Part shown: positions 1-37,977 of the stretch, piece by piece
Layout of the letters: each line of letters begins with the position of its first letter
Numbering within the stretch: position 1 is the first letter of the stretch
Assembly: GCA_964652735.1 (NCBI GenBank)
Contig: CAZZCD010000001.1
Coordinates: forward strand, 1 to 37,977
Reading direction: 5' to 3'
Source of the DNA: Candidatus Woesearchaeota archaeon
GTDB lineage: Archaea; Nanobdellota; Nanobdellia; Pacearchaeales; GW2011-AR1
Length of the DNA stretch: 37,977 nucleotides
Made by a program: the position numbers and the translations under genes
The notes under the pieces: model-generated
What the model saw: only the letters and a program-made list of their open reading frames with translations
Database searches by the model: none
Told to the model about the DNA's origin: nothing

Positions 1-2
1 GT

Positions 3-98
3 GTTGGTATAGAAAGAGTTTTACAATGGATTTGTGGATTAGAAAGTATAAAAGATGCAATTGCTTTCCCAAGAACTATGACCCGGATGAAGCCTTAA
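3..98 (+). CDS. 3' end of a class II aminoacyl-tRNA synthetase (Asp/Asn type), truncated by the window edge
   Basis: Frame 3 reads VGIERVLQWICGLESIKDAIAFPRTMTRMKP*. This resembles the class IIb motif-3 region (G-x-E-R ... FPR). Stop TAA is at 96-98. Confidence 0.6.
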   Translation, partial: VGIERVLQWICGLESIKDAIAFPRTMTRMKP

Positions 99-99
99 A

Positions 100-903
100 A
101 TGAAAATTCTAATTATTGGTGATCCCCATGGAGAATTATCTAAATTAAGAAGAATTCCTAAAAAAGGAATTGATTTGATTCTTTTAACAGGAGATATAGG
201 AAAAGCTGATTTAGCCAGAAAAAGATCTTTTGAAAATTTCGAGAGGGAAAAAAAAGGGTTGAAAGAATTAGAATATGATTCTAAGTATAGGAAAGCTGTA
301 CACATGGAAATACATAATTCTACTTTGAGGATTTTAAAATATCTTTCTAAATTCGCTCCTGTTTATTCAATTCAAGGAAATGTTGGGATTCCTACTTTGT
401 CCTGCGTTAAAGAGGATAATAAAAAATATGGGCTAAATTTATCTTCTACAAGAAAAGAAGTGGATTTAATGAAAAAAATTAAACTAGTAAAAAATAGATT
501 AAGAATTTTAAAAGGACTTAGGATTGGATTTTTAGAGTATTTTACAGATACTTGTTGGGTGAGAGAATTCAAACCATCTTATTATAGAAGGAATATGAAG
601 AAGGCTAAAAAAGAAACAGATAAAGCCAAGAGAGTTTTAAAGAAATTTAAGAATATTGATATTTTAATTTGTCATCAGCCCCCCTATGGAATTTTAGATA
701 AAGTTACTTGGAAAGAAGCTCCTAAACATTACCAGGGAAAACATGCGGGGAGTAAAGTTATACTTGATTATATAAGAAAAACACAACCACGATATGTTTT
801 TTGTGGGCATATACATGAAGCAAAAGGTATGCGAAAAATTGGAAAAACAGAAGTACATAATCTAGGTGTTGGTGGGTATAAAATCCTTAAAGTAAAGAAA
901 TAA
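100..903 (+). CDS. calcineurin-like metallophosphoesterase
   Basis: N-terminal IIGDPHGE, then LTGDIGK, ICHQPPYG and CGHIHE. These are the classical metallophosphoesterase metal-binding motifs. ATG start. Confidence 0.8.
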   Translation: MKILIIGDPHGELSKLRRIPKKGIDLILLTGDIGKADLARKRSFENFEREKKGLKELEYDSKYRKAVHMEIHNSTLRILKYLSKFAPVYSIQGNVGIPTLSCVKEDNKKYGLNLSSTRKEVDLMKKIKLVKNRLRILKGLRIGFLEYFTDTCWVREFKPSYYRRNMKKAKKETDKAKRVLKKFKNIDILICHQPPYGILDKVTWKEAPKHYQGKHAGSKVILDYIRKTQPRYVFCGHIHEAKGMRKIGKTEVHNLGVGGYKILKVKK

Positions 904-931
904 TTAAAAACTCCACATTTTTTGTTCTAAT

Positions 932-1597
932 ATGAAAATTAACAATGTTGAGCTTAAGTGGTTAGGGCATGCAGGATTTTTGATTAAAAACTCCAAGGTG
1001 ATTTATATTGACCCTTATAATATAAAAGATGATATTGAAAAGGCTGATTTGATTCTTTTAACTCATAGTCATTATGATCATTGCAGTGTTGCTGATATGA
1101 ATAAGATTGTTAAAGAAGGAACAAGAATAATTGCTCCTGCAGATTGCCAGAGTAAGATAACAAAGTTCGATGTTCCTGTTAAAATAGGAATAATAGAGCC
1201 TGGTCAGAAATTAGATTTTGGGAATGTTGAGATATCTACTTTTCCTTCTTATAATATTGATAAACATTTTCATCCAAAAGAAGAATCCTGGATAGGATAT
1301 CTAATAAAAACGAATGATGTTTTGATATATCATGCAGGAGATACAGATATTATTCCAGAGATGCAGAAACTTACAGGATATAAACAATTAGATAAAGAAT
1401 TTATAGCACTTCTTCCTGTAGGTGGAAGATTCACCATGAGTGCAGAAGAAGCTGTTGAAGCAGCGAGGACAATCAAGCCATCTATTGCAATTCCAATGCA
1501 CTGGGGAAGCATTGTCGGAAGCAAGGACGATGCTCAAGAGTTTGTAGATTTGTGCAAAGAGGAAGGAATTAAGGCAGAAATCTTGGAAAAAGAGTGA
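932..1597 (+). CDS. MBL-fold metal-dependent hydrolase (UPF0173-like)
   Basis: LGHAGFLI ... LLTHSHYDHCS (HxHxDH motif), then YHAGDT and IPMHWG. Confidence 0.8.
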   Translation: MKINNVELKWLGHAGFLIKNSKVIYIDPYNIKDDIEKADLILLTHSHYDHCSVADMNKIVKEGTRIIAPADCQSKITKFDVPVKIGIIEPGQKLDFGNVEISTFPSYNIDKHFHPKEESWIGYLIKTNDVLIYHAGDTDIIPEMQKLTGYKQLDKEFIALLPVGGRFTMSAEEAVEAARTIKPSIAIPMHWGSIVGSKDDAQEFVDLCKEEGIKAEILEKE

Positions 1598-1846
1598 AAT
1601 TCTGAAAAATCATTCCAAAATATATTAATCAACCTTTATCTTACATTAGAGAAATATTTTTAAAGAAGAAAACATTTAGTTTTTTATAATATTAATTTAT
1701 TCAACTTGGCGGTTTGAGTAAATTATTGTTGTGAGGTGAATTCTTTGTTTATAGTTGGAAGTGTGTTAACTATTTAAACCTTTCCGAAAAAAGAAAGGTG
1801 TGATAGGCATTTCCAATTTTATAAAGATACAAGGAGGTTAAAAAAA

Positions 1847-2926
1847 ATGGTGTTAGATTTCGCACAAGAGGCAATAGAAAAAGTGGAAACACACAGCATC
1901 AACTTTGATGATTTGAGAGCTGGAAAGGCGAACATTAAAGTTATTGGTGTTGGTGGTATGGGTTGTAATGCAATAACTTGGCTTTTTAACAAAGGAATCA
2001 ATGGTGCCGGTGTTTATGCAACAAATACAGATGCGTTGCACTTAAGTGTTTCAAAAGCAGATGAAAAGCTTCTTTTGGGCAAAGAGTTGACAAGAGGTTT
2101 AGGTGCAGGAGGAAACTACCAGACAGGAAGAGAAGCTGCAAAAGAATCTCTTTCAGATTTGAAGAAAGCTGTTTCTGGTGCAGATATGGTATTTGTTTTA
2201 GCAGGTATGGGTGGTGGAACAGGAACAGGAGCTGCTCCAATTGTTGCCCAGCTTTCTAAAGAGACAGGGGCTGTTGTTATAGGGGTTATTACAATGCCTT
2301 TTGAAGCTGAGAAAGCAAGAATGGACAAGGCTGAGTTTGGTCTTCAGGAGCTACGAGAGGTTACAGATACTTGTATTGTTCTTGATAATAATAGACTTGT
2401 TGATATTGCTGGACAGTTGCCTATTGAACAGGCTTTTGCTGTTGCTAACGAGCTGGTAAGTACAATGGTTAAAGGAATTGTTGAGACAATAACTCTGCCA
2501 AGTTTGATTAATTTGGACTATGCTGACGTTTCTGCAATTATGAAGGGTGGTGGTGTTGCTGTTATTGGCATTGGAGAAGACGATTCCTCAGAACGTGTTA
2601 GTCAGGCTGTTAAACAAGCCCTTACACATCCTCTACTTGACGTGGATTATAAGGGAGCTAATGGAGCCTTGATACATGTTACCTGTGGTCCTGACTTGAA
2701 GTTAGAAGAGTTTGACCATATTGGAAGAATTGTTTCTGATAACTTAGGTCCTGAAGCAAATGTAATAATTGGTGCTAGAATCAGCAAAGAATTTGCTGGA
2801 AGAGTTCGTGTTATTACTATCATGACAGGGGTAAAGTCTCCTTACTTGCTTGGAAAGTCTGCAGAAGAATCTCTAGAACCTATTTCCAAAGAATTGTCTG
2901 ATGTTGGAATAGAGGTCTGGAGTTAA
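1847..2926 (+). CDS. ftsZ: cell division GTPase FtsZ
   Basis: IKVIGVGGMGCNA and the tubulin signature GMGGGTGTGAAP. A GGAGGT Shine-Dalgarno-like motif sits 8 nt upstream of the ATG. Confidence 0.95.
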   Translation: MVLDFAQEAIEKVETHSINFDDLRAGKANIKVIGVGGMGCNAITWLFNKGINGAGVYATNTDALHLSVSKADEKLLLGKELTRGLGAGGNYQTGREAAKESLSDLKKAVSGADMVFVLAGMGGGTGTGAAPIVAQLSKETGAVVIGVITMPFEAEKARMDKAEFGLQELREVTDTCIVLDNNRLVDIAGQLPIEQAFAVANELVSTMVKGIVETITLPSLINLDYADVSAIMKGGGVAVIGIGEDDSSERVSQAVKQALTHPLLDVDYKGANGALIHVTCGPDLKLEEFDHIGRIVSDNLGPEANVIIGARISKEFAGRVRVITIMTGVKSPYLLGKSAEESLEPISKELSDVGIEVWS

Positions 2927-2941
2927 AGAGGTTTTATTTTA

Positions 2942-2980
2942 CCTGAGGAGAAATCCTCAGGATTTTATTTTTTTGTTTTT
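2942..2980 (+). terminator. hairpin plus oligo-T tract downstream of ftsZ
   Basis: CCTGAGGA-GAAA-TCCTCAGG (perfect 8-bp stem, 2942-2961) is followed by TTTTATTTTTTTGTTTTT. It lies between the convergent genes ftsZ and the nitroreductase gene. Confidence 0.45.
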
Positions 2981-3002
2981 AGAATTAATTTATTAAGCAT
3001 AA

Positions 3003-3560
3003 TCAGACGTCTAATTTCTTCAGCGGCTTCATCCTTTTCTCGCCGTACTCATTGAAATAAAGTATATTATCAAGATCTATTTTTGTTTTTCGCGTATGTT
3101 TTTTTTCATATTCAAGTCCTATAGGGAAAATCGCTTCAACATGTATTTCTTTTGGAATTTTTAATATTCTTTTGATTTGACTCTCTACAAAATAGCCAAC
3201 CCAACATGTGGAGAGTCCTGACTTTGTTATTTTTAATAAAAAGTTTTGAATTGCAGCACCTGCTTGTTGTCTTAAATAAATCTCTCCTTGTTTCCCGTAA
3301 GAATTAACTGTTCTTGAAGGATTTGAGCAGACGACAACAACATACTGTGCCTGAGAAATAAAATCCTGTTGTGCAGCTTCTGATATCTTTTTTATAGCTT
3401 CAGAGTTATCCACGAGAATAAATTTTAGCGAATAAATTCCTCCTGCTATTGGAGCATATCTCGCACTGTCAATACATTCAATAATATTTCTCCAGTTAGG
3501 CTTTTTTGAGCTAAATTTTCTCACACTTGTTCTTGATTTAATTGCTTTGTCAAGTTCCAT
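3003..3560 (-). CDS. nitroreductase family protein
   Basis: N-terminal AIKSRTSVRKF, followed by ARYAPIAGG and CWVGYF, as is typical of the nitroreductase fold. Confidence 0.8.
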   Translation of the reverse strand: MELDKAIKSRTSVRKFSSKKPNWRNIIECIDSARYAPIAGGIYSLKFILVDNSEAIKKISEAAQQDFISQAQYVVVVCSNPSRTVNSYGKQGEIYLRQQAGAAIQNFLLKITKSGLSTCWVGYFVESQIKRILKIPKEIHVEAIFPIGLEYEKKHTRKTKIDLDNILYFNEYGEKRMKPLKKLDV

Positions 3561-3590
3561 GTTTTTTATAGCAGATAGATATTTATAAAA

Positions 3591-4688
3591 TTAATTAAAC
3601 CCTATCACACCTCCGCCAAGCACTTCTTTTCCCTTATAGAGAACAATTGCCTGTCCTTCTGAAACCCCTGTTATTGCTTTCTTTAAAGTAGCTTTGTATT
3701 GTTTCTTGTTTCTGTTATATGAAAGTTTACAAGGCAATAATTCACCAACCTGTCGTATTCGTGCTCTTAGTTCATGACTTTTATTTTTTTCTGGTTTCTT
3801 ATTTATCCAATGGGGATTTTTCATCATAATTTCTTTTCTGTAAAGAATCTTGTGACCTTCTGGTGCTGCGATTATTTCATTTTTCTTTAAATCTTTTCTA
3901 GCTACATACCACCTCTTGAGTTTTTTTCCTTTTCCTTTTTCTATTTCTATGCCAAACCTAGAACCTATCCTCTGGCCGATTGTGTAATAATATATTCCAT
4001 CGTGTTCTCCTATCTGGTTTCCCTCTGGTCCAAGGATTTTTCCTTTTTTTGGTTTAATTCTTTTCTGAAGGAATTTTTTTAGATTTATTTTTCCGATAAA
4101 ACATATTCCCACAGTTCCTTTTCTGTCAAAATTTGGAAATTTGTTCTTTCTTGCAATTTCTCTGACATTTTTTTTAGTATAATCTCCTATAGGAAATAAA
4201 GAACACCTCAAATCTTTCTGGCTTAATCTGTAAAGAAAATATGACTGGTCTTTGGATTCGTCTTTTGCTCTGAGAAGCTTGGTTCCCTTTATTCTTGCAT
4301 AATGCCCTGTGACAATATAATCTGCCTGTAGTTTTTTTGCAGCTTTCCAAAGTAGGGGAAATTTTATTTTCTGGTTGCAATCTATGTCTGGATTCGGTGT
4401 TATGGCTTTTTTATAATTTTTAAACATTTCATCCACAACATGTTTTTTATATTCTTTTTCAAAATCAAGAGTAATTAGGGGAATTTTGAGTTTTGCAGCA
4501 ATCTTCATAGCTATTTTTCTGTCTTCTTTCCAAGAGCATTCGTGTGTGAGGGGGTCTTTAGTATCACTCCAGTTCTTCATAAAAGCACCGATTACTTCAT
4601 GCCCTTTTTTCTTCATTAGAAATGCTGCTATACTTGAATCAACTCCCCCAGACATTGCCACGAGAACTTTTGATTTTTTGAGCTCCAT
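3591..4688 (-). CDS. mnmA: tRNA-specific 2-thiouridylase MnmA (bacterial type)
   Basis: PP-loop VAMSGGVDSS, with GHYAR and QSYFL motifs. The track starts at a TTG (4691). An ATG one codon downstream (4688) is the more likely start. Confidence 0.85.
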   Translation of the reverse strand: MELKKSKVLVAMSGGVDSSIAAFLMKKKGHEVIGAFMKNWSDTKDPLTHECSWKEDRKIAMKIAAKLKIPLITLDFEKEYKKHVVDEMFKNYKKAITPNPDIDCNQKIKFPLLWKAAKKLQADYIVTGHYARIKGTKLLRAKDESKDQSYFLYRLSQKDLRCSLFPIGDYTKKNVREIARKNKFPNFDRKGTVGICFIGKINLKKFLQKRIKPKKGKILGPEGNQIGEHDGIYYYTIGQRIGSRFGIEIEKGKGKKLKRWYVARKDLKKNEIIAAPEGHKILYRKEIMMKNPHWINKKPEKNKSHELRARIRQVGELLPCKLSYNRNKKQYKATLKKAITGVSEGQAIVLYKGKEVLGGGVIGFN

Positions 4689-4739
4689 CAAAGAAATAGT
4701 TAATTATTGGTTAAAAAAGTTTACACAGCAAGTTTTAGT

Positions 4740-5096
4740 TCATGGATATGAATAGTACATTGATTTCTTGCTTAATTTTACGCAAACATCTCTTAGTTCT
4801 TCTTGCCTCTTTCTTGAAAATTCTCTAAAGTGGGTCAAGTCTTTAGCCAAAAGATTTATCTGTAGATAAACATCATCATCCTTTTTCCCTTCCCAAGCTT
4901 CAATATTTGGCCATATTACTTCTGTAAGCATGAGAAGACCTTTCGGATCTAATTGCTCTTTTGAAATTTTACCTAATTCTTTTGCTAATTCTTTTACATT
5001 AGAATAGTCTTTTTCCTTTGCCCCTTTATTTATATATAGGTCTGTCGCAATTGCAGATAAACTTGTTAGAAAAGCTAAACCCCTATAATTTCTCAT
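4740..5096 (-). CDS. hypothetical protein
   Basis: 118-aa ORF with an ATG start in a non-overlapping gap. No motif recognised. Confidence 0.45.
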   Translation of the reverse strand: MRNYRGLAFLTSLSAIATDLYINKGAKEKDYSNVKELAKELGKISKEQLDPKGLLMLTEVIWPNIEAWEGKKDDDVYLQINLLAKDLTHFREFSRKRQEELRDVCVKLSKKSMYYSYP

Positions 5097-5143
5097 TCTA
5101 TAAGATTAGAATTCAATCTTAAAAAGATTATTGTAATAGAAAA

Positions 5144-5258
5144 CGTCCCGGGTAGGACTCGAACCTACGACTTAACGGTCTCTATCGTTTTCTAGGAGGT
5201 GCGGAACCTAGGTTCTGCGCTAACAGCCGTTCGCTCTGACCAACTGAGCTACCGGGAC
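5144..5258 (-). tRNA. tRNA-Asn(GUU) with a 41-nt intron at canonical position 37/38
   Basis: The reverse complement folds as GUCCCGG-UA-GCUC-AGUUGGUCA-GAGC-G-AACGG-CUGUUA|intron|A-CCGUU-AAGUC-GUAGG-UUCGAGU-CCUAC-CCGGGAC-G. Acceptor stem is 7 bp and the discriminator is G73. BHB motif: CUGU pairs with AUAG, flanked by the 3-nt bulges UA|G and AG|A. The intron occupies 5180-5220. No CCA is encoded. Confidence 0.88.
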
Positions 5259-5310
5259 ATAAATCTTGGAATTGAGAACTATATTTAAAGCTTATTCTTT
5301 TAATCTAAGA

Positions 5311-6060
5311 TTAAGGTTTTAGACTCATCCCATCTTTTGCTGCTGCTACTTCTATTCCAGAAGCCTCTTGAATGATTTTTGCTTGTTTTTCAACATTTGC
5401 TTTAATCATTTCTTCAGAGAAATGTTGGATTACTGCTTTTCTTGGTTTTGTAATCCTTAAAAATTCTATGACATTATCTACACTTGTATGCAAATTTTGA
5501 ATTGTTGGTTTTCCATGAGGAATTAGAACGTTAAATATTAATATATCCATATTTTTGTAAAATTCTTCTAAACCTCTTATATCCCCATCTCCTACATAAC
5601 CTATTCTTTTCTTTCCTAAAATTTTCATTCCTAAGCCACAATCTAAGTGATTATTCTTTATTGCTTCAAAGGTTATGTTATTTATTTTTATTTTATCTTT
5701 ATGTTCAACCGCAAATGTTTTTTCAGGAATTGTTTGTTGGAATTTATTTATGCAAGGGTAATATGGGTTTGATTCAAATAAACACTTTTTTCCTGCTATT
5801 AGAAATGTTCCTTTTTTTCTTAAGGAATCAATTAAACAATTTGCATCAGCATAATGGTCTGGATGAGGGTGTGTTACTATTAATCCATTTAATTCCAATA
5901 AATTTATTTTAAGATTATTTGCATTGACTATCGTACCTGGTCCAGGATCTAAAATAAATTTTAATCTGTCTAATTCAAAATATAATGAACTTGTTTTAAT
6001 GGTTTGTTTTAACATTCCCATGTCTCCACTGCCTGTCCCAATGAAAATTATTTTATCCAT
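5311..6060 (-). CDS. MBL-fold metallo-hydrolase
   Basis: IFIGTGSG ... LIVTHPHPDHYAD (HxHxDH) ... GYVGDGD. Confidence 0.75.
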   Translation of the reverse strand: MDKIIFIGTGSGDMGMLKQTIKTSSLYFELDRLKFILDPGPGTIVNANNLKINLLELNGLIVTHPHPDHYADANCLIDSLRKKGTFLIAGKKCLFESNPYYPCINKFQQTIPEKTFAVEHKDKIKINNITFEAIKNNHLDCGLGMKILGKKRIGYVGDGDIRGLEEFYKNMDILIFNVLIPHGKPTIQNLHTSVDNVIEFLRITKPRKAVIQHFSEEMIKANVEKQAKIIQEASGIEVAAAKDGMSLKP

Positions 6061-6061
6061 T

Positions 6062-6562
6062 TTATTCTTTCAAACCTAAGTCAACAATTGGTTTGATCTG
6101 GTGTTTTTCTAGATTACTATAAACATTTGAATGTTTTGAACCTCTAATAATAGAAATGATGGCTTCTTGGGCATTTTCTATAAATTCAGGATCTCCTATT
6201 ATCCCAACATAATTATCTTTTAACTCAAAATTACATTTTGTCAGTTGATGCAGGGTTCCTAATGCTTTTCCTTTTTTTCCGATAATTCTAGCCCGAATTC
6301 TTTTTAGATCTCTTCTTTTTGTATGGTCTTTTATATTTATTATTTCAAGGAGATTATCCTCTTTTTTTATCAATAGCGCAATTGAAAATGGAAATCCAAA
6401 ATTTAGTGCGTCAATCACTTTCTCTGCAATATATTCATCTTCAGGCGTTCCTTCAATTGTGACTTCTTTTCCTCTGTTTTTTATCTTAATGTTGAATTCT
6501 TCTTCTAACTTCTTCTTGTTCTTTATTATTCTTGGAACTTTCTCACAGTAGATAGTTTCCAT
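6062..6562 (-). CDS. KH-domain RNA-binding protein (archaeal Dim2/Pno1-like)
   Basis: IIGKKGKALGTLHQLT is a GxxG KH motif, and the layout has two KH-like halves. The gene is adjacent to aIF-1A. Confidence 0.75.
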   Translation of the reverse strand: METIYCEKVPRIIKNKKKLEEEFNIKIKNRGKEVTIEGTPEDEYIAEKVIDALNFGFPFSIALLIKKEDNLLEIINIKDHTKRRDLKRIRARIIGKKGKALGTLHQLTKCNFELKDNYVGIIGDPEFIENAQEAIISIIRGSKHSNVYSNLEKHQIKPIVDLGLKE

Positions 6563-6564
6563 TT

Positions 6565-6885
6565 TCAGAATTCAAGTATTTCAGATTTTAGATAGCCTTT
6601 TTCTTTTAGCCATTCAACCTGATTTATTCTATACTTGAAAATAACATCCCCTTTATTTTTATCAAGTTCCCATAATTTTATGATTACAACATCTCCTGGA
6701 CGAAGCCATAACTTTCTCTTTAATCTCCCTGGAACACGACAGTTTCTTTTTTTCCCATCCAGACAATTCACAAACATTTTGTTCCCCCCAAGTCTTTGTT
6801 CTATAATTCCAATTATTTCTTCTCCTCTTGGGAGTCTTACTCTTGTAACTTTTTCTTCGTTTTGATTATCTTTATTATTTTTCAT
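6565..6885 (-). CDS. eif1a: translation initiation factor aIF-1A
   Basis: VRLPRGEEIIGIIEQRLGGNKMFVNCLDGKKRNCRVPGRLKRKLWLRPGDVVII matches the S1-like OB fold of eIF1A. Confidence 0.92.
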   Translation of the reverse strand: MKNNKDNQNEEKVTRVRLPRGEEIIGIIEQRLGGNKMFVNCLDGKKRNCRVPGRLKRKLWLRPGDVVIIKLWELDKNKGDVIFKYRINQVEWLKEKGYLKSEILEF

Positions 6886-6936
6886 TATTTTCTATGTAGA
6901 TAATTAAAAAGAGTTGTTTATAAAATTTGAGTTGAT

Positions 6937-7233
6937 TTAGAATAAAACCATTGCAAAAGGAATTCCTTTGATTTTTCCTATTTCTTTTATTGAGATAACT
7001 CCTGCTTTTAATGCCGTATTTATGGATTTTTCACCCACAATATTGAAAGTTGCGTCTTCTGCGGACATTTTTTTCATTATCTCTATAACACCCACTTCAT
7101 CAACTTCTTTTCCTTTATAGAAACTCTCTTTAATATCAAGTTGAAATTTTCCTTCTTCAAACTTTTTCCCTAGAAGTTCTTTATCACAAATTACAACTAC
7201 GTCTCTATAGGATTTTATTATATTCACAAACAT
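6937..7233 (-). CDS. DUF424-family archaeal protein
   Basis: VVVICDKELLGKKFEEGKFQLDI...FYKG...NIVGEKSI...IKGIPFA matches my recollection of the DUF424 pattern. Confidence 0.6.
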   Translation of the reverse strand: MFVNIIKSYRDVVVICDKELLGKKFEEGKFQLDIKESFYKGKEVDEVGVIEIMKKMSAEDATFNIVGEKSINTALKAGVISIKEIGKIKGIPFAMVLF

Positions 7234-7279
7234 TTTCCTTTAAATTTTACTCAAGGCTGATTAAAAATAAGAATTTAAA

Positions 7280-7471
7280 TTAAAAAGATTTTTTAGCTCC
7301 TTCTTTAATTGCTTTTTCTGCGTTATCTTTAGATACTATAGCACTCATCCTTGTATCACATACTTTACAATTTCCTTGAGCCATATATCCTCCTCTCGCA
7401 GTTTGTTTAATTTCAGGGTTTTTCATTTCCCTACCCTTTTCTTTACATCTTACACAATATCCGCTTACCAT
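7280..7471 (-). CDS. small zinc-ribbon protein (DUF5679-like)
   Basis: CVRCKEK...QGNCKVCDTRM forms a CxxC...CxxC motif. The track ORF begins at a TTG (7489). The ATG at 7471 (MVSGYCVRC) is the more plausible start. Confidence 0.6.
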   Translation of the reverse strand: MVSGYCVRCKEKGREMKNPEIKQTARGGYMAQGNCKVCDTRMSAIVSKDNAEKAIKEGAKKSF

Positions 7472-7526
7472 ATTAAATATACCTCCCAAAATGCCTAAGA
7501 AAGAATGATTTTTAAAGATTTAGATT

Positions 7527-7880
7527 TTAAGATTCATCGAAATGTTTGAATTCTGTGAATACCCTTCCTTTGAGATAAGCATATCCAACACCATTTGTAG
7601 CTATCCCTCCTTCTCTTCTAGAAGGCAAATCAAAAGAATGCTCTTTTAAATATCCTTTGAAACTTTCCAGATTTCTGAAATGCATTTCTCCTAAATCTAC
7701 TCTTGCATGTATTTCACCATTTTCTATAGATTTATATAAGCCAAAAATAACATATCCTATTCTTTTATCATTCCTTAAAGCTATTAATTTTTTAACTATC
7801 TCTTTTTCTTCTTCTGATACATGTGAAGACTTTAGGATTTCTTCGTCTTCTACCTTTCTTACTAAATCTTGATTTTTCAT
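7527..7880 (-). CDS. hypothetical protein
   Basis: 117-aa ORF with an ATG start, located 4 nt downstream of the aIF-2beta stop. No motif recognised. Confidence 0.45.
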   Translation of the reverse strand: MKNQDLVRKVEDEEILKSSHVSEEEKEIVKKLIALRNDKRIGYVIFGLYKSIENGEIHARVDLGEMHFRNLESFKGYLKEHSFDLPSRREGGIATNGVGYAYLKGRVFTEFKHFDES

Positions 7881-7884
7881 TTCA

Positions 7885-8295
7885 TTATCTTACAGAATGT
7901 TTTGCCCCACAGGCAAGGCAATGAACAAAATTTATTCGGTCTTTTCTTATAAGTTCTGTGTCAGGCTTTTTACATTCTCTGCATAAAACAAACTCATTAA
8001 CATATGCTTCTATTTTCTGGTTTATCTTTGGGCTTGGAACCTTTATGTTTAAAACAAGTCTATCTCCTTCTTTCTGTCCTGAAGCTGCAAGCTCTTTCAA
8101 CATAAATTTCTGAAAATGTTCTGGTTTTCTTCTTAAATGAGACGCTATCTGGTAAAAATTTGTAAGGATTGTTTTTCTACCTTCAAAATGCCCTTCTATT
8201 TTAGGAATTTCAAATCTATTTGAAGAAGTATTAGTTTGCTTTATTTTTTTATAAGCTTGTTCAAGGAGTTTTTCGTAATTTCCTTTATTTTCCAT
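7885..8295 (-). CDS. eif2b: translation initiation factor aIF-2 beta subunit
   Basis: The C-terminal zinc ribbon CRECKKPDTELIRKDRINFVHCLACGA and the upstream FEIPK ... GRKTIL motif are typical of eIF2beta/eIF5. Confidence 0.9.
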   Translation of the reverse strand: MENKGNYEKLLEQAYKKIKQTNTSSNRFEIPKIEGHFEGRKTILTNFYQIASHLRRKPEHFQKFMLKELAASGQKEGDRLVLNIKVPSPKINQKIEAYVNEFVLCRECKKPDTELIRKDRINFVHCLACGAKHSVR

Positions 8296-8316
8296 AGTTT
8301 AATGGTGAAAAATGAA

Positions 8317-8344
8317 TTTATAAGGTTTTTCAAAGGTTTATAAA
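8317..8344. promoter_or_regulatory. pair of divergent TATA boxes
   Basis: TTTATAAG (8317-8324) lies 22-29 nt upstream of the minus-strand aIF-2beta start (8295). TTTATAAA (8337-8344) lies 22-29 nt upstream of the plus-strand ATG at 8366. The spacing implies leaderless or near-leaderless mRNAs. Confidence 0.55.
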
Positions 8345-8365
8345 TCCTAAATTTTTGGGGGTTTT

Positions 8366-9103
8366 ATGGCAATAATTGAAACAAGCGAGGAGGTTATAGA
8401 GTATTTAAAAAAATCAGGAAAACCATTCAATCAAGAACCTCCTCATGGATTTAAAAAAGGTTTTACTTATGTTCGTTCTATAAAGCTTTATGTTAAAGAA
8501 GAAAGTCATTTAGAAGAAAATTGTGATAAAGCTAATAAAACACTTTTAGGAAAAAAGTTAAGAATGTTAAAAATCCCAGAATTTATACATTTTTTTAATC
8601 ATGTAAAAATATATAACAAAAAGGTCTATAATAATATAACTCGGGTAAGAAGAGAACATCCGTGGAGGATTGAATTGCTTGATGCTTATTTTATAAAAAG
8701 AAAAGATGATCTTTATATTTCAACTGAAAATAGAACAAATACTGAGAAACTTGAAAATGCTTTAATGGAAGACCGGCAGGCACCTGGAATTTCTCTTAAA
8801 TCGTGGTTAGAAAATCCAAATTCACAAGGATTACCAAGACCAAATATTAAAAGACCAGATACTAAAAAAGACAATTTAGGTTACATACATCCAAAAAATA
8901 ATAGGGTTGCTGGTTTCGAGGTGATTCCCAATCCTAAGCGTATTATCTTAGACTGCGATTTGAATCCATCTACCACAAGTACAGATCCTGTTTTTGTTGT
9001 ACGTGGCTGTTTTAGTTTAGAACCCAGAAAAAATAATCACCCCAACCATCTGATTTTTCCTGGGCGTGGCTCAAACGCAATCCCTTCTTCAAGAAATTTT
9101 TGA
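8366..9103 (+). CDS. hypothetical protein (orphan); 3' end overlaps the convergent gene
   Basis: 245-aa ORF with an ATG start and a TATA box at about -25. The last 67 nt run antisense to the C-terminus of the OB-fold gene. No confident motif. Confidence 0.45.
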   Translation: MAIIETSEEVIEYLKKSGKPFNQEPPHGFKKGFTYVRSIKLYVKEESHLEENCDKANKTLLGKKLRMLKIPEFIHFFNHVKIYNKKVYNNITRVRREHPWRIELLDAYFIKRKDDLYISTENRTNTEKLENALMEDRQAPGISLKSWLENPNSQGLPRPNIKRPDTKKDNLGYIHPKNNRVAGFEVIPNPKRIILDCDLNPSTTSTDPVFVVRGCFSLEPRKNNHPNHLIFPGRGSNAIPSSRNF

Positions 9104-9675
9104 ATTTCTTGATTGATTATTGTTTGAGGAGTTTCAGGGAATTTTTGAGTGATTTCATTTATTTCAATTCCATTGTTTTCTTCAGAGTTTTTTATCAGTT
9201 CGAGAATCTTATCTTTAATTGCAACAATTTGTTCTTTTTCAACTGGTTTTGCATTAATGATTCTGTCCTTTTCTGTTTCAAATTTTCTTACAAGAAGATA
9301 TTTTGGGTCCATTTCTCTTATAATCTCAGGAGAAATATATAGTTCATTATTCCAGTGTCTTAAGACACCAATAACAACAACTGTTTGCCCCTGAACAATA
9401 TCTTTAAATTTCTCATAATCATCACCAAAAATTTTAAGCCTTATCTGACCAGATCCATCATCCAGAGTTAGAAATGCATATTTTCTTCCTGAATCTCCTC
9501 CAGCACTTTCATATCTATCTACGATATTTCCCAAGACATTAATCCTAACTATTTTTTTATCTCCTAATTCAAGAAAAGAAAATCGTTCTTCATTCACTAC
9601 TGGCTTGCCTATTAAAATATCACCTATTCTAAGTTTATATGCAATGTGTCTTTTGAATTGTTGTTCTTCTGGCAT
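9037..9675 (-). CDS. OB-fold plus C-terminal winged-helix protein (RPA32/Stn1-like ssDNA-binding subunit)
   Basis: VRINVLGNIVDRY...YAFLTLDDGSGQIRLKIFGDD...GQTVVVIGVLRHWNNELYISPEII is the RPA2-type OB pattern. The helical tail ...IEINEITQKF...EIQKFLEEGIAFEPRPGKI looks like a winged helix. The gene starts 5 nt after the mcm stop. Confidence 0.6.
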   Translation of the reverse strand: MPEEQQFKRHIAYKLRIGDILIGKPVVNEERFSFLELGDKKIVRINVLGNIVDRYESAGGDSGRKYAFLTLDDGSGQIRLKIFGDDYEKFKDIVQGQTVVVIGVLRHWNNELYISPEIIREMDPKYLLVRKFETEKDRIINAKPVEKEQIVAIKDKILELIKNSEENNGIEINEITQKFPETPQTIINQEIQKFLEEGIAFEPRPGKIRWLG

Positions 9676-9680
9676 TTTAA

Positions 9681-12600
9681 TTATGTTCTCCCAACATATC
9701 CTTTTCTTGGTTTGAAAATAACCCCGCTTATGTCAAGCTTTGTTATAGCCTCATCAATTTCATCTTTAGTAAGTTTTCCTTCAAGCTCTTTTTCTATCTC
9801 TTCTATAGGAATCATTTTCCCTAACTTATTTTCAAGATTTGTTATAGTATCTCTTACAAGGAAAACTTTGTTTCTCTGAGAAGCAGGCATGCCACCTGTT
9901 CCCCTGTCAATATCAAATGTTTTGGATTCATAATCATAACCTACCTGGGTTAAATAATATTTCATTATTTCTATTGCTCTTTTTGAATCTTCCATTGTTA
10001 CTTTTTCACTAAGCCTCATCTTTGCAGAAGCTTCTGACATTCTTATCAGAGCCTGAAGCTGCCTTGCAGAAATCGGAATAGGTCTTAAAACACCTTCAGA
10101 AGAAACAGGCATATTTCTTAGTTCAACATAAAATTTTTTTATTTCTTCGACAGCATCATCAGTCAGTACGGGTTTTATTCTTTGTTTTGCATAAGCAATA
10201 TATTTTCTAAAAAGCTCTTTTGGAATTAGCATATCTTCTCCTTCTTTTTGATGTGCATATAAAACATGAATTGCAATAAGTTCATCTTTTTTTCTGTCTG
10301 GAAGATCCCTTAAAGGAAAAATTACATCAAACCTATTAATAAGTGTAGGAGGTAAATCAATCTGCTGTGCGATTGGCTGGTAAGGATCAAATCTTCCAAA
10401 TTTTGGATTTGCTGCAGCAAGCACAGAAGTTTCAGCTCTTAGTGTATTACCTTGTATAGCTATTTTTCCATTCCTTCTTGTAACAAAGAATCCAGTATCA
10501 GTTGAAAAACAAAACACTTTTCCATTGTAATTTATTTTTTTTATTGAACTTCTTTTCATTTCTAATTCTTTTTTGTTAGAGATAGAAACTCTATACGCTG
10601 TTTTTCTTTTTCCTCTTGTTCCTTCCTTATAATGTATGTGTTGAGAAGCAGATTTCCCTGTTAAATGGGTTATTATCTGAAATTCATCTATTAATTCTTT
10701 TGAAATACACGAAAAATATTTTCCATCTGATGAGCCATCTCCAAGCATCATAGCATTGTATAAGGTTTTTAGCTGTTTTTTTGATAGTAATGAAAAATTT
10801 ATACTGAGATTTTTGAAATAACTTTTTTCTCCACATTTTCTTAGAAATTTATAAAGCTGTGTTTGAGTTATTTTAAATCTTACATATTGTTTGCAATCAA
10901 TTTCAGATAGAGAGCACCCCAAGGTTTGGGTTAATTTTTTGAGACATTTTTTTATTTTATTTGCTTTAGAACCTTTTTTTTGAACTATCCCTATTGTTGG
11001 GGCAGTTTCTATTCCCCCCTCTGTTACATAATATCCTAAAAATTCTAACCAAAGATCCATAGGGATTTTTTTATCCATATGTTGGTGAGTATATTTAATG
11101 TGTTTTCTTTTTTGTTTGTGTTTTATTGCAGGAAGAATAAAATATTTTTGTTCTTTTCCAGAATATTCTCCAGAATTAAGTATTTTTATTCTGTGTGAAG
11201 TTATATTTTCCGCATTTATCTTTTCATACTTTTTCCCTTTTTCCCTTTTTAGAAGCATTGTGTGATTGGGAGTGACTAAGATATCATTTCTTCTATTTTT
11301 AAAATGATACATTTTTCCTTTATAATCATAAACATAAAGTCCTTTATGGGGTAAAAATTTAATTGTTTTGTCTAATGGATTATATTGGGCAATTTTTTCA
11401 TTTTTAACTTCATAATATTTTTTCCAACCTTTTTCTGTGAGAACCATGGTGTCTTTGGAATAACATGCTTGAACATTAGCCTTGCTGATTGTTATTGTTT
11501 GTTGTTCCATTGCCTCATGCATAGCGCTTCTGTCACTTGGATCCATTTTTTCAAGCTCATCTATACACACAAGTCCTTTATTTGCAAGAACCATGGCCCC
11601 TGCTTCAAGAGACCAGCCACGTAGGTATTCATCACGCATAACTGTGGCGGTCAATCCTGCTCCTGAGGCAGATTTTCCTACAACATATCTTCCTTTTGGA
11701 GAGATTCTTGACATAAAAACAAGAGTTGCTGACTTTGCAACACCAGGATCTCCTATAAGAAGAATATGTAAATCACCACGACTTTTCTGTCCGTCTGCAT
11801 GAACTTTTGCAACTCCTCCAAACAACTGCAGGACAAGAGATTGTTTTATCTCAGTATAACCCCATACACTTGGGATAATACTTTTTGTCAGTTTTTCAAA
11901 TATTCCTGGGTCTTGTGAAAGTTCAAGTATTTGTCTTTCATCCTCCTCGTTTATATCAAGCTCTTCAAAAGTTTCTTCCATAGGAATTATATTATTGGCT
12001 TCAAGCGCAAGCTCAAACCGTGTTGATAATCCCCCAGAATGAAGAGGAACAGGAACTTCTTTTAAAATCCCAATAGATTTAACCCTGCTTCCAGGTGTTG
12101 TTTTTTCTTCCATTTTTGGCTCAACAAGATCTTCATTAAGGAAAACATTTATTCTTTTTGGCTGTTCTCCCCCTGATAAAGATTCAGGAGCTTCTTCAAT
12201 CACAAGTCTTTGAGTATCAACCATCTCTTTACTAATAAGTCTGAAGCTACCCCTTCTTCCACAAGAACATCTGGCAGGTTCACGGAACTTTTTTTCTATT
12301 TGCAAAACAGAAATAACAGTGCCACACGAAGGACATTCAAATTTTGCATTTATAACCTGAGGCCGTACATCTGATGCCTGCCTTACAATACCTTCAATGA
12401 TAATCATTTCATTAAGATCTTTTGAACGAATGTTTCTTACTTTTATCTCCTGGCTTTTTGGAAGATTCACAAGGCGAACTCTTAAATTGGTTATAAGACC
12501 TGTTTCTTCAATAGCCAACTCAACTATTCCCAAGGCTTCTTCAGGATTTATAAGTATTTCTTCAGCAAGTTTGTTTGAGAATTCTGTAAGTTTTGTGAAG

Positions 12601-12731
12601 TCGAGGTGTATTACATTTTTTCCTTTTCTGATAGACTCACCAATTTCTTTTTTATGAAACTCAAAGAAATTTTTTGCCTCAATCATTAATTCCTCATTTT
12701 TTGATTTGTTTGTCTGAACTTGCTCATCCAT
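9681..12731 (-). CDS. mcm: MCM replicative helicase, interrupted by an intein (1016 aa precursor, 676 aa after splicing)
   Basis: Zinc motif CPSCG...CSCG, Walker A LLIGDPGVAKS, Walker B GLVCIDELEKM, then QTITISKANVQA | intein | TLRAETSVLAAANP (arginine-finger region). Confidence 0.95.
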   Translation of the reverse strand: MDEQVQTNKSKNEELMIEAKNFFEFHKKEIGESIRKGKNVIHLDFTKLTEFSNKLAEEILINPEEALGIVELAIEETGLITNLRVRLVNLPKSQEIKVRNIRSKDLNEMIIIEGIVRQASDVRPQVINAKFECPSCGTVISVLQIEKKFREPARCSCGRRGSFRLISKEMVDTQRLVIEEAPESLSGGEQPKRINVFLNEDLVEPKMEEKTTPGSRVKSIGILKEVPVPLHSGGLSTRFELALEANNIIPMEETFEELDINEEDERQILELSQDPGIFEKLTKSIIPSVWGYTEIKQSLVLQLFGGVAKVHADGQKSRGDLHILLIGDPGVAKSATLVFMSRISPKGRYVVGKSASGAGLTATVMRDEYLRGWSLEAGAMVLANKGLVCIDELEKMDPSDRSAMHEAMEQQTITISKANVQACYSKDTMVLTEKGWKKYYEVKNEKIAQYNPLDKTIKFLPHKGLYVYDYKGKMYHFKNRRNDILVTPNHTMLLKREKGKKYEKINAENITSHRIKILNSGEYSGKEQKYFILPAIKHKQKRKHIKYTHQHMDKKIPMDLWLEFLGYYVTEGGIETAPTIGIVQKKGSKANKIKKCLKKLTQTLGCSLSEIDCKQYVRFKITQTQLYKFLRKCGEKSYFKNLSINFSLLSKKQLKTLYNAMMLGDGSSDGKYFSCISKELIDEFQIITHLTGKSASQHIHYKEGTRGKRKTAYRVSISNKKELEMKRSSIKKINYNGKVFCFSTDTGFFVTRRNGKIAIQGNTLRAETSVLAAANPKFGRFDPYQPIAQQIDLPPTLINRFDVIFPLRDLPDRKKDELIAIHVLYAHQKEGEDMLIPKELFRKYIAYAKQRIKPVLTDDAVEEIKKFYVELRNMPVSSEGVLRPIPISARQLQALIRMSEASAKMRLSEKVTMEDSKRAIEIMKYYLTQVGYDYESKTFDIDRGTGGMPASQRNKVFLVRDTITNLENKLGKMIPIEEIEKELEGKLTKDEIDEAITKLDISGVIFKPRKGYVGRT
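10446..11465 (-). mobile_element. MCM intein with LAGLIDADG homing-endonuclease domain (aa 423-762, 340 aa)
   Basis: The intein starts CYSKDTMVL (Cys1 codon at 11463-11465). Block B is VTPNH. LAGLIDADG motifs are LEFLGYYVTEGG and LYNAMMLGDGSS. It ends ...GKIAIQGN followed by Thr+1 (Asn codon at 10446-10448). Confidence 0.85.
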
Positions 12732-13025
12732 TAGTATGAGAGAAGGCTTTAGTTTTTATAGATTTATATAGATTCTAGAGTAGTTTTAGAAAATATAACA
12801 ATTTTTGGGGGGTGAAAGTTAAAGAAAACAGCACCAGAATTGTAAAAATTACAACAAAAACATAAAAACAGCAATATGACATATTGACATACCGGCATAT
12901 ATTTTCAAGAACAATATTGTTTAAATATTGCAAGGAATTAATACAGAAGAAATATAGAAAAAATTAATACAGCAGAGCTAAAGAATTTTAAGATAGTATA
13001 AAAATCTACTAAAAATATTTCAAAA

Positions 13026-14537
13026 ATGGAAGTTAAATTAGCAGGAATTAATGTTCCAATAGGAATTCTGAGTAAGCTGCCCGAATCTGAGAAAGTCAGA
13101 GCTACACCAGAGGTTATTTCAGCAGCCTATGCGCGGATAAGCAGGAGCACTAAAAGCGTTGATGAACTTGTAATGGAATCTATAGAGAATGTTCAAAAGG
13201 CACGAGAGTCTAATGAAGCAATTATTTATGGTATGGGGCATCATTCTATTGCTGATCATGTGATTTTTAACTTAAACATTAAAGGAGTTTCGCGACTTCT
13301 TATTGAAAGCATAGAAAAAAGGCGTCTTGCAGGTTATACTGAAAAATCACAAAGATATGTAACTCTAGATGGGGACTATGTAAGGCCAAAAGAATTTTCT
13401 CCTAAAGATTTAGGAAAATTTGAAAAGCTTATCACCTTACAAAACGAATTTTATTTTAAGGTAAACCCGAGACTTTTAAATCATTTGAAAAAAAAGTTTC
13501 CTGATAATGGAGAAAAATTTTTAGAGAGCAAAGCAAAAGAAGACGCTCGCTTTAGTTTGGGTCTTGCAACAGAAGCCCAGCTTGGATGCTCATATACAGG
13601 TCAGACAGCAGAACTTGCAATTCGTGAGTTGAAATATGGTAGGTTGCAAGAAGAGAGAGAATTTGCCAAACTTCTTTATAATACAATTGTGAAAAAAGCC
13701 CCCTCAATAATTCAATTGACTGACCCTGAATTGTTTTCACAACACAATCCTGGACAAGAATTTAAAGACGACAATTTTAAGTTTACAAAAAGCAACCTTG
13801 AGAGCCTTGTGAAAAAGACTTTTGCTGAGAATCAGGAATTTATAGACTACCATGAAGTTGGGTTAGGGGGTAATTTTAGTTATTATGATAAGGTGACTCT
13901 TGTTAATTCTAATGATATAGACCTAAACATCCTTACAGCAATTTTACATAAAAATTCAAAAAGAGATATTCGGGAATGTTATGCTATATCAACCTTGTTA
14001 ATAGAGAGGGGAAGTGCTCAGGCTTTTATTAAAGAAGCCTTAAAACACATCAGCGAGCATGATAAAGTTCCTAGAGAATTTGAAACTTCTGGGTTAATTT
14101 ATGAGGTTGTTATTAGTGCAAGTGGTTTTGCACAGTTAAAAAGGCATAGAATGAATACTTTGCTTTCACAAGATTATAATCCAGATATAGGTTACACAAT
14201 TCCACAAAGCATTGAAGAGATTGGGGCATCCCGGGGTCTTAAAGGGGTTTGTGATAAAAGTTCAGAACTTTATAAAAAATTTTTATCAAAATACGGTAGA
14301 GCTGCTGAATACTGCCTAACAAATGCACATAGAAGGAGAGTTATTGTCGCAACAAACATGAGACAACTTTATCATATTTCAAGGACGCGCGAAGACAAAC
14401 ACGCGCAATGGGAAATTCGAGACATAGCAAATAAGATGTCAAAGTTAGCTAAGAATATTGCGCCAGCAACAACAATTTTATTAGGAGGAAAGCATGAATT
14501 TAATGAAATAAGAGGGGGATTGTATGAAGACGAATAA
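13026..14537 (+). CDS. thyX: FAD-dependent thymidylate synthase ThyX, double-length tandem-domain form
   Basis: The N-terminal half reads GHHSIADHVIFNLNIKGVSRLLIESIEKRRLAGYTEKSQRYV, a ThyX core with RHR degraded to KRR. The C-terminal half reads ...ASGFAQLKRHRMNTLLSQ ... NMRQLYHISRTREDKHAQWEIRDIA, a canonical RHR and ThyX C-terminal motif. At 503 aa it is about twice the typical length. Confidence 0.7.
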   Translation: MEVKLAGINVPIGILSKLPESEKVRATPEVISAAYARISRSTKSVDELVMESIENVQKARESNEAIIYGMGHHSIADHVIFNLNIKGVSRLLIESIEKRRLAGYTEKSQRYVTLDGDYVRPKEFSPKDLGKFEKLITLQNEFYFKVNPRLLNHLKKKFPDNGEKFLESKAKEDARFSLGLATEAQLGCSYTGQTAELAIRELKYGRLQEEREFAKLLYNTIVKKAPSIIQLTDPELFSQHNPGQEFKDDNFKFTKSNLESLVKKTFAENQEFIDYHEVGLGGNFSYYDKVTLVNSNDIDLNILTAILHKNSKRDIRECYAISTLLIERGSAQAFIKEALKHISEHDKVPREFETSGLIYEVVISASGFAQLKRHRMNTLLSQDYNPDIGYTIPQSIEEIGASRGLKGVCDKSSELYKKFLSKYGRAAEYCLTNAHRRRVIVATNMRQLYHISRTREDKHAQWEIRDIANKMSKLAKNIAPATTILLGGKHEFNEIRGGLYEDE

Positions 14538-14574
14538 ATTTGGACCAAGCATTTCCAAAGCTAAGAAATTTTCC

Positions 14575-15135
14575 TTATTTCTTATAACCCCTTAAAACAG
14601 CCTTAATATTCTTTAAAACCTGGCCCATGCTGTATTCTAGCTGTTGCTTGTTTTTTGTCCCTGTGCATACAAGTTTGCCGTTGCTAAAAAGAAGGAAAGT
14701 TGCATTCGGCTCTATAAGCTTATAGACAAGTCCTGGAAACTGCTCTGGTTCGTATTCTGTGTTTTCCATTTCCAAAGCAAGGAAATTTAGATTGAGTTTA
14801 AGATTTATCATTCCTGAAGCAACTATATTTTGAACAGTAATCTTTGGTTTTGTTGTTATTTTCACATTAATTTTTTTTAGCTGTTTGATTACTGCCTGAA
14901 TTACTTTCTTAACTTGAGCTATTGATTTTGTCCCTGTGCATACAAGATTTCCAGAACTGAAAACAAGAACAGCTGATTTTGGTTCCTTAACTCTAAGAAC
15001 TAAACCAGGAAAAGTCTCTGGATTGTATTCTGTGTTTGGCTGGGTTCTTGCAAGTTTTGTTAATGGTATTAACTTTTCAAGAGAAGTAGTTGCAACAATA
15101 TTCTGTATTTTGTAATTGCTTTTTTCTTTAGTCAT
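14575..15135 (-). CDS. tbp: TATA-box binding protein
   Basis: Two direct repeats: IQNIVATTSL...FPGLVLRVKEPKSAVLVFSSGNLVCTGTKS and VQNIVASGMI...FPGLVYKLIEPNATFLLFSNGKLVCTGTK. Confidence 0.96.
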   Translation of the reverse strand: MTKEKSNYKIQNIVATTSLEKLIPLTKLARTQPNTEYNPETFPGLVLRVKEPKSAVLVFSSGNLVCTGTKSIAQVKKVIQAVIKQLKKINVKITTKPKITVQNIVASGMINLKLNLNFLALEMENTEYEPEQFPGLVYKLIEPNATFLLFSNGKLVCTGTKNKQQLEYSMGQVLKNIKAVLRGYKK

Positions 15136-15139
15136 TCTC

Positions 15140-15178
15140 TTTATAAAGGGAAAAATGTCTTTATAAAGGTTTATAAAT
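15140..15178. promoter_or_regulatory. three palindromic TTTATAAA boxes in the tbp/NUDIX divergent spacer
   Basis: TTTATAAA occurs at 15140-15147, 15160-15167 and 15170-15177. The middle box is 25-32 nt upstream of the tbp start (15135). The third box is embedded in AAAGGTTTATAAAT, a 14-mer also found at 8332-8345. Confidence 0.5.
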
Positions 15179-15241
15179 AGCTCGAGGAGGTTTAAACTGG
15201 AGTATACAAATTCTTATTAAATTATCTTTTTATTTAAGATA

Positions 15242-15757
15242 ATGAAATATGGGACAATGTCTTATCTTCCTTTTGAAGGAGAGGTTTTAATGATAGAAAA
15301 GTTTAAGAGAAAAAATGATCCTAATTCTGGTTTTTTTACTCTTCCTGGCGGAAAATTAGAAGATTCAGAAAAATTAAGTCCTGAAGGTAGACTAGAATCA
15401 GCAATAAGAGAAACAAAAGACGAAACAGGCTTAATATTATTCAAACCCAGATTAAGAGGAGTTATTTTATTTGATAATTCTAAAAGAATTTTTGATGATT
15501 GGCCAAATCCAGAGGATTTTTTAGTTTATCTTTTTACTGCTGTAGATTATAAGGGACAATTAAAAAAGAAAAGTGATGAAGGAATTCCCCGCTGGATTAG
15601 CAAATCCCATATCCCTCATCTTCTAAAAAATGAAGGAGATTTAAAAATTTATGAATGGTTAAAAGACCCTCGTCATTTTGCAGGCGTCATTAATCATAAA
15701 GGAAAAAAATTAGATGAAGAAAATACTTTTGTCAATTATTTTAGTTTAACATATTAA
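15242..15757 (+). CDS. NUDIX hydrolase
   Basis: Nudix box GGKLEDSE...AIRETKDETGL (REx2EExG-like). Confidence 0.8.
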   Translation: MKYGTMSYLPFEGEVLMIEKFKRKNDPNSGFFTLPGGKLEDSEKLSPEGRLESAIRETKDETGLILFKPRLRGVILFDNSKRIFDDWPNPEDFLVYLFTAVDYKGQLKKKSDEGIPRWISKSHIPHLLKNEGDLKIYEWLKDPRHFAGVINHKGKKLDEENTFVNYFSLTY

Positions 15758-17460
15758 CCATATCTCCAGTTTCTTTTCTGGTGCTCAAAATCTTTTTTTA
15801 TTTCTTCTAATGTTGTTATTTCATTTAAAGGTTTGTCTGGGCGAAGTGCTGTGAATCTTGGAAATCTTAAGGCAAACCCAGAATTGTAGTTTGGAGATTT
15901 CTGGATTTCTTGATATGTTACAGCAATAACAATTTTTGGCTTAATTTTCACTGATTTCCCTTTTTCCTCTATAATATGTGGTGTAAGTTTTTTCGTAAGT
16001 TCTGCAAAAGAAATTCCCATCTCTGCTTTCTCCTTTATTCCTGTTCCCATTTTTCCTATTTCAAGAAATTTTCCTTTTTTATCCTTACATGAAAGAATAA
16101 AACTTGATATCCAGCCTGAACGCTTCCCTGTTCCATATATTCCTCCTGTTATTACAAGATCTAGGTCTCTTTCTTCTGGTTTTATCTTTAGCATGTGTCC
16201 TACTCTGCTGCCTGGCTGATACTCTCTCTTGAGATTTTTCATCATAACTCCTTCTTGATTGTCTTTAAGGGATTTTTCATAGAATTTTTTCGCTATTTTT
16301 TCGTTTCCTGTTATTATCTGTTTTGCATGTATTATTTTATATGGATGATTCCTTAATATTTTTTTTATCAAGGCTGTTCTTTTCTCAAATGGTTCATCCA
16401 AAAGGGATTTTCCGTTGTAATAAAGAATGTCAAAGACATTTATTTCAATAGGGAGTTCTTTTTGAAGTTTATCGATGTGATATTTTCTTCTAATTCTCTG
16501 ACTAATGCTTTGGAAGGGTTTATATTCTTTTGTTTTTCTGTCAAATCCTACAGCTTCTGAGTCAAGAATAAAAGAATCTCCTTTAACATATTTTTTTATG
16601 TAATCTACAACTTCTGAAAATTGCTTAGTTACGTTTTCTAAACTCCTGGTGAAAAGAATTATCTCTTTACCTTTTTTATGAATCAACATCCTAAAACCAT
16701 CATATTTATATTCTATTGCACAAGGTTTTCCTACTTTTTCAAAACCTTCTTTAAGACTTTTTACTTTTTGTGCGAGCATGACTTTTATAGGTTTTCCAAC
16801 TTGAAGCTGAACTTTTTCAAAACCCTTTAGTTTTCTTTTTCTTGCAATATCAAAAACCATGGCTAGGTCATTTGATTTATCTATAGCACTTTGAATCTTT
16901 TTTTCTGTTTTAGAATCTCTTTTGAAAAATGCAGCAGCCAAAGATTCTCTGACAGTGCTCTCCTTGATCCCTATTCTTAGATCCCCTATCAAGGTTCTTA
17001 TAAGATAAAGTGCTTCAATAGGAGAAGCAGATGTTAAAAGCTCTGTTATTAGAGATAATTTTTTGCTTACAGTTCCTTTTCCTTCTAATTCTGGAAGTTT
17101 TCTTAAATTTTCAAGAACTTTTTCTGTAGTTAAAATGTGATGGTGAAGAGTTACTTGCTTTTTTTTTGCTGTGAGGACTTCTGCAACTTTTCCCAAATCT
17201 CCAATAACTTTCCACTCTCTAACAACTTTTTGTGAATCTATTCCTGTCGCTTTTGAAATAGCTTTTATTACCAGCTGATTGCTTATTCCAATTTTTCTTT
17301 CATTATATTCAGGATAAATATCTCCAAGCAAGAGATACATGATATCTCTGTCTGATTCAGAGAGGTGTTTTAAAAATTTTGAAAGAATAGCAATCTTTTC
17401 AAGACGTTTTGTTGTGCTGAATAATTCTTCATATAACTCAGCAAGTTTTTGATACCTCAT
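15754..17460 (-). CDS. lig: ATP-dependent DNA ligase
   Basis: Adenylation motif I is CAIEYKYDGFR. FILDSEAV, EGVMMK and the C-terminal LRFPRF are also present. Confidence 0.95.
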   Translation of the reverse strand: MRYQKLAELYEELFSTTKRLEKIAILSKFLKHLSESDRDIMYLLLGDIYPEYNERKIGISNQLVIKAISKATGIDSQKVVREWKVIGDLGKVAEVLTAKKKQVTLHHHILTTEKVLENLRKLPELEGKGTVSKKLSLITELLTSASPIEALYLIRTLIGDLRIGIKESTVRESLAAAFFKRDSKTEKKIQSAIDKSNDLAMVFDIARKRKLKGFEKVQLQVGKPIKVMLAQKVKSLKEGFEKVGKPCAIEYKYDGFRMLIHKKGKEIILFTRSLENVTKQFSEVVDYIKKYVKGDSFILDSEAVGFDRKTKEYKPFQSISQRIRRKYHIDKLQKELPIEINVFDILYYNGKSLLDEPFEKRTALIKKILRNHPYKIIHAKQIITGNEKIAKKFYEKSLKDNQEGVMMKNLKREYQPGSRVGHMLKIKPEERDLDLVITGGIYGTGKRSGWISSFILSCKDKKGKFLEIGKMGTGIKEKAEMGISFAELTKKLTPHIIEEKGKSVKIKPKIVIAVTYQEIQKSPNYNSGFALRFPRFTALRPDKPLNEITTLEEIKKDFEHQKRNWRYG

Positions 17461-17708
17461 TTGTTTCCATACTTTTCATTTATTCTGATTAAACCATAAA
17501 TTGAAGATATTATAAATACTCCTTGGAGAATTATAAAGATTAAATCATTAATATAAATACTATAGAGTTCTAAACATATTCCTCCTAATATAAGTAAAGG
17601 ATAAGTATATCGTCTTCTAATACTTTTTTTCATAGAAACCATAAATGTCCCAGAAATTATTGCTACTAAGCCAATAATAGCTAATATATGAAAAGTATTT
17701 ATCACCAT
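17457..17708 (-). CDS. small integral membrane protein
   Basis: 83 aa with three hydrophobic segments. The stop overlaps the ligase start (ATGA-type 4-nt overlap). Confidence 0.5.
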   Translation of the reverse strand: MVINTFHILAIIGLVAIISGTFMVSMKKSIRRRYTYPLLILGGICLELYSIYINDLIFIILQGVFIISSIYGLIRINEKYGNK

Positions 17709-17732
17709 ATTTTTTTAAAGAAAGAGATATTT

Positions 17733-18008
17733 TTAAGGTTGTTTATTTTCAAAAAAATCTTCAGCTTCTTTTTCCATCTTGTCAAGCCGGTCATAATAAT
17801 CCAAGAATTCATTGAGATGAGCTAGAGCAATTTTTCCAGTGATTAAAGGATTATCGTCTGAAACATTTGTATTTGAATCTATAGTTCCATGTTCAAGTTC
17901 AACATCCATGCCATGCCTAAACTGTTCTACATCAAACTTATCCCATTTAATTCCAAGTTTTTCTCCGACTTCTTTTGCTTGTTCTTCTGTGAAATGTTTT
18001 TTCTCCAT
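17733..18008 (-). CDS. small conserved acidic protein (possibly DUF5661-like)
   Basis: GMDVELEHGT...IALAHLNEFLDYYDRL. The family name is from memory only. The start codon abuts the L15e stop. Confidence 0.45.
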   Translation of the reverse strand: MEKKHFTEEQAKEVGEKLGIKWDKFDVEQFRHGMDVELEHGTIDSNTNVSDDNPLITGKIALAHLNEFLDYYDRLDKMEKEAEDFFENKQP

Positions 18009-18581
18009 TTATTTCCCCAACCTTCCTTTTGCTCTTAAGCTTGGTCTGGTTTTCATTTCTCTGGATTTTTTTCTTAGACCACGGGCTTTTTTCCCTGCGC
18101 TTGTAAGTCCTCTAAAAGGTCTTTTTCTGTTTTCTGGTTTTGTTATCCAGTTTATTGTTTTGTCATTTTTTATTTCAGGTCTTTTAGGATCTACTAAGAT
18201 AATTTCATAAAAATAATGTACTCCATCTTTTCCGATTAAATATGAGTTAAGCACCTCAAGATTTGTATATTTTCTCGCAGCTCTCTGCTCGGCAATCCAT
18301 TGGTAATTCATTCTTAGAGTTTTTCTGGTGTGAAGTCTTTTGCTTCTTCGGCCTTTATTAGGTCTTGGTCTTTTGTGCCCCCCTCTTTTTATTCTAACAC
18401 GGACAATCACAAAACCTTTTTTGTTTTTATACCCTAAGACACGTGCTCTGTCAAGCCTTAATGGTTTGTCAACTTTTACAATTGTCTGACTTTTACGCCA
18501 TTCAATCATTCTCTCTCTAAGAGTTTTTATATCTGGTTTTTTCCACGCTTCTTTCAAAAAATGATACATTCCTTTTGCCAT
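18009..18581 (-). CDS. rpl15e: 50S ribosomal protein L15e
   Basis: MAKGMYHFLKEAWKKP...RLDRARVLGYKNKKGFVIVRVRIKRGG is highly characteristic of L15e. Confidence 0.95.
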   Translation of the reverse strand: MAKGMYHFLKEAWKKPDIKTLRERMIEWRKSQTIVKVDKPLRLDRARVLGYKNKKGFVIVRVRIKRGGHKRPRPNKGRRSKRLHTRKTLRMNYQWIAEQRAARKYTNLEVLNSYLIGKDGVHYFYEIILVDPKRPEIKNDKTINWITKPENRKRPFRGLTSAGKKARGLRKKSREMKTRPSLRAKGRLGK

Positions 18582-18593
18582 TTTATTTTTAAA

Positions 18594-18741
18594 TGAGCCT
18601 GCTCGGATTTGAACCGAGGACCCCTACCTGGCTGAGATTAAGATAAGATCTTTCCTGTCTTAATCCTATCAGAATCACCTCCTGCTTGACTTTTACATCA
18701 AGGCAGAATGTAGTGCTCTAACCAGACTGAGCTACAGGCTC
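18594..18741 (-). tRNA. tRNA-Ile(GAU) with two introns (36 nt at 30/31 and 37 nt at 37/38)
   Basis: The reverse complement reads GAGCCUG-UA-GCUC-AGUCUGGUUA-GAGC-A-CUAC|36 nt|U-CUGAUA|37 nt|A-GGUAG-GGGUC-CUCGG-UUCAAAU-CCGAG-CAGGCUC-A. Exons are 18710-18741, 18667-18673 and 18594-18629. Both introns are flanked by BHB-type motifs (see findings). Confidence 0.78.
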
Positions 18742-18792
18742 ATTAAAATTTGAAAGAAAAGGTATATTTATAAGTTTTCTTACTTCCTTGCT

Positions 18793-19467
18793 TTAATCTT
18801 TAGCTTCTAATTCTAGGACTAGTTTTTCTTTTGATAAATTATAATTTTTTACTGGCAAATTTATTGGAATTATTTTGTAATAAACTTTGTTTTTTGCCAA
18901 GGCTTTTATTTCAATGCTGTTTTCAAGCTGGGTTATAGAGACATCTTTTACTGATTTAACACCTGGCATATTTATTTCATAGACGATCTTATTTGAAAAT
19001 CTCCTTATATTTGTTTTAGGTTCTTCTTTTGGCAATCCAGTAAACTTCTTTGGGTCTGACATCGGAAGCTTTAGAGTCCTCACATTTTTCTTTATATGCT
19101 TTTCCTTCTCTTTAAATTCAGGAAGATTTCCAAAAGATTTGATTTTTATTTCTGGTGGCTTGTTTCCAGTTGTATGGATGCTAATACTTACCCCTCCTTT
19201 TTTCACCCTTGATTTTTTAGATTTATTTTCCATATTTTCAACGTTATTGAATTGTTTGTTGAGGTTTTTTAGAATTGTATTAAATAAAGTATTAAATCCC
19301 ATAGGAAGTTTTACATCTTCATAAGGTGAAAAGTCATTTCTTCCAAGAATCCCCCATTCTTTATCATCCTCAAAAATATCCTTAATAGGGGCTTTACAGT
19401 AAGGACAAAAATTGTAGCTGTTATTTATTTTTTCCCTGCAATTTTTACATTTTTTCTTTTTGAACAT
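18793..19467 (-). CDS. zinc-ribbon plus Hsp20/alpha-crystallin-domain protein
   Basis: The N-terminus CKNCREKINNSYNFCPYCKAPI is a CxxC-N12-CxxC ribbon. The C-terminus IVYEINMPGVKSVKDVSITQLENSIEIKA...YYKIIPINLPVKNYNLSKEKLVLEL looks like an alpha-crystallin domain. Confidence 0.6.
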   Translation of the reverse strand: MFKKKKCKNCREKINNSYNFCPYCKAPIKDIFEDDKEWGILGRNDFSPYEDVKLPMGFNTLFNTILKNLNKQFNNVENMENKSKKSRVKKGGVSISIHTTGNKPPEIKIKSFGNLPEFKEKEKHIKKNVRTLKLPMSDPKKFTGLPKEEPKTNIRRFSNKIVYEINMPGVKSVKDVSITQLENSIEIKALAKNKVYYKIIPINLPVKNYNLSKEKLVLELEAKD

Positions 19468-19508
19468 GTGACATTAATAGGGTTTTTGTTTAAATAGTTT
19501 TGCGTGTT

Positions 19509-20219
19509 TTATTTAGCTATTCTCCACATTAACTCGAAATATTTTTTATATCCTTCTGAAACATCTTTGTTCTTTATTACTATTGCTATTGGATTATCTT
19601 TGCTCCAAAAGATTATCGCGACCTTGTCTCTGTAGATATTAACTGCTAATGGAGAAGTATATTTTTTAGGAAGATATTTTATTTCTGCTAAAGGGATTTT
19701 GGGCTTTTTGTCTGATTTATTAAAAATTATTCTTGCTTTGATCTTTTGTTTACGCCTCTTAACATCAAACCATTTAAAATAAAATTCTAAAATCTCGTAT
19801 GCTAGTGGAGAAGCACCGAGGATGAGAATTTCTTTTGTTCCTTGTTTTAGCTGATCTTCCATTACTGTTTTGAGACCCTGTTTTCCTTTATAGAAATTTG
19901 TCTCCTGTTTTTCTTGGGTCTTTGTGTAAAGAAGCATCATCTCTGAAAGACTTTTGTTTATCAAATTTTCTTTTTCTTTAATTATATCTAGGAATTTTTC
20001 AGGAGAAGCAGCCTCAAAAAGTCTTCTATTATTTTTCAAAATATAGCCAATAAGTCCTTTTTGAATCAACATGTCTGTTATATCATAAACTGTCCGTCTG
20101 TGTAAACCTGTTTTTCTAGATATTTGTCCTGCTAGGCTTGGGCCTAATTCGAGTAATGCTTGATAAACCAGGGCTTCGTTGTGAGTGAGTCCGGATTGTT
20201 TAAGCACTTCTATATTCAT
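19509..20219 (-). CDS. TrmB-family transcriptional regulator
   Basis: The N-terminal winged HTH GLTHNEALVYQALLELGPSLAGQISRKTGLHRRTVYDITDMLIQKGL is typical of TrmB. Confidence 0.85.
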   Translation of the reverse strand: MNIEVLKQSGLTHNEALVYQALLELGPSLAGQISRKTGLHRRTVYDITDMLIQKGLIGYILKNNRRLFEAASPEKFLDIIKEKENLINKSLSEMMLLYTKTQEKQETNFYKGKQGLKTVMEDQLKQGTKEILILGASPLAYEILEFYFKWFDVKRRKQKIKARIIFNKSDKKPKIPLAEIKYLPKKYTSPLAVNIYRDKVAIIFWSKDNPIAIVIKNKDVSEGYKKYFELMWRIAK

Positions 20220-20251
20220 AAAATTTTAAAGAATTTAATCTATTTAAATGT

Positions 20252-20267
20252 GGTGATTTTTATCACC
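20252..20267. promoter_or_regulatory. perfect palindrome GGTGAT-TTTT-ATCACC; candidate operator for the adjacent TrmB-family regulator
   Basis: The inverted repeat lies 33-48 nt upstream of the TrmB-family start (20219), immediately distal to a TATTTAAA box (20241-20248). Confidence 0.4.
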
Positions 20268-20325
20268 TCTTAAATTAATTTACTAATTTTGGTTTATTTT
20301 ATTAACTAAATTCACAGAGGATAGA

Positions 20326-20805
20326 ATGACTGAAAAATTAGAAAGACAATTGATTGAAATTGTTGCACTAGATAGAATTGATAAGCCAATTTCGAGTATG
20401 TCTGCAAAACTCAAGAGAAGAAAGCCAAAATTAGCTAAAGCTGTCGATCTCTCTGATTTTGAAAACCATTATGATGGTAACAGGGTCCAGGCTAGAGTCC
20501 AGTACGATGATAAGCTCAAAGCTAGGGGCATGAAAGAAGGAATTGAAAAGTTTGAAAGCCAATTCCCAAAATATGGAAGAATCCTTAGATGTTATATAGA
20601 AGAGCAAAGAACAATGAGAGAAACCCACCTTTATTTTGAAATGCAAGATAGTTGTAGAATAACTTCTAACGATTACCTTGGGATTATGCAAGATCTTGGT
20701 TTTAGCCAAGCTATTTCAAAAAGGCTTTATCCAGAGTTAATGGATATAAGTAGGAAATTATCTAGAAAGAGAAATGAAACAGAGAGAAGCATTTTAATTG
20801 GTTAA
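20326..20805 (+). CDS. hypothetical protein
   Basis: 159-aa ORF with an ATG start, divergent from the TrmB-family gene. No motif recognised. Confidence 0.45.
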   Translation: MTEKLERQLIEIVALDRIDKPISSMSAKLKRRKPKLAKAVDLSDFENHYDGNRVQARVQYDDKLKARGMKEGIEKFESQFPKYGRILRCYIEEQRTMRETHLYFEMQDSCRITSNDYLGIMQDLGFSQAISKRLYPELMDISRKLSRKRNETERSILIG

Positions 20806-20835
20806 GTTTTTATACTTTCCCCTTTTTTCTTTTTT

Positions 20836-22248
20836 ATGACAAAGAAATTTTATGTTACGACTGCAATTGATTATGTTAGTGGAGAGCCTCATATAGGGCA
20901 TGCTTATCAGAAAGTTATAGCTGATGTTTTAGCTAGATGGCATAAACTGAAAGGAAAAGAAGTTTTCTTTTTAACAGGCACAGATGAACACGGACAGAAA
21001 ATAATTAGAAATGCAGAAGAAAATAAAAAAACCCCAAAAGAATTTGTTGATTTTTTAGCTCCGAAATTTAAGCATTCATGGAAATTACTTAATATAGATT
21101 TTGATAAATTTATTAGAACCACTGATGAAGAGCATGAAAAAAAAGTCCAGGAATTTATTAAACTAATGAATAAAAGAGGAGATATTTACAAAGGAGAATA
21201 TTCTGGTTTGTACTGTGAAGAATGCGAAGCTTATATTACTGAAAGAGAATTGGTCGATGGAAGGTGCCAGTTTCATCCAAATAAAGAAATTAAAAAATTG
21301 AAAGAAGAAACATATTTTTTTAAATTATCAAAATACGAGAAAAAACTTCTTGAATTGTATGAAAAAAATAAGAAATACATTCTCCCGGTTTTTAGGAGAC
21401 AAGAAATTATTAACAGGGTTAAAGAGGGCTTGAAGGATTTAAATATGGCTCGTTTGAAAGAGAATATGTCTTGGGGAATTCCATTTCCGTTGAATGATAA
21501 ATATGTCGTTTATGTATGGTATGAAGCTTTGTTAAATTATATAACGGGAATTGGTTGGCCAGATGAAAAGAAGTTTAAGGAATTCTGGCCTGCAGATGTA
21601 GAAATTCTTGGAATAGACAATGGTTGGTTTCACTGTGTGATATGGCCAACAATGTTGTTTTCTGCAGGAATAAAACCCCCAAAAACAATTTTAATTAATG
21701 GATTTTTGACTTTTAACGGACAGAAGATAAGTAAGAGCCTTGGAAATGTGATTTCTCCGGAATATCTCGTTAATAAATATGGTGCTGATTCAATAAGGTA
21801 TTATATCTGTAGAAATTTTGTTTTTGGTGAAGACGGAGATTTTTCTGAAAAAGTTTTAGTTGAAAGACACAATAATGAACTTGCAAATAAGCTTGGGAAT
21901 TTGGTAAGTAGGGTTTCTGGATTGGTTGAAAGGTATGGAGTGAAGAAAACAGAAAATAAACTTATTAAAAAATTAAATCTGAAAAAGATAGAAAAACTTA
22001 TAGAGAATTATGAATTTGACAAAGCATTAAACACAATTTTCGCCTTTATTGATATTTGTAATGAATATATTCAAAATAAAAAGCCATGGGAAACCAAAGA
22101 TAAAAAAATTCTTTATGAACTTAAAGAAAGTATTTTGAAAATTGCAGAACTACTTTGGCCATTTATTCCAGAATCAAGTGAGAAAATCACAAAGCAATTT
22201 AGTGCTAAGAAAATTAAAAAAAGCGAGATTTTATTTAAAAAGATTTGA
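20836..22248 (+). CDS. metG: methionyl-tRNA synthetase (minimal form, no C-terminal appended domain)
   Basis: HIGH motif GEPHIGHAY, FLTGTDEHGQKI, the zinc knuckle CEECEAY...CQFH, and the KMSKS variant KISKSLGN. Confidence 0.93.
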   Translation: MTKKFYVTTAIDYVSGEPHIGHAYQKVIADVLARWHKLKGKEVFFLTGTDEHGQKIIRNAEENKKTPKEFVDFLAPKFKHSWKLLNIDFDKFIRTTDEEHEKKVQEFIKLMNKRGDIYKGEYSGLYCEECEAYITERELVDGRCQFHPNKEIKKLKEETYFFKLSKYEKKLLELYEKNKKYILPVFRRQEIINRVKEGLKDLNMARLKENMSWGIPFPLNDKYVVYVWYEALLNYITGIGWPDEKKFKEFWPADVEILGIDNGWFHCVIWPTMLFSAGIKPPKTILINGFLTFNGQKISKSLGNVISPEYLVNKYGADSIRYYICRNFVFGEDGDFSEKVLVERHNNELANKLGNLVSRVSGLVERYGVKKTENKLIKKLNLKKIEKLIENYEFDKALNTIFAFIDICNEYIQNKKPWETKDKKILYELKESILKIAELLWPFIPESSEKITKQFSAKKIKKSEILFKKI

Positions 22249-22311
22249 TTTCACAACGAAAATATTTAAATACGCCTTATCATTCTAATAAGATATAAGA
22301 AAAGGGGCAAG

Positions 22312-23292
22312 ATGGCTGGAAAATCTAACAAACTTAAGATAAAAAAATTACAAATTAATTTTACTGATAAGTGGTTTTATACATTTGTAGTTGTAATTAG
22401 TTTAATTGCAATCGGTGTTGGGGTTTATGCTGCCGCAGGAACGACACCAAATCCAGGACATGCTATTACAGATCTTCAGCCTTGTGATACAGGAGAAATT
22501 TTGAAGAGTGGCGCAACTGGGTGGACATGCGGAACAGATGAGGTAGGGACTGATGGAACTAGTTTATGGATTCCAAATGGTTCAGATATCTATTATAATG
22601 ATGGCAACGTTGGGATTGGGACTACGGGTCCGAAGGTAGGACTTCATATCACAGCAGGTAGCGCGACAATTGCCTTAGATGATCCGGGCGTCGACAACTC
22701 TATGTGGAAATTTGATCATTATAGTGATGATGACAGTCTTCGTATCCGTAAAGCAGACGGTGAAGGAACCCTGCTGTTTGATGCCCTTACTATTAATCAA
22801 AACGGCAGCGTCGGCATCGGGATATCAGATCTAAGTTCATATAATTCATATAAATTAGCTGTGGGTGGACCTTTAATTAGTACTGGACCTTTATATACTA
22901 CTCAATATGGAGTTTTTGAAAAAGGAATCGTTATAAGTAATCATGATGGAATATGTTCGTCTGATGTTGCCGGAACGCTAAGATATAGGCAAGATTGTGC
23001 AGCATCTTCATGTACTCTTTATCTTGAAATATGTACGAGTTTCTCTTCTCCTCCTTCTTATAACTGGCGTGTGCTTGTAGAAAAAACTTTCATATCACTA
23101 AATCCCCCATCAGACCCTGAAAAAGTAACCCCACCTGATCCAGATGATATTCAGACAGAGTGCGATCCTGGTTTTGACTATGAGTGGTGTACAGGATGTT
23201 TTCACGACCCTGATTGTTATAATCTTGATGAAGAATATGAAGATTTTCTAGATTTCTGTTATTGGTCTCCTGAAGATGGGGAGTGTGAGTAA
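22312..23292 (+). CDS. membrane-anchored or secreted Cys-rich surface protein
   Basis: An N-terminal basic stretch plus TM segment (WFYTFVVVISLIAIGVGVYAAAG). The middle is Gly/Thr/Asp-rich with GNVGIGTTGP and NGSVGIGISD motifs. The acidic C-terminal third is rich in Cys and Pro. Confidence 0.55.
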   Translation: MAGKSNKLKIKKLQINFTDKWFYTFVVVISLIAIGVGVYAAAGTTPNPGHAITDLQPCDTGEILKSGATGWTCGTDEVGTDGTSLWIPNGSDIYYNDGNVGIGTTGPKVGLHITAGSATIALDDPGVDNSMWKFDHYSDDDSLRIRKADGEGTLLFDALTINQNGSVGIGISDLSSYNSYKLAVGGPLISTGPLYTTQYGVFEKGIVISNHDGICSSDVAGTLRYRQDCAASSCTLYLEICTSFSSPPSYNWRVLVEKTFISLNPPSDPEKVTPPDPDDIQTECDPGFDYEWCTGCFHDPDCYNLDEEYEDFLDFCYWSPEDGECE

Positions 23293-23349
23293 AAAAGAAA
23301 CAAATAAATAAATTTTATTATAATACTAATAAAAATTAAAATATTTTAA

Positions 23350-24126
23350 TCACGCTCTTAACCCAAGTTTTTTTAGAAGCCTTTTAATGACTTTTTCTCT
23401 GTCCTTTTTTGAATCATATTCTGCATCAAGAATCTTAGCAGCAATTTCTTTATACGCACGGGCAGCCTTGCTTTTTGGATATATGTGCACTAAAGCGTTT
23501 TTTTCATTTATTGATTTCTTAACATAATCATCTTCAGGAATCATCCCGAGAATAGGGATTTCAAGCATCTCCTTAACTACTTCTGGTGATAATTCTATCT
23601 TATCTTTTCTTACTCTTGTTACAATAACCCCTTTTACTGGTTTTTTCAGCTGCTCTGCAATCTTTACTGCCTTTAAAGCATCTGTTATTGCAGGCATTTC
23701 AGGATTTGTAACTATGATTAATTCATCTGCCAGTTCTATTGCGCAGAAAGTCTCATCCCCAAGACCAGCAGCACAATCAACTATTATGTTTTCTGAAATC
23801 TTTTTAAAATCTCTTTTAAAATCTTTCATTTTTTCTGGTTTTGTTCTTTTCAATTCTTTTATTGAAATAGAAGTAGGCATTATTTTTATTCCTGATTCAT
23901 GTTCATAAACAGCTTCAAATGGCTCTGCCTTTCCCTGTAAAATATGGTTTAAACTTACAGGAACTTCAGGAGCATTTAGATGAATTCCAACATTAGGAGT
24001 AGAGAGATTGCCATCGATAACTAGAACATCTTTTCCAAAATAATTCATAGCAGCAGCCAAATTTATTGCTGTTGTTGTTTTTCCCACACCCCCTTTTCCC
24101 GACGTGATAACAATTATTTTTGCCAT
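23350..24126 (-). CDS. minD: MinD/ParA-family P-loop ATPase (archaeal MinD)
   Basis: The deviant Walker A is ITSGKGGVGKTTT. VIDGNL and IIVTNPE are also present. Confidence 0.9.
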   Translation of the reverse strand: MAKIIVITSGKGGVGKTTTAINLAAAMNYFGKDVLVIDGNLSTPNVGIHLNAPEVPVSLNHILQGKAEPFEAVYEHESGIKIMPTSISIKELKRTKPEKMKDFKRDFKKISENIIVDCAAGLGDETFCAIELADELIIVTNPEMPAITDALKAVKIAEQLKKPVKGVIVTRVRKDKIELSPEVVKEMLEIPILGMIPEDDYVKKSINEKNALVHIYPKSKAARAYKEIAAKILDAEYDSKKDREKVIKRLLKKLGLRA

Positions 24127-24141
24127 TTTTGATTTTTCTGC

Positions 24142-24582
24142 CTATGATGGAAGAAATTGCTTTGTAGTGCTTATAAACTTTTCCAACTTATCCGCATAAA
24201 TTTTTAATTGTTCCAGATTTATATTTATTTCCTCTCCTTTATAAAAAACTCTGAGAGTTACATTTTTTCTAAACTCTCCAATTCTTTCTTTTCGTAATTC
24301 CTCTATTTTTCTGAACATCTTATGCATATCTATAACATCTAAGAAATCTTTATCTTTTTTGAAGAGTTTTGTTATGGCTTCTATTTTCCCAACAGGATTT
24401 GAAGGAATAGAAGAAATCTTTTTTTTCTTTTTTGCATATTTTAAAATTTTATCGATAACTGTTTCTATCATTTTTCTCCATCGTAGAATAAGATTCATTA
24501 TTACGTCACAGGTTTTTGTATACTTTAAACTAACATAGAGAAGATGGTCTGCACTTATTTTCTCCTTAATTATGTCTTCCAT
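24142..24582 (-). CDS. hypothetical helical protein, paralogue of the upstream gene
   Basis: The track ORF begins at a GTG (24600). The ATG at 24582 (MEDIIKEK...) is preferred. It shares the pattern E-x-II...DHxxYV...K...IL with ORF 24652-25122. Confidence 0.45.
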   Translation of the reverse strand: MEDIIKEKISADHLLYVSLKYTKTCDVIMNLILRWRKMIETVIDKILKYAKKKKKISSIPSNPVGKIEAITKLFKKDKDFLDVIDMHKMFRKIEELRKERIGEFRKNVTLRVFYKGEEININLEQLKIYADKLEKFISTTKQFLPS

Positions 24583-24651
24583 AAAATATTTCCCCTTCAC
24601 CCTCTCAGAATAGAAGTACTTTATTAAGATTACGAGCTTTTTATATTTTTC

Positions 24652-25122
24652 TTAGAAATTCTTTTTAAAGGTCTCACGTGTTTTCCTTAAAATATTTTTT
24701 ACAAGTATTAAAAATTCTTTTGTTTTTTCAATTGTTAGTGTTTTTGGATTTAAACTGTTTGATAAAATGATAACCTTGCCATCTTTTATGAATTCAAAAG
24801 GACTTTCCTTGTGTTTTTCTATAAAATCAAACAGTTCCAGAATTAAATTTATTTCTTCCTTTGTTATTTGATATCTAGGAGTACACTTTTGAATAAAAAT
24901 TTTGAAATTTGATTTAGGATTTTTGTAAAGAGTTATTCTCTTGTAAAGATACTCATACTGAAGAATTGAACTTATACAATCCATAACTGCATTTTTTATT
25001 TCCTGAAGAATTTTTAAAAGAAGCCTTTTATCTTTAATCAGGGGAAAGGTTACATAAACCATATGATCTACTGTCTGAACTTTTTTTTCAGCTGCAATGA
25101 TATTTTCCAAGAATTTTTCCAT
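24652..25122 (-). CDS. hypothetical helical protein, paralogue of the downstream gene
   Basis: 156-aa ORF with an ATG start. ENIIAAEKKVQTVDHMVYVTFPLIKDK... aligns by eye with the 24142-24582 product. Confidence 0.45.
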   Translation of the reverse strand: MEKFLENIIAAEKKVQTVDHMVYVTFPLIKDKRLLLKILQEIKNAVMDCISSILQYEYLYKRITLYKNPKSNFKIFIQKCTPRYQITKEEINLILELFDFIEKHKESPFEFIKDGKVIILSNSLNPKTLTIEKTKEFLILVKNILRKTRETFKKNF

Positions 25123-25190
25123 GTTTTTTCAAGGATGTTTGAATTAAAATAATTGTTGGTGTTAAAGAATATATCGGGTTTTAGTGGTCT

Positions 25191-25535
25191 TTATTTACTC
25201 AACTTCAAAATAGCCTCTGCAAGATCTCCATCTGAATCTTCAAGGGCATTTATTACCTCTTTTTTTGAAGAGTTTGTTTTTTCTATTACAGTTTTTATGT
25301 CTTCTTCAGAAATTCCTTGTTTTTCATTTTCTTCCTTTATATCTCCAGCAACTTGGAAACTTTCTTTTCCCTGAACACTTATTTTTGTTACAGAAGGGTT
25401 TTCAATAACGATTTTCGTATTATCTGATTTTTCAATTATAACCCGCGAAGCATCAATTTCTTCCTGATCCATGCCAAGCTGCTTCATCATTGCCTGCATT
25501 TTTTTAGGATTTAAACCGCCCAAACCGCCCAACAT
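25191..25535 (-). CDS. nac: nascent polypeptide-associated complex protein (NAC, with C-terminal UBA)
   Basis: MQAMMKQLGM...VIIEKSDNTKIVIENPSVTKISVQGKESFQV is the NAC domain. EEDIKTVIEKTNSSKKEVINALEDSDGDLAEAI is the UBA domain. Confidence 0.9.
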   Translation of the reverse strand: MLGGLGGLNPKKMQAMMKQLGMDQEEIDASRVIIEKSDNTKIVIENPSVTKISVQGKESFQVAGDIKEENEKQGISEEDIKTVIEKTNSSKKEVINALEDSDGDLAEAILKLSK

Positions 25536-25536
25536 T

Positions 25537-25692
25537 TTAGTATATGAATTGCAGAAATATTCTGAAAACTATTATTAGAATTACAAATCCGATTACATGG
25601 ACTGGTTTCAGCATTATTTTGCTTTTAAATTCTTCATCAAACCTCATTAATCCGCCGAAGCCAGCCGGCATCTGAACTCTTTGGTCTGCCAT
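25537..25692 (-). CDS. secG: preprotein translocase subunit Sec61beta (51 aa, absent from the ORF track)
   Basis: Manual translation gives MADQRVQMPAGFGGLMRFDEEFKSKIMLKPVHVIGFVILIIVFRIFLQFIY*. The AG(L/F)xRYxDE...I.(V/L)KPxHVIG pattern plus a C-terminal TM segment is characteristic of archaeal Sec61beta. Confidence 0.8.
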   Translation of the reverse strand: MADQRVQMPAGFGGLMRFDEEFKSKIMLKPVHVIGFVILIIVFRIFLQFIY

Positions 25693-25746
25693 TTTATTTT
25701 AGATAAATTCAAATAGTTTTTAAAACTTCCTTTATTTATTCTTTTT

Positions 25747-28128
25747 ATGAAACACTATGATGCTAAAGAAGTAGAAGAAAAGATAAAAAAGTTCTGGGAA
25801 AAGGAGAAGATTTACAAGTTTGACAAGAAAAAAGGAAAAATTTACAGTATTGATACACCCCCACCATATGCTTCTTCTGGTCATTTGCATGTAGGTCATG
25901 CTTTGCATTATACACAATTTGAGATTATAGCAAGAATTAGAAGACAGTTAGGATTTAATGTTTATTTTGCTCCTGGTTTTGATGACAATGGACTTCCAAC
26001 TGAAAAATATGTTGAAGAGAAATTAGGAATAGATAAATCAAAGACAAATAGGGCTGAATTCAGAAAATTATGTTTAAAAGAGAGTGAAAAAGTTGAAAAA
26101 ATTTATACTGAGAGAGTTTTCAAAAGATTAGGATATAGTTATGATTGGAGTTTGTTATATACAACCATTTCTAAAGAAGCACAGAAAGTAGCTCAAATGT
26201 CTTTTTTAAAATTAGTGAAAAAAGGAGATTGTTATAGATCAGAAGAACCTGTAATATGGTGTCCTTATCATGAGACAGCCCTAGCTCAGGCAGAAGTTGA
26301 AGATTTACAGAGAGAAACTAAACTAAATTATATTGATTTCAATCTTGTTGGAGGTGGAAAAATAAATATCGCTACGACCAGACCAGAATTTCTTCCTGCT
26401 TGTGTAGCTATTTTTGTACATCCTAAAGATAAAAAAAATAAAAACTTAATCGGAAAAGAAGTTATTATCCCTTTGTTTAATCATAAAGTTAAAGTTATGA
26501 CTGATGAAAGTGTTGATCCTGAATTTGGAACAGGTACTATGATGGTTTGTACTTTTGGAGATAATGCAGATATAGAAAAGTGGAAAAAATACAAATTTGA
26601 CCTTAGAGATATTGTGAATAAAGATGGAACCTTGAATCAAAGAGCAGACCAATATCAAGGAATGAAGCTGGAAGAAGCTAAAGAAGCCATAATAAATGAT
26701 TTAATGAAAATAGGGAGAATAAAAAAACAAGAGCCTTTGCAGCAGACAGTTGGTAGTTGTTGGAGATGTTCCACACCTGTTGAATATATAATAGCGAAAC
26801 AATGGTTTATTAAGACTTTAAAATATAAGAAGGAATTGATTAAAAGAGGAAAGCAGATTAAATGGTATCCTCATTTTATGAGGAAGAGATTTGAAAACTG
26901 GACAGAAAATTTAGGATGGGATTGGGTTATTTCGAGACAAAGATTTTATGGAGTACCTATTCCTGCATGGTATTGTGAAGATTGTGATGAGATAATTTTA
27001 CCGAACGAAAAGGAATTACCTATTGATTCAATTGCCACAAAAAGAAAATGTCCTAAATGTAAAAAAGAAGCTATTCCAGATACAGATGTTTTTGATACAT
27101 GGATGACTTCTAGTAATACTCCTGAAATAGCAAGTAGATGGTTAGAAAAACCAGAACTTTACAAAAAAATTTCCCCTATGTCGTTGCGACCGCAGTCACA
27201 CGATATAATAAGGACTTGGGCTTTTTACACAATTTTGAAGAGTCATCTATTATTCAACAGAATTCCCTGGAAAAACATCATGATTGGAACTTATGTTCTT
27301 GATTCTAAGGGTAAAGGAATGCATAAATCTAAAGGAAACGTTATATTGGCAGACGAATTAATAAAAAAGTATAATGTTGATGCATTTAGATATTGGGTTG
27401 GAGGTGCAAGCTTAGGAAGTGATTTACCTTTTGATGAAAAAGAATTGATAGCAGGAAAAAGATTCTTAACCAAGTTATGGAACGCTTCTAGATTTGTTTT
27501 TATGAATCTTAAAAACTATGGGGGAAAAAGACCAAAAAAACTAGAAAAAATTGATGAATTATTTTTACAAGAATTATCTCTTTTAGTTAATGAAGTTAAA
27601 AATCATTTTTTAAAATATAATATCGCTGAAGGAAAAAGAAAAATTGAAACTTTCTTTTGGAACGCATTTTGTGATAATTATTTAGAACTTATTAAGAAAA
27701 GAATTTATCAAAATAAATCAGGGAAACAATCTGCACAATACACACTTTATCATTCTTTCTTAACTATTCTAAAATTAATTTCTCCAATCACTCCTTTTAT
27801 TACAGAAAAGCTTTATCAGGAATATTTCAAAAAATATGAGAAACTTAAGAGCATTCATCTTTCTGATTGGCCGGAATATAAGAAAATAAAAAGATCAAAA
27901 GACTGGAATATTATCACTAAAAATGTTTCATTGGTTAGACAAGCAAAAACTAAAAAACAAGTTCCATTAAATTTTGCAAGTGGAGCTATAATTATTCCTA
28001 CAGAAGAATACAAGCTCCTTAAAAATTATGAAGAGCCTTTTTTAGCTGCTTCAGGAGCAATATGTATTAAAGTAGGCAAGAAATTTGAAATAGATATCCA
28101 AAAGGAGAGAACCCAAATTAAAAAATGA
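25747..28128 (+). CDS. valS: valyl-tRNA synthetase
   Basis: DTPPPYASSGHLHVGHAL is the HIGH region of archaeal ValRS type. Also present are GFDDNGLPTE, TTRPEFLPACVAIFVHP, GTGTMMVCTFGD and the KMSKS variant GMHKSKGN. IleRS or LeuRS is less likely but not excluded without an alignment. Confidence 0.82.
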   Translation: MKHYDAKEVEEKIKKFWEKEKIYKFDKKKGKIYSIDTPPPYASSGHLHVGHALHYTQFEIIARIRRQLGFNVYFAPGFDDNGLPTEKYVEEKLGIDKSKTNRAEFRKLCLKESEKVEKIYTERVFKRLGYSYDWSLLYTTISKEAQKVAQMSFLKLVKKGDCYRSEEPVIWCPYHETALAQAEVEDLQRETKLNYIDFNLVGGGKINIATTRPEFLPACVAIFVHPKDKKNKNLIGKEVIIPLFNHKVKVMTDESVDPEFGTGTMMVCTFGDNADIEKWKKYKFDLRDIVNKDGTLNQRADQYQGMKLEEAKEAIINDLMKIGRIKKQEPLQQTVGSCWRCSTPVEYIIAKQWFIKTLKYKKELIKRGKQIKWYPHFMRKRFENWTENLGWDWVISRQRFYGVPIPAWYCEDCDEIILPNEKELPIDSIATKRKCPKCKKEAIPDTDVFDTWMTSSNTPEIASRWLEKPELYKKISPMSLRPQSHDIIRTWAFYTILKSHLLFNRIPWKNIMIGTYVLDSKGKGMHKSKGNVILADELIKKYNVDAFRYWVGGASLGSDLPFDEKELIAGKRFLTKLWNASRFVFMNLKNYGGKRPKKLEKIDELFLQELSLLVNEVKNHFLKYNIAEGKRKIETFFWNAFCDNYLELIKKRIYQNKSGKQSAQYTLYHSFLTILKLISPITPFITEKLYQEYFKKYEKLKSIHLSDWPEYKKIKRSKDWNIITKNVSLVRQAKTKKQVPLNFASGAIIIPTEEYKLLKNYEEPFLAASGAICIKVGKKFEIDIQKERTQIKK

Positions 28129-30506
28129 CAAAATTAGATAAAACAGAACTTGCAGAAATTTTAGAGCAACTCGAGAAATACAAAGGAAAACATACAGAGC
28201 TTGTTACAATCTATGTTCCTGCAGGATATGATATTAATTCTGTACAAAGACAGCTTGGGGCAGAAAAATCAACTGCAAAAAATATTAAATCAACTTCTAC
28301 GAGGAAAAATGTTATTGATGCTTTGGAAAAACTTATTCGTGAACTTAAGACTTTGAAGAAAACCCCTGAAAATGGTCTTGCCATTTTTTCTGGAAATATT
28401 TCAAAGAGTGAAGGGCAGCAGGATTTGCAGTTATGGGCTATAGAACCTTATTCTCCGATAAAAAGCAGACTTTACAGGTGTGATAAAGAATTTGTACTTG
28501 AACCCTTGAAAGAAATGCTTGAAGTCTCTGAAGTATTTGGTCTTTTAGTTATGGATAGGAAAGAAGCAACCATAGGAATTCTTGAAGGAAAAAGGATAGA
28601 TGTTCTTCAGAAGATGACTTCTGGAGTTCCAAGTAAGGTTAGAGCTGGGGGTCAATGTTTGAATCCAGATACATTAATTATGAAAGATGACGGGGATATT
28701 TTAGAAATTAGAAACTCTCATAATCCTTCAATGATTATTTCTGAAAATTTCAATACCGAAAGAATTGAAGAGACTCCTCTTATAACTAAATGGGAAAACG
28801 AGAAAGAAATTTACAAAATAATAACTTGTTACCCTCAAATTGAAATTAAAGCTTCTGGAGAACATATCTTTTTTGTTAGAAATGAGAAAGGAATTGAAGA
28901 AAAACCTTTATCTGAGATTCATGAAAGGGATTATTTAATAATGCCTGAAAAAATTGATTTGAATTTGAAAGATCAGAAAATTTCTTTTACCCCCAAAATA
29001 AAACAATCATTTAATATGAAACAAATAAATATCCCTAAAAAAATTCATCCCTCTTTTTCAAGAATTTTGGGTTATTATTTGGGTGACGGAAGTTGGGAAA
29101 TTGATAGGATAACTTTTTTTGAACAAAGAAAAGAGGTGGCTGAGCATTACAAAAATTTAGTAATGCAGGTCTTTAGTATCAATTCTGATTTGAGATTTAG
29201 AGAAGCTAAAAATTATTGGCAATTAAGAGTTTATAGCAGAATTGTTTCCCAGTTAATTAAACAGATATTTTCTAAATCTGATAAGACATTAACAGAAAGA
29301 ATTCCCGCACTTGTTTTAAAATCTTCTGATAGATCCTTAGCTGCGTTTATTGGTGGTTTTTTTGATGCTGAAGGCTATGTTTCAAAAACAGGGGTGGCCT
29401 CGGGATTTAATAATGAATTGTTAGCGAAGCAGTTACAATTTTCTTTGTTAAGACTTGGAATTATAAGTTCAATAAACAAATATGATAATAAGAGAAATCC
29501 CTATTCAGATAAGATAAGGCATACTGTTTCAATTGATGATCTTGAATCCTTGAAAAAATTTAAAGGATTGATTGGATTTTGCTCTGTGGAAAAACAAAAG
29601 AAACTTAACAATTTAATAGAAAACAGGGGTAGTAGGAGTAAAGTTAGGCAGCTAATTGTCAATGGAAGCGAAGTCGCAAAAATTATAAGAAATTCAGGAT
29701 TAAACACAAGAGATTTTCATTGTGGATATTTTTTCTGCAATAAAAGACAGATGAGCAAAGAAATTTTCAAGAAAAGAATTTTAGATAAAATACAAAATGA
29801 AGAATTGAGGAAAAGATTAGCGTTATTTTATAATTCCAATTTAATAGCTATTAAGATATCTAAAATTGAGAAGATTGGAATTATGCCTACGATAGACATT
29901 GAAACTAAAAATCACAATTTTCTTGCTAATGGATTAATAGTACATAATTCAAGTCAGAGATTTCACAGAATTACAGAAGGTCTTACAAAAGAGTTTTATA
30001 AAAGAATTGCAGATGAAATGAAAAAAATATTTTTTAACATGCCTAAATTGAAAGGAATTATTATTGGGGGGCCTGTGCCAACAAAAGACGAGTTCTTGGA
30101 TGTAGAATATATGGCTACACAGCTTAGAGAAAAGATTATTGGAAAAATTGACATAGGAGATGCTTCAGAATCAGGACTTAACGAACTTGTTGGAAAATCA
30201 CAAAATCTTTTAAAAGACCATGAAAGAACCTTAGAGAAAAAAGATATTGAAAAGTTTTTTAAGAATCTTGGGGAGAATCCAGAAAAGACTTTTCTTGGAG
30301 AAGAAAACAATAAAAGGGCTTTGGAGGTAGGAGCTGTAGACATTCTATATTTATCAAACAAACTCTCAAAATCACTTGTAAAAGAGCTAACTAAGATGGC
30401 TGAAAACACAGGGGCTGAAGTAAAAGTAATATCAACAGAAACCACTGAAGGAGAGCAGTTTTATAATATGGGGGGAATTGGTTCTATTTTAAGGTTTAAG
30501 GTTTGA
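28125..30506 (+). CDS. prf1: peptide chain release factor aRF1, interrupted by an intein (793 aa precursor, 362 aa after splicing)
   Basis: NIKS motif (AKNIKS), YxCxxxF (LYRCDKEF) and the GGQ motif RAGGQ | intein | SSQRFHR. The start overlaps the valS stop (ATGA). Confidence 0.93.
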   Translation: MTKLDKTELAEILEQLEKYKGKHTELVTIYVPAGYDINSVQRQLGAEKSTAKNIKSTSTRKNVIDALEKLIRELKTLKKTPENGLAIFSGNISKSEGQQDLQLWAIEPYSPIKSRLYRCDKEFVLEPLKEMLEVSEVFGLLVMDRKEATIGILEGKRIDVLQKMTSGVPSKVRAGGQCLNPDTLIMKDDGDILEIRNSHNPSMIISENFNTERIEETPLITKWENEKEIYKIITCYPQIEIKASGEHIFFVRNEKGIEEKPLSEIHERDYLIMPEKIDLNLKDQKISFTPKIKQSFNMKQINIPKKIHPSFSRILGYYLGDGSWEIDRITFFEQRKEVAEHYKNLVMQVFSINSDLRFREAKNYWQLRVYSRIVSQLIKQIFSKSDKTLTERIPALVLKSSDRSLAAFIGGFFDAEGYVSKTGVASGFNNELLAKQLQFSLLRLGIISSINKYDNKRNPYSDKIRHTVSIDDLESLKKFKGLIGFCSVEKQKKLNNLIENRGSRSKVRQLIVNGSEVAKIIRNSGLNTRDFHCGYFFCNKRQMSKEIFKKRILDKIQNEELRKRLALFYNSNLIAIKISKIEKIGIMPTIDIETKNHNFLANGLIVHNSSQRFHRITEGLTKEFYKRIADEMKKIFFNMPKLKGIIIGGPVPTKDEFLDVEYMATQLREKIIGKIDIGDASESGLNELVGKSQNLLKDHERTLEKKDIEKFFKNLGENPEKTFLGEENNKRALEVGAVDILYLSNKLSKSLVKELTKMAENTGAEVKVISTETTEGEQFYNMGGIGSILRFKV
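28656..29948 (+). mobile_element. aRF1 intein with LAGLIDADG homing-endonuclease domain (aa 178-608, 431 aa), inserted directly after the GGQ glutamine
   Basis: The intein starts CLNPDTLIM (TGT at 28656-28658). Block B is ASGEH. LAGLIDADG motifs are ILGYYLGDGSW and FIGGFFDAEGYV. The C-terminal blocks TIDIETKNHNFLANGLIVHN are followed by Ser+1 (AAT at 29946-29948). Confidence 0.87.
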
Positions 30507-30508
30507 AA

Positions 30509-30985
30509 ATGGATAAAGAGAAAGATGATTTGAAAAAGATAGAAGCTATACTTTTTATTTCTGGTAGATTTCTCAATATGCAAGAGTTAATATCACTTTC
30601 TGATTTAAATCCAATAGTAATTAGAGATTTATTAGAGCAACTTGAGCAGAAATATGAAAAGCAGGATTCAGCGCTTCAAATAGTTGAGAAAAACAATATG
30701 TGGAAAATGGATGTGAAATCTGAGTTTTCACATATTATTAATCGTTTGGCAACAGGATCTTCAGAATTTTCAAAAGCAGAGCAGGAAACTCTTGCAATTA
30801 TTGCTCTTAAACAACCAATAAAGCAATCAGTGATTGTAAAAATAAGAGGGAACAAAGCTTATGACCACACAAAGAAATTTTCTGGATTAGGATTGATAAA
30901 AAAGAAAAAAACAGGGCGCACTTATGAATTAAGTTTAAAAGAAGATTTTTATGATTATTTTAATATTTCTAAAGGAGGAACTTAA
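30509..30985 (+). CDS. scpB: segregation and condensation protein B (ScpB)-like winged-helix protein
   Basis: KKIEAILFISGRFLNMQEL... and SKAEQETLAIIALKQPIKQSVIVKIRG indicate two winged-helix repeats. The track start at 30503 is a TTG overlapping the aRF1 stop. The ATG at 30509 is the alternative used here. Confidence 0.7.
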   Translation: MDKEKDDLKKIEAILFISGRFLNMQELISLSDLNPIVIRDLLEQLEQKYEKQDSALQIVEKNNMWKMDVKSEFSHIINRLATGSSEFSKAEQETLAIIALKQPIKQSVIVKIRGNKAYDHTKKFSGLGLIKKKKTGRTYELSLKEDFYDYFNISKGGT

Positions 30986-30992
30986 ATAAAAA

Positions 30993-32225
30993 ATGCCTGA
31001 ACTATTAACAATAATCTACCTTGTTTATTCTTTCATAGCTTTTTATTTTCTTTTTCTTTTTCTTTTGATTTATGCAAAAAACAAAAAAGATTTCTTTTCT
31101 ATCCCAAAAATAACTAAAAATTATTCTTTAAGCATAGTAATTCCTTGTTATAATGAAGAAGAGAATATAGGGGAGACAATTGAAGCAATTCTCAATTCAG
31201 ACTATAAAGGGCTTAAAAAAATAATTGTTGTTGATGACTGTAGCACAGACAATTCTTATGAGGTTATAAAAAAATACGCAAAAAAATATAAAAGAGTTAT
31301 AGGTGTAAAAACTCTGAAAAATACAGGAAAGGCCAGCGGTTCAAAAAATTACGGGGCAAAATTTGCTGATACAGAGCTTATTGGTTTTGTTGATGCAGAC
31401 TCTTATCCTCAGAAAGATGCTATAAGAAAGATGATAGGTTTTTTTGATGATAAAAATATAGTATCTGTGACATCCTCTATTTTTGTTAAAAGAAGAAAAA
31501 GCTTTATTGAGAAATTGCAGTCAATCGAGTATAGAATAATTGCTTTTACAAGAAAACTTTTAGGGTTTGTTGGTGCAATCTATGTTACTCCAGGACCATT
31601 AGCAGTATATAGAAAGAAGGCTTTTGATGATGTGGGGAGATTTGATGAAAACAACCTTACAGAAGATATTGAGATAACATGGAATTTTCTTTCTAAGGGG
31701 TATGAAATTGAAATGAGTGTTCCTTCAAGAGCCTACACCGTTGCACCTAACAAATTTAAAACATGGTATCTCCAAAGAGTAAGATGGAATATTGGAGGAA
31801 TACAGACTATAAATAAATACAAAAAAACTTTTGCAAGAAAGGGAATCTTAGGAAGATTTGTTTTACCATTTTTTATATTATCCTGGATATTGGGAATTTT
31901 AGGAATAGGGGTTCTAATTTATAGGGGATTCAGAAGAATTATTATCCACTTCCTTATTACAAAATATTCTATAGGGGCACAGACAGCTGTTTTAACTTTA
32001 AGAGAAATAAATCTTACCCCAAATGTTCTTTTGTTTTTTGGAGTTTCTATCCTTCTCCTTAGCTTATCATTTACAATTTTAGCACTTTCATATTCAAAAG
32101 AAAAAAAATTTAAAAAGGTGAAGATATTCAATATTTTAATATATTCATTTATTTATCTACTTGCATATCCCATTATATTAATAACATCAATATTTAAATA
32201 TATGAAAAAAGACAGAGCCTGGTAA
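30993..32225 (+). CDS. integral-membrane family 2 glycosyltransferase (processive synthase type)
   Basis: SIVIPCYNEE, VVDDCSTD, DADS and TEDIE are present, together with the QRVRWNIGG (QxxRW) motif. TM segments occur at both ends. Confidence 0.85.
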   Translation: MPELLTIIYLVYSFIAFYFLFLFLLIYAKNKKDFFSIPKITKNYSLSIVIPCYNEEENIGETIEAILNSDYKGLKKIIVVDDCSTDNSYEVIKKYAKKYKRVIGVKTLKNTGKASGSKNYGAKFADTELIGFVDADSYPQKDAIRKMIGFFDDKNIVSVTSSIFVKRRKSFIEKLQSIEYRIIAFTRKLLGFVGAIYVTPGPLAVYRKKAFDDVGRFDENNLTEDIEITWNFLSKGYEIEMSVPSRAYTVAPNKFKTWYLQRVRWNIGGIQTINKYKKTFARKGILGRFVLPFFILSWILGILGIGVLIYRGFRRIIIHFLITKYSIGAQTAVLTLREINLTPNVLLFFGVSILLLSLSFTILALSYSKEKKFKKVKIFNILIYSFIYLLAYPIILITSIFKYMKKDRAW

Positions 32226-32226
32226 A

Positions 32227-32766
32227 ATGAAAAAAAATACAAAAGGTGTTTTTTGGCAAGCGCTTATTTTAACAATAATCGTTTTTGTAGCAGGGATTTT
32301 TTTAGGAATGGCTTATGAAGGAAGCAAATTGGATGAAATGAATGACTATTATGTTTTATCAGAGATTTTTCTTATGGATTCTTTTGCTCTTAGTAAACTT
32401 ACAAGTACAGATACTGGCTTAGTTGAATGTGATGTTCTTATAAATGCAAACATTGAATTTGCAAATAAGATTTATGAAGAAGCGTATATACTTGAAAAAT
32501 ATGAAGAATCAGGAAAACTATCAGAAGCTTTAGAAATTATACATAGCAAATATGACCTTTTGAGAACTCTTTTATGGATAAATCTTATAGACATTCCTGA
32601 TAAATGCAAAAAAGATGTTTCTGTGGTTGTTTATCTTTATGAATATAAAACAGAAGACTTAACAGAAAAAGCAACTAATAGGGTTTGGTCAAAAATTCTT
32701 TTTGATTTAAAGCAGGAAATGGGGAATAAAATTATCTTAATCCCAATAGCTGTTGATAGTGATTAA
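32227..32766 (+). CDS. membrane-anchored protein, apparently truncated by a frameshift
   Basis: One N-terminal TM segment (FWQALILTIIVFVAGIFLGMAY). The start lies 1 nt after the GT2 stop. The reading frame ends at TAA 32764-32766, but homology-like sequence continues in another frame. Confidence 0.6.
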   Translation: MKKNTKGVFWQALILTIIVFVAGIFLGMAYEGSKLDEMNDYYVLSEIFLMDSFALSKLTSTDTGLVECDVLINANIEFANKIYEEAYILEKYEESGKLSEALEIIHSKYDLLRTLLWINLIDIPDKCKKDVSVVVYLYEYKTEDLTEKATNRVWSKILFDLKQEMGNKIILIPIAVDSD

Positions 32767-32885
32767 CATCTCTGAATTCTTTAATTGCCAAATATAGTAT
32801 TTTAGAATACCCTGTTGTAATTATTGGTGAGCATGTTATTTCAGAAATTAATTTTGTTGATGACTTAAAAGAGTATCTTGAATAG
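32763..32885 (+). pseudogene. out-of-frame 3' continuation of the preceding gene
   Basis: The -1 frame reads LTSLNSLIAKYSILEYPVVIIGEHVISEINFVDDLKEYLE*, a thioredoxin-fold-like tail. Adding one T to the TT at 32763-32764 would fuse it in frame to ...IPIAVDSD. Confidence 0.45.
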
Positions 32886-32942
32886 AAGAACATTTATCTC
32901 CATCACAGCAATCTTAAAAAAGCCTTTCTATGTTTTGTTTTT

Positions 32943-33626
32943 ATGGAATGTTCTGTTTGTGGGGTATCTGAGAAAAAAGCAAGGCTTTTAGATGCTATAT
33001 CTTCAAAAGGAATTGTAAAAGTTTGTGAATCTTGTTTCAAGGAAGAAGATATGCCTATTTTGAGAAGACCTACAACTTTCCAGCTTAAAGAGGCTGAGAA
33101 AAAAACCCCTGTTTATGCAAGACCCTTATCTGAAGAATTAAGAAAAAAAGAGCAGAAAGAAGAAGTAGAAAAAGTAGAAACTACTTTAAAAGACGTGATT
33201 GATAAAAAATATGAGATGATTGTTTCTAAAGAAGAAAAACCAAGACCTGACCTTGTTGATAATTTTCACTGGATTATTATGAGAACAAGAAGGCTGAAAA
33301 AACTAACTCAGGAGCAATTAGCAAAGGAAATTTCAGAATCAGTTGCAGCGATAAAAATGGTAGAAGAAGGGATTCTCCCAGAGGATGATTATCGGCTTGT
33401 GAACAAAATCGGGAGTTTTCTTGGAATAAAGCTTGTTAAGGGTGCTTCAAAAACAACTCTGTTTAGTCCTGAAAAATCACCAGCAAGAATAATAAAATTC
33501 GATAGAAAAACAATGCAAGATTTAACAATATCTGATTTAAAGCAAATGAAAGAGCAACCAGAGATGATGGATGAAAGTTTGGAAGAAAATCAGGAAAAAA
33601 ATTCAGAAGAAGCAGAAGTTTTATAA
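32943..33626 (+). CDS. zinc-ribbon plus XRE-type HTH protein (MBF1-like)
   Basis: The N-terminal ribbon is CSVCG...CESC. The central HTH is MRTRRLKKLTQEQLAKEISESVAAIKMVEEG. The tail is acidic. Confidence 0.55.
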   Translation: MECSVCGVSEKKARLLDAISSKGIVKVCESCFKEEDMPILRRPTTFQLKEAEKKTPVYARPLSEELRKKEQKEEVEKVETTLKDVIDKKYEMIVSKEEKPRPDLVDNFHWIIMRTRRLKKLTQEQLAKEISESVAAIKMVEEGILPEDDYRLVNKIGSFLGIKLVKGASKTTLFSPEKSPARIIKFDRKTMQDLTISDLKQMKEQPEMMDESLEENQEKNSEEAEVL

Positions 33627-33648
33627 ATTAAAGTAATGAATTCTTATT

Positions 33649-33912
33649 ATGGAAATAGATATTTTACGATCGTCAAAGGATGAAATTGAGGTGCAGATTG
33701 AAAATCTTACAATAGCAGAACTTCTTAGAGTTTATTTTAATAAAGACCCTTCAGTTACTTTTGCTGCATGGAAAAGAGAGCACCCTTCAGAAAAAACAAT
33801 ACTTAATGTAAAGGTAAAGGGGAAAACAATAAAAAAAGTCTTTAATGATGCAATCGCAGCAATAACCAAGGACTTGGACAAGATTGAGAAGGATTTCTCA
33901 GCGATGAAGTAA
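33649..33912 (+). CDS. rpoL: DNA-directed RNA polymerase subunit L (Rpo11)
   Basis: EIEVQIENLTIAELLRVYFNKDPSVTFAAWKREHPSEKTILNVKVKGK matches the RpoL/Rpb11 pattern (x-HT-like segment, then F-A-x-Y/W-K-x-x-HP). Confidence 0.72.
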   Translation: MEIDILRSSKDEIEVQIENLTIAELLRVYFNKDPSVTFAAWKREHPSEKTILNVKVKGKTIKKVFNDAIAAITKDLDKIEKDFSAMK

Positions 33913-34009
33913 TACTTAAAAGTATGTTTCCAAGAATAGATTTATTTTTAAACAATTAAATGATGTTTTCTTTATGAGGTATTTTAATTTGAAGGAAGGT
34001 AGTGAGAAA

Positions 34010-34396
34010 ATGGGGGGAATTATAAAAGTAAATACTTCTATGCAAGGACTTGAAAAATTGAGCAATCCTCAAGGAGATCGGGTTTTTACTCCTTGGGCTT
34101 TTGAGTATATTGGGATTGAAAATGAAGAAGATGTTTATCGTGTTTTTATACCTCATGAACTGGCTGTTAGGAGTTCAGGACAAGATGCTATTGGAGGAGA
34201 AATAGGTGTTGCTAAAGTGGTTTTAGATGGTCTTCCATCAACATTAAAATTAATACTCAACAAAAAAGGTGAACTTAGATTTTATAATCCTGACCAAAAA
34301 GGATTTTATCTTAATGAGGTATCAGAAAAAGCTGCGAAGAAACATGAAGAATTTGAAAAATACTGGGCACTTCAAAGAGCATATATTTATGAATAA
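34010..34396 (+). CDS. hypothetical protein
   Basis: The ORF is open from the ATG at 33974. The ATG at 34010 is preceded by an AGGTAGTGAG SD-like element and is preferred. No motif recognised. Confidence 0.4.
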   Translation: MGGIIKVNTSMQGLEKLSNPQGDRVFTPWAFEYIGIENEEDVYRVFIPHELAVRSSGQDAIGGEIGVAKVVLDGLPSTLKLILNKKGELRFYNPDQKGFYLNEVSEKAAKKHEEFEKYWALQRAYIYE

Positions 34397-34442
34397 TTTC
34401 CATCATAATAATCCTTATTAATTCTAACTTCTTTTTCTTTTG

Positions 34443-35174
34443 ATGCATGTTGAAAAAATATCTGCAGGAAGTTTTGATCTGAATAAGTGGCTTTATGGAG
34501 GTTATGAAAAAGGAATTATAACCATGATTGCAGGACCCCCTGCAAGCGGAAAAACAAATTTTGTTCTTTTAGCTTCATGTAGCCAGGCCAGAAAAGGAAA
34601 TAAGGTTATTTTTGTAGATACAGAAGGTGGTTTTTCTCCTGAAAGAGTTAAGCAGATTGTAGGAGAGGAGTATAAAGAAATTCTGAAAAACATTTTGCTT
34701 TTAAATCCAACAAATTTTAATGAACAGAAAAAGATTTTTATGAAACTTCTCAATAGGGTAAAAAAAGAAAACATTGGGCTAATAGTTGTTGACGGAATGG
34801 CTATGCTTTATAGACTTGAACTTGGTGATGCGATTAAATCAAAAGATGAAAATAAAATTAAAGAAATTAACAGAGAAGTTGCAAAGCAAATGAGAATTCT
34901 TGCAGAAATTTCCAGAAAACAAAACATTCCTGTTTTAATCACAAACCAGGTTTATCACGGATTTTTGTCAGAAGAAGAATGGAAAAAGGGAATTAAACCA
35001 GAGGCAAATATTGTCGGAGGAGATTTATTTAAGTACTGGAGTAAAGCAATAATTGAATTGAAAAATGAAAATGGGAAGAAAAAGGCAATTCTTCTAAAAC
35101 ATAGAAGCATGCCTAAGAAAGAAATCTCGTTTGAAATTAAAGAAAAAGGGATATTTAGAAAACGCTGGTTTTAA
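34443..35174 (+). CDS. radB: DNA repair and recombination protein RadB
   Basis: Walker A is MIAGPPASGKTNF and Walker B is LIVVDGMAMLYR. The RecA-core-only size, with no N-terminal HhH domain, fits RadB. The track start at 34440 is a TTG; the ATG is at 34443. Confidence 0.85.
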   Translation: MHVEKISAGSFDLNKWLYGGYEKGIITMIAGPPASGKTNFVLLASCSQARKGNKVIFVDTEGGFSPERVKQIVGEEYKEILKNILLLNPTNFNEQKKIFMKLLNRVKKENIGLIVVDGMAMLYRLELGDAIKSKDENKIKEINREVAKQMRILAEISRKQNIPVLITNQVYHGFLSEEEWKKGIKPEANIVGGDLFKYWSKAIIELKNENGKKKAILLKHRSMPKKEISFEIKEKGIFRKRWF

Positions 35175-35458
35175 TCTTCAGGAAATTTTCGTCGAATTTC
35201 TTCCAGACCGTTTTTATATCTTAATAATTGTTTTTTTGTAGCATATTTAAATTCCCAGGGTTGGCCATAATTAAGACGAGCATCCCCAATTAAAGACCTT
35301 GGATCTAATCCCCTTTGAATTGAAACATCAACAGTCATCGCGAGGATATCTGCATTTTGTAGTTTTATTTCCAGTTCTGTTAATTCCTGAAGAAGGGCTT
35401 GTACATCTGGATTGTCTTTATATCTCTCTCTTAGTCTCTTAAGAGTATCTGAATCCAT
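35171..35458 (-). CDS. hypothetical protein
   Basis: 95-aa ORF with an ATG start, downstream of topA. Its 3' end overlaps the radB stop by 4 nt (convergent). Confidence 0.45.
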   Translation of the reverse strand: MDSDTLKRLRERYKDNPDVQALLQELTELEIKLQNADILAMTVDVSIQRGLDPRSLIGDARLNYGQPWEFKYATKKQLLRYKNGLEEIRRKFPED

Positions 35459-35489
35459 TATAAATCAATTTACAAATTCTTTTTAAGAA

Positions 35490-37754
35490 TTATTGTTCTC
35501 CACTTTCTTTTTTTCTTCTGTAAGCCTCAATTCTCTCTTTGTTTGTTGGACATTGGGGATTAAAGCAAAATCTCCATGGTTTTCTTCCCCTCTTAATTGA
35601 AATTAATTTTGGAAAACCACACTTTTCGCAATTTTTTCCTTCTTTTTTTATTCCGGCATTTGGAGGCAAGGAAAAAGTTGTTTTACATTTAGGATAAGCA
35701 TCACAGGCAACAAACTTTCTCTTGGTCTTTTTAGAATATGTAATGCCAAGATTTCCTTTTTTACAGATAGGGCAGATATTTAAAGCGTTTTCTTTTTTCT
35801 GTTCTTCTCTTAATTTAAGGTTTGCAGCTAAAAGTTCTTTTCCTATCTTCTTTTCCTCTTTTTTGAATTGCTTTGAAATTTTAATTATAGTTTCTTTTGC
35901 CATATCAAGAATTTTTTCTTCTTTTTCTTTATAAGATTTCTTTGAACTTTGTATAGACCCCATTCCTTTTTCAAATTCTCTGGTTAATGCTTCATCAATT
36001 ATTATAGGAGAATGTTTTTCCAGGGTTTCTATCAAAGAGATTCCTAAAGGGGTTGCCTTGATACTTTGATCTTTTACATAATTTCTATAATAAAGAGTCT
36101 CAAGTATGCTTGCCCGCGTGGCTTTTGTTCCAAGATTTCTTTTTTCCAGTTCAGAAATTATAGAAGCAGGTGAATATCTGTTTGGAGGATTTGTTTGTTT
36201 TTCTTCTAGTCTTAAATCAACAATTTTTACATTTCCATTTATGTTAGGTAGAGAAGTTTCTTTTATCTTTATAGGATAGATTTCAAGCCACGATCTTTTT
36301 TTTATTTCAGCTCCTTTTTTAATAAAAATCAATTTCTCAATGTCAACTTTTATAGTTTTATTCTCAATAACAGCATCTTCTATGAAAAGAGAGAGAAACC
36401 GCCTAACAATTAAATCATAGATTCTTTTCTCATTTCCTATTAAATTTTTGAAGTTTCCTGTTGGATAAATAGATGGGTGGGCTGGATCTGATTTTTTTCC
36501 TTCTATTGGTTTTTTTCTAGTTATTAATTTTTCTGCATGGTATTTTTTTGAAAGCTTTTTTAGAATTTCTCTATAATCTATTGAAGAAGGAAGTTTTTGG
36601 CTAGAAGTTCTTGGATAAGATATAAGACCAGAGAGATAAAGATTCTGAGCTGCTTGTAAAGTTTTTGAGGGGGTTATATTGTAGAATCTATAAGCTTCTG
36701 TTTGAAGAGCTGTAAGATTAAAAGGAGGATTTGGACCTAATGTTCGGGAGGTAGTTTTTGTTTCTGCTTTTCCTGTTTTTCCTATAAGATTTTTAAATTT
36801 TTTAAGTTCTGATTTGTTGAATATATCTTTGTTATGAAGAAGTTCTATTTTACTGTCTTTTAATTTGATAAAAATTTGCCAGTAAGGCACTGCTTTAAAT
36901 TCATAAATCTTTTTTTCTTTTTCAACAATAAGTTTTAAAGTAGGTCCTTGGACTCTTCCTATAGACATTATTCTAAATTTCCCAGTTGTTTTTATTGCAT
37001 TCATTAAAGCTCTTGATAGATTTATCCCATAGAACCAATCTAAATAATGCCTTGTTTCTCCTGCAATAGCTTGTCCCCAATCAATATGTTTAGATTTTTC
37101 TTCATAAGCTTTGTTTAGTTCTTTTTCAGTCAAAGTAGAGAATTTCATCCTGTTTGCATCTTTTTGTCCACCTATAAATCTTACAACGTTTAAACCAATA
37201 ACTTCTCCTTCAATATCATAATCTGTTGCTACTGTTAGGCTTCCTGCATTTTTTATAAGTTTAGAAAGAGTATCATAATATTTTTTGCTAAAATCCTTTT
37301 TCCTGACAAGATAGTTCGGCATCCACACAATATCAAATACAGGAATCTCTGAACCAGAAATATTCTGCTTCAGTGTAAACAAGTGTCCGACTGCGCAGGC
37401 AACAATTATCTCCTTGCCATTTTTTTCTAACTCATAATAAGAAATATTTTTATTGCTTTTTTCTGTAGGTTTTCCAAGAGAAGAAGCAATTTTTAATGCA
37501 GCTTGTGGCTTTTCTGTAATAATAAGTTCATATCCCTTAGGCTTGAGTTTTATTTTGGGAATTTTGAATTCTTTTTTTATTTTTGACTTTGTAGTTTTCT
37601 TTTTTCTTTTTGATGGTTTTTCTACTTTTTCCAGAGATTTTCTGTCTGGTTTTTTATATTTTTTTTCAATAATCTGCTTTGAATCACCAGGATCAATTGG
37701 AAAAAAATTCTCTGCTATTTTCTCTTCTTTTGTCTTTTTCTGTTTTCTTGGCAT
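35490..37754 (-). CDS. topA: type IA DNA topoisomerase with a Lys-rich N-terminal extension and C-terminal zinc ribbons
   Basis: Toprim region ELIITEKPQAA...ATDYDIEGE, active-site Tyr motif GLISYPRTSSQKL, and C-terminal CPICKKG...CDAYPKC and CEKCGFP...CFNPQCP. Confidence 0.93.
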   Translation of the reverse strand: MPRKQKKTKEEKIAENFFPIDPGDSKQIIEKKYKKPDRKSLEKVEKPSKRKKKTTKSKIKKEFKIPKIKLKPKGYELIITEKPQAALKIASSLGKPTEKSNKNISYYELEKNGKEIIVACAVGHLFTLKQNISGSEIPVFDIVWMPNYLVRKKDFSKKYYDTLSKLIKNAGSLTVATDYDIEGEVIGLNVVRFIGGQKDANRMKFSTLTEKELNKAYEEKSKHIDWGQAIAGETRHYLDWFYGINLSRALMNAIKTTGKFRIMSIGRVQGPTLKLIVEKEKKIYEFKAVPYWQIFIKLKDSKIELLHNKDIFNKSELKKFKNLIGKTGKAETKTTSRTLGPNPPFNLTALQTEAYRFYNITPSKTLQAAQNLYLSGLISYPRTSSQKLPSSIDYREILKKLSKKYHAEKLITRKKPIEGKKSDPAHPSIYPTGNFKNLIGNEKRIYDLIVRRFLSLFIEDAVIENKTIKVDIEKLIFIKKGAEIKKRSWLEIYPIKIKETSLPNINGNVKIVDLRLEEKQTNPPNRYSPASIISELEKRNLGTKATRASILETLYYRNYVKDQSIKATPLGISLIETLEKHSPIIIDEALTREFEKGMGSIQSSKKSYKEKEEKILDMAKETIIKISKQFKKEEKKIGKELLAANLKLREEQKKENALNICPICKKGNLGITYSKKTKRKFVACDAYPKCKTTFSLPPNAGIKKEGKNCEKCGFPKLISIKRGRKPWRFCFNPQCPTNKERIEAYRRKKESGEQ

Positions 37755-37819
37755 TTTTATGAAGAAGAATGAGAGTTTTTATAGATTTCTGAAGATATAA
37801 AATTTTCTAATCTTGAGAA

Positions 37820-37977
37820 TTACTCCCAAATAGAATCTAATTTAGAAACAGTACCGGTCCTTTTTGCATCTTCATAATCTTGTTTAACATTCTTTTTTCT
37901 TATTGAATCTTTAACACCAGGCTCGTATTTATGTATATAACCGGGAGGTAATCCTAAGTCATCAACCACTCTTTTTG
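37820..37977 (-). CDS. 3' end of an unidentified protein, truncated by the window edge
   Basis: The minus-strand frame reads ...KRVVDDLGLPPGYIHKYEPGVKDSIRKKNVKQDYEDAKRTGTVSKLDSIWE*, with stop TAA at 37820-37822. No motif recognised. Confidence 0.35.
   Translation of the reverse strand, partial: KRVVDDLGLPPGYIHKYEPGVKDSIRKKNVKQDYEDAKRTGTVSKLDSIWE

What the first reader, a model, noticed from the sequence alone, without database searches (positions are those of the whole stretch)
18594..18741. tRNA-Ile(GAU) carrying two introns, one at non-canonical position 30/31
The 148-nt gene has perfect acceptor, D and T arms but 73 extra nucleotides in the anticodon arm. A single-intron model fails: it gives an A31-G39 mismatch and a pyrimidine at position 37. 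A two-intron model fits precisely.

**Intron 2** (37 nt, 18630-18666, position 37/38) lies in a textbook hBHBh' motif:
- CUGA (32-35) pairs with UCAG.
- The 3-nt bulges are UA|G and CC|A.
- The inner helix is GAUUAAGA/UCUUAAUC.

**Intron 1** (36 nt, 18674-18709, position 30/31) has:
- A central helix CACU/GGUG.
- Bulges AC|A and AU|U.
- A 10-bp inner helix UUCUGC(C)UUGA/UCAAGCAGGA.

Splicing yields the anticodon arm CUACU-CUGAUAA-GGUAG. The middle exon is only 7 nt. Multi-intron tRNAs with non-canonical sites are documented mainly in Thermoproteales and a few other archaea, so finding one in this lineage bears on the specificity of its splicing endonuclease.
Basis: seen in the sequence. Interest (0 to 1): 0.62.

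Follow-up and report, generated by a model that had tools for sequence, protein, structure and literature searches.

The report
Two-intron isoleucine tRNA gene
An isoleucine tRNA gene of an uncultured DPANN (Woese-/Pacearchaeota-type) archaeon is interrupted by two short protein-spliced introns, one at the usual site and one at position 30/31; intron-free relatives confirm the reading exactly, but such genes are already known in archaea.

Summary
The gene lies on the minus strand (18741->18594). It reads: exon 1, a 36-nt intron at 30/31, a 7-nt exon UCUGAUA, a 37-nt intron at 37/38, then exon 3.

The decisive evidence is comparative. The same tRNA-Ile(GAU) gene sits upstream of the ribosomal protein L15e gene in related Nanoarchaeota/Woese-/Pacearchaeota genomes. 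It occurs there in all four states: no intron, intron 1 only, intron 2 only, and both. The intron-free orthologs equal the predicted spliced product.

- 46 of the 102 genes parsed from genomes and metagenomes carry the 30/31 intron.
- The inner helix of this intron shows compensatory changes.
- All 53 distinct canonical introns keep the 4-bp central helix.
- A conserved BRE/TATA box lies upstream.

Splicing itself is inferred. The RNA data were inconclusive and the splicing endonuclease gene (EndA) is not in the window.

The kind is known. Position 30/31 is a listed non-canonical site, and disrupted tRNA genes have been reported for DPANN, including Pace- and Woesearchaeota. Because the 30/31 motif is a formally complete hBHBh', it does not by itself demand a broad-specificity endonuclease. 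This is a new member of a known kind, of modest interest.

The parts
18594..18741 (-). tRNA-Ile(GAU) gene, 148 nt, 75 nt after removal of both introns
   Evidence: Rfam RF00005 at 48.6 bits. The in-silico spliced form is called tRNA-Ile(gat) by ARAGORN. Intron-free ortholog L003 scores 69.0 bits.
18710..18741 (-). Exon 1: tRNA positions 1-30 (acceptor 5' strand, D arm, anticodon-stem positions 27-30, CUAC)
   Evidence: Sequence. The boundary is fixed by intron-free orthologs.
18674..18709 (-). Intron 1: 36 nt at non-canonical position 30/31, AUUCUGCCUUGAUGUAAAAGUCAAGCAGGAGGUGAU
   Evidence: 46 of 102 orthologous genes carry a homologous insert at this exact site. On 43 distinct sequences, 96% of BHB cells are paired against 55% or less when partners are slid. 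Five pairs change on both sides; 61 cells do so against 20.5 in shuffles, 0/500.
18712..18715 (-). BHB-1 central helix, 5' strand: C25 A26 C27 U28 (exon). It pairs with GGUG at 18676-18679.
   Evidence: Sequence. Formed in the minimum-free-energy fold. Invariant in all 43 sequences, but this stretch is constrained by the exon and by the search pattern.
18667..18673 (-). Middle exon, 7 nt UCUGAUA: tRNA positions 31-37, including anticodon G34 A35 U36
   Evidence: Sequence. Identical to the corresponding stretch of intron-free orthologs.
18630..18666 (-). Intron 2: 37 nt at canonical position 37/38. Its BHB has a CUGA/UCAG central helix, bulges UA|G and CC|A, and an 8-bp inner helix.
   Evidence: Sequence. 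All 53 distinct 37/38 introns of orthologs keep a 4-bp helix with CUGA (UCAG, UUAG, UCGG or UUGG). With intron 1 removed, ARAGORN reports Ile(gat) with a 37-nt intron.
18594..18629 (-). Exon 3: tRNA positions 38-73 (A38, anticodon-stem 3' strand GGUAG, variable loop, T arm, acceptor 3' strand, discriminator A)
   Evidence: Sequence; Rfam alignment.
18765..18778 (-). Archaeal promoter-like element AAAACUUAUAAAUA (BRE plus TATA box). The TATA box lies about -32 to -24 from tRNA position 1.
   Evidence: The same motif is present at the same distance upstream of most orthologous tRNA-Ile genes. That it acts as a promoter is inferred from established knowledge of archaeal BRE/TATA promoters.

Best explanation
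This is the functional tRNA-Ile(GAU) gene of a marine-sediment DPANN archaeon (GTDB Nanoarchaeota, Woese-/Pacearchaeota-like). Two archaeal bulge-helix-bulge (BHB) introns interrupt it.

**Proposed mechanism**
1. The gene is transcribed from a BRE/TATA promoter as a 148-nt precursor.
2. The splicing endonuclease EndA cuts in the two 3-nt bulges that flank each 4-bp helix. It removes the 36-nt intron between positions 30 and 31 and the 37-nt intron between positions 37 and 38.
3. An RtcB-type ligase joins exon 1, the 7-nt exon UCUGAUA and exon 3 into a 75-nt tRNA with the anticodon arm CUACU-CUGAUAA-GGUAG.

**Order of splicing**
The two BHB folds compete for positions 27-28 and 31-33. In addition, the 7-nt exon would be held only by four pairs to intron 2 if both introns were cut at once. 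Splicing is therefore probably sequential with refolding. Intron 1 is mildly favoured to go first: its BHB lies 3.3 kcal/mol above the minimum free energy, against 5.9 for intron 2.

**Evolution**
The 30/31 intron belongs to a conserved intron family specific to this tRNA in this clade. Its distribution is patchy, consistent with old presence and repeated precise loss, though horizontal replacement of alleles is not excluded.

**Shown and inferred**
- Shown: gene structure, splice boundaries, structural conservation.
- Inferred: actual cleavage and ligation, order of splicing, enzyme type.
For: - **Boundaries.** Intron-free orthologs equal the predicted ligation product, and all four presence/absence states exist at the same locus upstream of the L15e gene. 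Of 102 parsed genes, 37 have both introns, 9 only intron 1, 20 only intron 2 and 36 neither.
- **Recurrence.** 40 metagenome contigs hold the same 30/31 intron.
- **Covariation in the intron-1 inner helix.** C-G, U-A and U-G alternate at one pair; U-A alternates with G-C, and A-U with G-C. 96% of cells are paired against 55% or less in slid controls, and 0/500 shuffles reach the observed covariation.
- **Intron 2.** 53 of 53 distinct canonical introns keep the central helix.
- **Model scores.** The tRNA model gives 69.0 bits to the intron-free equivalent and 48.6 bits, with a mismatch, to the single-insert reading. ARAGORN calls Ile(gat) after in-silico splicing.
- **Expression signal.** A conserved BRE/TATA motif lies upstream.
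- **Energetics.** Constrained folds give minimum free energy -56.5, BHB-1 -53.2, BHB-2 -50.6 and both together -48.2 kcal/mol.
- **Assembly.** Independent contigs from two runs reproduce the sequence.
- **Literature.** Position 30/31 is a listed non-canonical intron site (PMC4090602). DPANN EndAs of alpha4 type with an L3 loop are associated with increased tRNA gene disruption (PMC5829648).
Against: - There is no direct RNA evidence. The metatranscriptome data available are assembled contigs. The joined form seen there cannot be told from the intron-free genes of relatives, which co-occur in DNA runs of similar sediments.
- EndA and RtcB are not in the window nor in 724 kb of related loci.
- The central and outer helices of BHB-1 never vary. 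They are constrained by the exon and by my search pattern, so they add no covariation support.
- Forming BHB-1 requires melting the 3' strand of the D stem.
- The rest of the genome could not be checked for a second tRNA-Ile(GAU) copy.
Confidence: 0.9

Rival explanations
1. The gene carries a single long insertion of 73-80 nt in the anticodon arm and has another anticodon. Examples are ARAGORN's Glu(CUC) with a 73-nt intron, or a Gln-like CUG loop.
For: Rfam aligns the gene with one 78-nt insert. ARAGORN in intron mode reports tRNA-Glu(ctc) i(39,73) on the precursor.
Against: - The single-insert alignment has a non-standard 31-39 pair and scores 20 bits less than the intron-free ortholog.
- The ARAGORN model places the intron inside the anticodon, with no BHB.
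- Orthologs with one intron or none all read GAU in the loop CUGAUAA.
- Relatives carry either insert alone.
Confidence: 0.02
2. The locus is a decaying tRNA pseudogene, or carries remnants of mobile-element insertion that are not spliced. Under this reading the functional tRNA-Ile(GAU) lies elsewhere in the genome.
For: The rest of the genome is not available. Partial duplicates of the tRNA-Ile 5' part exist just upstream of the gene in two relatives, L007 and L076, so rearrangements do occur at this locus.
Against: - The acceptor, D and T arms are perfect.
- Both BHB motifs are intact, and compensatory changes maintain them across dozens of divergent genomes.
- The promoter is conserved.
- Synteny with the L15e gene is retained.
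- No intron-1-like sequence occurs outside this tRNA context in 760 kb of held sequence.
Confidence: 0.04
3. The gene structure is the same, but the 30/31 intron spreads horizontally between lineages, by gene conversion or allele replacement or as a mobile BHB intron like those of Thermoproteales. This contrasts with vertical inheritance followed by loss.
For: Intron 1 appears at seven or more separated places on an L15e neighbour-joining tree, next to intron-free close relatives. For example, the window, L001 and L002 group beside L003 and L004.
Against: - The intron is found only at one site of one tRNA; it occurs nowhere else in the held sequence.
- The intron helices diverge gradually, with compensatory changes.
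- A single-protein 190-aa neighbour-joining tree resolves poorly, so repeated precise loss explains the pattern equally well.
Confidence: 0.25

Closest known systems
Multiple-intron tRNA genes of Thermoproteales (Crenarchaeota), e.g. Pyrobaculum tRNA-Pro(UGG) (Sugahara et al. 2007/2008, as cited in PMC4090602)
   Same: BHB introns occur at a non-canonical site in the anticodon stem together with the canonical 37/38 intron in one gene. The internal exons are short. Position 30/31 is among the listed sites.
   Different: The host is a DPANN archaeon, not a TACK hyperthermophile. The intron family here stays at one site of one tRNA, whereas Thermoproteales introns transposed among many tRNAs. The expected endonuclease type differs: alpha4 with an L3 loop by literature inference, against (alpha-beta)2 with the Crenarchaea-specific loop.
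Nanoarchaeum equitans split tRNA-Lys(CUU), broken at 30/31
   Same: The tRNA gene is disrupted at the same position, 30/31, and processed through a BHB-type motif in a member of the Nanoarchaeota (PMC4090602).
   Different: That gene is split into two separately transcribed halves joined in trans. Here the intron is in cis, in a contiguous gene, and is accompanied by a second intron.
Disrupted tRNA genes of other DPANN archaea (ARMAN-2 with epsilon2 EndA; Pace-/Woesearchaeota, Nanohaloarchaea with alpha4 + L3 EndA)
   Same: The superphylum is the same. The literature reports non-canonical and multiple introns and links them to loop insertions in EndA (PMC3239211; PMC5829648).
   Different: Searches of the held library turned up no paper that describes this specific, widely conserved tRNA-Ile(GAU) 30/31 intron family. 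The EndA of this genome was not available for testing.
Methanopyrus kandleri pre-tRNA-Glu(UUC) with multiple introns
   Same: A multi-intron archaeal pre-tRNA that has been used as an EndA substrate (PMC5829648).
   Different: It is a euryarchaeal host with an (alpha-beta)2 enzyme lacking specific loops. Its non-canonical intron has a relaxed motif that is cut poorly. Here the 30/31 motif is formally complete.

Membership tests
Archaeal BHB (EndA-dependent) tRNA intron | After removal of the insert(s), the exons reconstitute a canonical cloverleaf tRNA. | tested here: met
   The in-silico spliced product is called tRNA-Ile(gat) by ARAGORN. L003, which differs from it by one D-loop base, scores 69.0 bits on RF00005 with no mismatch.
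Archaeal BHB (EndA-dependent) tRNA intron | A 4-bp helix flanked by two 3-nt bulges at each exon-intron junction, with cut sites after the second bulge nucleotide, plus flanking helices h and h'. | tested here: met
   Read from the sequence for both introns. Compatible folds lie within 3.3 and 5.9 kcal/mol of the minimum free energy. The inner helix of intron 1 covaries, and 53/53 canonical introns keep the central helix. The outer helix of intron 1 is only 2 bp and competes with the D stem.
Archaeal BHB (EndA-dependent) tRNA intron | The genome encodes EndA and an RtcB-type ligase. | not testable with these tools
   No tRNA_int_endo domain was found in the window ORFs scanned. tblastn with M. 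jannaschii EndA, verified against PDB 1A79, found nothing in 724 kb of window plus loci. The source contig could not be extended.
Archaeal BHB (EndA-dependent) tRNA intron | The introns are removed in vivo: mature tRNA lacks them and excised or circular introns are present. | tested here: inconclusive
   Only assembled contigs of metatranscriptomes were available. A joined form is present in run X33, but identical intron-free genes of relatives exist in DNA runs.
Multi-intron tRNA gene with a non-canonical intron position | Two or more separate introns in one tRNA gene, at least one of them away from 37/38. | tested here: met
   Relatives carry each intron alone at identical boundaries: L052 has 30/31 only, and L005, L006 and others have 37/38 only. 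This shows two independent units at 30/31 and 37/38.
tRNA-Ile(GAU) | Anticodon GAU in a 7-nt loop with U33 and a purine at 37, in a standard cloverleaf. | tested here: met
   Loop C32 U33 G34 A35 U36 A37 A38 and stem CUACU/GGUAG with U31.G39. The loop UCUGAUA-A is identical in nearly all 102 orthologs.
Intron-encoded C/D box sRNA (as in the haloarchaeal tRNA-Trp intron), considered and rejected | Conserved C (RUGAUGA) and D (CUGA) boxes in the intron. | tested here: not met
   UGAUGU in the window's intron 1 is not conserved: orthologs have GGUGUA, GGGGUA or GAGGUA at that place in alignment A1. The only CUGA is the anticodon loop itself.

The most novel reading that the evidence does not exclude
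The 30/31 intron may be a long-lived, clade-specific intron family of tRNA-Ile(GAU) in Woese-/Pacearchaeota that is kept by selection rather than merely tolerated.

Its terminal loop (G)UAAAA(G) is nearly invariant, while the stem beneath it changes by compensatory substitutions. This would fit a sequence-specific role. Possible roles are a recognition element for an alpha4+L3-type endonuclease that must unfold the D arm, enforcement of an obligatory splicing order around the 7-nt micro-exon, or protection of the gene against integrating elements.
Probability: 0.12. Interest if true: 0.55.

Novelty: new member of a known kind. Interest (0 to 1): 0.3.

Why it matters
**Annotation.** Default tRNA finders miss this gene, and ARAGORN in intron mode mislabels it as tRNA-Glu(CUC). 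Genomes of this clade can therefore appear to lack tRNA-Ile(GAU), which depresses completeness estimates and suggests false gaps in decoding.

**Biology.** The ortholog series offers a natural set of matched substrates: none, either, or both introns, in dozens of variants. These could be used to test what DPANN splicing endonucleases accept, and how a 7-nt internal exon is retained during two rounds of cutting and ligation.

It does not change the current picture of archaeal tRNA splicing.

Tried and rejected
- **ARAGORN, default mode:** found no tRNA in the window.
- **ARAGORN, intron mode:** on the precursor it gives an artefactual Glu(CUC) with a 73-nt intron. I rejected this against the orthologs.
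- **RNA evidence:** two run searches and one laying of four RNA-type runs gave only exon-level matches from relatives, plus a joined form that cannot be told from intron-free genes. One metatranscriptome contig (X30) carries an intron-1-bearing form from a relative. That could be precursor RNA or DNA carry-over.
- **EndA:** Pfam scans of 30 window ORFs and tblastn with verified M. jannaschii EndA against all held DNA found none. Attempts to extend the source contig by exact-protein look-up failed or returned only a 5-kb contig. I ran no further search on EndA, because hits could not be tied to this genome.
- **Mobility:** intron-1-like sequence was not found outside the tRNA-Ile context in the held sequence.
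- **C/D-box guide RNA in intron 1:** rejected, because the box is not conserved.
- **Other structured RNAs:** a permissive Rfam scan of the window found nothing beyond the two tRNAs.

Full report
**What is there**

The window is 31% G+C archaeal DNA. It encodes MCM, TBP, aRF1, ATP-dependent DNA ligase, FtsZ and L15e, among others.

The closest relatives of its L15e gene in GTDB genomes are MAGs labelled Nanoarchaeota, Woesearchaeota or Pacearchaeota. DNA runs that hold the sequence are marine-sediment metagenomes.

Rfam's tRNA model matches the minus strand from 18741 to 18594 at 48.6 bits, but only by skipping a 78-nt insert and accepting a non-standard 31-39 pair. ARAGORN in default mode finds nothing.

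| Part | Window coordinates | Length | Content |
|---|---|---|---|
| Exon 1 | 18741-18710 | 32 nt | tRNA positions 1-30 |
| Intron 1 | 18709-18674 | 36 nt | at 30/31 |
| Middle exon | 18673-18667 | 7 nt | UCUGAUA, positions 31-37 |
| Intron 2 | 18666-18630 | 37 nt | at 37/38 |
| Exon 3 | 18629-18594 | 36 nt | positions 38-73 |

Both bulge-helix-bulge motifs are present as described. Intron 1 also has a 2-bp outer helix (G24-C32, A23-U33), so it is formally a complete hBHBh' motif, although it borrows the 3' strand of the D stem.

Independent Logan contigs from two runs of one sample reproduce the whole region without a difference. Assembly error is therefore excluded.

**The decisive test: orthologs**

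In the window the tRNA ends 12 nt before the L15e start codon. I fetched 80 L15e loci from GTDB species genomes and searched them with a structure-only tRNA finder that makes no assumption about introns. The same tRNA-Ile gene is found upstream of L15e in most of them, in every possible state.

- L003 and L004 (93% and 91% L15e identity) have no intron. They read ...GAGCA CUAC UCUGAUA AGGUAG..., precisely the product predicted from the window gene.
- L001, L002, L008, L010, L011, L049 and L064 have both introns, homologous to those of the window.
- L052 has only the 30/31 intron.
- About twenty loci have only a 37/38 intron, of varied length and sequence.

Shifting either junction by one base would give a product different from the intron-free genes, so the splice sites are fixed to the nucleotide.

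A pattern scan of metagenome contigs for the 3' end of intron 1 joined to the middle exon returned 40 more contigs, from groundwater, sediment and other sources. Together 102 genes were parsed: 37 with both introns, 9 with intron 1 only, 20 with intron 2 only, and 36 with none.

**Structure conservation**

I aligned 43 distinct sequences spanning intron 1 (alignment A1) and counted pairs for the BHB structure.

- 96% of cells are paired, against 42-55% when partners are slid by 1-3 columns.
- Five pairs change on both sides.
- 61 cells change on both sides, against 20.5 in shuffles (0/500 reach the observed value).
- The covariation score is 0.286 against 0.156 (0/500).

All informative variation lies in the inner helix. 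The central and outer helices never vary, which says nothing either way, because the exon and my search pattern constrain them.

For intron 2, all 53 distinct sequences keep a 4-bp helix with CUGA(32-35). It is written as UCAG, UUAG, UCGG or UUGG, that is, with G.U alternatives only.

- L003, which differs from the predicted mature window tRNA by one D-loop base, scores 69.0 bits with no mismatch. Relatives with one intron score 50.0-58.9 bits, and the two-intron genes 47.4-48.6 bits.
- ARAGORN calls the in-silico spliced sequence tRNA-Ile(gat), and the form lacking intron 1 tRNA-Ile(gat) with a 37-nt intron.
- Forced to a single intron on the full precursor, ARAGORN returns tRNA-Glu(ctc) with a 73-nt intron inside the anticodon. 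This is an artefact.

**Expression and mechanism**

The motif AAAACUUAUAAAUA (BRE plus TATA) lies at about -37 to -24. It is conserved at that distance in most orthologs, which argues for a transcribed gene.

Cleavage by EndA in the bulges and ligation by RtcB follow from established knowledge of archaeal BHB introns. Neither step is shown here.

The two BHB folds overlap at positions 27-28 and 31-33. Constrained folding gives the following energies:

| Fold | Energy (kcal/mol) |
|---|---|
| Minimum free energy | -56.5 |
| BHB-1 enforced | -53.2 |
| BHB-2 enforced | -50.6 |
| Both enforced | -48.2 |

A 7-nt exon released by simultaneous cutting would be held only by four pairs to intron 2. I therefore infer sequential splicing with refolding, with intron 1 mildly favoured to go first. 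The order is an inference only.

**RNA data**

Only assembled contigs of metatranscriptomes were available.

- One run of unknown type (X33) holds the joined form, exon 3 + UAUCAGA + exon 1 as read on the plus strand.
- DNA runs of similar sediments hold identical intron-free alleles from relatives, so this joined form is not evidence of splicing.
- One metatranscriptome contig (X30) carries an intron-1-bearing form from a relative. It could be precursor RNA or DNA carry-over.

**Endonuclease**

No EndA domain is present in the window ORFs scanned. No similarity to M. jannaschii EndA, whose sequence I verified against PDB 1A79, was found in 724 kb of window plus loci. The source contig could not be extended.

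From the literature:
- DPANN EndAs are alpha4, (alpha-beta)2 (N. equitans) or epsilon2 (ARMAN-1/-2, Mia14).
- Alpha4 enzymes with an L3 loop in several DPANN lineages are associated with more disrupted tRNA genes.
- One Pacearchaeota and one Woesearchaeota genome were included in that survey (PMC5829648).

The 30/31 motif here is formally complete rather than a relaxed hBH or HBh' motif (definitions in PMC6379350). It therefore does not by itself require a broad-specificity enzyme.

**Comparison and novelty**

- Position 30/31 is a listed non-canonical intron site, and N. equitans splits tRNA-Lys(CUU) there (PMC4090602).
- Multiple-intron tRNAs are known in Thermoproteales, M. kandleri, ARMAN and other DPANN.
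- Three searches of the held library found no description of this particular tRNA-Ile 30/31 intron family.

This is a new, well-documented member of a known kind.

On an L15e neighbour-joining tree the intron is patchy, appearing at seven or more separate places. This fits repeated precise loss or allele replacement, but the tree is too weak to decide between them.

**Verdict**

Novelty is low to moderate and interest is 0.3. The practical value is for tRNA annotation of DPANN genomes and as a natural substrate series for endonuclease studies.

Noticed in passing
window 5144-5258 (-): A second intron-bearing tRNA: tRNA-Asn(GUU) with a 41-nt intron at the canonical 37/38 site (CUGU/AUAG central helix, bulges UA|G and AG|A). 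Rfam scores it 59.7 bits. ARAGORN in default mode misses it too.
   Followed up: partly
window 9681-12731 (-), 28125-30506 (+), 13026-14537 (+): MCM (1016 aa) and aRF1 (793 aa) both carry intein/LAGLIDADG insertions that split their conserved domains. ThyX is unusually long (503 aa), with the Thy1 domain matched in two stretches, so it may also carry an insertion.
   Followed up: no
alignment A1 columns 25-31 (window about 18696-18691, intron 1 hairpin loop): The terminal loop of the 30/31 intron, (G)UAAAA(G), is nearly invariant in 43 distinct sequences, while the stem below it changes by compensatory substitutions. No explanation was found.
   Followed up: partly
L007 2830-2884 and L076 2151-2223: A partial duplicate of the 5' part of tRNA-Ile (acceptor 5' strand and D arm) sits directly upstream of the intact gene in two relatives. 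It looks like a remnant of an element that integrated into the tRNA gene.
   Followed up: no
window 18581-18594: The L15e start codon lies only 12 nt downstream of the tRNA 3' end, with only a short T run between them. The same tight arrangement occurs in L003 and L004. The tRNA and L15e may be co-transcribed.
   Followed up: no
L001 (JAUVYE010000026.1), L003 (DATKUW010000004.1): These public records are titled 'bacterium' and 'Bacillota bacterium'. They carry archaeal L15e (97% and 93% identical to the window) and this archaeal tRNA-Ile, so the bins are probably mislabelled or contaminated.
   Followed up: no
L010 48-153, L054 1310-1415, L065 111-216: tRNA-Gly(CCC) genes near L15e in relatives carry a 36-nt insert after the anticodon, while orthologs in other loci (L006, L007, L040 and others) have none. 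This is another presence/absence intron series in the clade.
   Followed up: no
run X30 laid on window 18594-18624: A metatranscriptome contig from a sediment sample continues from exon 3 into ...AAGGUGAU|UCUGAUA|AGGCG. That is an intron-1-bearing, intron-2-free form from a relative. It could be pre-tRNA or DNA carry-over.
   Followed up: no

Follow-up and report, generated by a model that had tools for sequence, protein, structure and literature searches.

Evidence for a LAGLIDADG homing-endonuclease intein at the catalytic GGQ loop of the release factor aRF1 in DPANN archaea

Within the window analysed here, a 37,977-nucleotide stretch of archaeal DNA, the gene for the translation release factor aRF1 is interrupted by an in-frame insert that is, with a probability of about 0.9, a canonical class-1 intein carrying a double-motif LAGLIDADG homing endonuclease, placed between Gln177 of the GGQ motif and the Ser that follows it. 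The initial annotation had put a 431-aa insert at 28656-29948 (aa 178-608), and these coordinates proved exact. The features on which the argument rests are as follows.

28125..30506, + strand: aRF1 precursor open reading frame, 793 aa plus stop; TIGR03676, Pfam eRF1_1/2/3
28125..28655, + strand: N-extein (aa 1-177), comprising domain 1 of aRF1 and the start of domain 2, its last residues being GGQ
28281..28292, + strand: NIKS, the stop-codon recognition motif, aa 53-56
28473..28493, + strand: YxCxxxF motif, here YRCDKEF, aa 117-123
28647..28655, + strand: GGQ, aa 175-177; Gln177 precedes the intein as its -1 residue
28656..29948, + strand: intein of 431 aa (aa 178-608), a Hint splicing domain into which a LAGLIDADG homing-endonuclease domain is inserted
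28656..28682, + strand: intein block A, CLNPDTLIM; Cys1 (Cys178) is the predicted first nucleophile
28845..28874, + strand: intein block B, IKASGEHIFF, with S-G-E-H at aa 244-247
29064..29096, + strand: first LAGLIDADG motif, ILGYYLGDGSW, aa 314-324; Pfam LAGLIDADG_3
29346..29381, + strand: second LAGLIDADG motif, FIGGFFDAEGYV, aa 408-419
29889..29948, + strand: intein blocks F and G, TIDIETKNHNFLANGLIVHN, with Asp591, His607 and Asn608; TIGR01443
29949..29951, + strand: Ser609, the predicted +1 nucleophile, which is conserved as the Ser of GGQS
29949..30503, + strand: C-extein, aa 609-793; the remainder of aRF1 domain 2 (SSQRFHRITEG...) and domain 3

The identification of the 793-aa reading frame as aRF1, already proposed in the initial annotation, is borne out by the aRF1 model TIGR03676, which matches the precursor at 387.6 bits (cut-off 234.7, E=5.9e-116), by the Pfam profiles eRF1_1, eRF1_2 and eRF1_3, which represent all three domains of the protein, and by the location of both NIKS and YRCDKEF within the N-extein. 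Judged by sequence comparison, the match of the precursor to the aRF1 and intein families is far beyond chance. The gene adjoins an upstream class-I aaRS gene with a 4-nt overlap, and is overlapped by 4 nt in turn by a downstream ScpB gene. Excision in silico of aa 178-608 yields a 362-aa aRF1 with the junction ...VRAGGQ/SSQRFHRITEG, and this spliced form aligns to the solved structures 4af1 (E=1.4e-68), 3agk and eRF1 1dt9 with no gap across GGQS..RF, so that the expectation that deletion of the insert would restore this motif was upheld. Among the ten large open reading frames scanned on the 38-kb contig none resembled a second release factor; an intein-free second aRF1 copy may lie elsewhere in the genome. 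It is a sound inference that the precursor has to self-splice for release-factor activity, the unspliced protein being presumably inactive in peptide release. A 503-aa ThyX in the same window (13026..14537) was considered as a further intein host and rejected, as it shows only Thy1, in two stretches (Pfam), and carries no signature of the form Cys...HN followed by S, T or C. Its layout suggests two ThyX domains in tandem.

The conservation of the splicing residues was counted over 121 homologous precursors, aligned with MAFFT under its faster settings. The hallmarks that had been read from the single sequence, namely Cys1, a TxxH-like block B (SGEH), a terminal His-Asn and Ser+1, recur almost throughout the family: Cys1 is present in 120 of the 121 precursors and in all 56 of the intein-bearing aRF1 cluster representatives, while Ser244 and His247 of block B, Asp591 of block F, His607, Asn608 and Ser609 are kept in 121/121, as is GGQ itself. 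In block B, Ser stands where the usual TxxH has Thr, which is a conservative replacement. Searches with the insert alone gave 60.4 bits for Intein_splicing (PF14890; Pfam cut-off 35.8) and 60.5 bits, over two stretches, for LAGLIDADG_3 (PF14528; cut-off 22.5); TIGR01443 (intein_Cterm) passes its cut-off, and TIGR01445 (intein_Nterm) scores 19.4, under its cut-off of 24.5. The two LAGLIDADG motifs expected from the initial annotation lie at aa 314 and aa 408 in a domain scoring above its cut-off, and the catalytic acidic residues are likewise conserved, Asp321 of the first motif in 119 of the 120 sequences with a residue at that position and Glu416 of the second in 120/121.

It could be argued that the insert is splicing-dead or an artefact of assembly, and the gene a pseudogene or chimera in an organism that relies on another release factor; the sequence does come from a single contig, MAG assemblies can be chimeric, and the NCBI pipeline does not give the name aRF1 to the proteins of relatives. 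This explanation is close to refuted, as the reading frame is open throughout its 2379 nt, the splicing residues are kept as described above, the same architecture is repeated in at least 120 independent clusters at 90% identity, derived from many samples and assemblers, and purifying selection acts on extein and intein alike.

The assignment of Hint and LAGLIDADG domains through Pfam profiles is matched by the predicted structure. An AlphaFold2 model of the precursor has a pLDDT of 80 overall and of about 85-94 over most of the intein, the GGQ loop being its sole low-confidence part. With Foldseek, the intein part of the model retrieved 7qss (TliVMA), 7qst (PhoVMA), 1dq3 (PI-PfuI), 2cw7 and 1ef0, with PI-SceI among the matches, and the host part separately matched aRF1 4af1 and 3agk; at the level of the model, both the Hint and the LAGLIDADG folds are thus confirmed in the insert. 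The top structural match is TliVMA 7qss (TM 0.76, E=3.4e-23), with a sequence E of ~5e-6, followed by PhoVMA 7qst (TM 0.73, E=3e-15). The archaeal V-ATPase subunit A inteins and PI-SceI, the yeast VMA1 intein, resemble the aRF1 intein in having a Hint domain interrupted by a double-motif LAGLIDADG domain, in their length of ~430 aa, and in their Cys1 start and His-Asn end. They differ in that their host is an ATPase catalytic subunit rather than a translation release factor, in their insertion site, and with respect to the +1 residue, which is Ser in aRF1; identity in the structural alignments is 12-17%. Sequence matches of the intein in the PDB were to PI-PfuI and V-ATPase inteins. PI-PfuI (1dq3), from the ribonucleotide reductase of Pyrococcus furiosus, is the best sequence match of the solved structures, with E=2.2e-8 over the LAGLIDADG domain, in an alignment that spans the endonuclease domain of the insert, and a fold TM of 0.65; its kinship to the aRF1 intein is that of a distant family, not of an allele.

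Among NCBIfam models, the best match to the intein alone is NF011418, which describes intein-containing IF-2 (E=5.8e-15). According to Novikova et al. 2016 (PMC4760082), few inteins reside in core translation components, and the main text names no release factor among the hosts it lists. The aIF2/IF-2 inteins listed there are, like the aRF1 intein, housed in a core archaeal translation protein, whereas the aRF1 intein interrupts the loop responsible for peptidyl-tRNA hydrolysis and occurs mainly in DPANN lineages. DPANN lineages were barely sampled when that survey appeared.

Given this anatomy, the element would be expected to behave as follows. The 793-aa precursor would be translated whole, and splicing would begin with an N-S acyl shift at Gln177-Cys178, followed by transesterification to the hydroxyl of Ser609, cyclisation of Asn608 with the assistance of His607, and an O-N shift, to give a 362-aa aRF1 in which the GGQSSQRF loop is intact, together with the free 431-aa intein. 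The freed intein, if it has the activity and specificity that its domains suggest, would cut intein-less aRF1 alleles across the coding sequence for GGQ/S, and these alleles would acquire a copy of the intein when the double-strand break is repaired (homing). Empty, full-size and mini (endonuclease-deleted) alleles of aRF1 are found side by side in the Pacearchaeota-like population of this contig.

Empty sites are readily found. In 80 intein-free orthologues from close relatives the insertion site reads VPSKVRAGGQ/SSQRFHRITE or similar, and one such locus (L001) has GTTCCAAGCAAAGTAAGAGCAGGAGGACAA directly followed by TCAAGCCAGCGTTTTCATAGAATTACAGAA around the point of insertion; the gene order aaRS-aRF1-ScpB-GT2 is common to 51-73 of the 80 loci, depending on the gene. 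The 80 empty alleles supply candidate target sequences for the endonuclease. The alignment with these orthologues sets the boundaries of the insert at GGQ/S. The earlier description of an intein that splits GGQ stands insofar as the element adjoins the catalytic motif, but it sits right after the tripeptide, between Gln and Ser, and not inside it. The best 80 loci of the contig search are all intein-free because that search ranks loci on their best contiguous segment, and it is of no use for estimating intein frequency. Among aRF1 clusters, an intein occupies GGQ/S in 56 of the 141 classifiable members among the best 150 cluster representatives, and 16 of these 56 inteins are mini and 3 mid-size. 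The natural mini-inteins at this site measure 130-150 aa, an example being the homologous 135-aa intein of P0121, which has no endonuclease. Carriers belong to several DPANN phyla, including Pacearchaeota, Woesearchaeota, Aenigmatarchaeota, Nanohaloarchaea and Micrarchaeota, a spread taken from a handful of NCBI names, and in public data few features of DPANN aRF1 genes are more common than this intein. Variants reading GGW, GGF or GGM were considered as losses of the catalytic Gln, a notion that was rejected, since the spliced form is GGxSQ with the Gln two residues on; this type of motif is described for VLRF-1 release-factor families (PMC6514570).

Comparison of intein and extein histories suggests that the aRF1 intein of the Pacearchaeota-like population is, or recently was, mobile. 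In the pair P0008/P0009 the exteins are 98% identical and the inteins 73%, with a sharp change at the boundaries, and at the DNA level dS is 0.20 for the extein and 1.07 for the intein. On a neighbour-joining tree of exteins (121 intein-bearing and 77 intein-free alleles, 359 columns) intein presence and absence require 56 changes, where random labels average 61.5, although the two kinds of allele were drawn from different databases and the tree is probably poorly resolved, so that the near-random distribution may overstate turnover. Estimates of dN/dS for the intein, from three intein-bearing DNA sequences, of whose three comparisons two have a dS close to saturation, are 0.11-0.17; the window intein gives 0.11-0.13 against two relatives, and the endonuclease part 0.21 in the one pair analysed by domain. 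In the homing-cycle model, empty, full-size and mini forms coexist. A similar population pattern, patchy among close relatives and with full-size and mini forms together, is reported for haloarchaeal MCM inteins, whose homing involves multiple sites of a different host gene (PMC10643990); the likeness is one of population behaviour.

These signals of mobility might stem from other members of the family, the window copy itself splicing normally while its endonuclease is an inactive relic and its inheritance now vertical only. That endonuclease loss happens is demonstrated by the mini and mid-size forms found at this insertion point, and P0001-P0003, the closest relatives of the window copy, are so in both intein and extein, consistent with recent vertical descent. 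Such a relic is nevertheless unlikely here: the window copy retains both LAGLIDADG motifs with their acidic residues intact, the dN/dS values given above, about 0.2 for the domain, tell against decay, and the high-confidence model of the domain resembles enzymes that are active.

A further alternative is that the intein has been domesticated as a regulator, conditional splicing at the GGQ loop (redox control via Cys1, temperature or stress) gating the supply of active aRF1 and thereby tuning global termination; the unspliced precursor, with its NIKS domain intact, could then bind stop codons in the ribosomal A site, non-hydrolysing and with a dominant-negative effect. The location, in the catalytic loop of a presumably sole and essential factor, would suit such a role, and conservation of the intein is on average no lower than that of its host (mean pairwise identity 0.70 vs 0.66 for the extein). 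The confinement of low model confidence to the GGQ loop may point to independent folding of the intein, and conditional splicing is documented for other archaeal inteins such as that of RadA. The 80 syntenic orthologues of close relatives that do without the intein, its nearly random occurrence over the extein tree, the decoupled histories of intein and extein, and the conserved catalytic residues of the endonuclease form, however, the pattern of a selfish element, which a regulator would not need, and domestication is accordingly judged very unlikely, more so than a relic endonuclease. If true, it would mean post-translational control of global termination in many DPANN archaea, and not a mere parasite.

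NCBI labels intein-bearing aRF1 proteins 'LAGLIDADG family homing endonuclease', 'helix-turn-helix domain-containing protein' or 'hypothetical protein', names that hide the aRF1 identity, and surveys based on names would therefore count such genomes as lacking aRF1; the automatic annotation at JGI tags such proteins 'eRF1/intein/homing endonuclease'. Full-text searches of the literature gave no description of an aRF1 or eRF1 intein, and none is mentioned in PMC4760082 (main text), PMC10710043, PMC5871332, PMC6514570 and PMC5498576. The initial suggestion that the insertion point might be rare or uncatalogued thus fails in its first half, given the proportion of occupied representatives, and holds in its second: LAGLIDADG inteins are already known as a kind of element, and their location in aRF1 is, as far as tested, without a published description.

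The peptidyl-tRNA hydrolysis loop of an archaeal release factor is thereby added as a new intein host and site. The scarcity of inteins in core translation proteins, as reported in PMC4760082, contrasts with the occupation of ~40% of the nearest aRF1 clusters. For protein engineering, the family offers inteins with Gln(-1) and Ser(+1), natural mini-inteins included. For the uncultivated, tiny-genome archaea that carry it, the family provides a homing-cycle data set in which empty, full-size, mid-size and mini alleles are represented together with swaps of inteins between near-identical hosts.

The gene for the archaeal class-I release factor (aRF1) carries an insert in its catalytic loop, and its relevant features are as follows.

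28125..30506, forward strand: aRF1 precursor ORF, 793 aa
28656..29948, forward strand: insert (intein), 431 aa, Cys178 to His607-Asn608, then Ser609
aa 53 of the precursor: NIKS
aa 117 of the precursor: YRCDKEF
aa 175-177 of the precursor: GGQ

The initial annotation had read the host protein as aRF1 and noted its NIKS and YxCxxxF motifs, and this identity is upheld by the TIGR03676 equivalog profile, which scores the precursor at 387.6 bits (cut-off 234.7); all three eRF1 domains are recognized by Pfam, the second of them in two stretches. The insert coordinates proposed there match the ORF translation exactly, and excision in silico leaves a 362-aa protein with the junction ...VRAGGQ|SSQRFHRITEG. 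This spliced sequence aligns to the solved structures of Halobacterium aRF1 (4af1, E=1.4e-68), Aeropyrum aRF1 (3agk) and eukaryotic eRF1, and the segment 'vpskvraGGQSsqRFhRi' is gap-free in the alignment. The insert is slightly richer in AT (GC 0.286) than the flanking host segments, or exteins (0.352 and 0.332).

When one genome per GTDB species was scanned with aligned spliced exteins as the query, the best 80 loci came from MAGs labelled Pacearchaeota, Woesearchaeota or Nanoarchaeota (53-79% identity), and in all 80 the gene is uninterrupted, with VPSKVRAGGQ|SSQRFHRITE or a near variant at the site. The window's flanking genes are matched among these loci (class-I aaRS in 73, ScpB in 60, GT2 in 51) and adjoin aRF1 in unchanged order in the seven loci inspected, which marks the intein-free genes as orthologues, not paralogues. 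Because these syntenic orthologues read uninterrupted across GGQ|S, the insert boundary lies exactly at that point; alignment to them and the gap-free structural alignment both bear out the proposal that removing the insert restores GGQS..RF.

Within the window, aaRS, aRF1, ScpB and GT2 form a tight operon-like block (25747..32225, forward strand), and aRF1 overlaps its neighbours by 4 nt at either end. At two further relatives' loci, L081 and L082, unrelated genes lie between the aaRS gene and aRF1, despite aRF1 exteins that are 95-96% identical in DNA. One database cluster representative (P0160, 628 aa) joins aRF1 domains 1-2 to a C-terminal class-I aaRS half; as the two genes adjoin, a frameshifted or chimeric gene call is the probable cause. 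Antisense to the C-extein lies a 149-aa ORF with a GTG start (29996..30445, reverse strand), most likely a spurious shadow ORF.

Sequence profiles and predicted structure agree on the nature of the insert, and thereby support the presence of Hint (splicing) and LAGLIDADG (homing-endonuclease) folds. Taken alone, the insert matches Pfam Intein_splicing at 60.4 bits (cut-off 35.8) and LAGLIDADG_3 at 60.5 bits (cut-off 22.5); among NCBIfam models intein_Cterm exceeds its cut-off, intein_Nterm falls below it (19.4 vs 24.5), and the other matches are all intein-containing versions of IF-2, DnaB, RFC, GyrA, RNR, PolII, V-ATPase and RtcB. The nearest solved relatives by sequence are PI-PfuI (1dq3, 2.2e-8) and the Thermococcales V-ATPase inteins. 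For the whole precursor, AlphaFold2 with 69 aligned homologues gives a model of mean pLDDT 80, with most of the intein at about 85-94 and values below 50 only at residues 169-175 and 611-616, the two halves of the GGQ loop. Searched against the PDB with Foldseek, the model matches the TliVMA intein (7qss, E=3.4e-23, TM 0.76), followed by PhoVMA (7qst, 0.73), PI-PfuI (0.65), PI-TkoII and PI-SceI, and separately aRF1 (4af1 and 3agk). The architecture is thus one shared with the classical endonuclease-bearing VMA and RNR inteins of archaea and yeast, to which the aRF1 intein is only distantly related in sequence.

By analogy with established intein chemistry, splicing would begin with an N-S acyl shift at Gln177-Cys178, followed by transesterification to Ser609, His607-assisted cyclization of Asn608, and an O-N shift, by which the Gln-Ser bond and hence a normal GGQS loop would be remade. 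The unspliced precursor should fail to place GGQ in the peptidyl-transferase centre, because a 431-aa domain interrupts the loop. With domain 1 and NIKS intact, competition for stop codons by a slowly splicing precursor is in principle conceivable, in which case selection for efficient splicing would follow. The freed intein, as a LAGLIDADG endonuclease, would be expected to target the empty site of an intein-free allele.

A protein search with the precursor yielded at least 120 clusters (90% identity) whose proteins of 790-800 aa share the window protein's architecture at 59-97% identity. The hallmarks first read from the window (Cys1, block B, two LAGLIDADG motifs, His-Asn and Ser+1) recur across 120 representatives aligned with the window protein (n=121): Cys1 is kept in 120/121, block-B Ser244 and His247, block-F Asp591, and His607, Asn608 and Ser609 in 121/121, and the LAGLIDADG residues Asp321 and Glu416 in 119/120 and 120/121. 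Mean pairwise identity in this alignment is 0.70 for the intein (Hint 0.74, endonuclease 0.69) versus 0.66 for the exteins. Three intein-bearing DNA sequences give dN/dS values of 0.11-0.17 (intein), 0.21 (endonuclease domain) and 0.04-0.16 (exteins); on this sample the whole element, including the nuclease, is under purifying selection.

The suggestion that the site may be rare did not survive a full HMMER search in which the spliced extein was run against 1.84 billion cluster representatives (50% identity): of the best 150 hits, 141 allow the site to be classified, and in 56 of them an insert occupies precisely this position, always with a Cys start, a His-Asn end and a following Ser. Sixteen of these are mini-inteins of 130-152 aa, three are of intermediate size (271-319 aa) and 37 are large (412-577 aa). 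The mini-intein of P0121 aligns with the window intein over residues 1-98 and 396-431 of the latter and is thus the same Hint core without the nuclease. Many larger GGQ-site inteins have an extra XRE-type HTH domain; in P0122, P0162, P0177, P0185 and P0261 (inteins of about 490-575 aa) it is HTH_3 or HTH_31 in Pfam and separates the Hint N-lobe from the LAGLIDADG domain, and the 431-aa window intein is without it. Available source names of carriers include Pacearchaeota, Nanoarchaeota, Woesearchaeota, Aenigmatarchaeota, Nanohaloarchaea and Micrarchaeota. GGQ|S of aRF1 is a major intein site in DPANN-type archaea.

The distribution of the element bears the marks of mobility. Empty orthologous sites are abundant among close relatives: only three intein-bearing sequences are nearer to the window's extein than is the intein-free locus L001, and among the 60-nt empty sites of 80 alleles several nearly coincide in sequence with the site reconstituted for the window. 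In a neighbour-joining tree built from 198 exteins (intein-bearing plus 77 intein-free), which is short, probably poorly resolved and draws its two kinds of allele from different databases, presence or absence of the intein requires 56 parsimony changes versus a mean of 61.5 (minimum 52) with shuffled labels, and is thus almost unstructured; the nearest neighbour is intein-bearing for 43 of the 77 intein-free exteins. Intein and extein similarity are loosely coupled (Spearman correlation 0.45), inteins occupying a narrow band of 64-79% identity (1st-99th percentile) and exteins one of 51-81%. The pair P0008/P0009 shows an intein swap, with distinct intein variants in nearly one host gene: exteins are 98% and inteins 73% identical, identity shifts sharply at both junctions, and in DNA, where the sample comprised three intein-bearing sequences, the exteins are 95-96% identical (dS 0.20) and the inteins 76% (dS 1.07). 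Distinct inteins in near-identical host genes require independent invasion or recombinational replacement.

A further insert lies elsewhere in the window.

10446..11465, reverse strand: probable second intein, inside the MCM ORF 9681..12731 (reverse strand)

This 340-aa insert (aa 423-762 of a 1016-aa MCM, ...ISKANVQA|CYSKDTMVL...GKIAIQGN|TLRAETSVLAAANP) ends in Gly-Asn rather than His-Asn, has Thr at +1 and LAGLIDADG motifs that look degenerate, and matches Intein_splicing and LAGLIDADG_3 weakly, at 20.8 bits each, below the cut-offs. ThyX (13026..14537, forward strand), at 503 aa about double the usual length, is probably a tandem two-domain ThyX rather than an intein host: the Pfam match to Thy1 falls into two stretches, and an intein signature is absent. 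As to aRF1 itself, P0250 (929 aa) keeps its GGQS intact and matches Intein_splicing at aa 138-637, within or past domain 1, which points to a second, different intein site. Outside the window, some full-length aRF1-like proteins among the best 150 extein-search hits keep NIKS and replace GGQ by GG[W/F/M/S/A] followed by S-Q (P0141, P0143, P0144, P0158, P0159, P0161, P0162, P0168, P0174, P0179, P0184, P0190, P0193, P0195, P0208, P0217, P0234, P0235, P0257, P0258, P0266); some lack an intein and some have one at the corresponding position (GGW|C...HN|SQ). The GGxSQ form is known from VLRF-1 release-factor families (PMC6514570).

Inteins prefer conserved catalytic sites of essential proteins. Novikova et al. 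(PMC4760082) note that few are found in core translation proteins; their main text names aIF2 as the sole translation factor and is silent on release factors. Inteins are likewise not mentioned where Burroughs and Aravind survey the evolution of release factors, and full-text literature searches turned up no account of an intein in either aRF1 or eRF1. The earlier supposition that the site may be uncatalogued thus agrees with the literature searched, in which host (aRF1) and site (GGQ|S) appear to be undescribed. Intein-bearing aRF1 proteins are already in public databases, some labelled 'peptide subunit release factor 1 (eRF1)/intein/homing endonuclease' by the JGI pipeline, and under NCBI names such as 'LAGLIDADG family homing endonuclease', 'helix-turn-helix domain-containing protein' and 'hypothetical protein'. 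An inventory by name would overlook these MAGs' release factor, which remains detectable with the TIGR03676 HMM. In its chemistry and biology the aRF1 element is a well-behaved intein, as expected of its kind, and its location in the universal GGQ loop, its breadth among DPANN archaea and the clear signal of a homing cycle merit a short descriptive study.
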